Of a stretch of DNA of 64,000 bases, positions 1 through 64,000 are shown piece by piece. The notes beneath the pieces were generated by a model, which searched no databases, was not told the DNA's origin, and saw nothing but the letters and a program-made list of their open reading frames with translations. Source of the stretch: an uncultured Acidobacteriota bacterium (GTDB taxonomy: Bacteria; Acidobacteriota; Thermoanaerobaculia; Gp7-AA8); assembly GCA_963822445.1 (NCBI GenBank), contig CAWGHO010000003.1, positions 736,001 through 800,000 on the forward strand, written 5' to 3'. The position numbers and the translations under genes are program-made. Each line of letters opens with the position of its first letter. Position 1 is the first letter of the stretch.

Positions 1-154
1 ACGCGGCGATGATCGACGCGTCGTCGTTGTGATCCCAGGAAATGGCGACGCCTTTCGGAACGGGCAGCCCCGCGCGGATCGCCCGCGCAAGCGAAGCCGC
101 TTTCCCTCCGAACCGCTCCTCGGAATCAGCGTCGCTGAGCCGGACGATCGTCAC
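1..154 (-). CDS. PEP/pyruvate-binding (PPDK_N, ATP-grasp) domain protein, 5' part; runs off the window
   Basis: GTG at 154 overlaps the upstream stop (GTGA). Hand translation MTIVRLSDADSEERFGGKAASLARAIRAGLPVPKG contains the GGKA..L...GLPVP.G motif. Confidence 0.8.
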   Translation of the reverse strand, partial: MTIVRLSDADSEERFGGKAASLARAIRAGLPVPKGVAISWDHNDDASIIAA

Positions 155-1809
155 GCCAGAATTTCGACAGTCCCGGCCGCGCCATCGACTCGCACGCGCA
201 TGCCGTCGCGAATCACCTCGGTGGCGTTGCCCGTGCCGACCACGGCCGGGATGCCGTACTCGCGCGCCACCACCGCGGCATGCGAGAGCGTTCCGCCGCG
301 ATCGGTGACGATGCCGCTGAGCAGCGGCAGCAGCGCGTTGTACGACGGCGCGGTCGAACGTGTGATCAGCACATCGCCTTTGCGAACGCGGCCCATGTCC
401 AGCGGATCGAGCACAAGCCGCGCGATTCCCGAGACCTGTCCCGGACTGGCCGCGAAGCCGCTGACCGTCGCCGCCGCCTTTGCCTGTTCGCGGGCGGCGA
501 ACATCTCGCCCATGACGATGCCGACCGCACGTTCGGCGCGTGCCGCATCGGGCGGGAACCAATCCGCCGGCGGGGGACCGGCAGGGGTGCCGCCGAGGAA
601 CTTCGGCGCGTCGCGGAAGGTGTGCGTCATCCGGAACTTCGCGTCCGCCGCCGCCTGATCGGCAGTGCGATCCGTGCCGCCGCGCAGCATCGATTTCAGT
701 TCGTCCGGCGTGAGCTCGACCGCATGCTCGGCATCGTGCAGTTTGCCTTTCGCGGCAAGCCGCCGGCCGGCTTCGAGAATCGCGCGGCGGGCGATTCCGG
801 CGGACCACATGTCGTTGTAGTACGTCCGCTCGTCGCGGATCCGATAGGTCAGCCGCGCTTCACCGAGCAGCTCATCGAACTGCGCGCGATGCTGCGGCGG
901 GACTTTCTCGCGAATGGTGGTCTCGCGCTGCGCGACGTCGTTCGCACTCACCACCGACTTGCCGTTCACCGCGGAGCGGATGTTTTCCACGAGCAGCTCC
1001 GGCATCTCGCCGATGGTGACGTCGGCGAAGTCGTAACCGGTGGCGATGCGCACCGAGGCCGCGTCGATGTAGCGGCGGGCCGCGGCGCCGACGGCGTCGG
1101 TGCGGGCGATGAGGGCGTCGATGCTCTCGAACGGCGCACCGCTTTCAACGATCGCAGCCGCCAGCGCATCCAACTCGTCCGTCGCCCCCTGCGAAACACG
1201 GCTCGACCCCCGAAACAGCGGCAACACCTCGGCCGGCGCGAGGCCGGTCCACTCCTTCACGTGCACGAGGAAGTCGCCGAGGGGGAGCATCGCTGTTGCG
1301 TTGAGACTGTGGTGGAGCGTCACCGCGCGGCGCACCGCGTCGAAGCAGCGGTCGAGATGCGCGATCAATTCGTCGTCGCTCAGCGCGGCGAGGTTGACGT
1401 TCTGCAGAGCCGTGTTTTCCCTGGCGATGGCGGGTTTCACCTCCGAATCCCAGCGCTGCACATCCTCGCGCCAGCGTTTCGTCCGCCAGACCTCGGCGAC
1501 GGTCCTGATCCGTTTGCGCATTTCCGGGTGGAGCTTCGTCAGCAGCTTGAAGATCGCTTTCGGCGGCGGACCTTTCGCGCCTTTCGGCGCGCCGACCGGA
1601 CGCGCGCAGATGTAGATGAAGCGGTTGACGACGGCGAACTCGAGATAGTCGAGGAGCATGCCGTAGCGGGCCATGCCTTCGCGGAAGCCGGCCGTTGCCG
1701 CGGGCGGAAGGACCGCGGCCATCGACCGCGACACGGGCCGCATCATGTGCGTGGATTCGACCTCCCAGACACCGGGTCCGGGAGCGGTGAAGTCGCTGGT
1801 TTCGAGCAT
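151..1809 (-). CDS. PEP-utilising enzyme with phospho-His swivel domain (rifampin phosphotransferase/PEP synthase-like, lacking the ATP-grasp domain)
   Basis: C-terminal ASPG...GDVL...TDRGGTLSHAAVVAREYGIPAVVG motif preceded by a long helical domain. Confidence 0.85.
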   Translation of the reverse strand: MLETSDFTAPGPGVWEVESTHMMRPVSRSMAAVLPPAATAGFREGMARYGMLLDYLEFAVVNRFIYICARPVGAPKGAKGPPPKAIFKLLTKLHPEMRKRIRTVAEVWRTKRWREDVQRWDSEVKPAIARENTALQNVNLAALSDDELIAHLDRCFDAVRRAVTLHHSLNATAMLPLGDFLVHVKEWTGLAPAEVLPLFRGSSRVSQGATDELDALAAAIVESGAPFESIDALIARTDAVGAAARRYIDAASVRIATGYDFADVTIGEMPELLVENIRSAVNGKSVVSANDVAQRETTIREKVPPQHRAQFDELLGEARLTYRIRDERTYYNDMWSAGIARRAILEAGRRLAAKGKLHDAEHAVELTPDELKSMLRGGTDRTADQAAADAKFRMTHTFRDAPKFLGGTPAGPPPADWFPPDAARAERAVGIVMGEMFAAREQAKAAATVSGFAASPGQVSGIARLVLDPLDMGRVRKGDVLITRSTAPSYNALLPLLSGIVTDRGGTLSHAAVVAREYGIPAVVGTGNATEVIRDGMRVRVDGAAGTVEILA

Positions 1810-1822
1810 GGGCGGGGATGAT

Positions 1823-1899
1823 AGTTTAGGAGTGCGGCGGCAGAGCTGCCGCTTTGGGACGTACCAAAGCGGCGGCTACGGCCGCCGCACTCCTAAACT
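1823..1899. repeat. REP-like inverted pair, family A (GGAGTGCGGCGGC..GCCGCTTT)
   Basis: AGTTTAGGAGTGCGGCGGC...GCCGCCGCACTCCTAAACT; same family at 49145, 55089, 60204, 60946. Confidence 0.85.
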
Positions 1900-4515
1900 T
1901 TCGGTCCAGTTCGTGACCAGCGTGATCGGCACCGGCTCCAGCTTTTCCTCGTGGATCGACAGAATGCGCGAGCCATCCCTTGAGAAATCGCCGTTCACCA
2001 GCTCCGGCGGGATCTTTCCGATCACTTCCGGTGCGCTGAACGTATCTCCCGTCACGCGAACGCGCAGGTGGGTCAGATCGTTCGTGACGATGCGCAGCTC
2101 GTTGCTGTCGCGCAGCCAGAGCGCGCCGCCCGCTCCCATGTTGGTGAGCTGCTTCTTCGCGCCGCGTTTCGGAAACGACACCGCATAGATCTCGCGACGT
2201 CCGGTCTCGTCCGACGTGTAAACGACCCAGCGGCCGTCCGGCGAGAATCGACCCCACTGTTCATCGAACTCGGTCTCGATGAACGGGTACGGTTTCCCGC
2301 TTCCATCCATCGGCACGACCCAGATGTCGCCGTTGTCGTCTTCACTCTCGAAGACGCCTGCGAGCACGAACTTGCCGTCGCTCGACCAGTCGGTGGCCAG
2401 GCAATCCCTGTCCTTCAGTTCGAACGCGAGGGTCTCCCGGGTCAGGCCGTCGACCGGCTTGACCATGACCGTGACGCGGCGCTGCCTGCCCGTCGAGAAC
2501 AGCAGCCTGCTCCCGTCCGGCGACCAGACCGGGGAGAACTCTTCCAGCGCGTCGGTGGTGAACCGGGTCGGCGTTCCACGCGCGAGATCGATGATCCAGA
2601 GGTCGGCCGGGTCGCCGACGAGGACCACCGCCTGTTTGTCATCCGGCGACAGTTGAATCTCGTCCTGGACGTCGACGTCGGCGACGTGGCTCAGCTCTTT
2701 CCCGCTGATGTCCATCCATCGCAAAGAACGCTTTCCCTGCGGCGGCCCGGTGAAGTAGACCAGGCTTCCTTCCGCCGAAGCGCCGAACAGCGCGCGGAAG
2801 AAGCCCGGGACGGTGGTTACGTCCTGGGCGATGCGAATGGGCTCACCGGTGAACTTCCGTCGGTCCGGGTCGAACGGCTGGGCGAGCAGGTGGTTCTCAC
2901 GGACGAACAGCACGTGCCCGTTCGCGTAGATGGCGTTCGACCTCGCGCGCAGCAACAGCGTGCGCTCGGGCGAATCGAGCGATCCGATGTAGATCGCGTT
3001 CACGTCGCTGTCCGCGGGAACCTTGTGGCTGCCGGCGAGATAGAGGAAGTGCTTGCCGTCGGGGAGGAACCACGGCCAGCGATGCGTGGTCTCGGCCTGC
3101 GACGCGTCGAGCTTCGTCACGGGGACGCTCTTGCCGCCGTTCGCGGATACGCGATGCAGGGCGTCGCGCCAGTTGGGCTCGAACACGATCGTGCCGTCGG
3201 CGTTCCACGTTCCGCCGCGGCCGCTGCCGCTGTCGGTAATGGTGACGGCCGGTCCGCCGGCGACGTCGATGCGGCGCAGTTTTGCGCCGCCCCAGAAGGC
3301 AATCGACCGGCTGTCCGGCGACCAGAACGGCGAGTGGCCCGTTCCGATCTTCCGGCTCTCGCCGCTCTCGAGATCGCGGAGCCAGAGCTCTTCGGGACCG
3401 GGGAAGGTCGCCGCGGAGTAGGTCACGTACCGGCCGTTGGGAGAGATGGTCAGCGCGGATGCTTCGAAGCCCGCCAGATCGAACGCCGCTCCCGGCTGCG
3501 GAACGAGTGATGACTTGCGCGTCGCTACCGGTTTGGAGCGCTCGCGCCAGAGCGCCCATCCCAGTCCGGCCGCTGCGAGCAGAAGCAACAGCGTCGACGC
3601 CGCGAAAAGCCGCTCGCGATTCTTGCGACGCGCGACCGCCGGCGCAGATACGCCGACCTGCGAGCCCGCTTCGCTGATCCAGCGCAGCTCCTGCGCGACG
3701 TCGTGCGCGTTCTGCCAGCGATCCTCCCGCTCCTTGGCCAGGCAGCGGGCGATGACATGCTCGAGTGCGGGCGGCGTCATCGGCTGGATCTCGCTCACCC
3801 GCGGCGGGTCACCGCCGACGATCGCGCCGATCAGCGAGGTTTTGGTCTTGCCCTGGAACGCCCGGCGGCCGGTGAGCATCTCGTACAGCACCGCGCCGAA
3901 CGCGAAGATGTCCGTGCGGGCGTCGGCGTCTTCACCGGCCAGCTGTTCGGGAGCCATGTACTGAAACGTGCCGACGATCGTGCCCTCGGCAGTAAGAGGC
4001 ATGTGCTCGGTCGGCGTGTCCGGCGTTGCGACCGACGCCGTTGCCGCGCGGGCCAGGCCGAAGTCGAGGAGCTTCGCCCCCGACTTCATGATCATCACGT
4101 TGCCCGGCTTGAGATCGCGATGGACGATGCCGCTGCGATGCGCGCGATCGAGGGCCTCGCCGATCTGGATGCCGTAGCGAAGGACGTCGGCGAGAGGAAG
4201 CGGACCGCGGGCGAGGCGCTGGGCGAGCGACTCGCCCTCGAGCAGCTCCATGACCAGGTAGTCGGTACCGTCCTCGCTGCCGACATCGTGGATCGTGCAG
4301 ATGTTGGGATGGTTGAGTTGCGAGATCGCCCGCGCCTCACGCTCGAAGCGCATGCGGAACTGCGCGTTCTGCGCGAGCGCAGCCGGAAGGATCTTCACCG
4401 CGACGGAGCGATCGAGACGCGTGTCCTTGGCCTGCCACACTTCCCCCATCCCCCCGGCGCCGAGCTGCGAGACGATCTCGTAGGGGCCGAGGCGCGTTCC
4501 CGAACCTACTTGCAT
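1876..4515 (-). CDS. Ser/Thr protein kinase with TM helix and TolB-like (PD40) beta-propeller
   Basis: GAGGMGEV, HRDLKPGN, DFGLA, YMAPE; WSPDG repeats at the C-terminus. Confidence 0.95.
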   Translation of the reverse strand: MQVGSGTRLGPYEIVSQLGAGGMGEVWQAKDTRLDRSVAVKILPAALAQNAQFRMRFEREARAISQLNHPNICTIHDVGSEDGTDYLVMELLEGESLAQRLARGPLPLADVLRYGIQIGEALDRAHRSGIVHRDLKPGNVMIMKSGAKLLDFGLARAATASVATPDTPTEHMPLTAEGTIVGTFQYMAPEQLAGEDADARTDIFAFGAVLYEMLTGRRAFQGKTKTSLIGAIVGGDPPRVSEIQPMTPPALEHVIARCLAKEREDRWQNAHDVAQELRWISEAGSQVGVSAPAVARRKNRERLFAASTLLLLLAAAGLGWALWRERSKPVATRKSSLVPQPGAAFDLAGFEASALTISPNGRYVTYSAATFPGPEELWLRDLESGESRKIGTGHSPFWSPDSRSIAFWGGAKLRRIDVAGGPAVTITDSGSGRGGTWNADGTIVFEPNWRDALHRVSANGGKSVPVTKLDASQAETTHRWPWFLPDGKHFLYLAGSHKVPADSDVNAIYIGSLDSPERTLLLRARSNAIYANGHVLFVRENHLLAQPFDPDRRKFTGEPIRIAQDVTTVPGFFRALFGASAEGSLVYFTGPPQGKRSLRWMDISGKELSHVADVDVQDEIQLSPDDKQAVVLVGDPADLWIIDLARGTPTRFTTDALEEFSPVWSPDGSRLLFSTGRQRRVTVMVKPVDGLTRETLAFELKDRDCLATDWSSDGKFVLAGVFESEDDNGDIWVVPMDGSGKPYPFIETEFDEQWGRFSPDGRWVVYTSDETGRREIYAVSFPKRGAKKQLTNMGAGGALWLRDSNELRIVTNDLTHLRVRVTGDTFSAPEVIGKIPPELVNGDFSRDGSRILSIHEEKLEPVPITLVTNWTESLGVRRP

Positions 4516-4544
4516 GCGTGGGCGGTATTGTAGGCGCCCAGCGC

Positions 4545-6077
4545 ATGCAGAGAGTTTCCCTTCTCCTCCTCCAGGTCGGCGCGATCGCGGTGGTCGTCGC
4601 CGCGACGACGCATCGCGGGTTCGATCTCGATCGCTTTCTGATCCCGAAAGAGCTCGTGCTGCACGCGACGGCCGCGCTGGCAGGTCTGCTGGCCATCGGC
4701 GCGATCCGCAACAGCAAAACTACGAGGGTCGACTGGCTGCTCACCATCTATCTATTGCTCAGCGCGATCTCGGCGTTGTTCGCCACGAATCCCTGGCTGG
4801 CCGTGCGCGCGCTGGCGATCAGCATTTCCAGCGCGCTCCTTTTCTGGGTCGCGCGATCGGCGCGCAATGCCGGACCGTTCCTGAATGCGATCGCCATCGC
4901 CGTCGTGATCGCCGCGCTTCTCGCCCTGGCCCAGGCATACGGAATCTGGATCGATCTCTTTTCCACGAATCGCGCGCCGGGCGGAACGCTCGGCAATCGC
5001 AATTTCGTCGCGCATGCAGCGGCGTTCGGGATGCCGGTCGTGCTGCTCGCCGCGTTCCGCGGTCGCATGCTCGCCGCGGCCGGTGTTCCGATTCTCACGG
5101 CGACGCTCGTGTTGACGCGCTCGCGCGCGGCGTGGCTGGCCTTCGCCGCGGCCGCCGCCGTCTTTCTCATCGCCATGCTCTCCTCGGCCGCCCTGCGCCG
5201 AGACGCGCGAACCTGGCGCCGGCTGCTGCTCGTTCTCGTGCTCGTCGGAGTGGGTGTTGCGGCGGCACTGCTCATCCCGAACGAATTGCGCTGGCGCAGC
5301 GACAACCCCTACCTCGAGTCCGTGCAGGGCGTGGTCAATTACCAGGAGGGGAGCGGCCGCGGACGGCTCATCCAGTACGAGCGCTCCCTGCGCATGGCCG
5401 CGCGGCATCCGCTCTTCGGCGTCGGGCCGGGCAACTGGGCGGTGGAGTATCCCGATCACGCGCCCGGCAACGATCCCTCCATCGATACGAGCGAAGGCGG
5501 GATGACCTTCAACCCCTGGCCGAGCAGCGACTGGGTCGCCTTTGCGTCGGAGCGAGGTTTCGCGGCGGCGATCGTTCTCGCGGCGGTCTTCATCGGCCTC
5601 GCCGTTTCCTCGCTCAGACGGCTGAAACGTGCGATCGACAGCGATGACGCGCTGCTCGCGGCGACTCTGCTCGCGACACTCGTCGCCGCCTGTGTTGCTG
5701 GCGCCTTCGACGCCGTGCTGATGCTCGCCCTGCCGGCATTCATCGTCTGGGTGACGCTCGGCGCACTCCTGCCGCGAGACATTCCCGCCGAACCGGTAAT
5801 GCCGTCGCGATCGCGCACCGTGCTGGTGCTGACGCTGAGTGTTGTGGCGGCGCTCGCCGCCGCTCGATCGACCGCGCAGATCGTGGCCATGGAGCTCTTC
5901 ACGCGCGGCGATCGACCATCGCTGCGCCGCGCCGCCATCCTCGATCCCGGCAACTATCGCGTGCACATGCGCCTGGCCCGCGGAGGGAAGGGGAGATGCG
6001 AGCACGCCCTCGCTGCGCGCGACCTTTACCCGAACGCCGACGCCGCAAAGGCCGCCGCCCGCGGCTGTCCGGACTAA
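4545..6077 (+). CDS. O-antigen ligase family membrane protein
   Basis: Multiple TM helices, GTLGNRNF, LTRSRAAWL, HPLFGVGPGN. Confidence 0.8.
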   Translation: MQRVSLLLLQVGAIAVVVAATTHRGFDLDRFLIPKELVLHATAALAGLLAIGAIRNSKTTRVDWLLTIYLLLSAISALFATNPWLAVRALAISISSALLFWVARSARNAGPFLNAIAIAVVIAALLALAQAYGIWIDLFSTNRAPGGTLGNRNFVAHAAAFGMPVVLLAAFRGRMLAAAGVPILTATLVLTRSRAAWLAFAAAAAVFLIAMLSSAALRRDARTWRRLLLVLVLVGVGVAAALLIPNELRWRSDNPYLESVQGVVNYQEGSGRGRLIQYERSLRMAARHPLFGVGPGNWAVEYPDHAPGNDPSIDTSEGGMTFNPWPSSDWVAFASERGFAAAIVLAAVFIGLAVSSLRRLKRAIDSDDALLAATLLATLVAACVAGAFDAVLMLALPAFIVWVTLGALLPRDIPAEPVMPSRSRTVLVLTLSVVAALAAARSTAQIVAMELFTRGDRPSLRRAAILDPGNYRVHMRLARGGKGRCEHALAARDLYPNADAAKAAARGCPD

Positions 6078-6114
6078 AGCCGCGTTACCATTTACGCCAG
6101 GAGGTCAACTGACC

Positions 6115-6177
6115 ATGGCCAAAGGAAACAACGCCCGCAAGAAAGAAACGAAGAAGCCGAAGAAGGACAAGAAGTAG
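6115..6177 (+). CDS. 20-aa lysine-rich small protein MAKGNNARKKETKKPKKDKK
   Basis: Strong SD (AGGAGG) upstream of the ATG; fills the intergenic gap. Confidence 0.6.
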   Translation: MAKGNNARKKETKKPKKDKK

Positions 6178-6179
6178 TT

Positions 6180-6283
6180 TCGGGGTTACGGGGTTACGGG
6201 GTTACGAGGAGGTTGTGGCGTTGCGAGATGGAAAAGCGTTTCGGTCCACCCCGCAACCTCGTAACCCCGCAACCCCGTAACCG
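6180..6283. repeat. Inverted 8-mer tandem repeats (GGGGTTAC)n ... (GTAACCCC/GCAACCYC)n
   Basis: Directly visible between convergent genes; related array at 50747-50850. Confidence 0.8.
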
Positions 6284-8629
<2,346 letters not shown>

Positions 8630-8655
8630 CGCGACAGGATACAGTAGCGCTCGCC

Positions 8656-9351
8656 ATGCGCTCACTGCTCGCCGTCTCTCTGCTCGTCGCACTCACCGCA
8701 CACGCCGGAAATCAGGAGATGGAGAAAGCGCTCGCGCGCATCAATGCCTCTACGGAGGCGGCGGATGCGCTGGCGCCGTTTCTTTACATCATGGCTCACG
8801 CGTCCGAGGCGCCGGCGCTGCAGCTTTTCGTTGCGTCGACGGTTGCGATGGGGAACGAGCGTCTGGCAGATGCGGGATTTCTCTTTTACGCCGCGCAACT
8901 GCGCGCGCGATTCGATCTCGCCCGTTATCCGCCGAAAGGCACCGGCGGCAACAGCCCGGCCGCGCTCCTCGGCGCGCTGAATCAGCAGATCGGCGAAGCG
9001 GTCAATCCGGCGATCATGCGCGACCCGGTGGCGTTCGAGAAAGCGGTGAAGCGCGTCGCGGCATACGCGCCCGCGACGCCGGCCGATTATTCGCCGGGCT
9101 GGGAGTTCGCAACCACCGATCCCGCGGCGGCGACGAAGCTCTTCACCGAGCAGGCCGCCGAATTTGCCCGCACGATGGGCGGCATCGCGACGCTCCTCAG
9201 CGACCCGCAGTACTTCGCCGCCTTCAAAACCCTGCAGGACTTCAACTTCAACCCCGACCCGAAGGGGCTGAAGGCGAAGAACGCCGCGGAAGCGAAGATG
9301 CTGGCGATCGAGAAGAAGCGGGGGATCGAGGGGCTGTACTACAAGAAGTAG
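8656..9351 (+). CDS. Secreted hypothetical protein
   Basis: Signal peptide MRSLLAVSLLVALTAHA; typical codon use. Confidence 0.7.
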   Translation: MRSLLAVSLLVALTAHAGNQEMEKALARINASTEAADALAPFLYIMAHASEAPALQLFVASTVAMGNERLADAGFLFYAAQLRARFDLARYPPKGTGGNSPAALLGALNQQIGEAVNPAIMRDPVAFEKAVKRVAAYAPATPADYSPGWEFATTDPAAATKLFTEQAAEFARTMGGIATLLSDPQYFAAFKTLQDFNFNPDPKGLKAKNAAEAKMLAIEKKRGIEGLYYKK

Positions 9352-9468
9352 CCGCCGAGGGCCGGCGGGACGCCGGCGGACCAGATGAGATGAGAAGGCC
9401 AACCTCCCACGCAGTCGCAGGAATCTGCGCTGCAAGGAATGCGTCGAGCGCAAGAAAGGAGATTGGCC

Positions 9469-10575
9469 GTGAAAAAGTCTACCAGCGTCGTCACGTGTAC
9501 GAGCATGCAGAGCAATATCCGTGAAGCCGAGGTGATCGGGATCGATCTTGGAGATCGCGCATCGCACTTCGTGGGTCTGAACAGAAGCGGCGAAGTAGTG
9601 GCCACAGGAAGGGCGACGACGACAGCGACGGCGATCGCCAACGAGTTCGGCGCGATCGGACCAAAGTTGATCGCCATCGAGACAGGTACCCACTCTCCTT
9701 GGGTCTCGAGACTGCTCACGCAGTTGGGCCATCGCGTAGTCGTGGCCAACTCCCGAAAGCTTCGTCTGATCTACGAAAACCGCCGCAAGAACGACCGCGT
9801 TGACGCCGAGTACCTGGCACGGCTGGTGAGGATGGACCCGAAACTGCTCGAGCCGATCACGCATCGTTCCGAGCGCGACCAGCAGCATCTGGCACTTCTG
9901 CGTTCGCGCGACAAGCTGGTGCGGACTCGCACAGGTCTGATTACGCATGTTCGGGGCACGGTCAAGTCGATCGGTCTGCGGCTGCCGGCTTGCTCTGCAG
10001 AGGCGTTCGTAAGTCGGGCGATGCCTCTGATCCCGAAAGAGCTGAAAGCTGCTCTTGACCCTGTTCTTCGCAACGTCGAGCAGCTGAACAAAGACATCGC
10101 CGGCTACGACCGCAAGATCGAGCAACTCGCCAGGACCGAGTACCCGGCCGCGAAGCTGCTCATGCAGATCACCGGTGTGGGACCCGTGACGTCGGTGGCG
10201 TTCGTGGTCACGGTGGGCGACCCGGGCCGGTTCAGGAAAAGTCGCACGGCGGGAGCGTGGGTCGGTCTCACGCCGGGCCAATCCGCCTCGGGTCAGCAGG
10301 ACCCCCAGATGAGGATCACCAAAGAAGGAGACAACTATCTGCGACGGCTACTGGTCAGTTGCGCGCAGTACATCCTCGGGCCGAATCGACCAGACTCGGA
10401 TCTGCGCCGGCACGGGTTGGCGCTGGCGGCGCGAGGCGGAAAGAACGCGAAGAAACGAGCCGTGGTCGCGGTCGCACGAAAACTCGCGGTGCTCATGCAC
10501 AGGCTGTGGCGTACGGAAGGCGTGTACGAACCTCTGTTCAACGCCAACAGGAGTGCCGAGCACTCAGCAGCTTGA
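9469..10575 (+). CDS. IS110-family DEDD recombinase/transposase
   Basis: GIDLGD, IETG, KNDRVDA (RuvC-like DEDD) and C-terminal GVGPVT...GLTPGQSASG; SD AAGGAG before the GTG. Confidence 0.95.
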   Translation: MKKSTSVVTCTSMQSNIREAEVIGIDLGDRASHFVGLNRSGEVVATGRATTTATAIANEFGAIGPKLIAIETGTHSPWVSRLLTQLGHRVVVANSRKLRLIYENRRKNDRVDAEYLARLVRMDPKLLEPITHRSERDQQHLALLRSRDKLVRTRTGLITHVRGTVKSIGLRLPACSAEAFVSRAMPLIPKELKAALDPVLRNVEQLNKDIAGYDRKIEQLARTEYPAAKLLMQITGVGPVTSVAFVVTVGDPGRFRKSRTAGAWVGLTPGQSASGQQDPQMRITKEGDNYLRRLLVSCAQYILGPNRPDSDLRRHGLALAARGGKNAKKRAVVAVARKLAVLMHRLWRTEGVYEPLFNANRSAEHSAA

Positions 10576-10619
10576 GAACCAGGTAGAACCGATCAGCAAA
10601 GAAAGAAACTCGACTCGAT

Positions 10620-10810
10620 CCCTCATCCGGGTGACTGCGAGCGGCGGCTTGGTCGGCAGCGATGCCAGACCGTGGACCAGATGGCAGCACCCAGTTGAAT
10701 CGGACCTCAGCATGCACCGAGCTCGATCGAGCTCACCAAGAGTGCGAATGGAAGCAAGGTCAGGACGAGCGGCGAGAGACAAAGGAGGGCGGCGCCACGT
10801 CGCCGCCCCT
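10620..10810 (+). ncRNA. Putative bridge/seek RNA of the IS1111 element
   Basis: Two stem/internal-loop modules. Loop strands match the target (CGGCGGCT, GGACCAG) and donor (ATGGAAG). GC hairpin at 10787-10808. Ends approximate. Confidence 0.8.
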
Positions 10811-10837
10811 TGACAGGATCAGGCCTTCTCATGGAAG

Positions 10838-10912
10838 CCGCCGAGCCGGCGGCGCTCCAAGCGGCCGGAGCGCTGGCGTCCTCGCCGGCTGTACCGCTGG
10901 CGTCCCGCCGGC
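10838..10912. repeat. REP-like palindrome (GGAGCGCYGGCGTCC family) interrupted by the IS; rest of the left arm at 9361-9384
   Basis: The rejoined empty site is an imperfect inverted copy of 10867-10912; related copy near 57445-57476. Confidence 0.75.
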
Positions 10913-10921
10913 TCACTGTCG

Positions 10922-10938
10922 ACTTTGTTGCGCAAAGC
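10922..10938. promoter_or_regulatory. Operator-like palindrome ACTTT-N7-AAAGC upstream of the regulator/uppS operon
   Basis: ACTTTGTTGCGCAAAGC, followed by extended -10 TGcTATGTT 7 nt before ATG 10961. Confidence 0.55.
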
Positions 10939-10960
10939 CCTTTGTGCTATGTTGCAGTCC

Positions 10961-11560
10961 ATGCCGCGATCCTCCACCGCTCCTGCCTCCATTCACGAGA
11001 AGGCCCTGGCCGACCTCCGTTACATCCGCTCCGCCGTCGAAAACGCCGGTGAGTTCACCGCCGTCTCGGGACGCGGCGGCGTGGCCATGGGAGTTACGGG
11101 ACTCGTTGCTGCCGTCGCCGCGGCGACGCAGACCAGCTTCCCCGTGCGCTGGCTCGCCATCTGGCTCAGCGCGGCTGTCGTCGCCACCACCGTCGGCATC
11201 CTCTCGATGGCCTGGAAGAGCAGGCGCCTCGGAACCTCGCTGGTGTCGGGACCGGCGCGGCGATTCGCGCTCGCATTCTTTCCAGCCGTCGCCGCGGCCG
11301 CCGCGTTGACGATCGTTCTCGTCAGCCGCGCCGAGTTCGACCTTCTCCCGGCCATCTGGCTTCTGCTCTACGGCGTCGCGATCTCGGCCGGCGGCGCACT
11401 TTCCGTCCGCGTCGTTCCGTTCATGGGCCTGGCGCTGCTGCTGACCGGCGGCGCCGCGCTGCTGGTGCCGTTCGCGACCGCGAACCTTCTTCTCGGCCTC
11501 GGCTTCGGTCTCATCCAGATCGGCGGCGGCCTGGTGATCATCCGGAGGTACGGTGGCTAA
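10961..11560 (+). CDS. Multi-pass membrane protein
   Basis: About 6 hydrophobic helices; overlaps the next gene. Confidence 0.8.
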   Translation: MPRSSTAPASIHEKALADLRYIRSAVENAGEFTAVSGRGGVAMGVTGLVAAVAAATQTSFPVRWLAIWLSAAVVATTVGILSMAWKSRRLGTSLVSGPARRFALAFFPAVAAAAALTIVLVSRAEFDLLPAIWLLLYGVAISAGGALSVRVVPFMGLALLLTGGAALLVPFATANLLLGLGFGLIQIGGGLVIIRRYGG

Positions 11561-11891
11561 GTCCTCAACGGCGCTGAAGCTCGACGCGCATGCCGGCGGC
11601 GCAACACAGTTCGAGCCGCTGATCCACGAACGCCTCCGCCTGGGCATCCTCTCCGCGCTCGCGGTGAACGAGCCGCTGACGTTCACGGATCTCCGGGCGA
11701 TGCTCGCCACCACCGACGGCAACCTGAGCGTGCACGCGCGCAAGCTCGAGGAAGCCGGCTACATCAAATGCACGAAAACATTCGACGGGCGGGTCCCCAG
11801 GACCGTCTACAGCCTCACCGGCGCCGGTCGCAAGGCGCTGGACCGTTATCTCGACAGCATGGAGGCGCTGATCCACACGATGCGTGGATGA
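11553..11891 (+). CDS. Winged-helix transcriptional regulator (ArsR/MarR-like, HTH_34 type)
   Basis: [13 protein letters not shown]...[18 protein letters not shown]...PRTVYSLT. Confidence 0.9.
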
Positions 11892-12604
11892 GCGACATGG
11901 TTATGCCGGACATGCAATGCACCTTTCACGTTGCCATCATCATGGACGGCAACGGGCGCTGGGCGACCGAGCGAGGGCTGCCGCGAACGGCCGGCCATCG
12001 CGCCGGCGCGGAAGCCGTTCGGCGGGTCGTCGAGGCCGCGCCTCCCGCCGGCATCGATCTCCTCACGCTTTACGCTTTCTCCGCCGACAACTGGAACAGG
12101 CCGCACTATGAAGTCGACGCTTTGATGACCCTCCTGCAACGGTTCCTGGCCACGGAGACGGCACGATGCGTCGCCTCGGGCGTCCGGCTGAACGTGATCG
12201 GCCGCCGCGATCGCCTCTCGAAGTCTCTCGTTCGCCTCATCGAATCATCGGAAGCAGCCACCGCCGGTTGTCAGAAGCTGCGCCTGCGCCTGGCCATCGA
12301 CTATTCGTCACGCGACGCGATCGCTCGTGCGGCCTGTGACAAGTGCTCGGAGCGCTCGTTCCGCCAACGCCTTTCGCTGGCCGTCCACGCCGATTCGATC
12401 ATCGAAGACGTGGACCTGCTCATCCGCACGGGACGCGAAAAGCGGCTCAGCGATTTTCTTCTCTTCGAAGCCGCGTATGCCGAACTGAGTTTCAGCGATC
12501 GCCTCTGGCCCGACTTCGACGCGACGGACCTCGCCAGCGCGGTCAGCGACTATCGAACGCGCGAGCGCCGCTTCGGAGCCATCGCCGAGGAGCGGGTGTC
12601 GTGA
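11888..12604 (+). CDS. uppS: cis-prenyltransferase (undecaprenyl diphosphate synthase family)
   Basis: [47 protein letters not shown]. May be a paralog of the housekeeping gene. Confidence 0.9.
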
Positions 12605-13368
12605 GTGACTTCGTCGATCGAGGGTCCGTCGTGCGGAGGATCTGGGGAAACGGGGACATGGTGCTGCTGGTCTTCGCCGGCTCAGCCGCGGAGTTCGCGC
12701 TGAACCGAGCGGTGGACTGGTTGTTCTTCACCGGAAAATTACCGGGCGATCCGATCGGCCGCCTCTTCTCCACGGCCAGCTATGCACAGCACATCGTCTT
12801 CGCCGACGTCGCGACCGCGTCGCGCACGCTCGATCGCATCCGCGCGGTTCATCAGACCGTCGAGCATGAGCGCGGTCAACAGATCCCTGACTGGGCCCAC
12901 CGTGATGTGCTCTACATGCTCATCGACTACTCCGAACGAGCCCACGCGATGCTCGCTCGGCCTTTGAGACCGGAAGAGCAGAGCGAGCTCTACGACGTGT
13001 TTTACCGCGTTGGCACAGGCCTCGGAATCCCGGACCTCCCGCGGACTTACGCCGATTGGAAAATCGACCGCGAGCTCCACCTGCGCCGCGATCTGCTGAA
13101 CAGCGATGGCACAGCCGCGCTGTACGCCCAGTACCGCAATCACCTCGGCGCCTGGCGCCACCACCTTCTGCTGAGGGTTCAGTCGATCCTGGCTCCGGAG
13201 CACGTGCGAGGCCTGCTGCGGCTGAAGCGCGCGGAGTGGCTGCGACCTCTCCTGCGGCTTTATCCCGTCCTGGTGCGGGCGGGATTGCGCCCGATCATCC
13301 TGCACGCACTCATGCCCTCGCGTTATCTCGCCCCGGTGCGAGCGCTGGATCACCCCACCGCGGCCTGA
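12601..13368 (+). CDS. DUF2236 / MpaB-like oxygenase family protein
   Basis: GSVVRRIWG...IRAVH...[10 protein letters not shown] pattern; GTGA overlap with uppS. Confidence 0.75.
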
Positions 13369-13440
13369 AACTACACCTGCCGCTGCGACGTATGACGCCC
13401 TGGTCCGAGGCGCTCCGATACGTCTGACAGGAGACAACCA

Positions 13441-13536
13441 TTGGAACTACACATTCGCGACGTATCGAAGACCTATCCCAAGAAAAAACACGTCCTGCCC
13501 AGCTCGATACCGAGGATCTCGCACGGACTGTTTTGA
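13441..13536 (+). pseudogene. 5' relic of an ABC ATP-binding gene
   Basis: SD AGGAGA + TTG, LELHIRDVSKTYP resembles MLELHDVSHLYP at 21983; stops after 31 codons. Confidence 0.5.
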
Positions 13537-13605
13537 CGCCTTGACAGAACGAGGCGCTTCAGCGCCGGGCGCGGCGAACGGCTCGCCGACAGCTCCTGGC
13601 AGTAG

Positions 13606-14313
13606 CTAGGCGCCGGCCCAGCCGACAAAGCAGCCAACGACGATTGCCCCGACGACCGCAGGTAACCACAACGACGATGGTGGGTCATGGCGATATACGG
13701 CGACGTACATCTTGCGCCATGCGCGCATGGTGTTCCTGTGAAGGACACCTGTCACCAGGCCTGAAATGACGCTCACTGTTGGCACGACCATGCCTCCCTC
13801 GAGAGCCAATCGTCCAGTTACGACGACGGTACCCCACGTCACTGTAAGCCATAAAAAGATCGACGTAGCGGCATAAACGTCGAATCCGTCCTTAGCCAAT
13901 GGAAATGGATTCAAGAACCACGGGTGGGTTTGAATTTTGATGGCCGCCTCTACCTGGCGAGCGCCGACCATGTCCCAGGCGTGACGCAACGTCGCAAGCA
14001 GCCGACGTACTTGTAACGCGACGAATGGAGAGATCACAACCAAGACGAGGCCGGCAGATTCGCGGGATATCCCAATCGCGGCGAAGAGCTTGAATTCACG
14101 AATGTTCGGGCTCAGAAACATCGCGAGGATGCTGCCGAGCGTTATCGCGCTGACCGTGGTGACCTTTGCAAGCGCATCTAACTGGCGCTCGACAACCGAG
14201 ACGCCCTCCCCTTCAACGATTCTAGTGAACTCCAGCCATTGCGCCGTAGGGGTCTCATCAGTCGGTGATATCACCGGGGCTGGTGCCTCGTCCGAAACTT
14301 TGTCGTTAGCCAT
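13606..14313 (-). CDS. Hypothetical membrane protein (lower GC)
   Basis: 235-aa ORF with about 5 TM segments and atypical codon use. Confidence 0.6.
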   Translation of the reverse strand: MANDKVSDEAPAPVISPTDETPTAQWLEFTRIVEGEGVSVVERQLDALAKVTTVSAITLGSILAMFLSPNIREFKLFAAIGISRESAGLVLVVISPFVALQVRRLLATLRHAWDMVGARQVEAAIKIQTHPWFLNPFPLAKDGFDVYAATSIFLWLTVTWGTVVVTGRLALEGGMVVPTVSVISGLVTGVLHRNTMRAWRKMYVAVYRHDPPSSLWLPAVVGAIVVGCFVGWAGA

Positions 14314-14498
14314 CGCTCTGTGGTGGGACTGTCTGGATCATAGCTGATATCCCGCTGCCTGCTGTTGCGGATCGCGCAATCACGGGAAAGCGGAGTCCCG
14401 AGCGCCTAACTGGTAGGCGAGTCAATGAACCCCTTTTGGCTGATTCTCGTATAACCGAGTAGACGACGCCGTCGCGCTACGACACGGGAGGAGGCTAC

Positions 14499-15254
14499 AT
14501 GACTCAGCACCGTCTCTCGGCTCATGGTTCGCTGAACTGGCTGATTCCTCATTTGAAGGGCCACGCACTCCTCTTCGACACGAAGTTTCTAACCACATAC
14601 AACGCCTCCAGCGGCGTTAGGTTGCTGCTCATCTTTCTCTTGCTCGAAGGGGTGATCGGCCCGCGGCTCTGGTTCTGGCACATGGTCCAGCTTTCAATGC
14701 CGCCTCCGTGGATTCGCGTGCCGGTCCTGCTTGTCCTCGCTTTGATCTTGGTGCGATTTGCAGCCGAAGTTAGGCTGACGGACATCGGGCTTCGGCCGTG
14801 GAAGGAGTGGAGTACGACAGAACGGTCTTATCTCTTCCAGGTCCTAGTCCTTGCCAACGTCGTCTTCTGCTTCCTTTTCGCGAAGCGACTCGGTCGAGTT
14901 CTCACGGATCCGACGACCCGATCAACTGCATGGGTTGTACTAGTCACGTACTTGCTCTGGGGTTTCTACCAGGAAGTCATCTATCGCGGAATACTCCAGA
15001 CGGAGCTCATTAGGCGCTGGGGCGCAATCGTGGGCATCCTTGTGAGCAATGTTCTGTACACGTTTGGTCCGTTGCACTTCTACCATTTCTCGGCCGGCTC
15101 GCCGGTTAGCAGGCTCATGATATTTGCCGCAATTTTCTTCATCGGGCTTTTCTTTGGAGTGTTATTCAGAAGGTCAGGCAATCTTTGGATCGTCGGCATT
15201 TTTCACGGCGTCGGCGACAGCTACATCACGGGCCTTGGCCAGCTGACAAGCTGA
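14499..15254 (+). CDS. CPBP family intramembrane metalloprotease (CAAX/Abi-like)
   Basis: QEVIYRGIL, H in GPLHFYH, SGNLWIVGIFHG; SD GGAGG. Confidence 0.85.
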   Translation: MTQHRLSAHGSLNWLIPHLKGHALLFDTKFLTTYNASSGVRLLLIFLLLEGVIGPRLWFWHMVQLSMPPPWIRVPVLLVLALILVRFAAEVRLTDIGLRPWKEWSTTERSYLFQVLVLANVVFCFLFAKRLGRVLTDPTTRSTAWVVLVTYLLWGFYQEVIYRGILQTELIRRWGAIVGILVSNVLYTFGPLHFYHFSAGSPVSRLMIFAAIFFIGLFFGVLFRRSGNLWIVGIFHGVGDSYITGLGQLTS

Positions 15255-15409
15255 CGTCTCGGTTGCCGGGCGAAGTCGGTCCTTTGACGATGGGGGCTGC
15301 CGCTGTGGCCCCGTTAGCGAAGACGTCGAGCATCGCTTCGTTGTAATGCTGTCTTTCCTTTTGACCCGCGACCACGACCCACCGGTGGAACGAGTGATCG
15401 GAGACGGCG

Positions 15410-16177
15410 CTACGCCACGTCAATCAGAAACGTCGGGCGGTATTTCGGCGAGCGCGTCTCCAGCTGCACGTTCCAGGAAAATCGCCCGTCGCTGGTGTCG
15501 ATCACTGGAATGGTCGTCGTAATACGAAACGTGATGTCGTCACCATCCCTCGTAATGGCGATGTCTCCGGACGCGCGGGCGATGACGATCAATTCCGAGT
15601 AGCGGTGGGCGCGAAACGTTTGGAGCGCGATGAGCTCGAACGTCGCATTGAGGGCGTGGCCGGTCTTGGCCCAGGCCGAGCCGGATGTCGTGATCACCGC
15701 GCGCAACGGGTCGCCGCGGCGCGCCGGGGCGTCGAGCTCCAGACGCGCGCGGCCGTATTGAACCTGCCGCCAGATCATCACACCCGCGCCGGCCAGGACG
15801 CCAACTGCGATGGCCGCAATTACCAGCACGATCGGTTGGCCGGGCGCGGCGCTGAGGCTCGCCGCGAGAAAAATCGCGCCGATGACGAGCATGACGTTGC
15901 GCGACATGGTGCTGTCATCGCGATAGGAAGTCCGGCCACGAACCTGATCGAGCGGCGGAATCTGGATTGGCGCGTTGGGGTCTTTCGGCTTCGACGGCCA
16001 GATCAGGCTGACCAGCAGCGACCCGCCCATGTACAGCGTCAGCAGGCCGAAGCCGAGGGCGAAGTAGCGTTCCGGTTTCTCCATGTCCCGGAAGCTGACC
16101 AACACGACGACGGTGAGCCCGAGACAGAGCGCGCTCAAGAGCAGAACGATCGCGAACGCAATACGCCTCGGCCACAT
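15410..16177 (-). CDS. Hypothetical membrane protein
   Basis: 4 TM helices followed by a beta-rich soluble domain. Confidence 0.65.
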   Translation of the reverse strand: MWPRRIAFAIVLLLSALCLGLTVVVLVSFRDMEKPERYFALGFGLLTLYMGGSLLVSLIWPSKPKDPNAPIQIPPLDQVRGRTSYRDDSTMSRNVMLVIGAIFLAASLSAAPGQPIVLVIAAIAVGVLAGAGVMIWRQVQYGRARLELDAPARRGDPLRAVITTSGSAWAKTGHALNATFELIALQTFRAHRYSELIVIARASGDIAITRDGDDITFRITTTIPVIDTSDGRFSWNVQLETRSPKYRPTFLIDVA

Positions 16178-16207
16178 GCCGGGGCGTAGGGTAGCAGTTC
16201 GCGCGTG

Positions 16208-17500
16208 TCACCTCGCGGGCGACACGCCGCGCATACGCGCCCAGGGCGCCACATTCGCGGTGAATGCTTTCATCTCGTCCTTCGTCAACGGCATTCTGCG
16301 GCGAAAGTTGTCCCATGCATCTTCCGGCTCCGTATCCGAGCCGAAGTAGATGCGATGCAGGCCGATCTGACGCATGCGGCGCACGAGCGTCTTCATCATC
16401 TCCTCATCGCCGTAGACGGAGGAGGCTTCGAAGTAGAGGTTTTTCGCCGCGGGGTTACCGCTCGAGATTGCATCGGCGAAAACGCCCAGGGCCGGCTCGT
16501 TGTAAAACGCTCCGCCCCAGAGGTGTGCAACGACGACCTGAACGTCCGGCGCCGCGGCGACGAGCTGGTTCAGAAAGATCTCGGCCTGTTCGTTCCCCCA
16601 GCGCGGACTGCCCGACGTATGGACGAGCAATGGAAGCCGCAGCCGGTTCGCGGCCTCGAACACGTGGCGCGTCTTCGCAACGTGCTCCGGATCGTCGAGG
16701 TCCACCGGCGACGTACCGAAGTGCAGCTTCACGCCGGTGAACGCTTTGTTTTTCGCACAGCGCTCCATTTCCGCCACTGCGTAATCTTTGGTTGGATTGA
16801 AACTGCACAGTGCAACGAGCCGGTCGGGGTGGCGCATGACCTGCGCGGCCGTCCAGTCGTTCTCCGCCCGCACCATTGCGTAGCGGTCGCCCTTGCCGAC
16901 GGGAACGAGCCCGTCGAAGAAATAGGCGTTCGACAAAACGACCGCGCGCTGGATCCCGGCCTCGTCCAGGCGCGCGATCAGATCGTCGGCAAAGATCGGT
17001 TTCTGCACCGGCGGGATCGGGAACGACGGCGTCTCCGACGTGATGAGCAACTGACCGCCGGGCATCTCTTCGACGGTCAGGTGGAAGTAGCCGAGATGCC
17101 GCTGGTCCTTGCTGCGTGTGTAGTAGCCGCCGATGTTGCTGGTCGAGCCATTCGTGCGTAAAAAGACGGGCGTCAATTGGTCGTGGCTGTAGAAAACGGT
17201 TTCCAGGCTGCTCAATGCCTCGTCGCCGCGGCCCCAACCGGGCATGCTGTAGCGGAGAACCCAGGCGTCGTGCGTGTAAAGCTGCCTCAGCGCGTCCAGG
17301 TCTTTCACCCTTTCCCCTCGTTGCTTCAGGAGCAGGGCGAGGTCCGGGGGCAATTTCACGGCGGGCAGCGGTGGTGGGCTGTACACCGCGGTTGCGGCAG
17401 GGCTCATCAGGTGCTGATGATGGTCGGCGACCGGCGCGATTTTCCCGCAAGCGGAAATCACCATCATGGCCACCGCCGCAAACACGAGATTCGCCTTCAT
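16208..17500 (-). CDS. Amidohydrolase_2 family lipoprotein
   Basis: Lipobox ISAC, DHHQH, GVKLH, VAHLWGG, YFGSD. Confidence 0.85.
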   Translation of the reverse strand: MKANLVFAAVAMMVISACGKIAPVADHHQHLMSPAATAVYSPPPLPAVKLPPDLALLLKQRGERVKDLDALRQLYTHDAWVLRYSMPGWGRGDEALSSLETVFYSHDQLTPVFLRTNGSTSNIGGYYTRSKDQRHLGYFHLTVEEMPGGQLLITSETPSFPIPPVQKPIFADDLIARLDEAGIQRAVVLSNAYFFDGLVPVGKGDRYAMVRAENDWTAAQVMRHPDRLVALCSFNPTKDYAVAEMERCAKNKAFTGVKLHFGTSPVDLDDPEHVAKTRHVFEAANRLRLPLLVHTSGSPRWGNEQAEIFLNQLVAAAPDVQVVVAHLWGGAFYNEPALGVFADAISSGNPAAKNLYFEASSVYGDEEMMKTLVRRMRQIGLHRIYFGSDTEPEDAWDNFRRRMPLTKDEMKAFTANVAPWARMRGVSPAR

Positions 17501-17503
17501 TGA

Positions 17504-20500
17504 TCACCCCACGGGCAGCACGTTGTCCGCCGAATTCCGATCGATGTAGAAGTTGTACGGATCGACTCCCGCGTAGTTTGGCTTTTTTTCGGTCACGAAC
17601 TTCAGCACCTGCCGCCCCGACTTGATGGGCTGGCGCTCCATCAGCAGCACGTGGGATTTGTTGAACGCGTCGCGGCCCGGCTCGGCGGTGAAAAGGCCGA
17701 CTTCGATGCGCTCGGCCAGCGGCGTCTCGGTCTCCACGGCCTGGCCGGTGACGTAGACCTTCCTCGCCTCGACCGGCACCGTCACGTCCCACTTCCCGTC
17801 CGCGCGGCGCACGGCGGTCGGCGCGTCGACTTTCAGGTCGTAGAGCGTGACGCGCTCGAAGAGATCCGTAATCAGCGCCTGATCCTCCTCCGTCTTCGCC
17901 TCGGCGCGAAACGCGGCGATCAGGTCGAGCGACCGTGGGTACGGCGCGCCCTTCAACCTGTAGCGCGCCAGCATGTTGCGCAAGGCGCGGTTGACTCCGT
18001 CCTCGCCGATCCGCTTCGTCAGGAGGTACATGACCATCGCGCCCTTGCGGTAGCTGATGTGGTCCTGACCGAGGACGCGTGCGAGCGGCGGTTCCTCCTT
18101 CGGTGACCAGGAGCGGCCGCCGAGATAGCGGTGGAGCTCGAACTGCATGTAGCGGCGGATCTGATCCTCGCCGCGCATCTTCTTCATCACCATGTGCGCC
18201 GAATACTGGGCGAGGGTCTCGACGAACATCGTGTAGCCCTCCATCTCCGCGCCCATCATCTGGTTCGGCCACCACTGATGCGCAAATTCGTGGGAGGTGA
18301 TGCCGGTGACGAAGTCCATCGTGTCGGGCTCGTCGTAGTCGGCGATGAATCCGACCGACTCCGAGAACGGAATCGTGCCGGCGAATGCCTGAGCGTAGCC
18401 CTTGTATCCCGGGAACTCGACGACGCGGAAGTGATCGAACTGGTACGGACCGAAGTTGGCCTGGTAGTAGTCGAGCGAGGCCGCCATCGCGTCGAGCATC
18501 CGATCGACGTTCCATGCGTGGCGCGGGTGGTAGTAGACGCCGAGGTCGATCCCGCGGTGCAGGCGGTGCCTCTCCGCATAGCGCGCGGACTGCACCGAGA
18601 AGCGCACGCGAATCGGCACGGTCGTTACGAAACGGGCCGTGCGCCTTCCGTTACGAGTCACATCTGAGACCTTCCGTCCCGGCGCAATAGGCGTCTGATC
18701 GGCGTCCGTCGACAGAGTGATGTCCGCCTTCTTCATCAATCCATTGCCGAATGAGATCTTCGTCGTCGCGGAGAGATCTTCGAGCTTCGGCGGGCCGGTC
18801 ACAGTCGGAGGGAGGCCGTACTTGCGGCGGGTCTCGGGTTCCTGAAGCAGGCCGCCGTTGCTCATGCCGAGGATCGGCATGAGGTCCGTGTCGGTGACGA
18901 AGGAGCCGTTCTCGACGAGCGTCGTCGCCTGCTCTTCGTTGAGGAAACCGCGATGCCACCGCCGCGTCTCGAACGTGAGGAGACGCTCGTCGCCCGGCTG
19001 CATCGGGCGCTCGAGACGGTAGATGCGGTAGTTGTATCGCTTGTCGTCGAGGATCAGCCGCGCGCCCGGGACGGCGGCATTCGTCAATTCGAGACCCCCC
19101 TCGGTGGCCAGGCGGACGTGAAGGTCGGTAATCGGCTGCGCGGTCCGGTTGCGGAGCAGGTAGCGGCCCTTCGTCACGGCCCGGCGCTCGCTCGGATAGA
19201 GGTCGATGGTGAGCGTCAGCTCCTCGACCGCCGGCTGCGGCACGCCCTTGTATTTTCCGAATCGCTTTTCGTACTCGGCCATCGACGCCTGGAGGTCTTC
19301 CTGCGTCTGATACTCATTGAGGATGTTGGTGTTGTAGAACGCGTACGCGCCGGTTGCGGTGAAGATCAGCAGCGTCGCCGCGGCCACCCATCCCGCGGGT
19401 CCCGCCAGACGGCGCCGCGCCAGCGCGAGCCGCGGTTTCAGCCGGATCTCGGTGCCGCGCCTCCACAAGAGATGCGCGGCGAGCAGCAGCAGGACGGCGA
19501 ACGCTCCCCAGTACAGACGAAACGTCCACGGCCCGAGCCAGAAGGAGCCGGCTCCGTTGAGATCACTGAGCGGCATCTCCGGCGTCCCTGCGAAATTGAG
19601 GAGATTGTGTTTGATGTATTGGTTCACCTCCCGCCACGCGACGAACAGGGTCATGACTCCCCAGCCCACGGCCTTGTGGGGGCTGAGCGCCTGAATGAAG
19701 ATCGCCATCGCCGCGAGGATCAGCGAGTCGAAGCTCGCCGGCAGGACGTACCAGAGCAGGTACTGGCCGGGCTGCACGTCGGTGAACCCGAGGGAGAGTT
19801 GCAGCACGACCGCCGCGACGACGTTCAGGATGAGCATCGCCACGAACAGGAGCGCCAGCGCGCTGGTCTTCGGAATGACGTAGGCCCAGTTGGGGAGCGG
19901 GGAGGCGTCGACGAGCTCGTGGACCCTGCGGTCGCGCTCGCGCCATACCAGCTCGCCTGCGTAGTAGATGGCCACGATCAGCGGAATGATCCTGAACGCA
20001 TCCTCGATCTCCGGAATGAGCGACAGCGTGGTCGGGTACTCCGGCAGGTAGTCGGGGAACCGCTGGGTCATCAGGACGAAGACCGTGACGTACATCCCCC
20101 ACACCATCAGGACCGGAAAGGCGGGGCTCATGACGACCTGCCGGAACTCGAATTTCGTGCGCATCCAGAGGAGGGCACGCAGCGCGGCGTGGCCGTGCCG
20201 TGGGTTGGGGAGCGCTGAAGGTGTGATTCCTTGATCAAAAGGCAGGCCGGAGGCCTGCACCACACGCTGCTTTTTCCGCTCGCGTTTCGACATCCCCTGG
20301 TCGGTGAATCGGTAGACGGCATACGTGGCCGCCAGGAAGAGGATGGCGACAGTGATCCACAGCAGCCGGTTGTAAAGCAGGGCGCCGCTGAAATCGGGCA
20401 GCAGGATGTTCCGTTCGGCGATCGTCCAGTAACGCGCCGCGTCTTTCAGCGCGCGCAATGCGAACGGCTCCGCGACGGCGACGACGGTCTCGAGTTGCGG

Positions 20501-21091
20501 CCGGCGGAACGCACCATCAGCGTGAAAAAGCCGGCGATGAAGCCGATGACGCCGAGGTACGTGGCCATCATCGAGCGGGTAATCGTGGCCAGGGCGAAGA
20601 AGATCGCGGAGTGCATGAGGACATTCGGCAGCGCGATCAGGAAATAAGCGTAGAGATGGTCGGTGATCCGGTTGGGCCCGAGGTTCGCCGCATTGGCCCA
20701 CGGCATCAGCGCGCCGAGCAGGCTTCCGACCGGCACGGCCGCCATGCACAGCGCCGCGATGGCGAAGGCGCCGAGGAAGCGTCCGAAGACGTAGTCGAAC
20801 TTGGTGATCTTGCGTCGATCGGATGATCGGGCCGAAGCCGGTCTCGTCGTCGCGAATGACCGCGTTCGCGACGAACGACGTCGTCACGAACATGGCCAGG
20901 ACCGAGAACATCACCGTGTTGCGCAGCGTGGCGTACGCGGCGTTCCGGACCAGGCCGCCCTCGGAGCCCAGCTCCCAGAACTCGACATTCATCGACAGGA
21001 ACACCATGGCGAACATCAACGCGGCCGTCAGCCACAGAAGCGGGTTCCGGAGCAGATAACGGATTTCGAATCGGGCAATGGCGATGATCAT
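17504..21091 (-). CDS. ABC permease / M1 aminopeptidase fusion (frame-shifted segment about 20510-20815)
   Basis: TM permease halves, then YAQAF and HEFAHQWW...E. The true sequence for 20510-20815 lies in another frame (ORF 20446-20745). Confidence 0.85.
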   Translation of the reverse strand: MIIAIARFEIRYLLRNPLLWLTAALMFAMVFLSMNVEFWELGSEGGLVRNAAYATLRNTVMFSVLAMFVTTSFVANAVIRDDETGFGPIIRSTQDHQVRLRLRTLPRRLRHRGAVHGGRAGRKPARRADAVGQCGEPRAQPDHRPSLRLFPDRAAECPHALRDLLRPGHDYPLDDGHVPRRHRLHRRLFHADGAFRRPQLETVVAVAEPFALRALKDAARYWTIAERNILLPDFSGALLYNRLLWITVAILFLAATYAVYRFTDQGMSKRERKKQRVVQASGLPFDQGITPSALPNPRHGHAALRALLWMRTKFEFRQVVMSPAFPVLMVWGMYVTVFVLMTQRFPDYLPEYPTTLSLIPEIEDAFRIIPLIVAIYYAGELVWRERDRRVHELVDASPLPNWAYVIPKTSALALLFVAMLILNVVAAVVLQLSLGFTDVQPGQYLLWYVLPASFDSLILAAMAIFIQALSPHKAVGWGVMTLFVAWREVNQYIKHNLLNFAGTPEMPLSDLNGAGSFWLGPWTFRLYWGAFAVLLLLAAHLLWRRGTEIRLKPRLALARRRLAGPAGWVAAATLLIFTATGAYAFYNTNILNEYQTQEDLQASMAEYEKRFGKYKGVPQPAVEELTLTIDLYPSERRAVTKGRYLLRNRTAQPITDLHVRLATEGGLELTNAAVPGARLILDDKRYNYRIYRLERPMQPGDERLLTFETRRWHRGFLNEEQATTLVENGSFVTDTDLMPILGMSNGGLLQEPETRRKYGLPPTVTGPPKLEDLSATTKISFGNGLMKKADITLSTDADQTPIAPGRKVSDVTRNGRRTARFVTTVPIRVRFSVQSARYAERHRLHRGIDLGVYYHPRHAWNVDRMLDAMAASLDYYQANFGPYQFDHFRVVEFPGYKGYAQAFAGTIPFSESVGFIADYDEPDTMDFVTGITSHEFAHQWWPNQMMGAEMEGYTMFVETLAQYSAHMVMKKMRGEDQIRRYMQFELHRYLGGRSWSPKEEPPLARVLGQDHISYRKGAMVMYLLTKRIGEDGVNRALRNMLARYRLKGAPYPRSLDLIAAFRAEAKTEEDQALITDLFERVTLYDLKVDAPTAVRRADGKWDVTVPVEARKVYVTGQAVETETPLAERIEVGLFTAEPGRDAFNKSHVLLMERQPIKSGRQVLKFVTEKKPNYAGVDPYNFYIDRNSADNVLPVG

Positions 21092-21101
21092 CGGTTGGCC
21101 C

Positions 21102-21983
21102 TCAGGCCGCGCGCCGCGATTCTGCGAGCGTGGAGAAGTAGACGTCCTCGAGTCCGGCGTCGACCGGCGTGAAGCCGTTGCCGGGATCGCGGTCGGAGAG
21201 GATGTGCACCACCGTCCGTCCGGCGAAGAGGCGCGTGGAGAGCAGCTCGTACTGCTCGCGGTGGCGGGCGAGCTCGCCGCGCTCGACCACCTTCCTCCAG
21301 ATTCTGCCGCGGGTGGCGTGGACGAGCTCCTGCGGCGCGCCTTCGCGCTGCACGCGCCCGTCCGCGAGGACGGCCATGCGATGGCAGAGATCCGAGACGT
21401 CCTCGACGATGTGGGTCGAGAGGATCACCACCACGTTCTCGCCGATCTCCGCGAGCAGGTTCAGGAAGCGGTTCCGCTCCTCGGGATCGAGGCCGGCGGT
21501 CGGCTCGTCGACGATGATCAGTTCCGGGTTGCCGATCAGCGCCTGGGCGATGCCGAAGCGCTGGCGCATGCCGCCGGAAAAGCCGGAGAGCATCTTCTTG
21601 CGGACGCTCCACAAGATTCGACCTGCTGCAGCAGCGTTTCGACGGTGGTCTTGCGGTCCGCCGGCGAGGCGACGCCTTTGAGCACCGCCATGTGGTCGAG
21701 CATCTCGTACGCGGAGACGCGCGGATAAACGCCGAAATCCTGCGGCAGATAGCCGAGCGTGCGGCGCAGCTTTTCCGGCTCGGCGATGACATCGACCTCG
21801 CCGAAGCGGATACGTTCCTTCGGTCGGCGTCTGCAGCGTGGCGATCGCGCGCATCAGCGTCGATTTGCCGGCGCCGTTCGGGCCGAGCAGGCCGTACATG
21901 CCGCGCGGAATGGACAGCGTCACGTGATCGAGGGCGCGGGTTCCGTTGGGATAGAGATGGCTTACGTCATGAAGTTCGAGCAT
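21102..21983 (-). CDS. ABC transporter ATP-binding protein (three +1 indels about 21615-21815)
   Basis: GPNGAGKS, FSGGMRQR, IVDEPT; the middle (GYLPQDFG) is in an alternative frame. Confidence 0.88.
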   Translation of the reverse strand: MLELHDVSHLYPNGTRALDHVTLSIPRGMYGLLGPNGAGKSTLMRAIATLQTPTEGTYPLRRGRCHRRAGKAAPHARLSAAGFRRLSARLRVRDARPHGGAQRRRLAGGPQDHRRNAAAAGRILWSVRKKMLSGFSGGMRQRFGIAQALIGNPELIIVDEPTAGLDPEERNRFLNLLAEIGENVVVILSTHIVEDVSDLCHRMAVLADGRVQREGAPQELVHATRGRIWRKVVERGELARHREQYELLSTRLFAGRTVVHILSDRDPGNGFTPVDAGLEDVYFSTLAESRRAA

Positions 21984-22017
21984 CGAGGGGTCTCCTTGGT
22001 GATTGGGTGAGTTGAGG

Positions 22018-22758
22018 TCAGTGGCGCCGGCTCTCGCGGTGTCGCGAGATGGCGATCCAGAGCGCGATCAGGCCGGCTCCGAACCAGAGGAGGGTGGCGA
22101 TGGCCCACTGTGCGAGCTCAGGCAACGTCAGCAAGGCCGCCGCGCTCTTCTGGACCGTGGCAAAGAAGAGTTGTGCGCCGGGGACGTAGCGCCACTCGCT
22201 GTCGTCGGGCTGGTTGAGCAGGTCACCGAGTCCGCCCATCAGCAAAAGCACGCCGGCGGCGCCGAAGAGCCAGCGCATTGGATGGCGCAGGCCCAGCACC
22301 AGCGCGCTGCCGAGGAGATACAGGGCCATCGTCGCGACGACCGGGACGCGCGCGAGCTGCTCCGCGGGGGACGCGCCGGCAATGAGCGCCAGCGCGAGCA
22401 GCCAGGTGACGAAGAACGTCACGGCAGCGATCAGCCACACCCCGCCCGCGAACACTTTCGCGAGTGCCAATCGCTGCCGGTTCACGGGGAGGGTCCAGAG
22501 GAAGGAAGGCCCGAATCGCTTCTCACTTCTCCAGACGGCGAAGGGATAGAGGAAGGCGATGAGCGGGAGCGGGAACATGTCGTGGGCATCGAATCCCGGA
22601 CCGCCGCTGATGATCTCCTTCACGACCATCAACGTGCCGATGCCGAGGACCGCGGCAACGACGAGCGCCGCGGGGCGGAGATTCAGGCCGACGATCCGGA
22701 TCTGCTCGAGCACGACGTCGCGCCAGCGCGGCAGCGGATGAAGAGTCACTTCAGTCAT
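22018..22758 (-). CDS. ABC-2 type permease-like membrane protein
   Basis: About 6 TM helices, TLPVNRQRLALAK; ATGA-coupled to the ATPase. Confidence 0.75.
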   Translation of the reverse strand: MTEVTLHPLPRWRDVVLEQIRIVGLNLRPAALVVAAVLGIGTLMVVKEIISGGPGFDAHDMFPLPLIAFLYPFAVWRSEKRFGPSFLWTLPVNRQRLALAKVFAGGVWLIAAVTFFVTWLLALALIAGASPAEQLARVPVVATMALYLLGSALVLGLRHPMRWLFGAAGVLLLMGGLGDLLNQPDDSEWRYVPGAQLFFATVQKSAAALLTLPELAQWAIATLLWFGAGLIALWIAISRHRESRRH

Positions 22759-23667
22759 CGCGGTTCCTCCTCGGCCAGAAAGGCAAGGGCCGCGTCTTCC
22801 AGCGCCAGCGACGTGACGTCGCGAACCGTCGCGCCGGCGGCGGCGAGCCGCGCGGTCACGTCGCGCTCTTCGCCGATCAGCGTCCACTGCACTTCGCGGC
22901 CGCCGCGCGAGCGCCGCAGACTCGGAGTCCGAAGCTCAGGCGGCGCTTCCCATCCTTCGGGCACTTCGACGCGGTAGCGGAGGACGGTCCGCCGCAGCTC
23001 ATCGCGGGACATCTGCGCGACCAGGCGGCCCGCGTTGAGCACGCCGATGTGATCGGCGAGGCTATCCACCTCGCCGATGTGGTGCGTCGCGATCAGGACC
23101 GTCGTCGGTGTGTCGGCCAGGTGCTCGGCGAGTTGCGTGAGCGTGCGATTGCGCACGACGGGATCGAGGCCATCGGTGGGCTCGTCGAGCAGCAGCAGGG
23201 AAGGGCGATGCGCCAGGGTGAGCACGAACTGCAGCCGGCGGCTCTCGCCTTTCGAAAGCGTGCCGATCTTCCGCTCCGGACGGACGCCGAAGATCTCGAT
23301 GAGACGCGCGGCGTACGCGTGATCCCAGGCCGGGTAGTGCGCGGCGACGTGCCGGATCAACTGCGTGCCCGTCAGCCATGAATAGGCGTGTTCGTGCGAC
23401 TCGGGCATGTAGCCGATCTGCGCCCGCACCTGGGGACCGTCCGTGGCGGTGTCGAGCCCGAAGACTTCCGCACGTCCCTCGTCCGGGCGCTCGAGATTCA
23501 GCAGCACTTTCATCGCGCGTGCTCTTGCCGGCGCCGTTCGATCCGATGAGCACGTAGACCGCGCCCTCGGGGACGCGAAGGTCGACGGCGTTCAGGGCCG
23601 GCTGTTTTCCGTAGCGCATCGACAATCCATGCGTCGTTACCGCGAATGACTCCGGCGAGCGGCTCAT
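22755..23667 (-). CDS. ABC ATP-binding protein (single frameshift near 23515)
   Basis: Walker A GSNGAGKST in ORF 23062-23667; LSKGE and LLDEPT in ORF 22755-23513. Confidence 0.85.
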
Positions 23668-24041
23668 TCGTCCTCCTTCGCCGCCAGCTTCTCGATCATC
23701 GTCACCAGCTCCTCCACGCCTATGCCGTTCCGCCGCGCTTCCAGCAGCGCGCGTTTGGCCACGGCCATGGCCAGGCTGCGCCGCTCTCCGGCGCCGCGGC
23801 GGACGGTGGGGGAGACGAACGTTCCCTGTCCGCGCCGCACGTAGATGACGCCCTCGCGCTCGAGCTCCTGGTAGGCCTGCGACACGGTCCGGGGATTCAC
23901 GACCAGCTCCGCGGCGAGCTCGCGCACGGAAGGAAGCGGATCCTCGGCCCGCAACGTGCCGACGACGACCGCCCGCCGCACCTCATCCATGATCTGGAGA
24001 TAGAGCGGCCGCGCGTCCTGCGGTTCGAGGTTCACCAGCAT
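23664..24041 (-). CDS. GntR family regulator (YtrA type)
   Basis: LPSVRELAAELVVNPRTVSQAYQELEREG...RGQGTFV; short C-terminus; precedes ABC genes. Confidence 0.93.
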   Translation of the reverse strand: MLVNLEPQDARPLYLQIMDEVRRAVVVGTLRAEDPLPSVRELAAELVVNPRTVSQAYQELEREGVIYVRRGQGTFVSPTVRRGAGERRSLAMAVAKRALLEARRNGIGVEELVTMIEKLAAKEDE

Positions 24042-24050
24042 CAGGCCGCC

Positions 24051-24084
24051 GTGGCAGTGTTGTACACAAGCGCAACACTACCAC
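24051..24084. promoter_or_regulatory. Probable YtrA-type operator
   Basis: GTGGCAGTGTTG-N10-CAACACTACCAC (11/12 inverted match) just upstream of gntR. Confidence 0.65.
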
Positions 24085-24118
24085 ACTGCTGGCGGGTCAT
24101 GGAAGTGACGACGGTGTG

Positions 24119-24194
24119 ACGGTGTGGTGCAGGCCTCCGGCCTGCCTCTGGGCGGGGGAATCGAAAGGCAGGCCGGAGGCCTGCACCACACCGT
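24119..24194. repeat. REP-like inverted pair, family B (GTGTGGTGCAGGCCTCCGGCCTGCC)
   Basis: Near-perfect arms; copies at 36248-36306 and 20238-20265; variant copies at 25679-25705, 29182-29208, 43838-43864. Confidence 0.9.
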
Positions 24195-24205
24195 AGAATC
24201 CTCCA

Positions 24206-24664
24206 ATGGAAAAACTCCAACAACGCATCTTCATCAACGCACCGCGCGAACGGGTGTGGGACGTCATGCTGGCCGACGACACCTACCGCCAGTGGACGAG
24301 CGCCTTCCACGCCGGCTCGTACTACAAAGGCGATTGGAGTCAGGGCTCGAAGATCCTCTTCCTCGGCCCGAGCGACGACGGCTCCGGCGAGGGAGGAATG
24401 GTCAGCCGGATCAAGGAAAACCGGCGCCACGAATTCATTTCCATCGAGCATCTGGGCATCGTTCGCGATGGCGTCGAAGACACGGAAAGCGCCGAGGCCA
24501 AGAAATGGGCGCCGGCGTACGAGAACTACACGTTCGTGGAGAGAGACGGCGGGACTGAGCTGAGCGTCGAGATGGACATCGACTCGAAAGCGCGCGAGAC
24601 CTTCGAGAAGATGTGGCTGAAGGCGCTGGCAAAGCTCAAGGAGATCGCGGAGGCAGGCTCATGA
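24206..24664 (+). CDS. SRPBCC/AHSA1 domain protein
   Basis: IFINAPRERVWDVML...YENYTF...W.KALAKLKEIAE. Confidence 0.85.
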   Translation: MEKLQQRIFINAPRERVWDVMLADDTYRQWTSAFHAGSYYKGDWSQGSKILFLGPSDDGSGEGGMVSRIKENRRHEFISIEHLGIVRDGVEDTESAEAKKWAPAYENYTFVERDGGTELSVEMDIDSKARETFEKMWLKALAKLKEIAEAGS

Positions 24665-25122
24665 AACGCACCCGATTGCTGCTGTTCACCCTCTGCTTCG
24701 TGCTGACCTGCCCGGTCCTGGCTGAAGAGCCCGCGTTCGATCCCGAGCTCGCGAAGAAGCTCGGCGCCGATGAGCGCGGCATGCGCATGTACGTCCTCTG
24801 CATCCTCAAGACGGGGCCGAAGGATGCCGAGATCAAGGGTGATGAACGGAAAGCGATCTTCGCCGGCCACTTCGCGAACATCGGCAAGCTCGCCGATGAA
24901 GGGAAGCTTGCCGTGGCCGGCCCGTTCGGCAAGAACGACAAGTCCTATCGCGGTCTCTACATCTTCAACGTGTCGACTCTCGAAGAAGCGGAGAAGCTGG
25001 TCACGCTCGATCCGGCGGTGAAGGCGGGAGTGTTCGTCCACGAGCTCACGCCCTGGTACGGCTCGGCCGCGATGATGGTCGTCAACGACACCCACAAGCG
25101 GATCGAGAAGCCGAAGGAGTAA
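24661..25122 (+). CDS. YciI-family protein, secreted
   Basis: GHFANI...LAVAGPF...DPAVKAG; signal peptide. Confidence 0.8.
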   Translation: MKRTRLLLFTLCFVLTCPVLAEEPAFDPELAKKLGADERGMRMYVLCILKTGPKDAEIKGDERKAIFAGHFANIGKLADEGKLAVAGPFGKNDKSYRGLYIFNVSTLEEAEKLVTLDPAVKAGVFVHELTPWYGSAAMMVVNDTHKRIEKPKE

Positions 25123-25140
25123 TGTCTCGACGCGTCAAAT

Positions 25141-25665
25141 TCACGCGTCGTAAACGATGTCGTATTCGAGACGCACCGTGCCCGACTTCTCGTAGACGCG
25201 CTGGTTGCGAAGGGCCAGCTTCGTGCGCGGTGCGGGAGAAGGCAGGAGAGGGATGCCGCCGCCGAGGAGCACGGGAACCACCGCGACCTCGATCTGATCG
25301 ACGAGCCGCGCCGCGAGCAGACTGCGAAACAGCTCCCCGCCTCCGAACAGGGCGATGTCCTTTCCGGGCTGACCGCGCAACTCCCGCACGACCCGCTCGG
25401 CATCGGCTTCGATCCTGAATTTCGGGAAGTCCGCTGGTCTCATCGTGCGCGAGAAGATGATGTTGCGAATGCCCGGTGCTTCCTCTGCCATGCCCATCTG
25501 CCGCATCGCGTCGAACGTCTTCCGCCCGATCAGGAACGTGTCGTACCGGCTCATCATCGCGGCGAAGTCGACGTCCGGATCCATCACGATCCAGTCGTAT
25601 TCGCCGTCCGGACCGGCGATGTACCCGTCGAGGCTGACCGCGCCACCAAAGCGGACGAGACGCAT
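25141..25665 (-). CDS. Dihydrofolate reductase / RibD C-terminal family protein
   Basis: SLDGYIAG, GRKTF, GGGEL, PVLLGGGIPL. Confidence 0.9.
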   Translation of the reverse strand: MRLVRFGGAVSLDGYIAGPDGEYDWIVMDPDVDFAAMMSRYDTFLIGRKTFDAMRQMGMAEEAPGIRNIIFSRTMRPADFPKFRIEADAERVVRELRGQPGKDIALFGGGELFRSLLAARLVDQIEVAVVPVLLGGGIPLLPSPAPRTKLALRNQRVYEKSGTVRLEYDIVYDA

Positions 25666-25699
25666 GGGTGGAAAGGATAAGGTAGGCCGGAGGCCCACA

Positions 25700-26779
25700 C
25701 TACACCGGGAAGGCCACGCGAAAGATCGAGCCCCGCCCTTCGTCGCTCTGCACGTCGATCGCCGCGTGGTGCATGTGCGCGAGCTGTTTGACGATGGCCA
25801 GGCCCAGGCCGGTGCTTTTCTCGTCGCTCGTGCCCGCGGCTCCCAGCGTTCGGAACGGCTCGAAGATCTCGGCGAGCTTGTCCCTGGGGATGCCGATTCC
25901 CTGGTCCTCGATCTCGACGACCGCGCGCTCTGCTTCCTTGCGCACGCGGATGGTGACGTTGGTGTTGCTCCGCGAGAACTTGATGGCGTTGACCACCAGG
26001 TTGTTGATGATCTGCCGGAGCTTGACCGGATCGGCGCGGATGATGGCCCGGTCGGTGAGAGGCTCGAAGGTGATGGTGATCTGCTTGCGGTCCGCGCGCA
26101 GCCGGTTGATCACCGCGGCATGAGCGGCGGCGTTGACCAGGTCGACGTCCTGCAGATCGACGTCGACGTGTCCGCTCTCCAGCCTCGCCGAGTCGAGCAG
26201 CTCCTCGACCAGTTCGGCCATGAACCGGGAGGACGTGGAGATCTCGTCGATGAACAGCAGTTGTTCCTCGCGGCGAAGGTCGTCCGCTTTGAGCAGGTCG
26301 GCGTACGAGGAGATCACGGTGAGTGGATTGCGCAGGTCGTGTGCGGCGATCGCGAGCAGGCGGGATTTCTCCGCGGACAACCGCTCCAGGGAAGCGCTCT
26401 TGCGAGCGAGCTCGCGCTCGCGGTTGATGACCTCGTTGTTCAGCCGGGACAGCTCTTCGTACACGCCCGGATTCATTCCGGGCGATGCCGGTGCGGCCAG
26501 GATCAGCAGCCCTTCTCCCCGCAAGCCGGCGAAGGTCAGCGAGCGCACCGTCCCGCCGGCGGGCACGTCGAGCTCCCAGCCCGCGGCGAAGCCGGTTGCC
26601 TCGACCGCGGCGATGAAGTGCTCCGCTTTCCGCGCCGAGCCTTCATCGACGAGCGCGCTGAGGGTCACGCCGGCGCGCGCCACGCCGAAGTCGTCGCCGT
26701 GGACTTTGACGACCGTGCCGTCGGCGGCGCAGGACAGCGCTAACCACTGCGTGGCTCCCGAGTAGCGAGGGTCAGCCAT
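25700..26779 (-). CDS. Soluble sensor histidine kinase
   Basis: AHDLRNPL H-box, NLVVNAIKFS, DQGIGI, GLGLAI; no TM segment. Confidence 0.93.
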   Translation of the reverse strand: MADPRYSGATQWLALSCAADGTVVKVHGDDFGVARAGVTLSALVDEGSARKAEHFIAAVEATGFAAGWELDVPAGGTVRSLTFAGLRGEGLLILAAPASPGMNPGVYEELSRLNNEVINRERELARKSASLERLSAEKSRLLAIAAHDLRNPLTVISSYADLLKADDLRREEQLLFIDEISTSSRFMAELVEELLDSARLESGHVDVDLQDVDLVNAAAHAAVINRLRADRKQITITFEPLTDRAIIRADPVKLRQIINNLVVNAIKFSRSNTNVTIRVRKEAERAVVEIEDQGIGIPRDKLAEIFEPFRTLGAAGTSDEKSTGLGLAIVKQLAHMHHAAIDVQSDEGRGSIFRVAFPV

Positions 26780-27818
26780 CGATCAAACTGTTTCCAAGCG
26801 CCACCGCCTCGGCGGCGTCTGTGGCCGCTCCGTCCGCTCCGAGAAAGCGCCACAGGTCGGGCCGTTCATGAAACACGTAGCCGCCGACGATCACTTTCAC
26901 GTTGGCGCAGCGCGAATCGGAACGGAGACGCGCCACGAGGTCGCGGGCCGTGCCGAGGTGGTAGGTCATGGTGATGCCGAGGGCCACGAGGTCGGGGCGT
27001 TCGCGGCAGACGAGGTCGACCAGCGCGGCGGCGGGCGTGTTCGCGCCGATGTACAGGCCGTCCCATCCTTCCATCTCGAAAAAATCGGCGACCATCCGCG
27101 TGCCGATCTCATGCAGCTCGCTGCCGACGCAGGCCACGACGACTTTTCGCCCGGTCCGCGGCGTCGCCAGGATCTGCGGGTAGAACTGGGCCATCAAAGC
27201 CTGCGTCGACGCGGTGCAGTAATGCTCCTCGGCCACGCTGATGACGTTGTTCTGCCAGAGCCGTCCGACCTCGCGTTGCGCGGGCTGGAAGACCTGCAGG
27301 TAGAGATCGCGGATGGCAACACCATCGCGCACCGCACTCTCGATGATCGCCACGGCTTCGCGCCGGTTTCCCTGGAGCAACGCGGTGAGGTACGTGTGTG
27401 CGAGGGGCGCCCGCGGTGAGGCGTCGAGATGCGAGTGCGCTTCCGACGGCTCGCTTTCGATGGCCGCGTCGATGTAACTCCGCACGGTTTGGGCTTCCGC
27501 ATCACCGAGCGAGCGGATCACTTCCTCGCGCAGGACCTCGAGGTTCGTCTTCAGGTCGGCCCAGGGGATTTTGCGCGATTCGAGCATCTGGCGCGCCCAC
27601 TGGGTGTAGGCGACGAAGAGCGAGGGCGTCTCGAAGCGAAGCGCGTGGCCGAGGTATTGGAGGTGAAACTCCGCGTCCTCGAGGCAGCGCACGCGTCCGA
27701 CCTCGCCCCAGCGCTCCGCGAATTCCGGATGCCGCCGCAGATGCTCGGCGGCGATGCGTGCCGCGAGCTCCCGGCGGCCCGATTCCAGATGAGCGGCCGC
27801 GGCTTCGAAGGGTCCCAT
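26772..27818 (-). CDS. Globin-like (photoglobin/phycobiliprotein-like) domain + CarH-type cobalamin-binding domain
   Basis: N-terminal RCLED; W-x9-EH (WQNNVISVAEEH) and ExHxxG (ELHEIG) B12 motifs. Confidence 0.85.
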   Translation of the reverse strand: MGPFEAAAAHLESGRRELAARIAAEHLRRHPEFAERWGEVGRVRCLEDAEFHLQYLGHALRFETPSLFVAYTQWARQMLESRKIPWADLKTNLEVLREEVIRSLGDAEAQTVRSYIDAAIESEPSEAHSHLDASPRAPLAHTYLTALLQGNRREAVAIIESAVRDGVAIRDLYLQVFQPAQREVGRLWQNNVISVAEEHYCTASTQALMAQFYPQILATPRTGRKVVVACVGSELHEIGTRMVADFFEMEGWDGLYIGANTPAAALVDLVCRERPDLVALGITMTYHLGTARDLVARLRSDSRCANVKVIVGGYVFHERPDLWRFLGADGAATDAAEAVALGNSLIDG

Positions 27819-27826
27819 GTGTGCCT

Positions 27827-28138
27827 TCAATCCGTGATGTAGCGGAAGGTGAGCATCTCCGTCGCTTCCGGCACGAGCTTGAGCCCTGCCGGGATGCCCG
27901 CGTGCGACTCGCGATAGAGATGACTGCGGTGCCACTCCCGGAAGCTGTCTTCATCACGCCAGTAAGTGAGGAGCCAGAACTCCGCCTCGTCCGCGGTGGG
28001 GGAGACCACGTCCATGCGCACGAACCCGTCGGCGCCGTCGACAAGGTGCGGACGGGCCAGAAACGCGTCGCGGACATCCGCGGCGCGTCCGTTCTTGACT
28101 TTGAATTTGGAGAGGGCGAGGAAGGCCGGGGCAGGCAT
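27827..28138 (-). CDS. ABM/IsdG-like monooxygenase (candidate heme oxygenase)
   Basis: RPHLVDGADGF...TYWRDEDSFREW...SH. Confidence 0.8.
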   Translation of the reverse strand: MPAPAFLALSKFKVKNGRAADVRDAFLARPHLVDGADGFVRMDVVSPTADEAEFWLLTYWRDEDSFREWHRSHLYRESHAGIPAGLKLVPEATEMLTFRYITD

Positions 28139-28212
28139 CGGGCGAAGATTGTACGGCGCCATTCTCGCGGCGGCCGCACTCCGTGCGGAATCCAGCCGTG
28201 CTCGGCCGCCGG

Positions 28213-29108
28213 CTATTTCCTGCTGGCCGCCTCCGCGCGCCGACGACGATCGTCGAAGATAGCGTGCAGGCGCCGTTCGTTGAAGCGCAGAAAGTCGTCG
28301 AGGCGCGTCTGCCAGTCCTTCAGCAAGACCTGCTTCCGTTGGCGTGATCCTCGGCGAAGTCGAGGAACATCTCGTCGTCGTGCAGGTAATTCTTGGCGAC
28401 CGTGACGTCGCTCTTGCGTACGACGTCGCCCTTCCAGGTGGTGAGACCCATGTTCGGCCGCGTCGCTTTGGCGCGCTCAGATCAATTCCGGGGCGGTCTT
28501 TCCCGTCACCGCGAAGTGCAGCTTGTTCTGGGCAATCTGGAAGAACTGCTGCGCCTCGGCGTCCTTCGGATCGTAGTCGGCGGCCAGCGCGAGGATCTCG
28601 CGCACGCGCAGGTACATCCGGCGCTCGCTGGCGCGGATATCGCGGATGCGCGCGAGCAGCTCATCGAAGTAGTCGGGCACACCGGGCCCGGGCGGGTTCT
28701 TCAGCCGCTCGTCGTCGAGGACGAAGCCTTTGACCAGGTACTCTTCCAGGCGTGCGGTAGCCCATTGTCGGAACTGCGTTCCGCGAGCCGACCGGACCCG
28801 ATAGCCGACAGCAAGGATCACCGGCAGGCTGTAGTGCTTGAGGTTGCGACGGATCTGGCGTTCCCCTTCGCGGCGAACTTGTAAGTAATCCTTACAAGTT
28901 GAGCTTTCCTCGAGCTCGCCCTCTTCGTAAATGGCGGCGAGGTGCATGGTGATGTTCTGGGGTGTCGTCTGGAACAACTCAGCAATGTCCGCCTGCGTCA
29001 GCCAGATCGTCCCTTTGGCGAAGCGGCACTCGACCGCGTCCGTCCGTCCTCCGTCCGGTACAGCACCAGATCGCCACCAGGGGGAATCGTCAGCTCGCCG
29101 TCGCTCAC
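28213..29108 (-). pseudogene. Decayed RhuM-family gene
   Basis: TIWLTQADIAELFQTT, VGYRVRS.RGTQFRQWA, QNKLHFAVTG. Frameshifts near 29035, 28480 and 28340 plus apparent internal deletions. Confidence 0.8.
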
Positions 29109-29242
29109 GCGGGGACCTCGTTGACCAAGTTCGGATGGTAACAAACGTGCCGGGCCGGCCTACCCACGGTAGAAAATTCAAAGGTAGGCCGGAGGCCCAC
29201 ACTACACGGGCGCGTATCATCTGCCCACGGGAGCAAGTTCAA

Positions 29243-31606
29243 CTGGAGCGCTCGTCCGAAGCGGACCGCTACACCATCATCGCGCCCATCGGCAAAGGCG
29301 GGATGGGAGAGGTCTTCCGTGCCCGCGATAACCGCCTCGAGCGCGACGTTGCGTTGAAGATCCTTCCCGCGGCGTATGCGAGCAATCCCGATCGCCTTCG
29401 CCGGCTGGAACAGGAAGCGCGCGCCGCCGGTCAGATCAACCATCCGAACGTCGTCGCGGTCTACGACGTCGCGACGGTCAACGGCGCGACCTGCATCGTT
29501 TCAGAATTGCTGGAAGGGGAGACTCTTGGTCAGCGCCTCGCGCGAGGCAGGATTCCGGACTCACAAGCGATTCGCTACGCCGTTCAGATTGCCGAGGGGC
29601 TGGCCGCGGCGCATCGGCGCGGGGTGGTTCATCGCGATCTCAAGCCGGACAACATCTTCCTCACCACCGATGGCGATCGCGCCAAGATTCTCGACTTCGG
29701 CCTGGCCCAGTCGTTCGAGCCGGTGCTGGACGGACCGACCGTGCCTCATCCGACTCAGCCGGGCATGGTGGTGGGGACGGTTGGCTACATGGCTCCGGAG
29801 CAGGTCCGCGGAGGAGCGGCGGATCAGCGTTCCGACATCTTCTCGTTCGGCGTCGTGCTCTTCGAGATGCTCAGCGGCCGGCGCGCGTTCCACCGCGGCA
29901 GCGCCGCCGACACGATGGTCGCCATTCTCAACGAGGAGCCGCCGGAGCTTTCCAGCGAACAACCGGGACTTCTGCCGATTCTCCGCCGCTGCCTGGCCAA
30001 GAATCCCGATGGGCGATATCAGTCGGCGCGCGATCTCGCGTTTCATCTCGAACAACTCGCATCGCTTTCGGGCTCGGCGTCGGTGCACAGTCACGCGGGT
30101 TCGCCGAAGTGGTCGTACGCCGTAGCGGCCATCCTCGCCGCGCTCCTCCTCGCGGCCTTCGTCTGGTACCTGGTCAACCAGCGCCGCGCGAGCATGCCCG
30201 CCCGCAGAACGAATTCGATTGCCGTCGTGCCGTTCGTCAACATGAGCCGCGCGCCCGATGCCGAATACTTCAGCGACGGGATGACCGAGGAATTGATCAC
30301 GGCGTTGTCGCGCGTCGAGGGGTTGCGCGTCGCGGCACGAACGTCCTCCTTCGCGTTCAAGGGAAAGCAGGGCGATGCGCGCGACATCGCAGGCAAGCTC
30401 GGCGTCGATCATCTTCTGGAAGGAAGCGTTCGCCAGACCGGCAATCGGTTGCGCGTCACGGCTCAATTGATCGACGGAAAGAACGGCTATCACGTCTGGT
30501 CGGAGACGTATGACCGGGAGATGCTGGACGTCTTTCGGATCCAGGAGGAAATCTCCCGCGAGATCGTCACCAGGCTCACGTCCGCGGCAGCGGCGCCGGC
30601 GAAAATCGAGCGCGCTTCGGCCGCAGAGTTCGCGGCGTACGACCTCTATCTGAAAGGAAACTTCCGGTTCAATCAGGCCCTCAACACGGGATCAGAAACA
30701 CAGTTGCAGCAAGCCGTCGGCCTTTACGAGCAGGCCATCGCCCGCAATCCGCGCTCTGCCGCTGCGTACTCCGGTCTGGCCAAGGCCTACACGCACTTCG
30801 AGCTCATGGGCGTACATGTCGAGGAACATCACCAGAAGGCGGAAGTAGCGGCGCGGCGCGCACTGCAGCTCGATCCGAACCTCGCCGAAGCGCACATCGC
30901 GCTCGGGGACGTTTTCTTTCATCACGGGAACAATGTCGCCGAAGCGGAACGTGAGTTTCGGCGGGCCATCGAGCTCGACCCCAACTCTGCCGAAGCGCAC
31001 TCCTACTACGGCTACCTGCTGCTACGCGAGTGTCGCGTCGACGAGGCCGGCGTGCAGGGCCGGCTCGCGGTGCAATCGTCGCCGCTCGACCTTGTCGCGA
31101 ATGTCTTTCTCGGTCACGCGCTGGTGTACGCGCGACAGTACGACGAAGCGATTCGCCATCTCGAGAACGCATTGCAGATCGACCCTCAGTCGGCCGGAAC
31201 CCTTCACATGCTCTCCGTCGCTCAGTCGATGCGCGGCGATCATGACAGGGCCATCGATGGATACAAGCGCGTGGCAGCGATGATCCCGAAGGATCCGCAA
31301 GTTCGGATCATGCAGGCCTGGCTCAACGCGCGCGCCGGGCGCGGTCAAGAGGCGTGGAAAATCGTCAATGAGGTGCTGGCCTTGCCTCCCGAGGAGCGCG
31401 TCAAAAGGAGTCACGTCCTCGGCGGGACGCACATCGTCCTGGGCGAGCACGAACGGGCTCTGGAGTGGCTGAAGAAGGGCGTCGAGACGGGGTACGTGAG
31501 CTGGTTCGATCTCAAAGCATCGCCGTGGTTCGACGCATTGCGATCGGATCCGCGCTTCACCGCACTGATCGAGCAGGCAGCGACGAAGGAAAAACGCAAG
31601 GCCTGA
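29243..31606 (+). CDS. Ser/Thr kinase + TM + TolB-N-like + TPR; start codon uncertain or damaged
   Basis: GKGGMGEV, HRDLKPDN, DFGLA, SIAVVPF...YFSDGMTEELI, TPRs. No in-frame ATG/GTG close to the kinase start. Confidence 0.9.
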   Translation: MERSSEADRYTIIAPIGKGGMGEVFRARDNRLERDVALKILPAAYASNPDRLRRLEQEARAAGQINHPNVVAVYDVATVNGATCIVSELLEGETLGQRLARGRIPDSQAIRYAVQIAEGLAAAHRRGVVHRDLKPDNIFLTTDGDRAKILDFGLAQSFEPVLDGPTVPHPTQPGMVVGTVGYMAPEQVRGGAADQRSDIFSFGVVLFEMLSGRRAFHRGSAADTMVAILNEEPPELSSEQPGLLPILRRCLAKNPDGRYQSARDLAFHLEQLASLSGSASVHSHAGSPKWSYAVAAILAALLLAAFVWYLVNQRRASMPARRTNSIAVVPFVNMSRAPDAEYFSDGMTEELITALSRVEGLRVAARTSSFAFKGKQGDARDIAGKLGVDHLLEGSVRQTGNRLRVTAQLIDGKNGYHVWSETYDREMLDVFRIQEEISREIVTRLTSAAAAPAKIERASAAEFAAYDLYLKGNFRFNQALNTGSETQLQQAVGLYEQAIARNPRSAAAYSGLAKAYTHFELMGVHVEEHHQKAEVAARRALQLDPNLAEAHIALGDVFFHHGNNVAEAEREFRRAIELDPNSAEAHSYYGYLLLRECRVDEAGVQGRLAVQSSPLDLVANVFLGHALVYARQYDEAIRHLENALQIDPQSAGTLHMLSVAQSMRGDHDRAIDGYKRVAAMIPKDPQVRIMQAWLNARAGRGQEAWKIVNEVLALPPEERVKRSHVLGGTHIVLGEHERALEWLKKGVETGYVSWFDLKASPWFDALRSDPRFTALIEQAATKEKRKA

Positions 31607-31609
31607 GAT

Positions 31610-32269
31610 TCAGTCTTTCTCAGGGGTCGTCGATGCCGACGGCGACCACAAAACCAGCCGCTCGCCGCCGATCTCGATCTCATCGCCCTGCTTCAGCTCC
31701 ACGGCGCCGGTCAACGGCTGCCCGTTGACGCGCGTGCCGTTCATGCTCCCGAGATCCTCCACGGTCACGGTTTCTCCGGCCACACGAACGCGTGCGTGAT
31801 GGCGCGATGTGAGCGCGGTGAAGAGCGGGATCTCCACCTCCTCGCCGCGGCCGATCAGCTGATCTCCTTCGCGAAGCGGATACCGCCTGGTGTCGTGGAG
31901 GAGCGTGAACGGCGATGAGCTCTCGACCTTCGGCGCCGCCCTGATCTCTTCGACCGGCGCGACGAATTTGTAGCCGCGCTTTCGGGTCGTCTGCACGTAC
32001 CGCGGCTCGTCGGCATCGTCTCCGAGCAGCTCGCGCAGGTCGGCCACGGTCCGCGAAAGCGACGTCTCCGAGACCACGACGTCGCCCCAGACCTCTTCGA
32101 GCAGCGTCTCTTTGGTGAGGAGCGTGCCGCGGTGCTCGATCAGATAAACCAGCAGGTCGAACACTTTCGGCCGGATCTCCAGACGCTCCTGACCGCGCCG
32201 CAGCTCCCCGGCCTGCACGTCCAGGCGGAAGGGACCGAACTCGTACGCCGCCGCAGCCTCGCCGGCCAT
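31610..32269 (-). CDS. OmpR/CadC-type winged helix + FHA domain regulator
   Basis: YEFGPFRLD...YVQTTRKRGYKF; FHA motifs IGRG, SRHHA, GSMNGT. Confidence 0.9.
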   Translation of the reverse strand: MAGEAAAAYEFGPFRLDVQAGELRRGQERLEIRPKVFDLLVYLIEHRGTLLTKETLLEEVWGDVVVSETSLSRTVADLRELLGDDADEPRYVQTTRKRGYKFVAPVEEIRAAPKVESSSPFTLLHDTRRYPLREGDQLIGRGEEVEIPLFTALTSRHHARVRVAGETVTVEDLGSMNGTRVNGQPLTGAVELKQGDEIEIGGERLVLWSPSASTTPEKD

Positions 32270-32374
32270 CGCGACGAGGATACCTCTCACGGCAATCTCA
32301 GGAATCTTTCAACGCACGGTAAGGACCGGAGCGCGCGGCCGCCGCATCTTTCATCGCGAACAAAGGAAGGTGCC

Positions 32375-32992
32375 ATGAAAAGAAACGTGCAGAGGTTCGT
32401 CCTGATTTTCTCGATCGCTACAGTCGCTTCCGCGCAACCGCTGGTGGATGGTTACTTCCATCAGAGCGAATGGAGCGGAGCGACGCAGTACCCGATCACG
32501 CTCAACCTGCCCGAGGGTGGAACGACTGCCGGAACCATCTACATCCTCAACGACGCCACAGACCTCTATTTCGCCGTCCGCTATGAGCGCACGACGATCG
32601 ACGCGTTCACCGCGTTCAATGTCACCTTCGACCGGTACGGCGATGGGCCCTGGACGGAAGATGACGACTCCGTGGGCCTGCAGGGCTGGGCGTGCTTTCC
32701 GCAGACCTTCTATGACGGCGTCCTCACCACCCTGTCGCCGCCGTGCTACCCCGGCACGATCTGCAACACCAGCGACCCGGAGGTTGGGGGCACGGAAGAC
32801 GGCACCGGCGCCGTCGGCCGCGATGGAATCATCATGGCTTACGAGGTGCGTCACCCGTTGTACAGCAACGATGGCCGCGACATTGCGGCCAAGAGCGGCG
32901 ACACCATGCAGTTTGGATGGTACGTGGGCCTGAGCAACGCCGCTGGGACCGGTGCGATGTCATGGGGGATCGAGCAGTACACGGTGCAATGA
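32375..32992 (+). CDS. Secreted beta-rich (DOMON/CBM9-like) hypothetical protein
   Basis: Signal peptide; VDG...EW, NDATDLYFAV, YEVRHPL. Confidence 0.65.
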   Translation: MKRNVQRFVLIFSIATVASAQPLVDGYFHQSEWSGATQYPITLNLPEGGTTAGTIYILNDATDLYFAVRYERTTIDAFTAFNVTFDRYGDGPWTEDDDSVGLQGWACFPQTFYDGVLTTLSPPCYPGTICNTSDPEVGGTEDGTGAVGRDGIIMAYEVRHPLYSNDGRDIAAKSGDTMQFGWYVGLSNAAGTGAMSWGIEQYTVQ

Positions 32993-32996
32993 ACCG

Positions 32997-33845
32997 CTAG
33001 CCCGCCAGCTCCGCGATCCGCGCCTCGACCTCCTCGATCACGTACTCGGGGGTCGAGGCGCCCGCCGTCACGCCGATGACGTTCGCGTCGCGGAACCATT
33101 CCCCGTCGAGATCATCGGGTCCCTGCACGAAGTACGACGGCTTCGACTCGCGGCAGATCTCCCAGAGGTGCTTCGTGTTCGCGCTCTTCGTGCCGCCGAT
33201 GACGACGATCAGATCGACGTCCGGGTCGTGGGCGAGCAGGCGGGCGGCGTCCTGGTTCTGTTTCGTGGCGTAGCAGATGGTGTCGGCGCGCTCCACTCTC
33301 TTTGCGCGGCGCTCGATGGTCTGCACGACGTCCTCATACTCCTCGGCATTGAGCGTCGTCTGGTAGAAGACTTTGATCTTGGCGTACGGCGACCAGTCGA
33401 TGGCCTCGCTCGCGGCGACGGTGGAGACGATGTGGTAGGTCGATGGATCGAGATCGTGCGTGTAGCCGATCACCTCGCGATGCTTCGGATCGCCGATGAA
33501 GACGAGGTGATAGCCATCGGCCAGCGCCCGCTGCGACTCGTGATGCATGTCGTAGACGAACTTGCAGGTGGTATCGAGGATCTTCAGCCCCGCCGATCTC
33601 GCGCGCTGGTGAAAGGAGGGCGGGACGCCGTGCGCGGAGAAGACGATGGTCGGCTCCGCTACCGCGGCGATGTCGACGACCGTCCGCACGCCGAGCTGTT
33701 CCATCTCCGCGACGACCCGCTCGTTGTGCACGAGCTGGCCGAGGATCGCGCCGCGGCCGCCGCCGGCCGCGAAGCGTTTCACCTTGAGGTCGGCGATGCG
33801 TACGCCGGAACAGAAGCCGTATTTTTCCGCTCGTTTGATCTTCAC
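32997..33845 (-). CDS. ispH: 4-hydroxy-3-methylbut-2-enyl diphosphate reductase
   Basis: GFCSGV, VHN, SAHG, DTTC, HREV, QTT, TICYAT..Q, SAN, TAGASTP. Confidence 0.95.
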   Translation of the reverse strand: MKIKRAEKYGFCSGVRIADLKVKRFAAGGGRGAILGQLVHNERVVAEMEQLGVRTVVDIAAVAEPTIVFSAHGVPPSFHQRARSAGLKILDTTCKFVYDMHHESQRALADGYHLVFIGDPKHREVIGYTHDLDPSTYHIVSTVAASEAIDWSPYAKIKVFYQTTLNAEEYEDVVQTIERRAKRVERADTICYATKQNQDAARLLAHDPDVDLIVVIGGTKSANTKHLWEICRESKPSYFVQGPDDLDGEWFRDANVIGVTAGASTPEYVIEEVEARIAELAG

Positions 33846-33851
33846 GCGGTA

Positions 33852-33868
33852 ACTTTACCACGCAAAGT
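33852..33868. promoter_or_regulatory. Operator-like palindrome ACTTT-N7-AAAGT overlapping the ispH -10
   Basis: ACTTTACCACGCAAAGT; on the minus strand TGgTAAAGT lies 6 nt before the GTG. Confidence 0.55.
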
Positions 33869-33940
33869 ACTTGCCATACGTACGGTGAGCGTCCCGCTCG
33901 CAACGCGGCGGGCATCCTGCCCGCCGCCGTACGCTCTCCA

Positions 33941-34480
33941 TCAGAGCGCGGCGAGATCGATGCGAACGTCTCGCACGCCGCGCAGCCCGCGGACGGTTTC
34001 GCGGGCCAGGTCTTTCTGCAGCTCGCGCTGGACTTTCCCGCTCACGACGACCATGCCGTCCTTGCAGGTGATGGCCAGTTGCGCGCCCTGGAGCCCCGGC
34101 ATCGCGGCCAGTTCCCGCTCGACCTGGCGGCGGAGCTCGTCGTCGTTCGACTTTCTTGCCGGTGTGATCAGGTTCGCGACGCGTTTCGCGCCGAGGGCCT
34201 GGACGACTGAGACGGCGTGCCGGGCCGCGGCGGCGTCGCCCGTGCCGCGCAGGACCATCACGTCCCCGCTGCTGCGCACGACCAACTGGTCGACGGACAC
34301 GCCGGCGGCGAGGATCGCCTTCGCGGCTGCGGCATCGCTGAGGACCGGTTCAAAGCTCTTCACCACGTTCGCTTCGACCGCGCGCGTCTTCACAGGCGTG
34401 GCCCCGTGCCTGCGCACCATCGTGATTCCGACCGCAGCAACAGCCACAAGTGCTACCGCGATCAACGTTTTCTGCTTCAT
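33941..34480 (-). CDS. BON domain protein
   Basis: DDELRRQVEREL...VVVSGKV...RGLRGVRDV; N-terminal anchor. Confidence 0.8.
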   Translation of the reverse strand: MKQKTLIAVALVAVAAVGITMVRRHGATPVKTRAVEANVVKSFEPVLSDAAAAKAILAAGVSVDQLVVRSSGDVMVLRGTGDAAAARHAVSVVQALGAKRVANLITPARKSNDDELRRQVERELAAMPGLQGAQLAITCKDGMVVVSGKVQRELQKDLARETVRGLRGVRDVRIDLAAL

Positions 34481-34573
34481 GTTGTCTCCGATGGATGCGG
34501 ATGCACCCAAGTCGCGTGCCATGGTTCCGGTGAATTGACGGCTTCACGTGGCGGACGCTACCTTTTGCAGACT

Positions 34574-36244
34574 GTGAAATTCGTTTGCATTTTCCTCTTC
34601 GCCACGCTGCCCGCTGTTGCCCAATCCGCCAACAGTTGCGCCGATCCGTACTGGAAGGACACGCTGCGCTGCGTCTTCTTTCCCGACGAGGTCCCTCAGC
34701 CGAATCTCAGCATCGTGCCGGGCCCGGGCAACGGCGACGCGTTAGCGAAATACACGCGGCTCTTCATCAACAACCCCGCGGTGCGCTGCACGGACGGTAC
34801 GCGCCCGCTGTACTACGTCGACAAAGCCATCTGCACGGACGCGCAAGGCTGCGGCAACGGAATCCGCCGCGGCGATCCCATCGAGTCGAATCGCTGGATC
34901 TTCACCGTCACCGGCGGCGATTCCTGCAACGGAGAGCGCTGCGCCTTTTTCTACGCCCAGCCCGATGAGCGCGGCGCGATGGGATCGTCGACACGCGATC
35001 CGGCAAAGGATCTCGAAGGAATCCACGATCCCGATCCCGTGAAGAATCCCGTCTTCTCCACATACAACCGCGTGCGCATCGAGAAGTGCACGTTCGACCG
35101 CTACATGGGACGGACGCAGGAAGAAGCGCCGGGAGGGGCGATTCGCGCCACCGCGCCGAACGGCACGCCGATCTCGTTCAACGCCTACTACCACGGCTTC
35201 CTGATCATGGAAGAGACCTTCAAGGCGCTCGAGAAAGGTCTCCGTTACACCACATTTCAACAGGGGACGGCCAACACCCCCGCGAAGCGGCGGGCATGTT
35301 GCGGGACGAGCGGCGGCAACAATCTGACCGCGGTGCAGGAGTCGCTGCCGCCTCTCGCGGATGCCGAGGCGGTGCTGTTCATCGGGCATTCGAACGCGAG
35401 CCACGGCATGTACCACAACATCGACCATCTCTCAGCGCGCGTGGCGGAGATCACCGGCGGCAGCGCCGACGTCCGCGTGCTCTTCGACGAGAACTTCCTG
35501 CCATCGGTCGAAAACGAAGCAGCGTTTGCCACGACCGCTCCGCCGAACAAGGATCTGTACGACTCGATCTGGTCCGGTGCGAGCTCGGGACGAGGCGAGC
35601 CGTTCACGTACGACGGCGAGAGGTATCACGCGACGAACGTCGTCGATCAGGACTACATCGCCCACGGCGCGGTGCAGGATCAGTCGTGCCTCGATACGCA
35701 CGCGGCGGCCGGCACGACCTGGATGTGCCGCGATCGCATGCACGTGCTCTTCAACCACGTCTCCACGCCGTTCATGGTTCGCCAGGATTTCACCGATCCG
35801 AACCGCGATCACCTCGATGCGCCGGACGGCCACTGGGTGCGATGGGGCGATCCCGCGGACTTCCCGTACTGTCCGGGAGGGGTGAAGCCGTGCGAGCCGC
35901 GGTTCAACGTCGCCGAATTCCGCGCTCGTCTGGAAAAGCAGATGGAGACTCTCCTCGAGGGTTTGTGGACGCGATCCGAGATCGCGCGGCGACTCGACGT
36001 CAGCCCATCCACGCGGCCGACGCTCTTCGCCTGGATGCCGTCGTGCAACAACCACGAGGGTGCCTACAACGACAACGGGTTCTTCGGCGTCACCGTCGCC
36101 GCCGATACGGCGTCCTGGTCGATGCGTGAATGGCTCGAGGAGTTCATGGCCGCGCCGCGGAGCGGAGTGCGCCGTTACCTCATCGATGGCGGGACCGACG
36201 CGAGCGGACGAGCGATGCGTACGACGCAGTGCCGGTTGAACTGA
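34574..36244 (+). CDS. Secreted Cys-rich pectin acetylesterase/Notum-like hydrolase
   Basis: CTDGTRPLYY, WIF..GGDSC, YNRV....CTFD, GHS nucleophile elbow. Confidence 0.6.
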   Translation: MKFVCIFLFATLPAVAQSANSCADPYWKDTLRCVFFPDEVPQPNLSIVPGPGNGDALAKYTRLFINNPAVRCTDGTRPLYYVDKAICTDAQGCGNGIRRGDPIESNRWIFTVTGGDSCNGERCAFFYAQPDERGAMGSSTRDPAKDLEGIHDPDPVKNPVFSTYNRVRIEKCTFDRYMGRTQEEAPGGAIRATAPNGTPISFNAYYHGFLIMEETFKALEKGLRYTTFQQGTANTPAKRRACCGTSGGNNLTAVQESLPPLADAEAVLFIGHSNASHGMYHNIDHLSARVAEITGGSADVRVLFDENFLPSVENEAAFATTAPPNKDLYDSIWSGASSGRGEPFTYDGERYHATNVVDQDYIAHGAVQDQSCLDTHAAAGTTWMCRDRMHVLFNHVSTPFMVRQDFTDPNRDHLDAPDGHWVRWGDPADFPYCPGGVKPCEPRFNVAEFRARLEKQMETLLEGLWTRSEIARRLDVSPSTRPTLFAWMPSCNNHEGAYNDNGFFGVTVAADTASWSMREWLEEFMAAPRSGVRRYLIDGGTDASGRAMRTTQCRLN

Positions 36245-36247
36245 GTC

Positions 36248-36306
36248 GTGTGGTGCAGGCCTCCGGCCTGCCCTGACGAGAGGCAGGCCGGAGGCCTGCA
36301 CCACAC
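36248..36306. repeat. REP-like pair, family B
   Basis: GTGTGGTGCAGGCCTCCGGCCTGCC...GGCAGGCCGGAGGCCTGCACCACAC. Confidence 0.9.
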
Positions 36307-36319
36307 CGATCCGTAAGCG

Positions 36320-37723
36320 GTGGGCGCGGAACCGGCGGGCGATGGCGGTACCTACTTTCAGCAAGTCCGGCTGCGCACGTATCTCCTCGATCCCTCGAAG
36401 TCGTCGTTCGCTATCGACGGCAAGACGTTCGAGCATCGCAAGGACGTGCTGGTCGTCGTCGGGCTGGAAAACACGAGTGAGGTCGAAGCGCCGGTCGTCT
36501 TCGCCGGCTTCGGCATCGTCGCTCCCGACCTCGGCCACGACGACTACGCGAACATCGACGTCCGCGGCAAGATCGTCGCGCTGCTTTCCGATTCGCCGCC
36601 GCGCTTCCCGCACAGCCAGCGCGCGTACTACTCGAGCGGCAGCGTAAAGTCCGCGAACGCTGTCGAGCGCGGTGCGATCGGCGTGATCATCGTTCCCACG
36701 CTCGACTCCGAGCGCCGCCGTCCCTGGACGCGGATGATCTCGACCGGCGACTCCATCGGCATGCGCGCCCTGGGTCGCGACGGACAGCCGCTCGAGGCCT
36801 ACCCGCAGATCCGCGGACGTGCCACCCTCGGTCCCGTTGCCGCGCAGGCGCTCTTCGCCGGCGAGCGAACGACGCTCGACGCGATCCTCGCCGACGCGGA
36901 GAAAGGGATCACGAAGCCGTTCGCGCTGCAGAAGCGCGTCACGATCCGCGCGACGACGACCATCAGCGAGTTGACCAGCCCGAACGTCGTCGCGATCGTC
37001 CGCGGCTCCGAGCTCCCGAACGAGCACGTGGTCGTCACGGCCCACCTCGATCACCTCGGCATCACCGACCGCGGCGAAGACCGCATCCGCAACGGCGCGC
37101 TCGACAACGCGTCCGGCGTCGCCGCGCTGATCGAGATCGCCCGCGCCGTCGCCGCGATGAAACCGCGTCCGCGCCGCTCGATCGTCTTCGCCGCGGTGAC
37201 GGCGGAGGAGAAAGGATTACAGGGCTCGCACGCCTTCGCCGACCGCCCGAGCATCGACGGGAACATCGTCGCGAACGTGAACATGGACATGATCACCATG
37301 CTCTTTCCGATGAAGAGCATCGTCCCCCTCGGCCTCGAGCACTCCACCCTCGGCCCGCTCGCCCGCGCCGCGGCCGAACGGAACGGCTTCACCGTTCAGA
37401 GCGATCCGCTGCCCGAGGAGGTGCGGTTCATCCGGAGCGACCAGTATGCGTTCATCAGGAAAGGCATCCCGGCCATCTCCTACAAAGGCGGTCTGGTCAG
37501 CGCCGATCCGGCGATCGACGGCGAGAAGCTGACGCGCGACTGGCTTCGCACGATCTACCACACCGCTGCCGACGAGTCGGATCAGAAGCTCGACTACGCG
37601 ACCGGCGTTGCCTGGGCGCGCACGAACCTCGACCTCGCGGTGTCGATCGCGAATGCGGAGGCGAGGCCGCGATGGAACGAGGGGGATCTCTTCGGGACGC
37701 GGTTCAGCACCGGCACGCGGTGA
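36320..37723 (+). pseudogene. M28 peptidase with PA domain, apparently 5'-truncated
   Basis: AHLDH, GALDNASG, AEEKG, RSDQ, YH. Begins at G.EPAGDGGTYFQ, normally an internal motif; no signal peptide. Confidence 0.7.
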
Positions 37724-38686
37724 TCACGGCTTGATCATCGCCTGAAACGCGGGATCCCCGCGCAGCGCATCGAGGTCCTTGTCCACCGCGGCCTGCTTCT
37801 TCAGATTCGGGTTCAGCTTCAGCGCTTTCGCCAACGCAGTCATCGCTTCGGCGCGCTTGCCCGCGGCGAGGCGGACCACGGCGAGGTCGTAGATCAGTTC
37901 CGGGTTCTCCGGCGCGAGCGTCGCCGCATGCTCCTGCGCAACGAGCGCCTCGGCATACCGCTTCTGCGTGAACGCGGTCCAGGCGCGGTTCCAGGCGTAG
38001 TTCATCTCCGCGTAGTCGAGCAGGCGGCCCAGCTCTTTGAACGGCTCGGTGTGATCGTCGACGCGGATGTCGATGGCGCGATCGGATCCGCCGTTGAAGC
38101 CGGCGCCTTCCTTCGCCACGATCAGCGACGCGGACTGCTTGCCGCGCGAGTCACCGCCGGCGGCATCGCCCGCGACCATCGCGGCGTACATCCGCCGCGC
38201 GAGCGTTCCTTTCGTCTCGAGAAACGCTTTCTCCATCGCGACGACGACCTGTTCGCTCGCGAGGATGTTGCCCTGCACCGCGTAGTTCGGACCATTCCGA
38301 CCGCCCGCCCAGGCGTTGCAATTCGGACCGGTGTGCGTTGCCGACGATCCGTCCGCGGCGACGATGCCGATCTGCCGGCCACCGGTGCCGTTCCCCGAAT
38401 CACCACGAAGGAGGATCTGCATCGTTTCCGCGGCGCTGGCCTTCCGCGCGAGCAACTCCAGTCCGCGCGGCCCGAACGTGACGTTCGCGTTCGCCTGCGT
38501 GGCCACCGCGCCCGCGCCGGCCTGCGCGTACGGCACGACACTCCCGACGCTGAAGAACCGAGACGCCACGGCGACGCCGATCTCCTCGGTCACCGGATCA
38601 CGAGCAACGATCGAGAACGTGGCCACGTCGCGAGCCGAGGCTGAGGCGGCGACGATGAGAAGCGAAAGGAGCAAGCGGGCGCGCAT
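37724..38686 (-). CDS. DUF1028 (Ntn-hydrolase-like) + TPR protein
   Basis: TFSIVARD, GAVATQA, QGNIL, GGDSRGKQSA, IRVDDH. Confidence 0.9.
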   Translation of the reverse strand: MRARLLLSLLIVAASASARDVATFSIVARDPVTEEIGVAVASRFFSVGSVVPYAQAGAGAVATQANANVTFGPRGLELLARKASAAETMQILLRGDSGNGTGGRQIGIVAADGSSATHTGPNCNAWAGGRNGPNYAVQGNILASEQVVVAMEKAFLETKGTLARRMYAAMVAGDAAGGDSRGKQSASLIVAKEGAGFNGGSDRAIDIRVDDHTEPFKELGRLLDYAEMNYAWNRAWTAFTQKRYAEALVAQEHAATLAPENPELIYDLAVVRLAAGKRAEAMTALAKALKLNPNLKKQAAVDKDLDALRGDPAFQAMIKP

Positions 38687-38710
38687 GCGAACGAATTGTA
38701 TTCGCGCGCT

Positions 38711-39331
38711 CTAGGCTCCCGGCCACCACGCGCTGAGCTGCTCCGCGGTGCCGTTGTAGCGCGAGCGGTCGACGTTGCCCGTCACGCCATCGACGGTGCC
38801 GCTCTCGCTGTACTGCCACAGAGTCCACGTCTTCCACACCTGCGACGGGATCCCCACGGGCTGCGGAAGAGTGTTGTACTCCGCGATCCAGAGAGGGCAG
38901 GCCGCGAGCGTGGGATGTGTGCTGCTGCCGATCTGCGAAAAGAGCAGCGACTTGCCGCCGTAAACCATGGGCGGACGCCCGGTCGCCTTCTGCACGGTTT
39001 CGATCCAGCCGAAGAGGTGATCGAGGGGCATGACCGTGCCGGAGGGATTCGGCTCGAAGTCGATGACGCAAAGCGTCTTCGCGTCGGGCTTCACGGTATC
39101 GAGAAAGAACTGCGCCTGCGCGCTGCCTTCTTCGTCGCCGGTGCCGAAGTGATACGCGCCCCACAACAGTCCCGCCGCCGGTACCGCGGTACTGGCCGCG
39201 TGGAACGTGGAGTCCACCGACTTCGAGCCCTGGGTGGCCTTGTGGATTACGCCGAGGATGCCCGCTGCTTTCACCCGCGCCCAGTCGGGGGACCCGTTGA
39301 AATGGCTGATGTCGATGACCGCGTCGATCAT
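38711..39331 (-). CDS. GH25 lysozyme/muramidase
   Basis: IDISHFN, KATQG, GAYHF, DFE, LWIAEY, WQYS. Confidence 0.92.
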   Translation of the reverse strand: MIDAVIDISHFNGSPDWARVKAAGILGVIHKATQGSKSVDSTFHAASTAVPAAGLLWGAYHFGTGDEEGSAQAQFFLDTVKPDAKTLCVIDFEPNPSGTVMPLDHLFGWIETVQKATGRPPMVYGGKSLLFSQIGSSTHPTLAACPLWIAEYNTLPQPVGIPSQVWKTWTLWQYSESGTVDGVTGNVDRSRYNGTAEQLSAWWPGA

Positions 39332-39423
39332 GATTTCTCTCCTGAATCGCACTCTACCGGCGAAGCAGGAATGAATCGCCATTCATTCGGGGTTCTGGCG
39401 ACCCCAAGAAAAGGAGTAACTCA

Positions 39424-39636
39424 ATGTTCAATCGCAAGCCCAAGTTCCCCGTAGCCAAGGTCACCACCGGATTCATCATCGGCGCCATTTCCGGTGCCGT
39501 CGCCGCGCTTCTCTTTGCGCCGATGACCGGTAAGAAGCTTCAGAAGAAGATCGCCGGTGTGACCGACGACGTCGTCGAGAAGATCGAAGACGGCGTGCAG
39601 CAGGTTCAGGCCGGCGTCCGCCGCCTGGCTCGTTAG
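39424..39636 (+). CDS. YtxH-like protein
   Basis: GAISGAVAALLFAPMTGKKLQKKI; SD AAGGAG. Confidence 0.85.
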   Translation: MFNRKPKFPVAKVTTGFIIGAISGAVAALLFAPMTGKKLQKKIAGVTDDVVEKIEDGVQQVQAGVRRLAR

Positions 39637-40370
39637 TCCCCAACCCGTGGAGCGGCGGCCGCCTCGGCCGCCGCCACCCGAAACCGCGCCACCCGCCCGT
39701 ACTGATCGTCGAACCGGCGGTCGAATGGCAGCGGACGATGGCGCGGATCCCGGCCGAACTGGCGCATGGCGTTGAAGCCGCCGCCGGTGAAGATGCGCGT
39801 GGCGTTCGCGGCGATGAGCGTCGCCGGATAGACATCAGGCGCGACGATCGGATCGTCGACGCCCTCCTCGGCACAGACCTCGCGGGCGTAGGCGAGGAGC
39901 TCCTCCCGTTCCGCGGCCCGCGAGTGAACGAGGAGGACGTAGCGCGGCGGCAGATCAACCACCTGCTGCACGGCGCACGGCGGGTCGCGCAACTCGAAGT
40001 TTTCGATGACGGTCTCGGCATGCGCGCGGACGTAACGCTCCTGATCCGGATGCAGCGGCTCGAGGATGTATGCACGGCGAATCTGCGGCGTGTTGGGAGG
40101 AACGCGGTAGCGATCCCAGCGAACGTAGCGGGCTACGTAATCGACCACGCCACCTTCGATCTCGCCGAACAGGCCCGCGGGAAACGTGTCGAGAATGAGC
40201 TCGCCCTGCGGAACGGTCGCGACCGGAATGTCGCCGACGACTCTGCGATCGCTGGCGAACGGCGAGTCGGCGACGATCATTGCGTCCCGCTCGAGACCGA
40301 GCGTGTGCAGGAACGCGCGGGCGCGAGTGAGGTGGCCAAGGCCGCCGCCGTTCGCGTAGTAGGAGATCAA
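39633..40370 (-). CDS. Degenerate GT-B-like hypothetical protein
   Basis: YYANGGGLGHLTRARA, LDTFPAG, GGFN, RRFDDQYGR resemble GT28/GT1-like motifs. Confidence 0.65.
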   Translation of the reverse strand: MISYYANGGGLGHLTRARAFLHTLGLERDAMIVADSPFASDRRVVGDIPVATVPQGELILDTFPAGLFGEIEGGVVDYVARYVRWDRYRVPPNTPQIRRAYILEPLHPDQERYVRAHAETVIENFELRDPPCAVQQVVDLPPRYVLLVHSRAAEREELLAYAREVCAEEGVDDPIVAPDVYPATLIAANATRIFTGGGFNAMRQFGRDPRHRPLPFDRRFDDQYGRVARFRVAAAEAAAAPRVGD

Positions 40371-40981
40371 TGTCCCGCCGCGAGCTCCGCGAAGATCACC
40401 GCGCGCTCGCGCGCCGGAACGCCGTCGAGCAACGCCACGCCGTAGAACGCCGCGGCGTTCGTGCCGGCCGCGCGGAACTTGTCGCCGACCTCGACGTGGT
40501 CGCCGCGCACGCGCACTTCGCCGAGGAGCTTCTCGCCGGGCGCGTAGACCTTCACCTTGGCTTCCTTGATCTTCAGCTCGAACGGATTCGCGTTCTCCTC
40601 GTTGTCGCTGACCTTGATCTTCTCCGGCGTGATCTTCACCTTCCAGAGCAGTTCGCCGTCGAGCGTGCGCACCTTGAAGCCGCCCTCGTCGCCGTACTTC
40701 ACCTCCACCGATTCGTACTTGCGCTTCTCCCCCTTGCGCCGGCCGTGCAGCACGCCGCCGTCGTAGGTGACGGTGACGTCACTGCCGGACGTGGCGACTT
40801 CCAGGACGCGCTGTCCGTCGTTGGTCGTGACGGCGATCGGCGCTCGTAGAGCAGACACTCCTGTCTGCGCTTCTGTCTGCGTCTGAGGAGATGGAGCAGA
40901 CGGGAGCGTCTGCTCTACGTTCTCTTCAGCGGGCTGCCCGCAGGCGACCAGCAGCAGTGCAAGTGCGAAGGACTTCCACAT
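40367..40981 (-). CDS. Lipoprotein, hypothetical
   Basis: Lipobox LVAC; Lys-rich beta domain. Confidence 0.75.
   Translation of the reverse strand: MWKSFALALLLVACGQPAEENVEQTLPSAPSPQTQTEAQTGVSALRAPIAVTTNDGQRVLEVATSGSDVTVTYDGGVLHGRRKGEKRKYESVEVKYGDEGGFKVRTLDGELLWKVKITPEKIKVSDNEENANPFELKIKEAKVKVYAPGEKLLGEVRVRGDHVEVGDKFRAAGTNAAAFYGVALLDGVPARERAVIFAELAAGH
40845..40919. repeat. REP-like palindrome (family C) inside the lipoprotein CDS
   Basis: CGTAGAGCAGACACTCCTGTCTGC...GCAGACGGGAGCGTCTGCTCTACG, 75 bp. Confidence 0.75.
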
Positions 40982-42029
40982 ATCTCTGCGCTTCCTTTTC
41001 ATGGTTGAAGTGTTCGACGACGGCGCTTCTCGCCCGCGCCCCAAGCGCACGGAGGGCATCGTCGTCCATCGCCGCCGCGGTCATGATCGCCCGACGGCAG
41101 TCATGAGCATCGCCCGCATCGAACCGGATTGCGTTCTCGCCATCGACGAGGAGGTCGGCCATGCCGCCGGCGTCCGAGGCCAGCAGGGGGATGCCCAGCG
41201 CCGCGGCTTCGAGGACGACGTTCGGCAGACCGTCATAGAACGAAGGCACGACGACCATGTCGCACGCGGCGTACAGCGGCAGAAGGTCGAGGCGATCGCG
41301 GAAGGGGAGGGCCTCGATGCCCAGCGACGGGTCCACGTCGCCGACGAGCAGCAGATGAAATCGATCGGCGAGGCCCGACTGCTGCAGCGCGTCGAGAAAG
41401 AACTGCACGCCTTTCTTCTGCTTGAGCTGTCCGAACATCCCCAGCACCCGACGTCCCGGCACGCGATAACGCTCAGCCTCGGAGAGATCGTGCGGAAGGA
41501 GCTGCCACGCGTCCACGTCGATGCCGTTGGGGATCCACACCGGCTCGACTCCCGGTTCCAGCGCGGCGATGCGCGCCGCGTGATCGCGTGTGACCGTGCA
41601 GACCACGGCGGAGGAGCGCAGGGCGTGGCGGAGCACGTCCGATTTCTTTGGTGAGAAAACCGCGGCGTCGAAGTCGTTTCCGCGGATCAGCGTCACCAGC
41701 GGTACCTGCAGCCACGCTGCATACGCCGGCCCGGCGAGCAGCGGAAGCGTTCCGCCGAACGCGACGACGTGCGTCGGCGTCTCACCGCGGCGCAGCACGT
41801 TCCAGAGCCGGTTCAGCGTGTGCGCCGGATCGTCGTCCGCCGGGCAGCAGATCTGCCGCCCGCCGCTCTTCGTCTCGACGCGCCACTGGTCATAGCGCCG
41901 CGACACATGCGCGACGTCGATCTCCACGCCGCGCGCGCGGAGGGCGTGCACGATGCGGTCGCAGGACTGGGCCATACCGCCGCGGTCGGGCGGATAGGTC
42001 TCGGTCAGCCAGAGCGGCCGCAGCGGCAT
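40926..42029 (-). CDS. Glycosyltransferase family 4
   Basis: TETYPPDRGG, IPNGID, KKGV, PSFYDGLPNVVLEAA. Confidence 0.9.
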   Translation of the reverse strand: MPLRPLWLTETYPPDRGGMAQSCDRIVHALRARGVEIDVAHVSRRYDQWRVETKSGGRQICCPADDDPAHTLNRLWNVLRRGETPTHVVAFGGTLPLLAGPAYAAWLQVPLVTLIRGNDFDAAVFSPKKSDVLRHALRSSAVVCTVTRDHAARIAALEPGVEPVWIPNGIDVDAWQLLPHDLSEAERYRVPGRRVLGMFGQLKQKKGVQFFLDALQQSGLADRFHLLLVGDVDPSLGIEALPFRDRLDLLPLYAACDMVVVPSFYDGLPNVVLEAAALGIPLLASDAGGMADLLVDGENAIRFDAGDAHDCRRAIMTAAAMDDDALRALGARARSAVVEHFNHEKEAQRYVEVLRTCTAAGRLRAAR

Positions 42030-42463
42030 CAGCTGTCCTCGAGGCCCGTGCCGGATTCGTCGTCGACCAGCATCGACGACCGTCCGCTGCTGGCCATGTC
42101 CGAATCGAACGAGCGCGTGTCGTAGCGGTCGTAGTAAGAGTCGTAGTACGTGCCCATGTAGAACGGCGCGTAGCCAGTTCGCGAGTAGTAGTCGTCGCGA
42201 TAGCGGTTCGGCCACGCCGGATCGGTCAGCGGCTCCTGGACATTGCGCGGCGGCGCGGCGTCCTTCTTCTTCTGTCCCGGCGTCGCCAGCACGTCCTTCT
42301 CGACCGCGCGCCCCTCGCAATCGAGGCAGCGGGTGAAACCGCTCTGCGGCGAGAGATGCGGTGAGCACATCGGCCGCGAACAGAGCGCGCACTGCTTGGC
42401 CGCCCGCTCGCCGCAATCGCGAAGGCTGAAAAAACCTCGTCTGGCCCGGCAGGTCTGCATCAC
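42029..42463 (-). CDS. Small B-box-like Zn-binding protein with Tyr/Asp-rich tail
   Basis: C..C...CxxC...CxxH...CxxC, then DDYYSRTGYAPFYMGTYYDSYYDRYD. Confidence 0.75.
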   Translation of the reverse strand: MMQTCRARRGFFSLRDCGERAAKQCALCSRPMCSPHLSPQSGFTRCLDCEGRAVEKDVLATPGQKKKDAAPPRNVQEPLTDPAWPNRYRDDYYSRTGYAPFYMGTYYDSYYDRYDTRSFDSDMASSGRSSMLVDDESGTGLEDS

Positions 42464-43281
42464 GCGCTCCTCGTCAGGGTCACCCGGCGATATCCGTCGG
42501 CGATGATGTCCACGAGCAGATCGAGCGCCGCCGTCTCCTCGCCTGCACTCTTGTGTTTCCGGGCGAGCGTCATCGTGGTGCGCTTCTCATCCCGCTCGAT
42601 GTCCGCCGCGTCCTGCACCGCGTACTCTTTCGTCGGGAAGCCCAGGGTCACGATCGCTACGGTCTTCCGCTTGACCTTCGTCTTCGTCTTGATCTTGCCG
42701 CGCGCATTTCTCTTGTTGCCCGTTTTCTCGAGCATGTGATCGATCACGCGCCATTTCAGCTTCGTGCCGTCGGCAAGAGTCGCGCTGCCGCTGAACCAGG
42801 GATCGACGTAGAGGCGGTCGATGACTTTGTAGTACGCGCCCTTCTTGTACGGCTCGCTCTCTTTTTTCTTCTTCTCGGCGATCGCCCACGGGCGGAGGTC
42901 GATGTCGACGTGCAGCGGATCGCCGGGGTTCATGTCTTCGCGCAGCAGGGTGATGAAGGGAGCGGCGGTCAGGGTCAGGTTGTCGGAAAGATCCTGGGCG
43001 CGGAGACGCATGTAGAAAACGGCGGCGGCGATCGCCGCGACGATGGACAACACGCCGAGGATGAGCATGACCGTTGTGAGGCCTTCGGCGTTGCCGGCGA
43101 TGACGAAGAAAATGATCGCGGCCAGGATGGCCAGCGGAATCGAGCAGCCGGCCTTCTTTCGCTTCGCCGCGGTGTACGCGTCGAAGTGGACCAGGCCGCG
43201 CATCAGCTCGAGGACTTCGTCCACCGGCCGATTGGCGTCAAGCCGTTTCGTTTGCGCGATGCGTAGCTGCTCAGGTGTCAT
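42460..43281 (-). CDS. Two-TM hypothetical protein with basic C-terminal domain
   Basis: ATGA coupling upstream and GTGA coupling downstream. Confidence 0.75.
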   Translation of the reverse strand: MTPEQLRIAQTKRLDANRPVDEVLELMRGLVHFDAYTAAKRKKAGCSIPLAILAAIIFFVIAGNAEGLTTVMLILGVLSIVAAIAAAVFYMRLRAQDLSDNLTLTAAPFITLLREDMNPGDPLHVDIDLRPWAIAEKKKKESEPYKKGAYYKVIDRLYVDPWFSGSATLADGTKLKWRVIDHMLEKTGNKRNARGKIKTKTKVKRKTVAIVTLGFPTKEYAVQDAADIERDEKRTTMTLARKHKSAGEETAALDLLVDIIADGYRRVTLTRSA

Positions 43282-44519
43282 GGAAGCGTTGAATATAGCT
43301 CCTGCAGCCTTTTTGTGGCGTGGGACCAGGTGAGCGAGGCGGCGATTCGCTCGCGTCCGCGGGTGCCAAGGGCCTGGCGAAGGTCGGGATATTCGAAGGC
43401 GATGCGCATCGCGCGCGCGAGCTCCGCCGGACGATCGGGAGCGACGAGCAGGCCTTCCACGCGGTCGGTGACGAGCTCGCGGACGGCGGGGAGATCGCTG
43501 GCGATGACGGCGACGCCCCCGGCCATCGACTCGAGGATCTTCAGCGGCGAGCAGCCCTGGACGACGTTGCGCGCGCAATCGGAAAGCGGCGCAATCGAAG
43601 CAATCGCATGCTGCAACCAAGGCTGCAGCTCCTCGGAGGTCAGTGACGACTGCCAGATCACGCGATCGGCGATCTCCAGCTTCTCCGCGAGGCGGATGTA
43701 TCCCTTCGCGTATCGCGTGTGATGCGGGTAGCAGATGACGAGCTTGACCGGCAGGTCGCGCAGGCGGGCGAACGCGCGAAGGAGCGTCTCGATGCCTTGC
43801 CACTCCTGCAGGGCGCCGAAGTAGATGAAGTACTCCCCGTGTAGTGTGGGCCTCTGGCCTACCTCTTCCGGAACGTCCGCGCCATTCGGAATCACCGTCA
43901 CATTCTTCGCGCCTCTGCTGGTGACCAGATCGCGGATCGTGTTCGCGGGAACGACGATCGCGTCAGCGCGCTCGATCAGAATCTGCTCGAGCCGCTCGAT
44001 TTTTTCGATCGTGCGCGGCGCGACGGATGGGTAGGCGAACGGAAGCTCGATCGAGGGAAGGCCGTTGATCTCGTAGACGATCGTGACGTTTCGCTCGACC
44101 AGCGGCAGGCCGCTCCAGGGATCGCGAACGTGCGCGAACTCGAGGCGCGGCATTTCGTCGAGCAGGGCGTCCAGGCGACGGCCATACGCGAGCGTGCGCT
44201 CGAGGAAGTTGTCGACGTGCGCCGAGAAACGGACCACGTCGACGTCGCCGTCGGACTGCCACGCCGGCAGATCGTCGCCGCCGAGGACGTACAGCACGCC
44301 GCCGCCCGCCCAGTCGAAGAGCGCGCGCGCGAAGCGGGCGATGTGCACGCCCGCCCCTTTGCGCGACGGGAAGCGGTCGAACGCCGCGTAAAGCGCGCGC
44401 CGGTTTTGTAGGGGAGCGGGCGTCCCGCCCGCATCGCGCGGGGCGTCTCGCCCCGCGCTCATTACTGCCGGGCGGGACGCCCGGCAGGAGCGGCCGGGAC
44501 GGTCGCCCCCCTTACCCAT
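43278..44519 (-). CDS. Glycosyltransferase family 4
   Basis: YEINGLPS, IPNGAD, WQG, PLKILESMA; the N-terminus reads through a palindromic repeat at about 44405-44510. Confidence 0.9.
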   Translation of the reverse strand: MGKGGDRPGRSCRASRPAVMSAGRDAPRDAGGTPAPLQNRRALYAAFDRFPSRKGAGVHIARFARALFDWAGGGVLYVLGGDDLPAWQSDGDVDVVRFSAHVDNFLERTLAYGRRLDALLDEMPRLEFAHVRDPWSGLPLVERNVTIVYEINGLPSIELPFAYPSVAPRTIEKIERLEQILIERADAIVVPANTIRDLVTSRGAKNVTVIPNGADVPEEVGQRPTLHGEYFIYFGALQEWQGIETLLRAFARLRDLPVKLVICYPHHTRYAKGYIRLAEKLEIADRVIWQSSLTSEELQPWLQHAIASIAPLSDCARNVVQGCSPLKILESMAGGVAVIASDLPAVRELVTDRVEGLLVAPDRPAELARAMRIAFEYPDLRQALGTRGRERIAASLTWSHATKRLQELYSTLP

Positions 44520-46830
44520 CCGCGTCGATCCACGCCGGCAGGCCGTGCTTCTCCATCAGCGCGGCAAATCGCGGATCCTCGCGCAGCGGATCGAACCGGT
44601 TGTCGATCGGCACGAACCACATCCAGGCGTTGTGCTCCGCGAGCGCGCCCGTCAACGCCTCGAAGGCCTCATCCAGTTGCCGCAAGCCGGTGTGCGCCAG
44701 CGCAAAGCAATACGGCGAGATGTAGCGCTGCTTCGACAATCCGCGCAGCCGCTCCACGATCTCCTGCGCCTCCTCTTTGCGTCCGGCGAAGCTCAGCACA
44801 TGCGCGAGTCCGCCGAGGTAGAGACCGGCCGGGCCGGCGATGTCGATGGCCTGCTGCATCTGCGCGATCGCCTCGTCGTAATCGCCGCGCGCCTCGAGAC
44901 TCATCCCCAGGTAGTAATGACCTGGCGCGAGTGTCGGATCGGTCTCGAGAACGGCGCGATACGTGGCAATGGCCTCGTCATATCGGCCGGCGACGTGATG
45001 CGGAATCCCCGCTCCGACGTTGATGATTGGCGACAGCGGGTCGAGCGTCTTCGACAGATCGATCAGCTCCATCCCCCGGCGGGTCATGCCCCGCCCGCAC
45101 ATCAACACGCCCAGCCAGTGCGGCGCCCACGGATAGTTCGGATTGAGCTGCATCGCCTCTTCGAGCTCGCGCTGCGCGGTCTCCCAGTCCCACTCGAAGA
45201 GTCCCGCCGCGTAACCAAGCGTCGCGTGCGGATCGGCGAGCGTCGCGTCGAGCTCCACCGCGCGGCGCGCCGCGGCTTTCACCTTCGGAAGAATGTCGCG
45301 CGGCGGCAAGGCCTGCACGAAGCCGAGCATCACGAACGTGTCCGCGAGGCCGACATACGGCATGGGGAACCCTGGATCGAGCTCCACCGCATTCTGGAAG
45401 CACGCAATGGCCTGCTTCAGCGCCTCGGGCGTCCGCTTGATCCACTGATAGCGCCCTTTCAGATAGAGTTGCTGCGCTTCCGGATCGATGGCCCGTTTCT
45501 TCTTGACCGCGCGCCGCGTCCCCGATGCCCCGCGAACGCGAATGTGCTCGATGACGTCGTCGGCGATGCCCTCGCACAGCACCGCGATCTCGCGGATCGG
45601 CCGCGAATACTGCGCGCCCCACAGCCGTGTGCCGTCGATGCTGGAGACGAGACTGACGTCGGCGTGCAGCATGTCTCCCTCGATCCGCGCCTTCACGCCA
45701 ATCACGGCGGCGACGTTCAGCTCGCGGCCGACCTGTTGCGCGTCGATCTCCTTCCCGCTGTACCGCGCCGCCGCGGAACCGGGTGCGACCACGCGCAGTT
45801 TGCGCACGTGCGAGAGCGCGTTGGCGATGCCTTCGCTCAATCCGTAAACGAGGTACTCGAGCGCGGGATCGAGCGTGCCGGTGACGAAGGGGAGGACCGA
45901 CAGCGAATCGAAACGAGCCTTCGCCGGCGCCGCGGCCGCGGCGGTCATCACCTCGGTCTTCTCGACGCCGGCGACCTTCTGCCGTTTGCTGCGCGGCCGC
46001 GCGCGGCCCTTCACCGCTTCTAACGCTTCGAGCAGCAGACGGCTCGTCGCGAAGCGGCGGGCCGGATCTTTCGCGAGGGCTTGGCGGATGATCGGCGCGA
46101 GCGGCGTCATTCCCTCATCGGACAATGGGGGAGGCTCCTCGAAGAGAATCGCGGTGATGGTCGCGACCGTGCTGTCGCGATCGAAGGGACGGCGGCCGGT
46201 GGCCATCTCGTACAGCACGACGCCGAGGCTGAAGATGTCGGTGCGCGCGTCGAGGGGCGCCGCGCGGAGTTGCTCGGGCGACATGTACGGCGCCGTGCCC
46301 GTGACGATCCCCGCCTCGGACTTCAGGATCTCGGTGTGACCTTCGGTCGCGTCGGAGAACTTGGCCAGGCCGAAGTCCAGGACTTTCACGCCGCCGCGCG
46401 GCGTGAGCATGATGTTCATCGGCTTGATGTCGCGATGAATCACGCCGTGGCTGTGCGCCTCATCGAGCGCCGCCGCGATCCCCGTCCCGATCTCCAGCAC
46501 CTCGGTGAGCGTCAGCCGCGAGTCCTGCAGGCGATCGAAAAGCGTTTCCCCTTCGACGTACTGCATGACGATGTACGGCCGCGCGTCGAGATCGCCGACC
46601 TCGTAGATCGTGCAGACGTTGGGATGATCGAGCGCGGCCACGGCGCGCGCCTCGCGGAGCATCCGCCGCTTCGCATCGGCATCGCGGCCGACGCTTTCCG
46701 GAAGGATCTTGACCGCGACGCGGCGGCCGAGGCGAATGTCATCGGCGAGATAGACCTCGCCCATCCCGCCCGCTCCGATGAGCGAGACGATGCGGTAATG
46801 ATCGGCAATGATGGGGAAGGCGTCCGTCAC
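44512..46830 (-). CDS. Ser/Thr kinase + TolB-N-like + TPR (no TM seen)
   Basis: GAGGMGEV, HRDIKP, DFGLA, YMSPE; TPRs. Confidence 0.95.
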   Translation of the reverse strand: MTDAFPIIADHYRIVSLIGAGGMGEVYLADDIRLGRRVAVKILPESVGRDADAKRRMLREARAVAALDHPNVCTIYEVGDLDARPYIVMQYVEGETLFDRLQDSRLTLTEVLEIGTGIAAALDEAHSHGVIHRDIKPMNIMLTPRGGVKVLDFGLAKFSDATEGHTEILKSEAGIVTGTAPYMSPEQLRAAPLDARTDIFSLGVVLYEMATGRRPFDRDSTVATITAILFEEPPPLSDEGMTPLAPIIRQALAKDPARRFATSRLLLEALEAVKGRARPRSKRQKVAGVEKTEVMTAAAAAPAKARFDSLSVLPFVTGTLDPALEYLVYGLSEGIANALSHVRKLRVVAPGSAAARYSGKEIDAQQVGRELNVAAVIGVKARIEGDMLHADVSLVSSIDGTRLWGAQYSRPIREIAVLCEGIADDVIEHIRVRGASGTRRAVKKKRAIDPEAQQLYLKGRYQWIKRTPEALKQAIACFQNAVELDPGFPMPYVGLADTFVMLGFVQALPPRDILPKVKAAARRAVELDATLADPHATLGYAAGLFEWDWETAQRELEEAMQLNPNYPWAPHWLGVLMCGRGMTRRGMELIDLSKTLDPLSPIINVGAGIPHHVAGRYDEAIATYRAVLETDPTLAPGHYYLGMSLEARGDYDEAIAQMQQAIDIAGPAGLYLGGLAHVLSFAGRKEEAQEIVERLRGLSKQRYISPYCFALAHTGLRQLDEAFEALTGALAEHNAWMWFVPIDNRFDPLREDPRFAALMEKHGLPAWIDADG

Positions 46831-46842
46831 GCGGTGCCAATA

Positions 46843-46876
46843 TTAGTCGTTAGTCGCTAGTGATTAGTCGTTAGTA
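46843..46876. repeat. Heptamer tandem (TTAGTCG)n
   Basis: TTAGTCG TTAGTCG CTAGTGA TTAGTCG TTAGTAG. Confidence 0.7.
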
Positions 46877-47532
46877 GCCGCGGCCACGATGTCTGCGTTC
46901 TCCAGCACCGGTTTCGGCCATCCCTTACGAGCGACGACCAGCATCGCCCGTCCCACCTCGGCCGTCGTGGTCACGTACTTTGGCGCGAGCTTCCGGACGA
47001 GAGGAACGAGCGGCGCGAGCACTTTGTAGAAAACGCGATACAGCGTCGTTCGCGAGGTGATCCCGTCGAGCGGCTGAATGAACGCGGGCCGGAACGCGTA
47101 CGCATTCCTGAACAGCGCGCGGACTTCATTCTCCGCGCGGCCTTTCACGCGAGCCCACATCGTCCTGCTCGTGCCGGTGCTGTCCGTGCCCGCGCCGGAA
47201 ACGAAGATGAAGGTCATGTCGGGATTCAGCCGCGCCAGTGGCCGCGCGGCGGCGAGCGTGTAGTCGACGGTGACGCGCGCGTAATCCGCTTCGCTCATGC
47301 CGGCGGAGGTGACGCCGAGGCAGAAGAAGCAGGCGTCGTAGCCGGCGAGTTGCGATTCCACCGAGGAGAAATCGGTGAAGTCGCTGTGCACGAGGTCCGT
47401 CACTTTCGGATGCGTTTGTCCCGACGGCCTGCGCCCGACGACGAGCACGCGTTCGACACCGGGATCGCGCAGACATTCGAGCAGCACGCCCTGACCGACC
47501 ATGCCCGTGCCGCCGAAGAGGATCACCTTCAT
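46864..47532 (-). CDS. NAD(P)-binding epimerase (CC3/TIP30-like)
   Basis: GGTGMVG, FFCLG, WARVKG. Confidence 0.88.
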   Translation of the reverse strand: MKVILFGGTGMVGQGVLLECLRDPGVERVLVVGRRPSGQTHPKVTDLVHSDFTDFSSVESQLAGYDACFFCLGVTSAGMSEADYARVTVDYTLAAARPLARLNPDMTFIFVSGAGTDSTGTSRTMWARVKGRAENEVRALFRNAYAFRPAFIQPLDGITSRTTLYRVFYKVLAPLVPLVRKLAPKYVTTTAEVGRAMLVVARKGWPKPVLENADIVAAATND

Positions 47533-48626
47533 GGCGTGCTCGCGTAGCGCTCGGTCTCGATCGACCAGACCGGCGCGCCGCTGCCGGAGATCGTGCGCTT
47601 CCAGGTGATCGAGTACTCGCCGGGCACCGTCCTCGTGCCCCAGCGTCGGACCCAAGTGCCCCGTTCCGTCGCGCGATCGCCGTCGATCTGGAGTTGATCG
47701 ATCGTGCGCACGTACGACTTGCCGAAAGCCTTGTTGCGCGCGTCGCGTGCTTCCCGCAACACGACTTCATCGTTCGGAACGGAAACGACGGCGATGCGAT
47801 CTTCGGAAGGGGATAGGGCGATGCGGGTGATGCCCTGCAGATCGCGCTCGCTGAAGCGGTGCGCGACCGGCCAGTCGTCGGGCTTTGCCGGATTCCATTC
47901 ATGAATCGCGTTGCCGGAGGCCATGAGCAGTGTGCCGCGCGAAGTCCAGACGTGATGACCGCCGGTTTTGAAGGGAATGGTGGCCAGCACGCTTCCGCGA
48001 TCTCCGTCGAGATCCATACGCATCAGTTTCTTGACGTCGCCTTCCTGCACGACGAAGGTGACCGCGCGCTGACCGGGGATGCGGTACGGCGCGGTGACCG
48101 CGTTCGGGACGATTCGATTCAGCGCTTTCCCATCCCAGATGGCGATGTGGCGCTGCTCTTCGTTCATGAAGAGGATCCAGCGCTCGTCATCCATACGCGT
48201 GAAGTAGCCCGCGGTCTTGACGTCCGGCAACAGCGCTCGCGAGTTGGCGCCGTCGAGGTCGTACTGCCAGACCGTGCCCTCGCGCAGGGTCATGATGCTC
48301 TTGCCGTCTGGCGTGGGCGTCGGACTGAAGCCGCGCACCCTGGTCAGCTTCGTCGTTTTGCCGGTGCCGAGGTCGTAGCGGATGGCCTGAATGCCCAGTC
48401 CCGTTTCGGCGACGCTGTCCGCTTCGCTGCTGAAGACCAGCGATTTTCCATCCGCGAAGAAGGATGGCTGGTTGTCGTAACCGGGATGGTTGGAGATGTT
48501 CCTCGGCGCGCCGACCATGAACGCGCCCTCGCGCATGTTCAGCGGCGCGACCCAGACCTCGGTGGTCAAGACCTGCGCGGTACAAGGCAACGCCACGAGG
48601 AGAATCGCTGGCAAAATCTTTCGCAT
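47529..48626 (-). CDS. Secreted TolB-like propeller protein with short NTF2-like tail
   Basis: Signal peptide, GYDNQPSF, SPTPTPDG. Confidence 0.7.
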   Translation of the reverse strand: MRKILPAILLVALPCTAQVLTTEVWVAPLNMREGAFMVGAPRNISNHPGYDNQPSFFADGKSLVFSSEADSVAETGLGIQAIRYDLGTGKTTKLTRVRGFSPTPTPDGKSIMTLREGTVWQYDLDGANSRALLPDVKTAGYFTRMDDERWILFMNEEQRHIAIWDGKALNRIVPNAVTAPYRIPGQRAVTFVVQEGDVKKLMRMDLDGDRGSVLATIPFKTGGHHVWTSRGTLLMASGNAIHEWNPAKPDDWPVAHRFSERDLQGITRIALSPSEDRIAVVSVPNDEVVLREARDARNKAFGKSYVRTIDQLQIDGDRATERGTWVRRWGTRTVPGEYSITWKRTISGSGAPVWSIETERYASTP

Positions 48627-48639
48627 GTGCCGAATCTTA

Positions 48640-48745
48640 GTGGAGGGCGGGCGCCCCGCCCGCCCCGCACCGGGCGCCCCGCCCGGTGCTCCCCACGATC
48701 GGGCGAGGCGCCCGATCGGTTGCGGGCGAGGCGCCCGCCCTCCAC
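48640..48745. repeat. REP-like palindrome (GTGGAGGGCGGGCGCC family)
   Basis: GTGGAGGGCGGGCGCC...GGCGCCCGCCCTCCAC between divergent genes. Confidence 0.8.
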
Positions 48746-48758
48746 AATCCGCGGCGTC

Positions 48759-49142
48759 ATGAGTCACGATCTCGAACAGACCACCGCCCTCCTCGCCAGG
48801 ACCCCCGCCGCCCTCGACGCCCTCCTGCGCGGTCTGCCCGACGCGTGGACGCTCAGCAACGAAGGCGAGGGCACGTGGACGCCGTTCGATATCGTCGGTC
48901 ATCTGATTCACGGCGAGCGGACGGACTGGATGCCGCGCACGCGCCTCATCCTGCAATCCGGCGACGCGCAACCATTCGAACCGTTCGACCGCCTCGGGCA
49001 TGTGGCCGAGAGCCGGAACCTCTCGCTCGAAGAGCTGCTCGATACGTTCGCGCGCCTTCGCGCCGACAACCTCAGCGAGCTCCGCTCCCTGAACCTGCAG
49101 CCCTCCGACCTCGAGCGCCCTGACACAGCTCCAGATGTTTAG
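48759..49142 (+). pseudogene. DinB-family protein, 3'-truncated
   Basis: WTPFDIVGHLIHGE is present; the C-terminal H..H helix is missing and the ORF ends at a REP. Confidence 0.75.
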
Positions 49143-49144
49143 CT

Positions 49145-49231
49145 TGGAGTGCGGCGGCTCTGCCGCCGCTTTCCCATGCGGCGGAGCCGCTCCGCGGCCG
49201 GTGAAAGCGGCAGCAGAGCTGCCGCACTCCA
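49145..49231. repeat. REP-like pair, family A
   Basis: TGGAGTGCGGCGGCTCTGCCGCCGCTTT...AAAGCGGCAGCAGAGCTGCCGCACTCCA. Confidence 0.88.
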
Positions 49232-49660
49232 TTACTTTCGCAACGCGCCCCCGGCGAAAACGGCAATCACCAAGAGGAGGGGATTCACAGCCGCGAACCA
49301 CAGCGGCTCACGGGCTTCGAACATCGCTTCCATGGTCGGCAGATCGACCGTCCGACTCGCGACGGCCTTCTCTTCCCTGAGCAGCCCGACGAAAACGATC
49401 ACACCGATCAGCACGACCAGTCCGGCCATGACCTTCACCGCACCGCTCTTCCCGATGACCGCGGCGACATAGCCGCCGATCACCGCCGAAATCAAACCGA
49501 TGACCAGTGCGCCAATGATCCACAGCATCGACGGCTCGTAGTTGCCCGGAAGAAATAAGCGATCGGGCCCCAATGCCACCGAGAATCCGGTGAACAAAAG
49601 GAACACGCAGAAAAAGTAGACGACGTAGCCGGCGACAGCGGCCAGAACGTTCCGAATCAT
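49232..49660 (-). CDS. Four-TM hypothetical protein
   Basis: Hydrophobic 142-aa ORF. Confidence 0.7.
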   Translation of the reverse strand: MIRNVLAAVAGYVVYFFCVFLLFTGFSVALGPDRLFLPGNYEPSMLWIIGALVIGLISAVIGGYVAAVIGKSGAVKVMAGLVVLIGVIVFVGLLREEKAVASRTVDLPTMEAMFEAREPLWFAAVNPLLLVIAVFAGGALRK

Positions 49661-49671
49661 GATGGTTCGTT

Positions 49672-50733
49672 TCACATACCACGATTCCGCCACGGATATT
49701 CGATCTGAACGGCCACGAAGGCCGCCGTCGGCTCGCCGTAACGCGCCTCGATGCCGGCCAGCGCGCGGTCGAGCGTTTGCGCCGGCGGCACTCCGGCGGG
49801 GAGCGTCATCATCGACACGACTTCATCGTCGTCCCGATCGGGAAGCAGCGTCAGTCCACGGCGAGTCCGGATCGCGTCGGTCGAACCGGCGACCGAGTAG
49901 GCCCACGACCTCCGCGTCCGCGAATACAGATCAGCTGTGAGAGCGAGCGAGATCTCGTCCACTCCGGCCTCGACGCGAATGCCCAGCGCCTCGTGACGCC
50001 AGATCAGCATCTTGTTCGCGAGGCCGGTGGCCAGTTTCCCGCGCAGTGAAAACCGGCTGCTGTCGTGGACGGGAGTCCATGAGCTCACGCCGAGCGTTTT
50101 TGCAACGGCTTCCGCTCGCTCGCGGCCGGCGATCGCCTCCACGAGAGCGATGGAGATGGGGATCGACGCGGAGACGCCGCTCGTGGTGATGACGTTGCCA
50201 TCCGCCACGTAGCGCCGGTTCCGAACCCAGCGCGTGCCGGGATGTCGGCGCTCGAGACCGTCGATCGTTCTCCAGTGTCCTGTTGCGCGCCGGCCTTCGA
50301 GCAGTCCGGCGTTCGCGAGAACGGGCACGCCGTCGCAGATCCCCACGATCGTCGCCCCGCGCCGGGCCTGCGAGCGGACCCAATCGAGAATGGCTTCGTT
50401 CTCCGCACCTTCGTAGATGTTCGGAACGATCACGTAGTCCGCGCCGAGCGGCACTCGCGCATCGAATTCACGGATCGTGGCGTGGACGCGAAAGCGCAAC
50501 GCCGGCCGCATCCGGATCGGACCCGGCTCCGTCGACAGCGCGAGGACTTCCGCGACGCCCGACTCCGCGAGGATTCCGTACGGCACGACGTAGTCCGTCG
50601 TCTCCGTCGCCGCGTTGTCGCCGAGCACCACGATCACAGGACGCGACCGGCCGAAGCGCGGCTGGTATTGCGGAATCGCCGACGCGTCCGTGGAGAGCAT
50701 GATGGAGAAGAGAGCTGCTGAAAGAATGGTCAT
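49672..50733 (-). CDS. DJ-1/PfpI family protein
   Basis: GICDG nucleophile, LLEGRRATGHW, DGNVITTSGVSA. Confidence 0.88.
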   Translation of the reverse strand: MTILSAALFSIMLSTDASAIPQYQPRFGRSRPVIVVLGDNAATETTDYVVPYGILAESGVAEVLALSTEPGPIRMRPALRFRVHATIREFDARVPLGADYVIVPNIYEGAENEAILDWVRSQARRGATIVGICDGVPVLANAGLLEGRRATGHWRTIDGLERRHPGTRWVRNRRYVADGNVITTSGVSASIPISIALVEAIAGRERAEAVAKTLGVSSWTPVHDSSRFSLRGKLATGLANKMLIWRHEALGIRVEAGVDEISLALTADLYSRTRRSWAYSVAGSTDAIRTRRGLTLLPDRDDDEVVSMMTLPAGVPPAQTLDRALAGIEARYGEPTAAFVAVQIEYPWRNRGM

Positions 50734-50746
50734 GGCGTTCCTCAAA

Positions 50747-50850
50747 AGGTTTCGGGGTTTCGGGGTTTCGGGGTTGCGGGGTGGCTGCTGGGTTACTGGG
50801 TTGCTTTGCTGAACCTCGTAACCCCGCAACCTCGTAACCCCGCAACCCCC
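50747..50850. repeat. Inverted 8-mer tandem repeats
   Basis: (GGGGTTTC)n ... (GTAACCCC/GCAACCTC)n. Confidence 0.8.
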
Positions 50851-52110
50851 TCACCTCACGACTTCGAAATGTCCCATCATCCCCGCCTCGTGATGCTCGA
50901 GGATGTGGCAGTGGTACATCCAGCTTCCCGGCCGGTCCGCGGGCATCCAGGCGATCCGCACCGTGCTGCGCGGCGGGAGATTGACCACGTCTTCCCATGA
51001 ACGGAACTCAGGTGCCTTTCCGTTGACCGACAGCACCTGGAAAAAGAAGCCGTGCAGGTGGAACGGGTGATCCATGAGCGAGGCATTCACGACATCCCAC
51101 ACCTGAAGCTCTCCGACCTTCACCGGCTGATCGTGGTGATGCATCTCGCCATTGACCAGAAAGTCCAGGCCGCGGCGCAGACTCATGCCGACGCTGAACT
51201 TCACCGTCCTGTTCGGCGTCGCGTCCGCGCCGGCCAGCGGTTCGATCGTTCGGAGCCGCGGCGGGATGGAGGCGCGCGACGGCTGATCCGTTCCGACCTT
51301 CAGCGTGCCGAAGCGCTCGTTGCCGCGCATCTTCATCGTGCTGCGGAGATAGCGGAGGGAGTTGATCTCCAGCGGTTCCCCTTCTTCGAACGGGCCGACG
51401 AGCAGTTCGACGCGGTCCGCGGGCGGAAGCAGCACTTCCGTCACTTCGATTGGCGCTTCGATCAGACCGCCGTCCGTGCCGATGATTCGGAATCGCAACC
51501 CATTGAGTGACAGACGGATGTAGCGCGCACTGGACGCGTTGATGACGCGCCAGCGCTCCACCTGGCCGGCGGCGATGGTGAGCTCCGGCTCCGCCTTGCC
51601 GTTGATGAGACGGAAGTCGCCTTCGCGTCCGTCATGCCGCTGCCTGAACCCGCCGAACTTCGCCAGGCGCCCTTGCTTGTCGGCGTCGACGTCGTCGAAG
51701 ACGAGGATCTGCTCGCGATCGACGACCGGCTCGTCCGCGCCGCGCACGATCAGCGCGCCGTAGAGTCCCTTCTCGAGCTGCTCGGTCTCGTTCTGGTGCG
51801 GGTGATACCAGAACGTGCCGGCATCGGGCGGCGTGAAGCGATAGGTGAAGGTCTCCCCCGGCGCGACGGGGCGCTGCGTCGCCTGCGTCCCGTCCATTGC
51901 CGCCGGGATCTGCAGCCCGTGCCAGTGAATCAGCGTCGGCTCGGCAAGGCTGTTCTTGAACGCGATCTCGAGCGGGACGCCCTGGATCGCTTCGATGACC
52001 GGTCCGGGGACCTGTCCGTTGTAGCCGTAGCCGGAGATGGTGATTCCGGGCGCGGCTTCCCAGTTTGTCGGACGAGCCTCGAGGGCGATGCGGTGAGTGG
52101 TGGCGTTCAT
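50851..52110 (-). CDS. Multicopper oxidase
   Basis: HWHG, WYHPH, HPFHLHG, YHCHILEH...GMM. Confidence 0.95.
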   Translation of the reverse strand: MNATTHRIALEARPTNWEAAPGITISGYGYNGQVPGPVIEAIQGVPLEIAFKNSLAEPTLIHWHGLQIPAAMDGTQATQRPVAPGETFTYRFTPPDAGTFWYHPHQNETEQLEKGLYGALIVRGADEPVVDREQILVFDDVDADKQGRLAKFGGFRQRHDGREGDFRLINGKAEPELTIAAGQVERWRVINASSARYIRLSLNGLRFRIIGTDGGLIEAPIEVTEVLLPPADRVELLVGPFEEGEPLEINSLRYLRSTMKMRGNERFGTLKVGTDQPSRASIPPRLRTIEPLAGADATPNRTVKFSVGMSLRRGLDFLVNGEMHHHDQPVKVGELQVWDVVNASLMDHPFHLHGFFFQVLSVNGKAPEFRSWEDVVNLPPRSTVRIAWMPADRPGSWMYHCHILEHHEAGMMGHFEVVR

Positions 52111-52175
52111 GTCGTTCTCCTTTTGCTTTCACAACTGCAGACGCAGGAGGCCGCCGGGTATTACGCTGGGTGCCC

Positions 52176-52916
52176 ATGCCACGACTCGCCCTTGCACTTG
52201 CGATTGCCACGTCTCTCCATGCTGCAACCGCGGCGGCAGCGACCTCCTACCAGGTGCGGCAAAGTAGGGGCGCACAGTTCGCGGTGGTGGCGGAGGGCGA
52301 GAAGATCCTTGCGACGCTCGTTGAAAACCAGGACGACCCGGTCGTCATCTACGACCGCCTTCTTGGCGTAAGCGGTGCTCCCATCATCGCCATCAACTCG
52401 CGAAATGAAACCTGGTATGAGCTCGAACGGCAGGGGCCGTTTGCGTCTGCTTCGCGCTACCTGCAGCCGCTGACCCCCGCAACGACAAAGAACCTGAAGA
52501 TCCGTGCCGCCGAAGTTGCCGGTGCCGACGGCACGCGCCTCCTGACCTGGCGCATCGCCTACGACGTGGTCGGCAAGATCGATGGCGTCGCGATCAAGGT
52601 CAAGTGCTCCGGCACGTTCGAGATCCTGGTCGCGGAGAACCACCCGCGCGAACTGTGGCTCGGCCGCGTACTTCCTCTGACGGGCTATCCGGAGGTCGAT
52701 GAGGCCCTTTCAGCGGCCGATGCCACTGTCCGACACTTCCCGTTGCGCCTCTCCCTGTCAGCCACACGCGAATATGAGGGCGGCAAGCCGATGACGGAGA
52801 GCTCAGTCGTCGAGGTGTTCGAAATCGTAACGACGGCGACGGACGCCGGCCTCTCGTTTCAAGTGCCGCATGGCTATCGGCAGCAGAAGCCGGTCATCGG
52901 CGCCCCCGGCCGCTGA
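52176..52916 (+). CDS. Secreted hypothetical protein
   Basis: Signal peptide MPRLALALAIATSLHA. Confidence 0.65.
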   Translation: MPRLALALAIATSLHAATAAAATSYQVRQSRGAQFAVVAEGEKILATLVENQDDPVVIYDRLLGVSGAPIIAINSRNETWYELERQGPFASASRYLQPLTPATTKNLKIRAAEVAGADGTRLLTWRIAYDVVGKIDGVAIKVKCSGTFEILVAENHPRELWLGRVLPLTGYPEVDEALSAADATVRHFPLRLSLSATREYEGGKPMTESSVVEVFEIVTTATDAGLSFQVPHGYRQQKPVIGAPGR

Positions 52917-52920
52917 CGTT

Positions 52921-55071
52921 CTACTTCTTCCCCGCCAGATCCAGCAAAAACGCGTACATCAACGCGGTTTCCTTCTGCCGGCGGAAGCGGCCCGAGGCGC
53001 CCCCGTGGCCGGCGTCCATGTTCGTGTGCATCAGCAGGCGGTGGTCGTCGGTCTTCTTCGCGCGCAGGCGGGCCACCCACTTCGCCGGCTCCCAGTACTG
53101 CACCTGCGAATCGTGCAGGCCGGTCGTCACCAGCAGGTGCGGGTAGGCCTTGGCCTCCACGTTGTCGTAAGGCGAGTACGAGAGCATGTAGTCGTAGTAC
53201 TGGCGATCGGCGGGATTGCCCCATTCGTCGTACTCGCCCGTGGTCAGCGGAATCGACGCGTCGAGCATGGTCGTGATCACGTCGACGAACGGCACCGCGG
53301 CCACGACGCCCTTGAAGAGGTCCGGGCGCATGTTGATCACCGCGCCGATCAACAGACCGCCGGCGCTGCCGCCGTAGCCGAAGACGTTGTTGCGGTCGGC
53401 GTACTTCTCCGCGATCAGGTGTTCGGCAACGTCGATGTAATCCGTGAACGTGTTCTTCTTCCTGAGCAGCTTCCCATCCTCGTACCACTCCCGTCCCATC
53501 TCCTGGCCGCCGCGGATGTGGGCGATGGCGTAGACGAAGCCGCGGTCGACGAGGCTGATCGCGTTCGAGTTGAAGCTCGGGTCGCTGCTCGAGCCGTACG
53601 AGCCGTACGCGTAAAGAAGGAGCGGCGCGCTGCCGTCCTTCCTGAATCCGTTGCGGTAGAGGATCGAGACCGGCACGCGCTTGCCGTCGCGGGCCGTGGC
53701 GTAGATCCGCTCGGTGCGGTAGTTGACCGGGTCGTAGCCGCCGCCGACCTTCGTGCGCTTGAGCAGCGTCCGCGTTTGCGCGTTCATGTCGTACTCGTAA
53801 GTCGACGAGGGCGTGGTCAGGGAGCTGTAGTTGAAGCGCAACCGGGTCGTGTCGAACTCCGGGTTCTCGTCGATGCGGGCCACATAGGCCGGCTCGTCGA
53901 AGGTGATGTAGTGATCGCCTCCGCCGCTCCAGGGCATCACCCGCAGGCGGATCAGGCCGTCCTTCCGCTCGGAGACCACCAGGTGATCGCGGAAGATCTC
54001 GAACGATCCCAGGTAAACGTCAGCGCGATGCGGAATGACCTCCGTCCAGTTGCTGCGCGAAGTCGCGGTAACCGGGGTGCGCATCAGGCGGAAATTGCGC
54101 GCGTCGTCGTTCGTGCGGATGTAGAAGTGATCGCCGTAGTGATCGATCGAGTACTCCCGTCCGCGCTGGCGGGGCTCGAACACCTTCAGCTCGGAGCGGG
54201 GCTTGTCGGCGTCGAGGTAGCGGTACTCGCTGGTGAGGGTCTGTTCCGATCCGACCACGATGAAGCGCTTGCTCTTGGTGCGGAAGACGAACGTGGAAAA
54301 GGTCTCGTCGGCTTCCTCGAAGACCAGCGCATCGCTCGCGGGATCGGAGCCGAGCTCGTGGCGGAAGATGCGGTAGGAGCGAAGGGTCTCCGGATGCTTG
54401 CGCGTGTAGAAAACCGTCCGGTTGTCGTTGGCCCAGGCCAGGTTGCCCGTGACCTCGGGGATCTGGTCGGGCAGAGTCTCCCCGGTGACGAGGTTCTTGA
54501 AGCGGAGGGTGTACTTGCGGCGGCCGACGTTGTCCGTCGAGTAGGCGAGGATGTCGTTCCCTGAGCTGACCGACACGCCGGCGACGTTGAAGTACTTCTG
54601 CCCTTCGGCGAGCGCATTGACGTCGAGCATCACCTCTTCCGTCGCGGTGAGTGAGCCCTTGCGGCGCACGTAGATCGGATACTCCTTCCCCTCCTCGAAG
54701 CGGGTCGAGTAGTAGTAGCCGTCGCGGAGGGTGGGGACCGACTCATCGCGCTGGGGGATCCTGGCCACGAGCTCGTTGTAGAGCTGTTCCTGCAGCGGTT
54801 CGGTGTGCTGCATCGTCTGCTTGAGGTAATCGTTCTCGGCGTTGAGATACGCCACGACCTCGGGGTTCTCCCGCTCGCGCAGCCAGTAGTACTCGTCGGT
54901 CCGCTTCAGCCCATGCTGCTCGAGCACCGTCGGCCGAAGCGCTGCTTTGGGCGGCTGCGGAGCAGTCGGTGGCTGCGGTTCGATCGCTACCGTTCGCCAT
55001 GGGGCCGGTTGCGAAGTCGTGCAGCCGGCGGCGAGGGTGGTGAGGACGAGAATCGTGGCGATGGCTCTCAT
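52921..55071 (-). CDS. ptrB: Oligopeptidase B (S9A)
   Basis: DEYYWLR, GGSAGG, DSQVQYWEPAKW, AGHGG. Confidence 0.93.
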   Translation of the reverse strand: MRAIATILVLTTLAAGCTTSQPAPWRTVAIEPQPPTAPQPPKAALRPTVLEQHGLKRTDEYYWLRERENPEVVAYLNAENDYLKQTMQHTEPLQEQLYNELVARIPQRDESVPTLRDGYYYSTRFEEGKEYPIYVRRKGSLTATEEVMLDVNALAEGQKYFNVAGVSVSSGNDILAYSTDNVGRRKYTLRFKNLVTGETLPDQIPEVTGNLAWANDNRTVFYTRKHPETLRSYRIFRHELGSDPASDALVFEEADETFSTFVFRTKSKRFIVVGSEQTLTSEYRYLDADKPRSELKVFEPRQRGREYSIDHYGDHFYIRTNDDARNFRLMRTPVTATSRSNWTEVIPHRADVYLGSFEIFRDHLVVSERKDGLIRLRVMPWSGGGDHYITFDEPAYVARIDENPEFDTTRLRFNYSSLTTPSSTYEYDMNAQTRTLLKRTKVGGGYDPVNYRTERIYATARDGKRVPVSILYRNGFRKDGSAPLLLYAYGSYGSSSDPSFNSNAISLVDRGFVYAIAHIRGGQEMGREWYEDGKLLRKKNTFTDYIDVAEHLIAEKYADRNNVFGYGGSAGGLLIGAVINMRPDLFKGVVAAVPFVDVITTMLDASIPLTTGEYDEWGNPADRQYYDYMLSYSPYDNVEAKAYPHLLVTTGLHDSQVQYWEPAKWVARLRAKKTDDHRLLMHTNMDAGHGGASGRFRRQKETALMYAFLLDLAGKK

Positions 55072-55088
55072 GGGACGCGAAGTCTACT

Positions 55089-55175
55089 TGGAGTGCGGCG
55101 GCTCTGCCGCCGCTTTCAAACGCGCCGGAGGCGCGCTCGCGCTCGCTGGGAAAGCGGCGGCAGAGCCGCACTCCA
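55089..55175. repeat. REP-like pair, family A
   Basis: TGGAGTGCGGCGGCTCTGCCGCCGCTTT...GCCGCACTCCA. Confidence 0.85.
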
Positions 55176-55232
55176 TTCGCGCCGCTAACGCCGCCCGACA
55201 CACTGGTGAAATCACTGGTACCATTCACCAGC

Positions 55233-55436
55233 ATGGGGCGAAAGCGCATGACCAAAATCACCGTCGAAGTACCTGCCGACGTTCTTGATCGCGCCCGGCG
55301 GGCTGGTGAGGGTGTGACCGAAGTCGTGCGTAGCGCTTTGGAGCTGAGGGCTGGCCAGCAGGCGTGGCAACGCCTTCAAAAGTGGTCGGGCAAAGTGACC
55401 TGGTCGATCGATCTTGAGGAGCTTCGCGAAGATTGA
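55233..55436 (+). CDS. VapB-like antitoxin
   Basis: RHH-like KITVEVP, acidic tail IDLEELRED, overlaps the PIN gene. Confidence 0.75.
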   Translation: MGRKRMTKITVEVPADVLDRARRAGEGVTEVVRSALELRAGQQAWQRLQKWSGKVTWSIDLEELRED

Positions 55437-55804
55437 TTGCAATCGACACGAGCTCCCTTCGACGATTCCTTTCCGGTGAGACGGGACGTGACGTCGAGAT
55501 CGTGACCGCCGCCATCGCCCAGGGTCGGGCCGTACTTCCCCCAATCGTCGTGTGTGAGGCGCTCAGTGATCCCGCCATTCCGTCGTCGCTGATCGACGAC
55601 ATCTCTGGCCTTCCCGTCCTGACGATTCATCCGGGGTTCTGGTCGCGCGCGGGACTACTCCGAGCACAGCTGCTCAAGGGCGGCTTCAAGGCCCGACTGG
55701 CCGACGCCTTGATCGCGCAATCATGCATCGATCACCAGCTGCCGCTGGTGACACACGATCGCGACTTCCGTCATTTCGCAAAGCTCGGATTGAAATTGGC
55801 GTAG
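55433..55804 (+). CDS. vapC: PIN-domain (VapC) toxin
   Basis: IDTS, E, ADALIA, THDRDF. Confidence 0.9.
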   Translation: MIAIDTSSLRRFLSGETGRDVEIVTAAIAQGRAVLPPIVVCEALSDPAIPSSLIDDISGLPVLTIHPGFWSRAGLLRAQLLKGGFKARLADALIAQSCIDHQLPLVTHDRDFRHFAKLGLKLA

Positions 55805-55897
55805 ACAGAGAGCGGACACTTCAGTCTGCTCGTTCTTGCCACCGCCGCGCGGGGTACCCCTCTTGCAGTTATTTGCTGTGTAACGAAGGGAGGCCCC

Positions 55898-57118
55898 ATG
55901 AAAAAGGCAGCGCTCGCTGCTTTGCTGCTCGTGGTGCTCGTTCCCCTGCAGGCGAGGGCTCTCGATACCAACGAGCTTCTCGGACTGGTGGCCATGCCGC
56001 TCGCGGTCGCGGCGGCAAGCGAGGTCACCGGCGTGCCCGTGGGCGAATTGAGTCACTTCGTAGCCACACTCAACCGCGCGAACGTCCCGCCTACGCAGAT
56101 CGTGCAGGTCGTTCGCTACGCGCCCGCCGCGCTGGTCATCGAAGACCAGCAGCCGGCGTTCATCGAATACGTCGACTACGAGGTCGACCGCGGCGTAACC
56201 GGGACGCAACTGGTCACCGTGATCGAAGAGCGATACCGGACGTACGACCTCGAGCCGCAGTTCTTCACGTTCGAGGAGCCGGCAACCACGTACGTCGTGC
56301 GCGATGACTACATCCCCACGACCGTCGTCACGCGCGTCGCCGCGGTCAGACCGTCGTATGTCGTCGGCGACACGAACGATCTCCTCGCCCTGGTGGCGAT
56401 GCCGCTGGCCGTCGCCGCGGTCGCCGACGTCACCGGCATTCCCTTCGCGGACCTGAGCAGTCTCGTGTCGTCATTGAACGCGGCGCGTATGCCGCCTCTC
56501 CAGGTCGTGGAAGTGCTCCGCTATTCGCCGGTGGTGATGGTCGACGACTACGAGCGGCCGCGGTTCCTGCAGTTCGTGAACACACAGGTCGTCGATGTCG
56601 TGACCGGTCCGCGGCTGATCGATGTGATCGACGATCGTCTGCGCACGTACGACGTGGTGCCGCGGTTCGATGCCGTCGAGGTGGTGAACGTCGTCGATGA
56701 CGACGACTTTTTCCCGACGGCCGTGACCTCGCGCGTCGCCGAGGTCCGCGCGCATCCGCACGGCGGAGCGCCCGGTCAGTTGAAGAAGCAGCTCGGCCTG
56801 CAGACCGGCGCCGAGGTGGTTCATGGATCGAGACGCGGGTCATCGTCGCGGGATGACCGGCCCGCGCGCGTCAAACGCGAAACCCGCTCGGCCGAGCCGC
56901 GAGTGACGAAGCAACGCGCGAATCGCGGCGGACGCCGCGCGCCGCGCGAGGTCAGACGGGTCGAACAACGGCGAGTCGAACAGCCGAAGATCGAACGGCA
57001 ACCGAAGGTCGAACGGCAGCCGAAAGCCGAACGGCCGCAGCGCATCGAACGGCCGAAACCCGAGCGCGGCGGACAGGGACAGGGTCAAGGCAAAGGCAAA
57101 GGCAAAGGAAAGGGATGA
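55898..57118 (+). CDS. Secreted protein with duplicated domain and basic tail
   Basis: Two DTN(E/D)LL.LVAMPLAVAA repeats; HGGAPGQLKK. Confidence 0.8.
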   Translation: MKKAALAALLLVVLVPLQARALDTNELLGLVAMPLAVAAASEVTGVPVGELSHFVATLNRANVPPTQIVQVVRYAPAALVIEDQQPAFIEYVDYEVDRGVTGTQLVTVIEERYRTYDLEPQFFTFEEPATTYVVRDDYIPTTVVTRVAAVRPSYVVGDTNDLLALVAMPLAVAAVADVTGIPFADLSSLVSSLNAARMPPLQVVEVLRYSPVVMVDDYERPRFLQFVNTQVVDVVTGPRLIDVIDDRLRTYDVVPRFDAVEVVNVVDDDDFFPTAVTSRVAEVRAHPHGGAPGQLKKQLGLQTGAEVVHGSRRGSSSRDDRPARVKRETRSAEPRVTKQRANRGGRRAPREVRRVEQRRVEQPKIERQPKVERQPKAERPQRIERPKPERGGQGQGQGKGKGKGKG

Positions 57119-57122
57119 CGCG

Positions 57123-57440
57123 ATGAAACCGACTTCCATGGCACTCGCCCTCTGTGCCCTCCTCGTCGCGGGCGCCTGCTCGAACGACGAGCCGCGCGCG
57201 GCCGCGGGTGCGGACACGAACAAGACACCGGCCGTCGCCACGCAACAGCAGGCCGATCTGACGCCGGAGCAGCTCGGCGAGCTTGGCGCTCAGATCAGGA
57301 AAAACCCTGCCGACGCCAAACGCCTTCTCTCCCAGCGCGGTCTGGACGAACAGAAGTTCGAACAGACCGTGCGCAAGGTGTCGGAAGATCCCGCTGCCGC
57401 AAAGCGGTACAGCGAGTCGTACAAAAAGGCCGGAGCGTAG
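57123..57440 (+). CDS. Lipoprotein, hypothetical
   Basis: Lipobox AGAC. Confidence 0.75.
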   Translation: MKPTSMALALCALLVAGACSNDEPRAAAGADTNKTPAVATQQQADLTPEQLGELGAQIRKNPADAKRLLSQRGLDEQKFEQTVRKVSEDPAAAKRYSESYKKAGA

Positions 57441-57576
57441 CGATTGGAGCGCCGGCGGCGAGGACGCCGGCGCTCCACACGTATCGCGCCCAACACATTG
57501 TCGTGACCGACTGGTGAACCGCGCCTCCGCAACAAACCCGCGGCCCTAGAATCGCGCGCCAGGAGGCATCTCTCTC

Positions 57577-58734
57577 ATGCGTGCTGCGCTCTTCGCTCTG
57601 ATGGTGGTTGTGGTCTCGTCGCTGGCGGCCCAACCCGTCCCGGTGCAACTCGAATCGAAAGTCCTCGCCGAAACGCGCACCATCCTCGTTCGCACGCCCG
57701 CCTCCTATGCCGGCGGCGCACGCGCGTATCCCGTGCTGTACATGACCGACGGCGACCGGCAGATCGGCCACACCGCGGCGGTCGTCGACTTTCTCGCGCG
57801 CGAAGGGCGGATGCCCGAGGTCATCATCGTGGGGATCAACAACACCGATCGCACGCGCGACCTCACGCCGACGAAAGTCGAAGCGATGGAGAACGGCGGC
57901 CAGCGATTCCCGATGCCCACCAGCGGCGGCGGCGATCGCTTTCTCGAGTTCATTGCTTCCGAGGTCATTCCGTACGTCGAGAAGAACTACAGAACGCAGC
58001 CGTACCGAGTCCTGGCCGGACACTCCTTCGGCGGTCTCTTCGCCATGCACACCTTCCTCACCCGTCCCGCGCTCTTCAACGGCGTGATCGCCGTGAGTCC
58101 GACGCTGACCTGGGACGATCGCTACATCTACCGCCGTACCACGGAATGGGTGAAGAACAAGTCCGATCGCCCGGTGACGCTGGTGGTCTCGGTCGGGAAC
58201 GAAGGGGCGGAGCTCGACCGCGAATTCGATGCGCTCAACACGCTCTTGAAGAAGAGCGGACCGAAGTCGCTCGAATTCGAAGCGGTCCGTTTCGCGGATG
58301 AGGACCACGGCTCCGTCGTCCTCCCGACGCATTACGCCGGCCTTCGCAAAGTCTTCGAGCCGTTCCGTTTCGTCCTCGGACCTCCAACCGACGATCCGAA
58401 GAAGCTGTACGCCCGGGCGCGCGACCATTTCGCCAAGTCGTCTGCGCGGGTCGGGTTCACGGTGCCGATTCCGGAGCAGACCGCGAACATCATCGGCTAC
58501 CGCCTGCTGCTGGCGGGGCACGTCGACGAAGCGCTGGAAGTCTTCCGCGCGAACGCCGAGACCTGGCCGCAATCAGCGAACGTCTACGACAGCCTCGGCG
58601 AAGCGCAGGAGCGCGCCGGCAAGCTCGATGACGCGCTGGCGAGCTATCGCCGCGCCGCCACCATCGGCAAGACGACGAACGATCCGAACCTCGCGGTGTA
58701 CGAGCGGAACGCGGAGCGGGTGGGGAAGCGATAG
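57577..58734 (+). CDS. Alpha/beta hydrolase (IroE/Fes-like esterase) + TPR
   Basis: YPVLYMTDG, GHSFGG, EDHGS, ANVYDSLGEA. Confidence 0.9.
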   Translation: MRAALFALMVVVVSSLAAQPVPVQLESKVLAETRTILVRTPASYAGGARAYPVLYMTDGDRQIGHTAAVVDFLAREGRMPEVIIVGINNTDRTRDLTPTKVEAMENGGQRFPMPTSGGGDRFLEFIASEVIPYVEKNYRTQPYRVLAGHSFGGLFAMHTFLTRPALFNGVIAVSPTLTWDDRYIYRRTTEWVKNKSDRPVTLVVSVGNEGAELDREFDALNTLLKKSGPKSLEFEAVRFADEDHGSVVLPTHYAGLRKVFEPFRFVLGPPTDDPKKLYARARDHFAKSSARVGFTVPIPEQTANIIGYRLLLAGHVDEALEVFRANAETWPQSANVYDSLGEAQERAGKLDDALASYRRAATIGKTTNDPNLAVYERNAERVGKR

Positions 58735-58738
58735 CGGC

Positions 58739-60193
58739 TTACTTGTCCGCCGGATACTTCTGCAGCATCCCCTGTTCCTTCATCAGCGCCTCGATCGCCT
58801 CGACATCCATCGGCACGAACAGGCTGGGAACGTCTTTGCCGGTTTCGGTGATGACGATGAGGTCTTCGAGGCGGATGTAGATCCGCTCTTCAGGGATGCG
58901 CAGTGCAGGCTCGATGGTGAAGACCATTCCCGGGCGTAACGGGCCGGTGTCGTTGCCCACGTCGTGCGTGGCCATTCCGACCCAGTGGCCAAGGCCTGAG
59001 CGGGGATTGCTGGCGGAGCGGCGGTAGCTCTCGACGAATTCCTTCGCGCCCTTGGTATAGATCTCCTTCGAGAATTCGCTGCTCGCGAGAATGGCGTCCA
59101 TCTTCCGAAGCGCTTCCTTCTTCACCTCGGCGGGCGTAAGGCCGGGGCGGATGGCGTCGAGGATGGCGCGGTAGCAGCCGAGGTAGAAGTTGTAGAGGTC
59201 GCGCTGATCGGGGGTGAACTTGCCGTTCACCGGCCATTGGCGGGTGATGTCGCTCATGTAGTAGCCGACGTCGGGCGCGTAATCCATGAGCACGAGATCG
59301 CCGTCGCGGAGGCGGGTCTTGCCGGCGTTGTAATGCGGGAAATAGGCGTTCGTGCCGTTGGCGATCAGCGAATAGTACGCGTCCCCCTGGGCGCCGTTGC
59401 GATGGAAGATGTAGCGCGCCACCGCATCGAGCTCCGACTCGAAAATCCCCGGCTCGGTCGAGCGCATCGCTTCCATCAGAGCGAGTCCGGCCAGGCGCGT
59501 CGCTTTCGTGATCAGCGCGATCTCGCGTGGACTCTTGATCAGACGCAGGCGATCGAGCTCCGGCGTCAGATTGCGGATCTCGAATTGCGGGAAGCGCGCG
59601 CGCATCGAGGCGATGAACGCGGCCTCGCGCGAGGCGCGGCCGTCCCACGGATCGTTGGTGGTGTCGGCGATGCGGCGCAGGGCCAGGTCGCGGCTGACCG
59701 ACATCCCTTCCGCCGGCTGAAAGGGGATGTACAGAGCCTGCGTCGGCTCATTGCGGGCCGAGCGCGAGAGCTGCTCGGCGAGCGCCTCCGTCGCAAAGAC
59801 CGCATCGACGCCGGTAAGCTTCTTCACCAGCTCGGCGTCTTCGACGGACAGCACCTTTCCTTCCGAAGCTTCCCGCGCTTCGTTGCGATGGGGGAGGTAG
59901 AGGGCCGTCCGCTTGTTCGCGCCGTTGAGGACGAGATAGGCGTGCGGCACTTCGATGCCGCTCAGGTAATACATCTCGTTGCTCTGCCGGAACCGCGTGT
60001 ATCCCTCGGGCGAAGGCGCCCCCTGAAAGACGGCCAGGTTCTCGCCGATCGCGGCAAAGACCTTGGCCCGCCTCGCGGCGAACTCCTCCGGCGGAAAGTC
60101 GCTGGTGAAGAGCGGGACGTCCTGCGCGGCGGCGAGGCTCGCAATGGCGACAGTGAAGAGTGCGGCTACAAGCTTTCTCGGCATGCGCGCCAT
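58739..60193 (-). CDS. Xaa-Pro aminopeptidase (M24B), secreted
   Basis: DITR, GHWVG..THD, TIEP, RLED; signal peptide after 60193. Confidence 0.92.
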   Translation of the reverse strand: MARMPRKLVAALFTVAIASLAAAQDVPLFTSDFPPEEFAARRAKVFAAIGENLAVFQGAPSPEGYTRFRQSNEMYYLSGIEVPHAYLVLNGANKRTALYLPHRNEAREASEGKVLSVEDAELVKKLTGVDAVFATEALAEQLSRSARNEPTQALYIPFQPAEGMSVSRDLALRRIADTTNDPWDGRASREAAFIASMRARFPQFEIRNLTPELDRLRLIKSPREIALITKATRLAGLALMEAMRSTEPGIFESELDAVARYIFHRNGAQGDAYYSLIANGTNAYFPHYNAGKTRLRDGDLVLMDYAPDVGYYMSDITRQWPVNGKFTPDQRDLYNFYLGCYRAILDAIRPGLTPAEVKKEALRKMDAILASSEFSKEIYTKGAKEFVESYRRSASNPRSGLGHWVGMATHDVGNDTGPLRPGMVFTIEPALRIPEERIYIRLEDLIVITETGKDVPSLFVPMDVEAIEALMKEQGMLQKYPADK

Positions 60194-60310
60194 TGTCTCT
60201 TTCTGGAGTGCGGCGGCAAAGCCGCCGCTCTCACTCGCGGCGGCCACAGCCGCCGCTCTCCGGGAACGCACGCTGCACTCCACGAACCTGCATCTCGAAA
60301 GGAGCCCCCC

Positions 60311-60514
60311 ATGGCCAGAGACCCGAACCGCCCGAACCCCGACGAATCCGTGACCCGCCAGGAGCCCGCTGACCGCTCGCAGTCCGAGCAGGAGCGCCCC
60401 GCGCCGAATCCCAACCCCGAGACCGGCTTCAGCAGCGAACGCGCCCCTCACCGCGACGACGACATCGAGACCGGCCGCAGCGAGCGTGGCCGGGGGAACG
60501 AGGGGATCGAGTAA
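60311..60514 (+). CDS. 67-aa hydrophilic disordered protein
   Basis: SD AAGGAG; GC-rich third codon positions. Confidence 0.65.
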   Translation: MARDPNRPNPDESVTRQEPADRSQSEQERPAPNPNPETGFSSERAPHRDDDIETGRSERGRGNEGIE

Positions 60515-60516
60515 CT

Positions 60517-60831
60517 CACCGGATTTGAAGGGATTCTGCTCGAGTCCAATGGGAATCTGATCAACTTCATTGGAAAGTTGATCAACTCCATTGGAAAAGT
60601 GATCAAGTCCGTTGGAAAGCTGATCAAGTTCATTGGGAAACTGATCAACTTCAATGGGATTCTGATCAGGTTTGATCAGATTCTGAACAACTTCAGTCAG
60701 ATTCTCATCGAGTCTGATCAGATTCTGATCAAGCCCAGTCAGTTTTCCATTGAGTTCAATCAGATTCGCATTGAGTTCAATGGGATTCCCATTGAGTTCA
60801 ATGGGCTGGCCATCAAGTTTGTTCGGATCCG
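60517..60831. repeat. Degenerate 21-bp tandem array (about 15 units), AT-richer than its flanks
   Basis: GATCAACTTCATTGGAAAGTT, GATCAACTCCATTGGAAAAGT, ... CATTGAGTTCAATGGGATTCC. Confidence 0.9.
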
Positions 60832-61072
60832 GACACACTCGAGTGTTCAGATTCCGAACATCGCAGGCTGCGGCATACTGGTCCTGCTCCTTCTCATCAC
60901 TTCGCTGTCGCTTCCCGAGGACACTCTCCAGGGTGCAACTGCCGCGTTTAGGAGTGCGGCGGCAAAGCCGCCGCTTTGGTACCGCCCGGTTCCGCCCTTC
61001 TGAATCGCGAACTTCGTGAGGGACCACGCGGCCGCTCAGCTGCGCGCCGCGAGGCGCGTCAGCTGCGGCGGT

Positions 61073-61543
61073 TTAGGCCGTCGCGTCCCTCGCCTCCGGC
61101 CACGCCAGCGCCGCGAGAAACCCAGGAACCTCCCTCTCGAGCCACCACGAGTTCGCCGATGCAACATCCAGCAACTCCCTCGCAAGCACCGCATCGACGC
61201 TCTTCCCATCCCGCGCCGCCATCCGCTCCAACGCCACCACTTCCAACCGCGGGATCCGCACTTCCAGCTCTGTCAACCGCAGCAACTCCGGAATCGTCTC
61301 CGCGACATCTGCCCCAAGCGCCTCCTCGACGACCTCCTGAGACCAGAAGTCGATCCCGAACGACACCAGCTCCGACCACGGCACCGCGAGCCCCTCGTCG
61401 GTATCCACGCCTTCGAGCTCACCCGTCTCCATCCACCCGCGCACGTCACGGGCGTCCATGCCGAGCAGGATCGCCGCTTCGGTGATCGAGTAGGTGGGTT
61501 TGGGTTCGAGGAAAAGGCGGCGGATGGCGGAAGCGTCGGGCAT
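61073..61543 (-). CDS. HTH (excisionase/MerR-like) hypothetical DNA-binding protein
   Basis: YSITEAAILLGMDARDVRGWMETGEL; SD AAGGAG. Confidence 0.7.
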   Translation of the reverse strand: MPDASAIRRLFLEPKPTYSITEAAILLGMDARDVRGWMETGELEGVDTDEGLAVPWSELVSFGIDFWSQEVVEEALGADVAETIPELLRLTELEVRIPRLEVVALERMAARDGKSVDAVLARELLDVASANSWWLEREVPGFLAALAWPEARDATA

Positions 61544-61634
61544 GAATGCGACTCCTTTGCGTGTCTTTCACGCGTGCAAGTGATACTCATAGTAGGTGGA
61601 GTGTTCGGCCCGCGCAAGTCCAAATGCGACACGA

Positions 61635-61877
61635 ATGCGCGACGAGATCCTCCGCCTCTTCGGCGAACGCCTCCGCGAGCTGCGTACGGGGCGAAATCTC
61701 TCCCAGGAGGCACTCGCCGAGCTGGCCGGTCTCGACCGGAACTACATCGGCCAGATCGAGCGCGCCGAGCGGAACGTGGCACTCGTGAACATCGTCAAGA
61801 TCGCGAAGGCACTCGAGATCGAGCCGGGTTCGTTGTTTCAGCCGTTTACGCAGCAGCGTCTCGCGAAACTCGGGTAA
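61635..61877 (+). CDS. XRE-family HTH protein (R-M controller-like)
   Basis: FGERLRELR...SQEALAELAGLDRNYIGQIERAERNVAL. Confidence 0.88.
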   Translation: MRDEILRLFGERLRELRTGRNLSQEALAELAGLDRNYIGQIERAERNVALVNIVKIAKALEIEPGSLFQPFTQQRLAKLG

Positions 61878-62003
61878 TCCCGGGCAATCCGTCCGGGACT
61901 GAGCTCTCCGCCACACCACCGTTCGCGGAAAGTTGGTAATCTTCGCCCGGTCCATGCACCGCATTTCGTCATACGCGCTCCGCCGTCGCGGAGAGGAGAT
62001 CCA

Positions 62004-63551
62004 TTGCTCACGGGAGAGATCCGCAATCAGGTCGACGCCATCTGGAACACCTTCTGGTCGGGAGGCATCGCCAATCCGCTGGAAGTGATCGAGCAGATCA
62101 CCTATCTGCTGTTCATCCGCCGCCTCGACGACCTGCAGCTCAACGAGGAATCGAAGGCCGCGCGCCTCGGCACGCCGGTCGAGCGCCGGATCTTTCCGGC
62201 CGGGAACGACGGCCATCCGGCGAGCCCGCGGCCGTACGACGACTACCGCTGGTCGCGCTTCCGCCACTTCGAGGCAAAGGAAATGTACGACCTCGTCGCC
62301 GACCGCGTGTTCCCCTTCCTCCGCTCGATGGGCGGCGAAGGCTCGACCTACGCCCAGCACATGAAGGACGCCCGCTTCACGATCCCAAAGCCGGCCCTGC
62401 TGACCAAGGTCGTCGATCTGATCAGCAACCTTCCGATGGAGGAGCGCGACACGAAAGGCGACCTCTATGAGTACATGCTCGGCAAGATCGCCACGGCCGG
62501 GCAGAACGGGCAGTTCCGCACGCCGCGCCACATCATCCGGCTGATGGTGGAGATGGTCGCGCCGACGCCCGGCGACGTCGTGTGCGATCCCGCCTGTGGC
62601 ACGGCGGGCTTTCTCGTCGCGGTGGGCGAGTACCTGCGCGAACGCCATCCGGAGCTCTTCCGCGACGACAAGAAGCGCCGGCACTTCCACGAGGAGCTCT
62701 TTCACGGTTTCGACTTCGACAGCACCATGCTGCGTATCGGCAGCATGAACATGCTCCTGCACGGCGTGGAACACCCCGACCTGACCTATCGCGATTCCCT
62801 CTCCCAGGATCACGCCGGCGAGGAGGAAAAGTACACGCTCGTCCTGGCCAATCCGCCGTTCGCAGGCTCGCTCGACTACGAAGGGACGGCCAAGGACCTG
62901 TTGGCGATTGTGAAGACGAAGAAGACCGAGCTGCTCTTCCTGGCCCTTTTCCTGAAACTCCTCAAGCCCGGCGGCCGCGCGGCGGTGATCGTGCCCGAGG
63001 GCGTGCTGTTCGGCTCGAGCAAGGCCCACAAGGAGCTGCGGCGGATGCTGGTCGAGGATCAGAAGCTCGACGCCGTGATCTCGCTCCCGAGCGGTGTCTT
63101 CAAGCCGTACGCGGGCGTGTCCACGGCCATCCTGCTCTTCACCAAGACCAATTCCGGCGGAACGGATGCGGTGTGGTTCTACGACGTCGACGCCGACGGC
63201 TGGAGCCTCGACGACAAGCGCACGCCGCTTCTAGCCGAGGAGAAACTCGGCGCCATTCCGAAGGCGCCCCTGTACGAAGACGAGCACGCGAAGAACAACC
63301 TCCCCGACGTCCTTGCGCGCTGGCGCGAACGCGACGGTGCGGAGCGCGAGCGGCCCCGCACCGCGCAGAGCTTCAGCGTGCCGAAGGGGGAAATCGTTGC
63401 GCAAGGCTACGACCTCTCAGTCAATCGATACGAAGAAGTGGTGCACGAGGAGATCAACCATCGCCCGCCGAAGGAGATCCTCGCCGAGTTGACGACTATC
63501 GAGGCGGAGATTCAGCAGGCGATGCGTGAGTTGGAGGAAATGCTGGCGTGA
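62004..63551 (+). CDS. hsdM: Type I R-M methyltransferase subunit
   Basis: GQFRTPRHII, DPACGTAGFL, ANPPF. Confidence 0.95.
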   Translation: MLTGEIRNQVDAIWNTFWSGGIANPLEVIEQITYLLFIRRLDDLQLNEESKAARLGTPVERRIFPAGNDGHPASPRPYDDYRWSRFRHFEAKEMYDLVADRVFPFLRSMGGEGSTYAQHMKDARFTIPKPALLTKVVDLISNLPMEERDTKGDLYEYMLGKIATAGQNGQFRTPRHIIRLMVEMVAPTPGDVVCDPACGTAGFLVAVGEYLRERHPELFRDDKKRRHFHEELFHGFDFDSTMLRIGSMNMLLHGVEHPDLTYRDSLSQDHAGEEEKYTLVLANPPFAGSLDYEGTAKDLLAIVKTKKTELLFLALFLKLLKPGGRAAVIVPEGVLFGSSKAHKELRRMLVEDQKLDAVISLPSGVFKPYAGVSTAILLFTKTNSGGTDAVWFYDVDADGWSLDDKRTPLLAEEKLGAIPKAPLYEDEHAKNNLPDVLARWRERDGAERERPRTAQSFSVPKGEIVAQGYDLSVNRYEEVVHEEINHRPPKEILAELTTIEAEIQQAMRELEEMLA

Positions 63552-64000
63552 GCGGAGAGTTTGCCGAGTTGGGGTCGCTAGCCGACTTTGTAAATGGGGC
63601 CGCGTTTACACCTGATGATTGGTCCGAGGACGGTAAGCGCATTATCCGCATCCAGAACCTTACCGACGCTGGCAAACCATTCAATCGAACAACTCGCGAA
63701 GTTCCTGCGCGGTTGCATGTTCAACCGGGTGATCTTCTAGTTTCTTGGTCGGCTTCACTCGGCGTGTTTGAGTGGGCAGGACCTGACGTTGCGCTCCTCA
63801 ATCAGCATATCTTTCGGGTTCTCCCGAATGAGCGAAAGGTTGACAAGCGATATTTACGACACGGGCTTGAGCGCGCACTCCGCGAGATGCAGCGGCACCT
63901 TCACGGCGCAACCATGCAACACGTGAATCGTGGCGAGTTTTTGTCGACCAGACTATTCACGCCGCCTCTCGCCGAGCAGCGGCGGATTGCGGAGATCCTT
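63548..64000 (+). CDS. hsdS: Type I R-M specificity subunit, partial
   Basis: GTGA overlap; hand translation ...IIRIQNL...GDLLVSWSASLG...NQHIF...PPLAEQRRIAEIL; lower-GC TRD. Confidence 0.92.
   Translation, partial: MSGEFAELGSLADFVNGAAFTPDDWSEDGKRIIRIQNLTDAGKPFNRTTREVPARLHVQPGDLLVSWSASLGVFEWAGPDVALLNQHIFRVLPNERKVDKRYLRHGLERALREMQRHLHGATMQHVNRGEFLSTRLFTPPLAEQRRIAEIL

Follow-up and report, generated by a model that had tools for sequence, protein, structure and literature searches.

An IS1111-group insertion sequence with a predicted guide RNA for a site in a repeated host palindrome

Results

The window, by which we mean the whole 64,000-nt stretch of DNA analysed, contains an insertion sequence (IS) that splits a REP-like palindromic repeat into two halves (Table 1). 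The element carries one recombinase gene (tnp), with 84 nt of non-coding sequence upstream of it (9385-9468) and 262 nt downstream (10576-10837). The longer, RNA-holding non-coding region is thus the downstream one, as in the IS1111 group. The AG core at 9383-9384 recurs as a second copy at 10836-10837. Both ends have subterminal inverted repeats of 11 bp, within the 7-17 bp of the IS1111 group and each set 5 nt in from its end, and the spacer ATGAG (9385-9389) separates the left one from the left end. A pattern search of the 64-kb window for ATGAGAAGGCC gave two exact matches, one per strand, against 0.02 expected. A listing of inverted repeats had returned five other pairs without this 11-bp repeat, which the direct pattern search then confirmed. 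The repeat is also kept among homologues.

Table 1. Features of the element and of the repeat around it, in window coordinates.
Feature	Position	Strand	Remarks
Left half of interrupted REP-like palindromic repeat	9351-9384	+	left target GGACC 9378-9382, core AG 9383-9384
Insertion sequence	9385-10837	+	1453 bp; right-hand AG core copy is the last two bases
Left subterminal inverted repeat ATGAGAAGGCC	9390-9400	+	11 bp, 5 nt from left end
Recombinase gene	9469-10575	+	368 aa; GTG start, preceded by AAAGGAG
Target-binding module of predicted bridge/seek RNA	10629-10692	+	folding, helix covariation, guide-flank covariation
Outer stem GGGTGACTGC / GCAGCACCC	10629-10638 / 10684-10692	+	coordinates checked on sequence
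Right-target guide CGGCGGCT (CGGCGG+CU)	10642-10649	+	exact reverse complement of AG+CCGCCG (10836-10843)
Inner hairpin GGTCGGCA-GCGA-TGCCaGACC	10651-10671	+	
Left-target guide GGACC+AG	10674-10680	+	identical to 9378-9384
Donor-binding module	10704-10762	+	
Right-donor guide CUCA	10706-10709 (plus C10711)	+	discontiguous pairing with left end
Inner stem GCAC/GUGC	10714-10717 / 10742-10745	+	
Hairpin GAGCUC-GAUC-GAGCUC	10719-10734	+	
Left-donor guide AUGGA+AG	10748-10754	+	equals IS right end 10831-10837
GC-rich hairpin, then TTGACA	10786-10809, 10810-10815	+	TTGACA 22 nt from right end
Right subterminal inverted repeat	10822-10832	-	GGCCTTCTCAT on + strand; then GGA and core AG 10833-10837
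Right half of interrupted repeat	10838-10912	+	right target CCGCCG 10838-10843; more palindromic arms follow

The recombinase has the domain order of the IS110 family, an N-terminal DEDD/RuvC-like domain followed by a C-terminal Tnp domain. It matched Pfam PF01548 (E 5.9e-17) and PF02371 (E 2.2e-21), and the NCBIfam model NF033542, "IS110 family RNA-guided transposase", at 228.9 bits (cut-off 140). Its start codon occupies the same position as an ATG in homologues L004, L006 and L008. The length of 368 aa (356 aa from the next ATG) slightly exceeds the 330-350 aa given for IS1111 transposases in the available text of PMC11187229. The catalytic set of the family (D, E, D, D and Ser-Gly, with roles as described in PMC11208158) is complete: D26, E71, D109 and D112, together with G275, are invariant in 23 homologues, and S274-G275 aligned with the catalytic Ser-Gly of IS621 (PDB 8wt6, chain 8wt6_A). 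Similarity to the IS621 protein was detectable only across the Tnp domain (E 3.8e-7). Residues 266-275, GLTPGQSASG, carry the GL-P----S(t)G motif of the IS1111 group, as defined in the part of PMC11187229 at hand. No stop interrupts the reading frame, and none of the catalytic residues is lost.

A DNA search of the genome found three copies of the element, 100% identical over 1453 bp, and comparison of the three showed that their flanks differ directly beyond 9385/10837. All three (3/3) lie at GG(A/T)CC-AG-CCGCC(G/T). The two copies outside the window are at GGACC-AG-CCGCCt and GGtCC-AG-CCGCCG, so neither occupies an unrelated site. The initial annotation had reconstructed a pre-insertion sequence by removing the element at AG. 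This sequence, GGACCAGCCGCCG, is found unoccupied three times in the same genome, each time with a single AG, and two of the three sites have flanks nearly identical to those of the window copy. At the unoccupied site C3:175495, agreement with the window flanks is 25/25 on the left and 22/25 on the right. The presence of these sites fixes the element boundaries and the AG core. Insertion is therefore site-specific and without duplication beyond the shared core dinucleotide, as in the IS110 family.

The interrupted sequence appears to belong to a dispersed, GC-rich palindromic repeat, and the target word lies at the loop-stem boundary of its hairpin. A blastn-short search with the empty repeat unit matched genome positions 745361-745384 (window 9361-9384) and 746836-746858 (window 10836-10858); a 75-nt query around an empty site gave 29 HSPs, mostly of 30-50 nt with 86-98% identity. 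The hairpin pattern CG[CG]CGG-N5-CCG[CG]CG occurs 506 times in the genome (both strands), against about 55 by a composition estimate. The opposite arm, GGTACAG/CCGGCG, lies at about 10885-10900 of the minus strand; it departs from the target in three bases and is mismatched, as initially described. The earlier proposal that a REP palindrome is the target stands for the window copy, which lies in such a repeat, but not for one of the three copies, which interrupts a PF00144 (beta-lactamase-family) gene at a site with 12/13 target bases and no repeat hairpin. The target is a word of roughly 13 bp, not the repeat as such.

The downstream non-coding region holds two loop modules. The coordinates that the initial annotation had given for the stem, the guides, the hairpin and the donor matches were all confirmed on the sequence, including the exact reverse complementarity of one loop strand to the right target and the identity of the other with the left flank plus core. 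The two target guides share one internal loop, read opposite strands of the target and overlap at the core, with the top-strand match 5', as in IS1111 elements. Minimum-free-energy folds include the outer stem and the GCGA hairpin; the folding energy is not exceptional (z -1.1 and -1.7) and not significant alone. A search of Rfam 15 over 9000-11300 (E <= 1) matched no family.

The second loop matches the ends of the element itself, that is, the donor. As the initial annotation had it, ATGGAAG equals the right end plus core, and this left-donor guide is identical to the final 7 nt of the element in 17/20 homologues, against 11/238 non-cognate comparisons. The partial complementarity of CTCA to the left end also held: the pairing is discontiguous and short in the present element, comprising 4 nt adjoining the inverted repeat and one core base, with the core A and left-end position 1 unpaired. 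Counted from alignment columns, the 4 nt that precede the left inverted repeat had their reverse complement in the right-donor guide region of 17/23 homologues, against 64/382 non-cognate comparisons. For the outer stem of this module there was no single register across homologues, and none is claimed.

Near the right end, TTGACA may serve as the -35 box of a putative circle-junction promoter. TTGAC(N) stands 21-22 nt from the right end in all 20 of the 20 homologues examined. The best hexamer across the junction, GAAGAT at 17-18 nt spacing, agrees with TATAAT at only 3/6 positions. A search for a sigma-70-like promoter within the integrated copy found none. This absence, together with the three perfect target sites that are still unoccupied, would fit a genuine IS1111-type element whose recently amplified copies are now inert, being no longer expressed or lacking a working RNA. 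We consider this unlikely. The three copies are identical over their whole length, the frame and catalytic residues are preserved, and guides and targets match perfectly. Moreover, transcription in this family is expected to start mainly at a junction promoter once the element has excised (PMC11187229 and PMC12288879, in their available parts), so that a silent integrated copy is what one would predict.

A second alternative is that the protein chooses the site, for example through the subterminal repeats or by recognition of a hairpin, and that the 3' matches are coincidental or captured remnants of targets. Short GC-rich matches are indeed numerous in GC-rich genomes. Over 6.0 Mb and both strands there are 802 occurrences of GGACCAG and 1358 of AGCCGCCG, and the target does lie within a hairpin that a protein could recognise. 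Within 262 nt and in the required orientation, about 0.018 occurrences of GGACCAG and 0.030 of AGCCGCCG are expected by chance, jointly about 5e-4, an estimate that leaves aside the opposed placement of both guides in one internal loop. The homologues are a set of 23 RNA regions from the same phylum (Acidobacteriota by record titles).

Over these 23 sequences, 95.1% of the cells in the scaffold helices are paired, in a structure derived from the same alignment on which pairing was counted, against 26-48% in slid controls. The scaffold helices are thus preserved with compensatory changes: 9/17 pairs changed on both sides, and the covariation score was reached by 0/500 shuffles. The loop strands change with the DNA. 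The longest uninterrupted exact match of a guide with its own flank averaged 7.0 nt on the right (24 insertions) and 6.0 nt on the left (24), compared with 3.5 and 3.5 for non-cognate pairs. No non-cognate guide equalled the cognate one in 16/24 cases on the right and 13/24 on the left; the permutation figures overstate independence because the homologues share descent and a single element accounts for several of the rows. Matches were weak on the right in L034, L018, L021 and L024 (4 nt each) and in L008 and L023 (5 nt), and on the left in L032, L020 and L026 (3 nt) and L004 (4 nt). Compensatory changes are visible in the closest relatives. On the right, guide and target are CGGCGGCU/AGCCGCCG here and CGCCGGCU/AGCCGGCG in L004 and L005; on the left, they are GGACCAG/GGACCAG here and CGAGCCAG/CGAGCCAG in L005. 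Guide and target thus covary across relatives, as in bridge RNA and seekRNA systems and as the initial annotation had supposed.

About 14 distinct target groups are present among the homologues. In L020 and L036 the core is AA; their target guides carry UU and AA, and their donor guide is AUAGAAA. Choice of the site by the protein is very improbable in the light of these data: the matches stay at fixed scaffold positions in 23 homologues while changing with at least about 14 targets, the switch of the core from AG to AA is included in the guide changes, and the copy in the PF00144 gene has no repeat hairpin to be recognised. Experimental reprogramming has also been published for relatives. The conserved structure lies directly after the stop codon and is followed by a further GC hairpin. 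Even so, the idea that this structure is no guide but regulates the transposase mRNA, for example as a terminator, as an antisense target or through an effect on stability, can be dismissed almost entirely: it leaves unexplained that flank and end sequences are tracked by the unpaired strands of the loops but not by the helices.

Discussion

We conclude with high confidence that the locus holds an intact element of the IS1111 group (IS110 family) that encodes a predicted guide RNA of its own for a site in a repeated host palindrome. Its anatomy, copy number, site specificity and empty sites, and the covariation of its helices and of its guides with DNA, are as observed above. In the proposed mechanism, a recombinase that combines a RuvC-like DEDD domain with a Ser-containing Tnp domain would be guided by an RNA of roughly 135 nt, encoded in the 3' non-coding region and presenting two internal loops. 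Recombination at the shared AG core would then carry the circularised element into GGACC-AG-CCGCCG without duplication. From the published mechanism of the family we infer that the RNA is expressed, processed and assembled into an RNP, that the element passes through a circular form with a junction promoter, and that strand exchange follows the family's chemistry. The three identical copies and the intact catalytic residues suggest that the element is probably active.

The available text of Siddiquee et al. (2024, PMC11187229) describes the IS1111 group as having the RNA at the 3' end, the top-strand match 5' and an overlap of the matches at the core, and that of Durrant et al. (2024, PMC11208160) describes a core within the guide pairing and a discontiguous right-donor pairing. 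As far as these two texts go, guide order, 3' RNA, subterminal inverted repeats and the GL-P----SG motif of our element fit the IS1111 group. It shares with the seekRNA elements ISEc11, ISPa11, ISKpn4 and ISPst6, as presented in the accessible part of PMC11187229, the DEDD and S/T-G recombinase with its GL-P----S(t)G motif, the subterminal inverted repeats, the long non-coding region downstream of tnp, a top-strand-complementary guide 5' of the bottom-strand one with matches overlapping at the insertion point, and natural re-direction among relatives. It differs from them in host phylum (Acidobacteriota relatives), in target and in protein length (368 aa versus 330-350 aa).

With the bridge RNA of IS621, according to the sections available of PMC11208160 and PMC11208158, it has in common a pair of internal loops, in each of which two guides read opposite strands on either side of a paired 2-nt core, as well as discontiguous right-donor pairing, catalytic DEDD and Ser residues and, probably, a REP-type target. 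By contrast, IS621 belongs to the IS110 group; the present RNA is at the 3' end instead of the 5' end, the guide order in each loop is reversed, the core is AG on the transposase strand (CT on the other), and the subterminal repeats are long, at 11 bp. ISPpu9 and ISPpu10 of Pseudomonas putida, in the available account (PMC12288879), likewise insert at one set position within a REP family particular to the species, have AG at both ends and occur in several copies per genome; ISPpu9, however, is of the IS110 group, has no terminal repeats and has an extra small RNA of its own.

The element is thus an ordinary addition to a mechanism that has been known since 2024 and brings no new one, and its protein is already named by NCBIfam. 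Knowledge of the mechanism is unchanged; the use lies in annotation and in comparative material for engineering rules of bridge recombinases. Sequence alone suffices here to read the guide, the target, the donor and the core in an IS1111-type element. The 20-odd natural variants from a little-studied phylum come with matched sets of guides, targets and ends, and include the core switch and one insertion outside the repeat family, in which one mismatch is tolerated.

More tentatively, this clade in one soil-bacterial phylum may represent a natural series of unusual clarity, made up of reprogrammed bridge recombinases of the IS1111 type, though we think it rather less than even odds. The series would combine a conserved two-loop 3' RNA, a simple internal donor loop, at least about 14 targets, an AG-to-AA core switch with all four guides, and a loop strand colinear with the left junction as a possible handshake or excision guide. 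If so, the clade would be useful comparative data on the rules of IS1111 donor recognition and excision, which the seekRNA authors, in the available text of PMC11187229, regard as unresolved. Its donor loop is a simple internal loop, whereas a multi-loop form is reported for many IS1111 elements. The third base after the left-target guide was rejected as a handshake position because it showed no covariation with the third IS base. The two RNA bases directly after this guide are AU in 20/23 homologues, and the first two IS bases are AT in 23/23. The left-target guide strand is colinear with the integrated left junction because this AU corresponds to the AT at the start of the IS, and such a strand could serve as a handshake or excision guide.

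Recombinase and putative guide RNA of the insertion sequence

The recombinase of this IS1111-type insertion sequence contains the two IS110-family domains (PF01548, E 5.9e-17; PF02371, E 2.2e-21) and scores 228.9 bits with the NCBI model NF033542, "IS110 family RNA-guided transposase", whose cut-off is 140. Residues D26, E71, D109, D112 and G275 do not vary across 23 aligned homologues, and S274-G275 aligns with the Ser-Gly of IS621 (PDB 8wt6), in which the Ser makes the covalent DNA link and the DEDD makes the composite active site (PMC11208158). ATG replaces the GTG start at the same position in three of the four closest relatives. The non-coding parts of the IS measure 84 nt 5' and 262 nt 3' of the gene, and the subterminal inverted repeat occurs twice in the 64 kb, against 0.02 expected. 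Two reading frames lie on either side of the IS (8584-9351, 255 aa; 10925-11560, 211 aa), and neither matched a Pfam family at E <= 0.001.

Features of the insertion sequence and its putative bridge/seek RNA (window positions)
Feature	Position	Strand	Description
Insertion sequence	9385-10837		1453 bp
Recombinase gene	9469-10575	+	sole gene of the IS; 368 aa; GTG start, AAAGGAG ahead of it
Subterminal inverted repeat	9390-9400 / 10822-10832	+ / -	ATGAGAAGGCC, 11 bp; 5 nt inside each end
First module, outer stem	10629-10638 with 10684-10692		
First module, right-target guide	10642-10649		CGGCGGCU; reverse complement of AG+CCGCCG
First module, inner hairpin	10651-10671		GCGA cap
First module, left-target guide	10674-10680		GGACCAG; identical to left target plus core
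Second module, 5' strand	10706-10709		CUCA
Second module, stem	10714-10717 with 10742-10745		GCAC/GUGC
Second module, hairpin	10719-10734		
Second module, 3' strand	10748-10754		AUGGAAG; last 7 nt of the IS
GC-rich hairpin, then directly TTGACA	10786-10815		22 nt from right end

The RNA positions proposed in the initial annotation all proved correct on re-reading of the sequence. By base complementarity, CGGCGGCU can pair with the core and right target on the top strand, and GGACCAG can pair with the bottom strand. The first module is present as described in minimum-energy folds of the region, whose energies are ordinary (z -1.1 and -1.7); an Rfam search of the RNA matched no family.

Siddiquee et al. 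2024 list for IS1111 elements subterminal repeats, non-coding sequence downstream, the motif GL-P----S(t)G and a seekRNA whose top-strand match lies 5' of its bottom-strand match, the two overlapping in the target (PMC11187229). Every one of these is seen in the sequence here, the motif as GLTPGQSASG. The recombinase slightly exceeds the 330-350 aa given there for the group. Durrant et al. 2024 predicted right-end bridge RNAs in 93.0% of IS1111 elements, and assign bottom-strand pairing to left guides and top-strand pairing to right guides, the core being included in all four (PMC11208160). Because these features are found and REP targeting and AG ends are already known in relatives (PMC12288879), the element belongs to a known kind; the mechanism has been published since 2024 and the NCBI protein model already names it. 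The initial observation of a recombinase with guides matching target and ends was confirmed, and its interpretation as RNA-guided is supported.

Copies and target site

The element's own genome (6.0 Mb, 3 contigs, 64% G+C) holds three copies, 100% identical across the full 1453 bp. They are flanked by GGCGGACCAG (left) and CCGCCGAG (right) in the window, CCCGGACCAG and CCGCCTAC in the second copy, L002, and GGCGGTCCAG and CCGCCGCA in the third, L003. The right end of the IS reads ...CATGGAAG, and the AG at both junctions is therefore the shared core. GGACCAGCCGCCG was found unoccupied three more times in this genome. One such site matches the window flanks at 25/25 (left) and 22/25 (right) positions and another at 23/25 and 21/25, which bears out the pre-insertion sequence reconstructed earlier and shows no duplication beyond the core.

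The target sits where loop and stem meet in a hairpin, CGGCGG-ACCAG-CCGCCG, that belongs to a dispersed repeat. With 75 nt surrounding an empty site as the query, blastn-short gave 29 HSPs, mostly of 30-50 nt and 86-98% identity, including both repeat halves beside the window's IS; counted over both strands, the generic hairpin pattern is present 506 times, against about 55 by a composition estimate. Insertion had been proposed to be aimed at a REP palindrome. Both other copies sit at the target word, and the window copy does lie in the repeat, but L002 (L002:210-1499, contig C3) splits a PF00144 beta-lactamase-family frame (E 2.8e-62) close to the frame's 3' end, following codon 430; 12 of the 13 target bases are present at this site, and the repeat hairpin is absent. 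What the element targets is a 13-bp word rather than the repeat itself.

Covariation of target guides

Among the closest relatives, guides and targets change in a compensatory manner. The right guide/target pair is CGGCGGCU/AGCCGCCG in this element and CGCCGGCU/AGCCGGCG in the homologous loci L004 and L005; the left pair is GGACCAG/GGACCAG here, CGAGCCAG/CGAGCCAG in L005 and GGGCCAG/GGGCCAG in L008. The left guide of L004 is mismatched (GGUCCAG, site GGGCCAG), as is one position of the right guide of L008.

We scored the longest exact run between guide and own flank for all elements with usable flanks. As the initial annotation had anticipated, cognate runs were longer: 7.0 nt on average against 3.5 nt for 590 non-cognate pairs on the right, and 6.0 against 3.5 nt (592 pairs) on the left, with no non-cognate guide equalling the cognate one in 16 and 13, respectively, of 24 insertions per side, figures behind which stand about 14 distinct target groups, since the rows are related and some represent copies of a single element. 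Weak rows were L034, L018, L021, L024, L008 and L023 on the right and L032, L020, L026 and L004 on the left. Where the core is AA (L020 and L036), the core positions of the guides are UU and AA.

Two loci deserve separate mention. In L021, a contig of 2890 bases, the right guide does not match the flank past the right end, and that sequence duplicates part of the 3' non-coding region of the element itself, which could reflect nested or tandem insertion, or an artefact of assembly. In L026, the right-target guide matches a 9-nt word starting 8 nt downstream of the IS end rather than adjoining it; either a misplaced end or a change in the flank after insertion would account for this.

Covariation of donor guides

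In the second loop, the 3' strand is identical to the final 7 nt of the IS that carries it in 17/20 elements (misses: L033, L016, L034), compared with 11/238 for elements whose end differs; AUGGAAG, AUAGAAG and AUAGAAA occur as variants that track the IS ends, and in L020 and L036 the guide ends in AAA. L033 and L014, two copies in one genome, have right ends CATAGAAG and CATGGAAG with donor guide AUGGAAG, so one copy has a mismatched end.

In 17/23 elements (misses: L004, L012, L035, L034, L022, L024), against 64/382, the 5' strand region contains the reverse complement of the 4 nt immediately outside the left inverted repeat; the matched pairs are CUCA/TGAG, CCCA/TGGG, ACCA/TGGT, UCCA/TGGA and CCUU/AAGG. 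In this element CUCA pairs, one G is unpaired, a C then stands opposite the core G, and the core A is unpaired. The predicted left-end donor guide is short and discontiguous; discontiguous right-donor pairing is also reported for IS621 (Durrant et al. 2024, PMC11208160).

Candidate junction promoter

The integrated copy has no sigma-70-like promoter. TTGACA at 10810-10815 may serve as the -35 box of a circle-junction promoter: all 20 homologues examined carry a TTGAC(N) box 21-22 nt from the right end, and with the ends joined, GAAGAT, a weak -10, would fall 17-18 nt downstream of it in 16 of them. This arrangement fits, only suggestively, the junction-promoter model cited for the IS110 family (PMC11187229; PMC12288879). 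We infer that the RNA would be transcribed, processed and bound, that a circular intermediate would form, and that the element is probably active at present.

Homologues and the RNA scaffold

Homologues at E <= 1e-40 were present in 24 of 401 same-phylum genomes, the window's own among them; two further MAGs, labelled Acidobacteriota and Thermoanaerobaculia, came from a pattern scan of species representatives. We aligned 23 distinct RNA regions, with proteins sharing 44-83% identity with that of the window, excluding a locus of a genome marked unpublished. RNAalifold recovered the outer stem, the inner stem and the GCAC/GUGC stem. On this structure, which is favoured because it came from the alignment it was scored on, 95.1% of 388 cells are paired, and pairing falls to 26-48% when partners are slid by 1-3 columns. 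Nine of 17 pairs have changes on both sides, one being C-G in 10 sequences and U-A in 10, and 0/500 shuffles reached the covariation score.

One of two copies in the Acidobacteriota MAG (L006:2380-3130) lacks the left end, its flank joining at about position 45 of the IS, and its recombinase match is split in two at residue 208/209; it therefore appears to be a decayed, frameshifted copy. In the Thermoanaerobaculia MAG, several tandem units of about 22 nt, GTTGTCACGCTGCGACACGGG-like, lie immediately to the left of the IS (L005:2240-2400).
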